A stretch of DNA of 10,030 nucleotides from Candidatus Thorarchaeota archaeon (GCA_029858305.1 JAOUFI010000086.1:1-10030); one strand, 5' to 3'. Positions 1-10,030 are shown, counted from the stretch's first letter. A program made the numbers and translations. The notes: generated by a model not told the origin, from the letters alone.

Positions 1-147
1 CAAACAATTCTCTTAAGCAAGATGTATATATCAGAAGCATACCCCAAAGATACTGTTGAGCCGGGAGAAAACCAATCGCAACTGATGGGTCGTATTTGTG
101 ATTTGAGGAGAGAAGAATCACAAACCCTGAGGATTCAGACTTGGTAA
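1..147 (+). CDS. Possible 3' end of an unidentified convergent gene (QTILLSKMY...QTLRIQTW*)
   Basis: Frame +1 is open from base 1 to TAA at 145-147 and ends just before the hairpin at 160-181. No recognisable motif; may be non-coding. Confidence 0.2.
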   Translation, partial: QTILLSKMYISEAYPKDTVEPGENQSQLMGRICDLRREESQTLRIQTW

Positions 148-159
148 AGGTTAACTCAC

Positions 160-181
160 GTGAGCGCTTTATAGCGCTCAC
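160..181. terminator. Perfect 9-bp-stem hairpin just downstream of the ABC ATPase stop; putative terminator or 3'-end stabiliser
   Basis: GTGAGCGCT-TTAT-AGCGCTCAC, 3 nt past the minus-strand stop at 185-187. No clear U-tract on either side. Confidence 0.45.
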
Positions 182-184
182 ACT

Positions 185-1270
185 CTATTCTTCAGATATC
201 TCGCCCCAACGATGGCATCGTATATGGTGGTCGGGTTCCACCTCTCTGTCCTCTGGGATTTTTTCTTTGCATAGATCTATAACATAGCGGCATCTCGGAT
301 GGAATGGACAGCCTGAAGGAATGTTTGCAAGGTCCGGCGGGTCGCCAGGTATACCGCGAAGTCTTGGTTTCTTTCCAGCTTTGATCTGCATCATGGCAAT
401 TGTTGGGAATGATGACATTAAGCCCATTGTATAGGGATGTTGAGGATTATGGAACATTTGAACAGCTGCTCCTGATTCGAGAATCTTCCCAGCATACATC
501 ACTGCAACTCTGTCTGCTAATTCTGCAATTACTCCTGCATCATGGCTGATTAAAAGTAGGGAAACATCGAACTCCTCCTTGATCATTCGAAGTACATTCA
601 GAATCTCTCTCTGCATGGTCACATCCAAGGCGGAGGTTGGTTCATCTGCTATCACCAAGTATGGCCCAGCAATTAGAGCCATAGCTATGAGGATACGCTG
701 ACTCTCACCTCCAGAAAAGCAACCTGGATCCAAAACAAATCGCAATCCTGCATCTGCAAGCTGAACAACACCTAGATACTCTAGAACTTTCTTCTTGAGT
801 TCAAGGAGACGGACCTCTTCTTCATGCACTTCGATAGGTTCAGCTGTCTGATGACCAATACTGTGTTGTGGATTAAGGGCATGTCCAAGACCCTGAGGAA
901 TAAGACTGATTTCCTTTCCTCGGATCTTAATGAGCTCCTCCTGTGGCATTTTCGTGAGTTCCTTCCCTCTGAAACTAACTTTTCCACTAAGACCTGGTTT
1001 GTCAACTTCCCCCTGAAGCCCTTTATCGAAAGCCTTTCGAAGTTCAGGATCGCTAGATGCGCCGGCGGCGAATCTTGCTACTCTCTCAAAGAGACCCATT
1101 ATGGAAAGTGCCATGCTGCTCTTTCCAGAACCACTCTCACCAAGTAAACCAACACACTCACCTTCTCGTATGATGAAAGATACATCATCTACTGCGCGAA
1201 TGAGCCCTTTTTTCGATGGATAATACGCTTTGAGGTTCTCAACAATGAGTAGAGGATCGCCCTTGGTCAT
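185..1270 (-). CDS. oppD: Dipeptide/oligopeptide ABC transporter ATP-binding protein (OppD/DppD family)
   Basis: Walker A GESGSGKS, signature FSGGESQR, Walker B/D-loop LVIADEPTSALD, H-loop ISHD, HPYTxGL motif and C-terminal Cys-rich GCPFHPRC..C..RCH domain. Start placed at MTKGD (ATG at 1270, GGTG upstream) rather than 1318, because family homology starts at LLIVENL. Confidence 0.92.
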   Translation of the reverse strand: MTKGDPLLIVENLKAYYPSKKGLIRAVDDVSFIIREGECVGLLGESGSGKSSMALSIMGLFERVARFAAGASSDPELRKAFDKGLQGEVDKPGLSGKVSFRGKELTKMPQEELIKIRGKEISLIPQGLGHALNPQHSIGHQTAEPIEVHEEEVRLLELKKKVLEYLGVVQLADAGLRFVLDPGCFSGGESQRILIAMALIAGPYLVIADEPTSALDVTMQREILNVLRMIKEEFDVSLLLISHDAGVIAELADRVAVMYAGKILESGAAVQMFHNPQHPYTMGLMSSFPTIAMMQIKAGKKPRLRGIPGDPPDLANIPSGCPFHPRCRYVIDLCKEKIPEDREVEPDHHIRCHRWGEISEE

Positions 1271-1828
1271 TCTTACACCAAGGCCCGCCATGAAAATGAC
1301 GCTAATAAACAGTTTCAAAGGAGCACGAAATATGGTCTATGACAGCTAAAATCAGAATGTTTCCGTTTCCAAATTAACTTATGACGATGAATCTATCAAA
1401 AAAAAACGCCTCTCTTTTGGAACATCTCGCAATGATACACCTTTTTTTTGGTCTAAAAGTCATCTAAGCACCAAAACAAACGTGGATACATTATTTAATA
1501 AATAACCATATTTTGGTTACAAAATAATCATCTTCATGATTTTCAAGTTGCACGAACGTTATCCTACATTTCAGATTGAAGTATGTATGAATTGAATCAT
1601 GGAAAGTTGTTTGGGTAACGTTAGCATACTCGGCAAGTATATTGTCCATAAAATTCTAGAAAATTACAAATCAGGTCCCGATTTGATGCACTTGAACGAG
1701 AAAAATTCGTACGCCAAATATGTGGAGTCGCTAAATACGGGAGACCATATTCTATCTTTCAAGTTGCAAAAGGACCATCTCTATAATTTGCTTAGCTTCT
1801 TTTCGTACCTGGTTATGGAGGTCGGCTT
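1271..1828. promoter_or_regulatory. Divergent AT-rich intergenic control region
   Basis: Lies between two divergent genes and is visibly more AT-rich than the coding DNA. Contains A9 (1398-1406), T8 (1442-1449), a TATA-like TTTAATA near 1494, short inverted repeats at 1491-1541 and SD-like GGAGGT at 1817-1822. Exact promoters not assignable. Confidence 0.6.
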
Positions 1829-4579
1829 ATGACTACTGAGAGACAACACAAATCAAAGGTCGGTGGAGGCACCACCGAGATCATGTCCAATGAAGCTCTG
1901 ATTGTCGGTGGCGGCGTTGCAGGTATGCAAGCTGCCATAGACATTGCCAATCAGGGCTTTAAAGTGACTCTTCTCGAGAAGTCTTCTTCCATCGGCGGAG
2001 TAATGGCCCAGATTGATAAGACATTCCCAACATTGGACTGTAGTGCTTGTATTCTAACTCCGCGGCTTAGCGAGGTTTCTCGCCATCCGAATATTGATCT
2101 TCTCACATATTCTGAAATCAAATCAGTGACAGGTGAAACTGGAGATTTCCGAGTCAGAGTTCATAGACATTCACGTTATGTTGATGAGAGCAAGTGCAGT
2201 GGTTGTGGAGATTGTATCCCAGTTTGTCCAGTTGAAGTACCAAATAGATTCGATGGCAATCTTGGATTCAGAAAAGCTATCTATACGCCTTTTCCGCAAG
2301 CAACCCCCAATGTTGTCACTGTTGATAAGAAAGGCGAGCCAGCATGTAGAGCTACATGCCCTGCAGAGGTGAATGCCCAAGGTTTCGTAACCATGATGCG
2401 TCATGGAAAATTCGATGAAGCCTTGGAGATAGTAAGAAGATCAACTCCCTTCCCCGGAGTTCTTGGAAGAGTATGCATTAGCTTTTGCGAGGCTGAGTGC
2501 GAACGGGGTATGCTGGACGAGAGTATAAGCATCAGAAATCTTCACAGATTCCTTGCTGACTATGAACGTGCTCATGAGGTCGCCCCTGTTGAGGCAAATA
2601 TCGATAAGAAAGAGCGTATTGCTGTTGTAGGTGCTGGTCCTGGAGGCATCAGCTGTGCGTATCAACTAGCTCGTATGGGCTATCCAGTAACAGTCTTTGA
2701 AAAACGTGAGAAGGCTGGTGGCATGTTGCGCTATTCCATTCCAGAATACAGATTGCCTCGCGAAATTCTTGATGAAGAGATTCAACGTGTTGTTGATATG
2801 GGTGTGAAGATTAAGACAGGTACAACTGTCAAGTCTCTTCACGATCTCCTTGAGAAAGGTTTCAAGGCAGTCTTCGTTGCCACAGGTGCTTGGGAAAGTA
2901 ACAGACTTGGTATTGCGGGCGAAGAAGTTGATGGAGTAGTTCATGCTATCAAATTCTTAGAGGATGTTAATAATGGAGAGAAAGTGACAGTTGGAGACCG
3001 TGTGGTTGTAGTCGGTGGTGGAGATGCTGCTATCGACTCAGCACGAGTTGCTCGAAGACTCGGTGCAAAGGAAGTCACTCTCGTCTATAGACGGTCCCAT
3101 GTTGAAATTCCTGCTATCCCTAGTGAGGTAGAGGATGCAAAAGCTGAAGGTGTCAAGTTTATGCTTCTTACAAATCCCGTTGAAATTCTCTCATCAAAAG
3201 GTCATATTACAGGCATTCGTTGTGTACGGATGAGACTTGGTGAACCAGATCACTCAGGACGACGCCGACCTGTCCCGATTCCAAACTCAGAGTTCACCAT
3301 GGCTGTTGATGAGATGATTATAGCAGTTGGCCAATCTACTGACCCGAGAGGTCTCCAGACTGAGCTTGAATGCACAGAATGGGGTACAGTTAAGGCAGAT
3401 CCAGTCACGCTTGCAACAAATGTACCAGGCATCTTCGTAGGAGGCGATGTATTCACCGGACCTAACACGGTTGTCAAGGCAGTTGGCCACGGTAAGCATG
3501 CCGCTACCTCGATAGACAGATACATACGCGGTCTTGATCTTATGGAGGGTCGAGCCAAGGATCGCCACCGAGTACAATCGTATGAAGTAGATAAAAGCAA
3601 TATACCCGTTGAGGCTCGTGCGTCAATGCCCAAACAAGGTCTCGAGAGCCGAAAACGTGACTTCTCTGAGGTGGAGCTTGGATTCAATGAAGCACGTGCT
3701 GCTGCAGAAGCAGAAAGATGTCTTGGTTGTGCAGTCTGTTGTGAGTGTGAGCGTTGTGTTGATGCCTGCACTCGAGATGCCATCGACCACCATATGCCTG
3801 ATGAAGTTGTGGACTTACATGTAGGTGCCATTGTGCTGGCAACTGGATACAAACTCTTTGATGTTGCTAAGTATCCCCAGTACGGATATGGCAAGATTCC
3901 AAATGTCATCACAGCTATGGAGTTCGAACGACTGATCAATGCAGCTGGACCAACACATGGACACCTTATTCGCTTAACAGATGGGAAAATTCCTAACAGC
4001 ATTGGATTCGTTCAATGTGTTGGTGCAAGAGATGTTCAGAAAGGTGTTCCATTCTGTTCCAGAGTCTGTTGTATGTATGGAATCAAAAATGCTGTGATGG
4101 CAAAAGAGCACCATCCAGATGCTGATGTGACTGTGTACTATGCTGATATCAGGGCGTTCGGAAAGGGATTTGAAGAATTCTATGAAATGGCTCGAACACG
4201 TTTCGGTGTCAACTTCGTACGTGGCCGTGTTGCTGAGGTCATGGAGGGCAAAAAGAAAAACAAGCTAATTGTTAGAGTTGAAGATACTGAAACTGGCGAC
4301 CTCCATGATGTTGCGCATGATCTTGTAATTATCAGTCCTGGAATTCAACCTCCTGAGGGTCTTGAGGACCTTGCTGTGGAGCTCAATATGGACCTCAGTG
4401 AAGAAGGTTATGTGCAAGTTCATGATGCAGTTTTAACACCTGTTGATACTGACGTACCCGGCGTGTTTGTTGCAGGATGTGCAGATGGACCCAAAGATAT
4501 CCCTGATTCTGTAAGTGCGGGAAGTGCTGCTGCGATGAGAGCCACTATAATCCTGTCGAAAGTGGATAGGGAGGAATAA
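1829..4579 (+). CDS. hdrA: HdrA-like flavoprotein #1: FAD domain plus inserted ferredoxin carrying a GltD/NfnB-like NAD(P)H oxidoreductase module (HdrL-like); lacks the HdrA N-terminal domain and C-terminal ferredoxin
   Basis: HdrA motifs VGGGVAG, IDKTFPTLDCSAC, CSGCGDCIPVCP, FPQATP, QCVG..CSRVCCMY, DIRAFGKGFEEFY, GPKDIPDS. Insert (~2330-3735) has CRATCP, GRVCISFCEAEC, VGAGPGG, GGMLRYSIPEYRLP, VGGGDAAID, VYRRS, EAERCLGC. SD GGAGGT 6 nt before the ATG; alternative start at 1883. Confidence 0.9.
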   Translation: MTTERQHKSKVGGGTTEIMSNEALIVGGGVAGMQAAIDIANQGFKVTLLEKSSSIGGVMAQIDKTFPTLDCSACILTPRLSEVSRHPNIDLLTYSEIKSVTGETGDFRVRVHRHSRYVDESKCSGCGDCIPVCPVEVPNRFDGNLGFRKAIYTPFPQATPNVVTVDKKGEPACRATCPAEVNAQGFVTMMRHGKFDEALEIVRRSTPFPGVLGRVCISFCEAECERGMLDESISIRNLHRFLADYERAHEVAPVEANIDKKERIAVVGAGPGGISCAYQLARMGYPVTVFEKREKAGGMLRYSIPEYRLPREILDEEIQRVVDMGVKIKTGTTVKSLHDLLEKGFKAVFVATGAWESNRLGIAGEEVDGVVHAIKFLEDVNNGEKVTVGDRVVVVGGGDAAIDSARVARRLGAKEVTLVYRRSHVEIPAIPSEVEDAKAEGVKFMLLTNPVEILSSKGHITGIRCVRMRLGEPDHSGRRRPVPIPNSEFTMAVDEMIIAVGQSTDPRGLQTELECTEWGTVKADPVTLATNVPGIFVGGDVFTGPNTVVKAVGHGKHAATSIDRYIRGLDLMEGRAKDRHRVQSYEVDKSNIPVEARASMPKQGLESRKRDFSEVELGFNEARAAAEAERCLGCAVCCECERCVDACTRDAIDHHMPDEVVDLHVGAIVLATGYKLFDVAKYPQYGYGKIPNVITAMEFERLINAAGPTHGHLIRLTDGKIPNSIGFVQCVGARDVQKGVPFCSRVCCMYGIKNAVMAKEHHPDADVTVYYADIRAFGKGFEEFYEMARTRFGVNFVRGRVAEVMEGKKKNKLIVRVEDTETGDLHDVAHDLVIISPGIQPPEGLEDLAVELNMDLSEEGYVQVHDAVLTPVDTDVPGVFVAGCADGPKDIPDSVSAGSAAAMRATIILSKVDREE
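4475..4538 (+). repeat. Direct repeat, copy 1 (63/64 nt identical to 7184-7247)
   Basis: GGATGTGCAGATGGACC[C/T]AAAGATATCCCTGATTCTGTAAGTGCGGGAAGTGCTGCTGCGATGA, aligned by eye; offset 2709. Confidence 0.95.
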
Positions 4580-4584
4580 TCACC

Positions 4585-5109
4585 ATGTCACACGATGAAG
4601 TCAAACAACAACCACCAATCAACCACGCTCCTAGCTCGAACTTTGCCAAAGAAGTTGAGCAGGAGTTTTATGGAGATGGGATAATGAAATGCATTCAATG
4701 TGGGATGTGTACAGCTTCGTGCATGGTCGCAAGCATGACTGAACGATATCGTCCTCGAATGCTTATCCAGAAAATCCTTCTAGGCAAACGTGAGGAAGTC
4801 CTGTCTAGTGAGCTACCGTGGCTCTGCATGACCTGCAGGCTTTGTGAAGAACGATGTCAAGAGGACGTCAACCTATCTGAGATCTTCCACGCGGTACGTG
4901 AGATTGCTGCACGTGAAGGCTATATTCCTCAAGTCTTTAGGAACACGATTAACAAGGTCCTAGAAGATGGTTGGTTGCTCAATGATGCCTATACTGATTT
5001 TGTTGAGGACGACAGATCCGACCTTGGATTAGATCCCAAACTTTCCTGGAACAATGATTTTGTGAAGAAGATCAAGAAACGTTACTTTGAGGGAGTCACC
5101 AAAAAATGA
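4585..5109 (+). CDS. hdrC: Heterodisulfide reductase subunit C (2x[4Fe-4S])
   Basis: CIQCGMCTASC and WLCMTCRLCEERC motifs, 174 aa, directly upstream of hdrB; SD GGGAGG at 4569-4574. Confidence 0.9.
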   Translation: MSHDEVKQQPPINHAPSSNFAKEVEQEFYGDGIMKCIQCGMCTASCMVASMTERYRPRMLIQKILLGKREEVLSSELPWLCMTCRLCEERCQEDVNLSEIFHAVREIAAREGYIPQVFRNTINKVLEDGWLLNDAYTDFVEDDRSDLGLDPKLSWNNDFVKKIKKRYFEGVTKK

Positions 5110-5972
5110 AAGAGTTTGTTCTCTACACAGGATGCACAACTCCTGTTCGATTACCAGCATATGAAGCAGCAGTCACAGTAGTTCTTGAGAAGCTTGGTGT
5201 TCGTCTGATTCCAATGAAGGACGTCAACTGCTGTGGTGCGCAATATATTGAGTCTTTAAGTCATACTGCCTTTGCAGCAATGAGTGGGAGAATCCTTGCC
5301 ATAGCTGAAAGCATGGACCGTGATATACTTGCAATCTGTGGCGCTTGTTCTGGTTCCCTCAAAGCTGTGAAGCACGACCTTGATAGTAATAAAGTGCTTC
5401 GTGCAGAGGTCAACGAGCTTCTGGCAGATGAAGGTCTAAAGTATACTGGTACTGTTGAAGTCAAGCATCTCCTCCAAATCTTCAATGAGGATATTGGTTA
5501 TGATGCAATCAAGGCCGCAATTGTAAAACCATACCATGGCGTACGTTTAGCGGCGCACTATGGGTGCCATGTTACACGACCTCCAGAGATTGTGCATGTT
5601 GATGATCCAGAGAATCCTGTCATTATCGATACCATCATCGAGGCTGCTGGTGCAACACCTGTTGATTATGTTGGAAAGACCCGTTGTTGCGGGGGTCCGA
5701 TGCTGGCAATGGATGAAGAGGTAGCAAACAAGATTGGTCTTGATAAGATTAAAAATATTCGAGATGAGAAGGCTGATGGAATCGTTACTGCCTGCGTGTT
5801 TTGCGATATACAATTGACACAGGTTCAGTTTGGAGACATGGCTGGAGATGAGCCAAAAATACCTGTTTTGACACTTCCGCAATTCCTGGGTCCGGCAATG
5901 GGCATTAATTTTGATTCACTAGGTATTCAACTCAATAAGATTGACCCACAGGCAATTTTACAGGAAATGTAG
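5106..5972 (+). CDS. hdrB: Heterodisulfide reductase subunit B (two CCG domains)
   Basis: YTGC..NCCG..CGAC and HYGCH..RCCGG..CVFC give both complete five-Cys CCG motifs; 288 aa; ATGA overlap with hdrC. Confidence 0.92.
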   Translation: MKEFVLYTGCTTPVRLPAYEAAVTVVLEKLGVRLIPMKDVNCCGAQYIESLSHTAFAAMSGRILAIAESMDRDILAICGACSGSLKAVKHDLDSNKVLRAEVNELLADEGLKYTGTVEVKHLLQIFNEDIGYDAIKAAIVKPYHGVRLAAHYGCHVTRPPEIVHVDDPENPVIIDTIIEAAGATPVDYVGKTRCCGGPMLAMDEEVANKIGLDKIKNIRDEKADGIVTACVFCDIQLTQVQFGDMAGDEPKIPVLTLPQFLGPAMGINFDSLGIQLNKIDPQAILQEM

Positions 5973-5983
5973 AGGAATAGACA

Positions 5984-7282
5984 ATGACCGAAAAGAAACA
6001 AGCAGCATTGATCGTCGGGGGTGGTGTTGCTGGTATGCAGGCCGCGCTCGATATTGCAAGCCAAGGATTCAAGGTCTATCTAGTTGAGAGAACTCCCTCG
6101 ATTGGTGGGAGAATGGCTCAGATTGACAAGACCTTTCCAACACTCGATTGTAGCGCATGTATCTTAACACCAAAACTTAGTGAGGTAGCACACCATAAGA
6201 ACATCACTCTACTCACTTATTCAGAGGTTGGCACAGTCACTGGGAAGTCTGGAGACTTTCGTGTTCGAGTTAGGCGAAAAGCACGCTTTGTGAAGGAGGA
6301 TCTCTGTGCTGGATGCGGCGACTGCGCAGCTGAGTGTCCAGTGGAGATTCCCAACGAGTTCGATATGAACTTAGGCTTTAGGAAAGCCATCTATGTCGGA
6401 TTTCCGCAGGCTACCCCCAATGTATACACTGTGGACAAGGAGAACTGCATAGATTGTGGAAGATGTCTAAAGGTTTGCCAGCGTAATGCTATCGATCTGG
6501 AAATGAAAGATAAGACAATGGATCTCCATGTAGGAGCCATTATCGTTGCAACTGGCTTTGAGCTTTTCGACGTAAGTCAATATCCACGTCTAGGATACGG
6601 ACATTATGCGAATGTAATACATGCAATGGAATTCGAACGGATCATTAACGCTGCGGGACCAACCCATGGACACCTCGTAAGATTAAGCGATGGCAAGAAG
6701 CCCCATAGTATAGGTTTTATCCAGTGCGTTGGGGCAAGAGATGTTCAGAAAGGTGTTCCTTACTGTAGTCGTGTATGTTGCATGTACTCGATTAAAAACG
6801 CCGTAATGGCACTCGAACATTATCCTGATGCTGAGGTGTGGGTTTATTACGCTGATATTAGAGCATTCGGGAAGGGCTTCGAGGAATTTTATGAGATGGC
6901 TAAGAAACGTTTTGGCGTGAAGTTTGTTAGAGGTCGTGTTGCTGAGGTGATGGAGGGTAAGAATACTGGAAACCTTGTTGTCAAGGTTGAGGATACTGAG
7001 AGTTCAAAGGTTCGCCTCATCGAACATGACATGGTAGTGATTAGCCCTGGTGTTATCCCTTCTGAGGGGATGCATACCATGGCCACAAAGATGGGAATTG
7101 AACAGACTGATGATGGTTATGTCCAGATTGACCACTCATTCTTTGGGCCTATTTTAACAAAAGTTCCGGGGGTGTTTGTTTGTGGATGTGCAGATGGACC
7201 TAAAGATATCCCTGATTCTGTAAGTGCGGGAAGTGCTGCTGCGATGAAAGCCACCATTATCCTCAGCAAAGGAGGAGTATAG
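5984..7282 (+). CDS. hdrA: HdrA-like flavoprotein #2: FAD domain plus inserted 2x[4Fe-4S] ferredoxin only
   Basis: VGGGVAG, IDKTFPTLDCSAC, CAGCGDCAAECP, CIDCGRCLKVC, CSRVCCMYSIK, GPKDIPDS. No N-terminal CHCG domain and no C-terminal ferredoxin. Colinear paralogue of #1. Confidence 0.92.
   Translation: MTEKKQAALIVGGGVAGMQAALDIASQGFKVYLVERTPSIGGRMAQIDKTFPTLDCSACILTPKLSEVAHHKNITLLTYSEVGTVTGKSGDFRVRVRRKARFVKEDLCAGCGDCAAECPVEIPNEFDMNLGFRKAIYVGFPQATPNVYTVDKENCIDCGRCLKVCQRNAIDLEMKDKTMDLHVGAIIVATGFELFDVSQYPRLGYGHYANVIHAMEFERIINAAGPTHGHLVRLSDGKKPHSIGFIQCVGARDVQKGVPYCSRVCCMYSIKNAVMALEHYPDAEVWVYYADIRAFGKGFEEFYEMAKKRFGVKFVRGRVAEVMEGKNTGNLVVKVEDTESSKVRLIEHDMVVISPGVIPSEGMHTMATKMGIEQTDDGYVQIDHSFFGPILTKVPGVFVCGCADGPKDIPDSVSAGSAAAMKATIILSKGGV
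7184..7247 (+). repeat. Direct repeat, copy 2 (63/64 nt identical to 4475-4538)
   Basis: Same alignment; single synonymous mismatch at 4492/7201. Confidence 0.95.
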
Positions 7283-7283
7283 A

Positions 7284-9038
7284 TTGTCAGATGCGAAAGA
7301 AGAACCACGAATCGGTGTATTTGTCTGCCATTGCGGCCATAACATAGCTGGTACTGTCAATGTTGCTGCCGTAGCGGAGATGGCAAGACACCTACCACAT
7401 GTAGCTTTTGCAACCGATGAGATGTTCATGTGCTCTGATGCAGGACAGACTCTAATCAAGGAAAAGATCAAGGAGCTCAATCTCAATAGAGTTGTTGTGG
7501 CAAGTTGTTCACCGAGGATGCATGAACCAACATTCCGTCGCGTAGTTGAGGAGGCTGATGTTAATAGGTACTTATTCGACCAAGTTAACCTCCGAGAACA
7601 TGTGAGCTGGTGCCACTCAAGGGAACCCGAGAAAGCAACGGAAAAGGCAAAAGATCTCGTACGCATGTCAGTCGCCAGGGCCGCAAAACTGGAGTACCTA
7701 CCAATTAAGTCAGTGGATGTCATTCCAAAGACTCTTGTCGTGGGAGGCGGCATTGCTGGCTTACGGGCATCTCTAGATATTGCAGAACGCGGCTTCGATG
7801 TAATCCTCGTTGAGAAAGATAGTCAGCTTGGAGGGAATGTAGCAAAGTGGACTCACCTCTTCCCCTCTGATGAGTCTGGTGCACAGGTTATTGGACCACT
7901 TATTCATGACGTGAAGAAGCACAAACGTATTAAAATCCTGGTAAATAGTAAGGTTTCAGAATTTGATGGTTATATTGGGAACTTCGGCGTTACGATTAAG
8001 AATCAAAGCACAGGGAAGGCGCATCGCTACGAAGTGGGTACTGTCATAGTATCTACTGGATTTGAACCTTTCAAGCCTGTTGGATACTACGGCTATGGAA
8101 CCTCTCCCGATATTGTCACTCTTGCTGAACTCCAGGAGATGGAGCCAGGCAAGCAACTTCTCAAATCGAGTGATGGAAAGCCAGTGAAGAAGATCGTCTT
8201 TATTGGTTGTGTTGGTTCTCGAGAGCCAGGTAAGAAAGGTCATGAGCATTGCTCTCGACATTGCTGTTCTGCTACAGCAAAAGCTGCGGGAGACCTCAGA
8301 GACCGTGTTGATGAGGCTCTTGTTCTCTATCAGGATATCAGAACATATGGGAAGGGTCATGAAGAGTTCCACAGGCTTGCTAGGCAGAAGCATGTGATTT
8401 ACAGTAAATTCCCTCAGGATGGGCACCCAGAAGTCGAAGTCAAGAATGGGAAGATCAAACTGAGGTGGTTCGATGTGCTCGGAGGAGTTGAGCTTCAATT
8501 TGAGCCTGACCTACTTGTGCTGGCATCTGCGATGATTCCACCGGTTGATATGGATGAAACTGCAAAAATGTTCAGCCTTACTAGAAGTGGAGACGGATTC
8601 TTTAATCCTGAACACATCAAGCTTGCACCTCTAACAACCCACACCGCTGGAGTAATGATTGCTGGTGCTGCTCAGGCTGCGAAGAACGCATCAGAGTCTG
8701 TGATAGATGCCAGTGGAGCCGCTGCAAAGGCAGTAGGCTTAATGGCTCAAGGCAAGGTGGAGATTGAATCGACGGTCTCGCACGTGCTACCAGATATATG
8801 CTCATCTTGCCACACATGTGTCACAGCTTGTCCCTATGGTGCAATTGCCATGGATGAGGAACATGACCCACCTGTTGCCATAGTTACAGAGGCTAAATGC
8901 AAAGGGTGCGGCACATGTGCAGCCGCTTGTCCAAGTAGTGCAATTGTCATGTATCATTCAACAGATGAGCAGATTCTTACCATGGTTGAGGCGTACTTAT
9001 GCGCAACACCAGGACTACAAGGAGGTGGTTCAGTATGA
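7284..9038 (+). CDS. hdrA: HdrA-like flavoprotein #3: N-terminal Fe-S domain, FAD domain and C-terminal 2x[4Fe-4S] ferredoxin; lacks the inserted ferredoxin
   Basis: EEPRIGVFVCHCG, FMCSDAG, ASCSPRMHEPTF, ATEKAKDLVRM, VGGGIAG, GCVGSR..CSRHCC, CSSCHTCVTACP, CKGCGTCAAACPS. TTG start with GGAGG at 7271-7275. Confidence 0.92.
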   Translation: MSDAKEEPRIGVFVCHCGHNIAGTVNVAAVAEMARHLPHVAFATDEMFMCSDAGQTLIKEKIKELNLNRVVVASCSPRMHEPTFRRVVEEADVNRYLFDQVNLREHVSWCHSREPEKATEKAKDLVRMSVARAAKLEYLPIKSVDVIPKTLVVGGGIAGLRASLDIAERGFDVILVEKDSQLGGNVAKWTHLFPSDESGAQVIGPLIHDVKKHKRIKILVNSKVSEFDGYIGNFGVTIKNQSTGKAHRYEVGTVIVSTGFEPFKPVGYYGYGTSPDIVTLAELQEMEPGKQLLKSSDGKPVKKIVFIGCVGSREPGKKGHEHCSRHCCSATAKAAGDLRDRVDEALVLYQDIRTYGKGHEEFHRLARQKHVIYSKFPQDGHPEVEVKNGKIKLRWFDVLGGVELQFEPDLLVLASAMIPPVDMDETAKMFSLTRSGDGFFNPEHIKLAPLTTHTAGVMIAGAAQAAKNASESVIDASGAAAKAVGLMAQGKVEIESTVSHVLPDICSSCHTCVTACPYGAIAMDEEHDPPVAIVTEAKCKGCGTCAAACPSSAIVMYHSTDEQILTMVEAYLCATPGLQGGGSV

Positions 9039-9481
9039 ACACCGAAGTATCCACATCAATGAAGACAGAAAAAGAATGGGAACCCCGCATAATAGCCTAT
9101 TGCTGCAACTGGTGTTCATATGCTGGGGCAGACTTGGCTGGAACAAGTCGAATACAATATCCAACAAACGCAAGAATCGTCAGAGTGAACTGCACAGGCA
9201 GGCTCAGTCCTGAGTTCGTACTTGCGGCGTTAAACATGGGTGCTGATGGCGTTCTTGTTTCTGGATGTCATCCCGGTGATTGTCACTATACGAGCGGCAA
9301 TCTCAAGGCACGTGCCCGATGGGCACTAATGGAAACAGCGATTGAACAAGCAGGAGTAGATCCAAGAAGGGTACGCTTGCAATGGGCTTCAGCTTCTGAG
9401 GCACAGATTTTCGCTGATGGTGTCAAGGCAATTGTAGAACAAGTAAGAGAACTAGGTCCAATCAGGAGTGAATGGAAATGA
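9035..9481 (+). CDS. mvhD: Methyl-viologen-reducing hydrogenase delta subunit ([2Fe-2S])
   Basis: WEPRIIAYCCNWCSYAGADLAG, VNCTGR, GADGVLVSGCHPGDCHY, WASASE. Start moved to ATG 9035 (ATGA overlap with the hdrA #3 stop; SD GGAGGTG at 9021-9027). Confidence 0.93.
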   Translation: MNTEVSTSMKTEKEWEPRIIAYCCNWCSYAGADLAGTSRIQYPTNARIVRVNCTGRLSPEFVLAALNMGADGVLVSGCHPGDCHYTSGNLKARARWALMETAIEQAGVDPRRVRLQWASASEAQIFADGVKAIVEQVRELGPIRSEWK

Positions 9482-9714
9482 GTAAGATGTTTGTAAACTT
9501 CTTTAGTCAGAAACGCAGTGAAGTTAGAAAACAACGTAAGACGATTGAAGAGGTTCTGCAGGGCGGGCCCTCTACAGTATCCAAGATCGCAGAAGCAACT
9601 GGTTTCGAGAAGAACCTGGTTGTTTGGAATCTAATGGGCATGCTACGCTGGGGTGTTGTAGAGGTTGCTAGTGAGGAGGGTGATGAGCTAACCTACATTC
9701 TAAAGGAGGCTTAA
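9478..9714 (+). CDS. Small winged helix-turn-helix protein (78 aa)
   Basis: IEEVLQGGPSTVSKIAEATGFEKNLVVWNLMGMLRWGVV..Y fits the ArsR/MarR-like wHTH pattern. ATGA overlap with the mvhD stop; GGAGTG at 9465-9470. Confidence 0.75.
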   Translation: MSKMFVNFFSQKRSEVRKQRKTIEEVLQGGPSTVSKIAEATGFEKNLVVWNLMGMLRWGVVEVASEEGDELTYILKEA

Positions 9715-9716
9715 TA

Positions 9717-10030
9717 CTGTCCAATCCCGTTTCTATCGCTATGGCTCAGGGCAGCTCTTGCTGGGGATGTTTCCAGAGCCTAGTAGATATTCATCTCAAT
9801 CTAGCAACTGTTCTACCAGCTCTTGAGATAAAGTATTGGCAGGCGGTAGCTGATTTTAAACTCCATCACTTAGAGAGTTATAATGACAAGTCCATTGTAG
9901 TAGGACTCTTTGAAGGGATGGCGAGAACTGAAGAGGATATTCATCTTCTGAAGCTCATGCGTAACAAGTGTCAGATTCTGATTGCTTTCGGCTCCTGTTC
10001 ATGCTTTGGCGGAATTCCAGGTCTGGCAAG
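9717..10030 (+). CDS. mvhG: [NiFe]-hydrogenase small subunit, MvhG type (5' part, runs off the window)
   Basis: Manual translation: (M)SNPVSIAMAQGSSCWGCFQSLVDIH..VADFK..LFEGMARTEED..MRNKCQILIAFGSCSCFGGIPGLA, with the N-terminal CxxC, EG and GxCxxxGGIPGL motifs. Follows mvhD. Probable CTG start; first in-frame ATG is at 9741. Confidence 0.88.
   Translation, partial: MSNPVSIAMAQGSSCWGCFQSLVDIHLNLATVLPALEIKYWQAVADFKLHHLESYNDKSIVVGLFEGMARTEEDIHLLKLMRNKCQILIAFGSCSCFGGIPGLA

Follow-up and report, generated by a model that had tools for sequence, protein, structure and literature searches.

Two HdrA cores and one arm-type HdrA in a Thorarchaeota-type mvh-hdr operon

In this work, we analyzed a 10,030-nt stretch of DNA (the window) from a Thorarchaeota-like Asgard archaeon, which carries an mvh-hdr operon with all genes on the + strand. 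Three HdrA-like genes are present in it vs. one hdrCB pair and one mvhD. The domain content of the three proteins, the distribution of their cysteine residues and a survey of related loci lead us to favor, with modest confidence, the view that this is a Thorarchaeota-type operon where the four-domain HdrA of methanogens is split into an arm subunit (#3, encoded by hdrA#3) and two alternative core subunits (#1 and #2, encoded by hdrA#1 and hdrA#2). A bolder reading, which we put forward tentatively, is that of a combinatorial enzyme. A single hydrogenase-carrying arm would be common to two co-expressed cores, such that one cell could build two enzymes, one for H2/ferredoxin/disulfide and one for H2/NADP(H)/disulfide. 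The core occupying the arm would then partition the electrons between ferredoxin and NADP(H).

Results

Organization of the operon

The features of the operon are listed in Table 1. Neighboring genes lie 6, 12 or 1 nt apart where they do not overlap, and since they are packed in this way into one operon, the sequence suggests no differential control within it; nothing seen here points to the switching by subunit exchange proposed in the preliminary description. Upstream, a TATA-like ctctataatt can be read about 40 nt 5′ of the hdrA#1 ATG, and ggaggt directly precedes this start. An Rfam scan found no Rfam families in the window.

Table 1. Features of the mvh-hdr operon, numbered from the first nucleotide of the window.
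Feature	Position	Strand	Description
upstream region	1319..1828	+	before hdrA#1; likely operon promoter region
hdrA#1	1829..4579	+	916 aa; arm-less HdrA core with NfnB/GltD module; Pfam, NCBIfam, BLASTP
NfnB/GltD-like insert	2333..3736	+	aa 169-636 of hdrA#1; Pfam, NCBIfam, PDB matches
hdrC-like	4585..5109	+	two CxxCxxCxxxC motifs (C36-46, C81-91), 8 Cys; TIGR03290
hdrB-like	5106..5972	+	two CCG domains; 10 Cys in two C..CC..CxxC sets
hdrA#2	5984..7282	+	432 aa; arm-less HdrA core, inserted ferredoxin domain intact; 5odc_A match
hdrA#3	7284..9038	+	584 aa, TTG start; arm subunit; aligned to solved HdrA chains
mvhD	9035..9481	+	[2Fe-2S] adaptor subunit; Pfam FlpD E 1.2e-50; longer ORF from 8999
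80-aa conserved ORF	9472..9714	+	between mvhD and mvhG; role unassigned
mvhG 5′ part	9741..10030	+	[NiFe]-hydrogenase small subunit, ends at window edge

The operon contains a gene set of the MvhAGD-HdrABC type, with hdrB, hdrC, mvhD and the start of mvhG in the window. The latter was recognized by Pfam Oxidored_q6 (E 4.5e-13) and NCBIfam VhuG (E 4e-20). In the related locus L003, the full mvhG (307 aa) is followed by mvhA (NiFeSe_Hases), which here lies beyond the window end. The likely start of mvhD is the ATG at 9035, which overlaps the hdrA#3 stop as ATGA, and mvhD orthologs are 147-148 aa long. Of 17 Asgard loci, 9 have the 80-aa ORF, for which a Pfam search found no family, at its place between mvhD and mvhG. 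HdrB matched Pfam CCG in two stretches (E 9.6e-26) and TIGR03288 with 243.5 bits, under the cut-off of 345, and HdrC matched TIGR03290 with 92 bits, under the cut-off of 160. Both thus remain under the NCBIfam equivalog cut-offs. Selenocysteine read-through at the gene boundaries was considered and rejected as unneeded, all the relevant positions being Cys codons.

HdrA domains are divided between two cores and one arm

The TrxR-fold FAD core similar to that of solved HdrA is present in all three proteins (in #1 as two flanks), and the HdrA pieces of the window matched solved HdrA chains with E from 1e-138 to 1e-154. The four cysteines of the core [4Fe-4S] cluster are likewise present in #1 (C730/743/747/748), #2 (C248/261/265/266) and #3 (C309/323/327/328), and the survey described below found them kept in 49 of 52 arm-type and in 58 of 58 arm-less cores. 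None of the three proteins reaches the full-length NCBIfam HdrA/HdrA2 cut-off (578, 582 and 540 bits vs. 1100 for NF040770), each covering the model in part. No gene in the window has all four HdrA domains on one polypeptide; the set is complete only as #1 or #2 plus #3.

Neither #1 nor #2 has the N-terminal HdrA domain. Protein #2 matches 5odc_A in residues 144-569 only (E 3.2e-154) and bears the Cys pair C56/C59, where C59 corresponds to Cys197 and C56 to Cys194 of the solved chain, along with ferredoxin motifs C108-118 and C155-165. Protein #1 has an FAD/thioredoxin-reductase fold and the Cys pair C71/C74; its orthologs of about 915 aa, with 60-99% identity, are present in Asgard MAGs.

The arm subunit #3 is built in the complementary manner. 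It possesses an N-terminal cluster domain (C15, C17, C50, C75, C110) and a C-terminal 2x[4Fe-4S] ferredoxin domain (C506-C549), and it aligns to residues 7-244 and 322-653 of solved HdrA chains, skipping the inserted ferredoxin domain (best match 8rvu_a, E 2e-142). Its core has neither an inserted ferredoxin nor the Cys pair; where the solved chain has Cys194 and Cys197, S and Q are found. Protein #3 retains its own FAD motif and the 4-Cys core cluster, in columns invariant among 19 orthologs; given this, its role may go beyond that of a passive arm. Adjacent genes thus complement each other in the N-terminal domain and Cys197, the hallmark of split HdrA as used by Chadwick et al. The arrangement is not that of HdrL proper, where an arm-type HdrA stands on the same polypeptide: #1 stops after the core, and the arm is the separate #3. 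The preliminary description of this DNA took #1 and #2 for alternative versions of one half and #3 for the only complementary half. The domain maps and Cys-pair complementarity agree with the former claim, and the latter was borne out within the window, where #3 is the sole ORF with the HdrA N-terminal domain.

hdrA#1 and hdrA#2 are colinear paralogs distinguished by an NfnB/GltD module

BLASTP aligned #1 and #2 in two gapless blocks, aa 23-168 with 8-153 (75% identity) and aa 637-911 with 155-429 (69% identity). These blocks reproduce the colinearity noted earlier (offsets of 4110 and then 2709) as well as the net difference of 1401 nt (467 aa), the GltD/NfnB-like insert itself comprising 468 aa. 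Identities at the three codon positions are 0.75/0.86/0.36 in the first block (146 codons) and 0.76/0.85/0.41 in the second (275 codons), which confirms that the proteins stay similar despite diverged third positions. To judge from their sequences, these two core genes are old paralogs, both under purifying selection: the third positions have diverged, the proteins remain 69-75% identical and all cluster cysteines are kept. A recent duplication homogenized by gene conversion is excluded by the 36-41% third-position identity.

The insert separates ferredoxin motif C123-C133 of #1 from motif C637-C647, so that a GltD/NfnB module lies inside the inserted ferredoxin domain, as is characteristic of NfnB-inserted HdrA. 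It comprises a two-cluster Fer4_20 domain (E 9e-20), FAD and NAD(P)H Rossmann domains (Pyr_redox_2, E 3e-53) and a linker; NCBIfam PRK12771 gave 535.8 bits (cut-off 516), and matching solved chains included T. maritima NfnB (4ylf_B, E 1.4e-90) and P. furiosus NfnI-L (5jca_L, E 3.8e-87). Pfam and NCBIfam scans of 9 window ORFs found no NfnA partner ([2Fe-2S]/FAD, PyrK-like).

That the NfnB insert arose once and was then inherited vertically was rejected: the core tree, obtained by a quick, short search under a simple model and with long branches flagged, requires at least six NfnB-core label changes on starred branches. Although the NfnB inserts of Thorarchaeota group in a single clade (12 rows, support 99), they reside in two distant core lineages. 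The NfnB module appears to have moved between HdrA backbones.

Comparative survey of core and arm pairings

The survey covered 77 loci, derived from the best 80 of 602 confirmed genome-scan matches and originating from MAGs. The Cys pair was scored in 161 HdrA cores (ORFs of at least 380 aa) from these loci, the window and 3 proteins. It was found in 37/37 arm-less cores with a plain inserted ferredoxin, in 21/21 arm-less cores with the NfnB insert, in 8/8 full-length NfnB forms and in 30/42 canonical HdrA forms. Only 2 of 52 arm-type cores lacking the inserted ferredoxin bear it, as opposed to 58 of 58 arm-less cores.

Thirteen proteins comprise two cores on one polypeptide: six NfnB-core+arm fusions (1476-1620 aa), five plain-core+arm fusions (1027-1074 aa), one NfnB-core joined to a canonical form and one insert-less core joined to an arm. 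The arm-less core always comes first in the fusions, which is the gene order seen here; in fusion P0093, residues 915-1473 correspond to residues 6-572 of #3 with 39% identity.

Layouts were compared in the 17 Asgard loci. The order #1-C-B-#2-#3-mvhD, for which a genome survey had been proposed, recurs in five complete loci, and two further truncated ones are consistent with it. In two loci (L004, L017) #1-C-B-#3 is found without #2; in two complete and two truncated loci #1 takes the place of #2 in the order C-B-#1-#3. Among the 17, L007 and L012 lack #2 and have #1 immediately before #3. One locus has C-B-#2-#3 without #1, and in three loci #2-#3 adjoins a full-length NfnB-HdrA. In the #3 tree, L004, devoid of #2, is sister to the window-type L003 (100/99) within the clade of the window, and #2 was probably lost recently in the L004 lineage. 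In Chloroflexota, too, one and the same operon position is taken either by a plain or by an NfnB-bearing core; judging from these loci, core modularity is general, not peculiar to one genome. Taken together, the fusions, the one-core loci and the complementarity of the Cys pair and the N-terminal domain lend comparative support to both pairings proposed earlier, #1+#3 and #2+#3.

Discussion

Alternative explanations

The three HdrA-like proteins could all enter one larger complex, e.g., two heterodimers joined via HdrBC or the hydrogenase, where H2, NADP(H), ferredoxin and a disulfide would be coupled in a single machine. Co-transcription of all genes, as far as spacing shows, and the presence of only one hdrCB pair and one mvhD for three HdrA genes fit this proposal, as does the formation of large supercomplexes by methanogen Hdr complexes in the available account of their structure (PMC13580544). 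However, close relatives manage with one core only (L004, L017, L010, L007, L012), 12 of the 13 two-core proteins consist of one core joined to one arm, and #3 supplies a single N-terminal arm, so that we consider this explanation unlikely.

Equally unlikely in our opinion is that #3 partners #2 only, #1 using an arm-bearing HdrA encoded elsewhere and owing its operon position to co-regulation. Here, the gene order deserves attention: one base lies between the TAG stop of #2 and the TTG start of #3, and hdrCB separates #1 from both. Moreover, multiple hdrA genes are common in Thorarchaeota, being reported for 16 of 18 assemblies in the relevant part of PMC11237513, and a second Hdr cluster adjoins the first in L007. 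Against this stand the loci in which #1 directly precedes #3 or is linked to it as #1-C-B-#3 with no #2, and the six NfnB-core+arm fusions. In addition, no second arm-type gene was found within 10 kb in the five complete window-type loci, and, as a weak argument, no second locus from these assemblies occurs among the 77 loci (best 80 of 602 matches, from MAGs).

Still less probable is that #1 or #2 works as an arm-less homodimer with HdrBC; by analogy with sHdrA of sulfur oxidizers, #1 might then be, e.g., an NADPH:disulfide oxidoreductase, with electrons entering via the NfnB module. An arm-less HdrA-like homodimer has indeed been solved (6tjr_A, 349 aa, matched by #2 with E 2e-45), and #1 adjoins hdrC-hdrB, but the surveyed arm-less cores are nearly always beside or fused with an arm-type gene. 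They have also kept without exception the Cys pair, the very site which the arm of the partner approaches in the solved complexes as described in PMC13580544.

Finally, that one core is a redundant duplicate heading for loss, without a distinct role, is very improbable: #2 or #1 is absent from some close relatives, but the near-saturated third positions alongside well-conserved proteins with every cluster Cys, and the retention of both copies in five complete and two truncated loci (A3 identities 72-90%), speak against it.

Possible mode of action of two cores with one arm

In the solved complex, as presented in the available part of the source, the MvhD cluster on the arm of one HdrA comes near the Cys pair and FAD of its partner; one route runs from FAD′ through HA4′ to HdrB, and another from FAD′ through the shuttle cluster HA3 to HA5′ and HA6′ (PMC13580544). 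Both #1 and #2 have retained the Cys pair, the FAD fold, the core [4Fe-4S] cluster and the inserted ferredoxin. If the preferred reading of one arm with alternative cores is correct, the core cluster would lead to HdrC/HdrB and the inserted ferredoxin would be the low-potential exit. Core and arm would assemble into an asymmetric heterodimer with one full bifurcation path vs. two in the symmetric methanogen dimer.

In the #2+#3 complex, the low-potential exit would be an ordinary ferredoxin-docking domain, thus allowing H2 to reduce ferredoxin and a disulfide, or the reverse. In the #1+#3 complex, the GltD/NfnB module (two clusters, FAD and an NAD(P)H site) would sit in a surface loop of the low-potential exit and wire this branch to NADP(H), instead of or besides free ferredoxin. 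Physical assembly, the presence of both complexes in one cell, the path and direction of electron flow, the choice of NADPH over NADH and the disulfide substrate are all what we infer from sequence. Since bifurcation would lose its energy gain if NADP+ were reduced from the low-potential branch, the actual chemistry may differ; confurcation or a second bifurcating flavin are possibilities, and the latter was suggested in the available text of Chadwick et al. 2022 (PMC9012536).

Should the three-HdrA layout represent two enzymes on one scaffold, the H2 metabolism of Thorarchaeota would have a direct connection not only to ferredoxin but also to the NADP(H) pool, which would matter for how Asgard syntrophy is modeled. 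The Hdr bifurcation machine would then exist in nature in a minimal, asymmetric version, with one path and with arm and core on separate polypeptides, which suits the dissection of the mechanism. If the more tentative combinatorial reading holds, partner exchange would here be encountered for the first time in the HdrA family, and in Asgard archaea, the archaeal group nearest to eukaryotes.

Comparison with known systems

In the consulted parts of two Asgard papers, such clusters are treated as a generic MvhADG-HdrABC acting on an unidentified disulfide (PMC11291895; 10.1101/2025.02.26.640444). The literature searched yielded no account of an operon that combines two cores with a single arm, or of such a layout in Asgard archaea. 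The preliminary description tentatively regarded the arrangement as uncharacterized. This holds for the operon with two cores and one arm, but not for its elements: split HdrA and NfnB-HdrA (PMC9012536), HdrL (PMC2702500) and the hdrABC/hdrL cluster (PMC5947623) have already been described, as the available parts of these sources indicate. The parts are known elsewhere; both cores with one arm in a single operon appear to be undescribed.

Methanogen MvhAGD-HdrABC (5odc, 8rvu, 9sw2-6) consists of the same subunit families with the same order of electron carriers. It is a symmetric homodimer of four-domain HdrA without an NAD(P)H module, and its substrate is CoM-S-S-CoB, whereas HdrB and HdrC of the window fall below the equivalog cut-offs.

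Chadwick et al. 2022 (PMC9012536) described HdrA pairs of the heterodimer type, encoded in tandem, from ANME archaea (HdrA5/6 and HdrA12/13), together with the fused HdrA3/4 and the HdrA of Moorella MetFV-HdrABC-MvhD. As presented there, such pairs show the complementarity found in the window, their genes are adjacent and the predicted heterodimer breaks the two-fold symmetry, which #2/#3 and #1/#3 fit exactly. In contrast to the ANME pairs so described, here two Cys-pair-bearing copies accompany a single copy with the N-terminal domain, and the host, which has a complete Mvh hydrogenase, belongs to the Asgard archaea. The same source reports NfnB insertions of about 500 aa in the ferredoxin domain of ANME-1 HdrA9/10/11. 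They resemble #1 in that an NfnB/GltD-type insertion of about 470-500 aa interrupts the inserted ferredoxin domain. NfnB-HdrAs in the surveyed loci of Methanophagales, Hadarchaeota and Bathyarchaeia are full-length (1110-1172 aa, with both terminal domains), unlike the arm-less #1 of 916 aa; HdrA9-11 were compared by description.

HdrL of sulfate reducers and syntrophs, an HdrA/GltD fusion known since 2009 (Desulfobacterium autotrophicum, PMC2702500), joins HdrA to an NAD(P)H module of the GltD type, as in #1, and mvhD follows it, according to the available parts of PMC2702500 and PMC5947623. The surveyed bacterial fusions of #1-like and #3-like proteins, about 1480-1620 aa long, are probably HdrL, as judged by architecture only. 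The hdrABC/hdrL cluster Sfum_0819-0824 of Syntrophobacter fumaroxidans, in the part of PMC5947623 dealing with it, is similar to the window in combining an NfnB-less HdrA and HdrL in one cluster with one hdrBC. HdrL, however, is a single polypeptide, whereas in the window its halves #1 and #3 are separate genes.

Gene Layout of the Window

The families of the nine ORFs were assigned with Pfam and NCBIfam. The hdr-mvh set is tightly packed on the plus strand, with gaps of 6, 12 and 1 nt and otherwise overlaps, and, as far as can be judged from the sequence, it forms a single operon; the gaps and overlaps of the window give no sign of separate control within it. In some relatives (L004, L005, L006 and L008 among the surveyed loci), the hdrA#1-hdrC gap reaches 260-350 nt. 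HdrB and HdrC score below the NCBIfam equivalog cut-offs for the CoM-S-S-CoB enzyme. The ABC domain match of the 377-aa OppD-like ORF begins only at residue 110 and falls in two stretches, so that its TTG start may have been called too far upstream.

Features of the window
Feature	Position (nt)	Strand	Length or basis
OppD-like ABC ATPase	185-1318	minus	ORF call, Pfam/NCBIfam
Gap, OppD-like ATPase to hdrA#1			510 nt
hdrA#1	1829-4579	plus	916 aa
hdrC	4585-5109	plus	
hdrB	5106-5972	plus	
hdrA#2	5984-7282	plus	432 aa
hdrA#3	7284-9038	plus	584 aa
mvhD	8999/9035-9481	plus	
orf80	9472-9714	plus	80 aa
NfnB-type insert of hdrA#1	2333-3736	plus	468 aa
mvhG, start only	from 9741	plus	

HdrA#1 and HdrA#2 Are Colinear Paralogs

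The colinearity of hdrA#1 and hdrA#2 reported in the preliminary description, with offsets of 4110 and 2709 nt and a net difference of 1401 nt, was reproduced exactly by two ungapped protein blocks: residues 23-168 of #1 match residues 8-153 of #2 (75% identity), and residues 637-911 match residues 155-429 (69% identity). The similarity of the proteins despite diverged third codon positions was borne out as well: identity at third positions drops to 36% and 41% in the respective blocks vs. 75-86% at first and second positions. Since the third positions have diverged while the others are conserved, the two genes are old duplicates held similar by selection; the same values rule out recent conversion.

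The extra residues of #1 represent a GltD/NfnB-type module comprising Fer4_20 and two Rossmann domains (Pfam), with an NCBIfam PRK12771 score above the cut-off and PDB matches including T. maritima NfnB (E 1.4e-90) and P. furiosus NfnI-L (E 3.8e-87). The module interrupts the inserted ferredoxin domain between its first CxxCxxCxxxCP motif (C123-C133) and its second (C637-C647).

HdrA#3 Complements Both Paralogs in Domain Content

The domains were mapped by comparison with the solved methanogen HdrA chains 5odc_A and 8rvu_a. HdrA#2 corresponds to residues 144-569 of 5odc_A, i.e., the FAD core with the inserted ferredoxin, and has neither the N-terminal nor the C-terminal domain. HdrA#3 corresponds to residues 7-244 and 322-653 of 8rvu_a, comprising the N-terminal domain, the core and the C-terminal ferredoxin and skipping the inserted ferredoxin. 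The Cys194/Cys197 pair of 5odc_A is found as C56/C59 in #2 and C71/C74 in #1, and #3 bears Ser and Gln at these positions. The four core-cluster Cys are kept in all three proteins, and #3 also retains its own flavin motif; its five N-terminal-domain Cys and eight C-terminal-ferredoxin Cys are invariant in 19 orthologs.

We then classified 161 HdrA cores, taken from ORFs with a minimum length of 380 aa in 77 loci (the best 80 of 602 matches), the window and three additional proteins, by the presence of an N-terminal domain before the core and by the content between the two core blocks. The Cys pair occurs in all arm-less cores, whether with a plain inserted ferredoxin (37/37) or with an NfnB insert (21/21), in 8/8 full-length NfnB forms and in 30 of the 42 canonical four-domain forms, but in only 2 of the 52 arm-type cores, which have no inserted ferredoxin. 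The survey also contained 13 two-core proteins: in six an NfnB-bearing core precedes an arm-type core, in five a plain core precedes an arm-type core, in one an NfnB-bearing core precedes a canonical core, and in one an insert-less core precedes an arm-type core. In one two-core protein (P0093), residues 915-1473 align to residues 6-572 of #3 with 39% identity. Because both kinds of fusion were found, the #1+#3 and #2+#3 pairings each exist as a single polypeptide in other organisms, in the order of the genes in the window.

Related Loci

Among the 120 matches listed for #1, 89 other proteins (546-936 aa, 60-99% identity) come, where the source is named, from MAGs of Thorarchaeota, Odinarchaeota, Promethearchaeota or Hermodarchaeota, and the other 30 are bacterial-type proteins of 1460-1562 aa (46-52% identity); the 120 matches listed for #3 give the same picture. 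These matches assign the window to a Thorarchaeota-type Asgard archaeon. For the locus survey, an alignment of 19 #3-type proteins was used with one genome per species, and the best 80 of 602 confirmed matches gave 77 loci, taken with up to 10 kb on either side, whose ORFs were compared with the window proteins and domains.

The 17 Asgard loci among these best matches show five layouts (C, hdrC; B, hdrB). The window's own, #1-C-B-#2-#3-mvhD-orf80-mvhG, is complete in five loci (L001, L003, L005, L006, L008) and consistent with two truncated ones (L002, L013). Two loci (L004, L017) have #1-C-B-#3 without #2. In C-B-#1-#3, #1 takes the position of #2 (complete in L007 and L012; truncated in L011 and, uncertainly, L009). 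One locus (L010) has C-B-#2-#3 without #1 or hydrogenase, and in three (L014-L016) #2-#3 adjoins a full-length NfnB-bearing HdrA. Chloroflexota alternate likewise: about ten loci (L018, L020, L021, L025, L027, L029, L032, L034, L042, L069) carry a plain core, an hdrC-like gene and an arm-type HdrA, and in L023, L030 and L076 (more loosely L053) an NfnB-bearing core occupies the plain core's position. The hdrC-like gene of this parallel system encodes about 380-400 aa, and a fused HdrL-like gene is often present in the same locus.

Several further features were seen in these loci. The orf80 product has no Cys and no Pfam family; the ORF is conserved between mvhD and mvhG in 9 of the 17 Asgard loci, a related ORF directly follows hdrA#3 in four more (L010, L014-L016), and the remaining four end before its expected position. 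Its versions in L010 and L015 give helix-turn-helix matches at sub-threshold level only. In L003, about 7 kb downstream of the window-type operon, a second mvhD is directly followed by a molybdopterin oxidoreductase (FdhA-like) gene (21277-22524), with no hdrA of its own in view; this pair may be another input module on the same Hdr core. The same locus (14150-15959) has a 438-aa mvhA ORF and, about 250 nt on, an 81-aa ORF without a Pfam match. This short ORF might encode a C-terminal part of the large subunit, either as a gene of its own or in a selenocysteine-dependent manner. In L007 (3605-19466), one Asgard contig carries two neighbouring Hdr clusters. The first reads C-B-#1-#3-mvhD-orf80-mvhG; in the second, C-C-B is followed by a full-length NfnB-bearing HdrA (1121 aa), by mvhD and by the beginning of a plain core.

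Phylogeny of Cores, Inserts and Arm Subunits

A quick IQ-TREE analysis covered 92 cores: all 67 arm-less or NfnB-bearing ones, random samples of 14 of the 42 canonical and 10 of the 52 arm-type cores, and the window's #3. As the search was short and long branches were flagged, only well-supported groupings were used. All plain and NfnB-bearing arm-less cores of Thorarchaeota form one clade (22 rows, SH-aLRT 100). Two groups of window type, one of #1 (6 rows) and one of #2 (7 rows), are sisters with a support of 89, not starred; the NfnB-core label requires at least six changes on starred branches. In a tree of 32 NfnB inserts, all 12 from Thorarchaeota fall into one clade (99), which takes in two inserts from a distant, full-length HdrA backbone. 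That one insert clade spans distant backbones suggests that the NfnB module has moved between backbones or been repeatedly lost.

In a careful phylogeny of #3 from Thorarchaeota (17 proteins plus two outgroups; L013, with a #3 fragment, was omitted), L004, which has no #2, and L003, with the window layout, are sisters at 100/99 within the window's clade. By this nesting, #2 was lost in a close relative, L004, and #1 was retained there alongside the same arm subunit.

Discussion

The observed arrangement of the hdrA genes is real and well beyond chance. Its preliminary interpretation, in which #3 is one half common to two alternative partners, is partly supported: the complementarity of #1 and #2 to #3 and both pairings are well backed by comparison (domain maps, Cys pair, fusions and loci), and subunit switching by partner exchange, with the chemistry assumed for it, is hypothetical.

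In Mvh-Hdr supercomplexes (2026 structures), one HdrA's mobile arm brings the MvhD cluster near the Cys pair and FAD of the partner HdrA. This FAD passes one electron to HdrB by way of the partner's core cluster (HA4') and the other to the inserted-ferredoxin clusters of the partner (HA5', HA6') by way of the isolated shuttle cluster of the arm (HA3) (PMC13580544). Chadwick et al. 2022 describe the same cross-subunit dependence, via Cys197 (PMC9012536). Beyond the residue mapping, we infer that #3 would supply the arm, with the MvhD dock and the shuttle cluster, and that the primed parts would come from #1 or #2: the Cys pair and bifurcating FAD, the way to HdrCB, and the low-potential exit. 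Together, one core and the arm would make one complete electron path. The NfnB module of #1 occupies a loop that immediately precedes the exit domain's second cluster motif, and through its two clusters and flavin the low-potential branch could reach an NAD(P)H site. Since passing the low-potential electron to NADP+ would forfeit what bifurcation gains, the actual reaction may be confurcation, or may include a second bifurcating flavin, which Chadwick et al. suggested for their NfnB-HdrA (PMC9012536). As for the pairing itself, #1 might, less probably, have as its partner a second arm-type HdrA encoded elsewhere in the genome, several hdrA genes being typical of Thorarchaeota assemblies (PMC11237513).

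With regard to known systems, the Asgard literature sampled mentions only MvhADG-HdrABC or multiple or fused hdrA copies. A full-text literature search found no description of one arm-type gene with both plain and NfnB-bearing cores in a single operon; the specialised review of Appel et al. 2021, outside the scope of that search, may bear on it. Chadwick et al. [quoted passage not shown] HdrL, which fuses HdrA with glutamate synthase and has mvhD as the next gene, dates from a 2009 definition in Desulfobacterium autotrophicum (PMC2702500), and an hdrABC/hdrL cluster is expressed under sulfate in Syntrophobacter fumaroxidans (PMC5947623). The parts of the operon are of known kinds, and the novelty lies in their combination.
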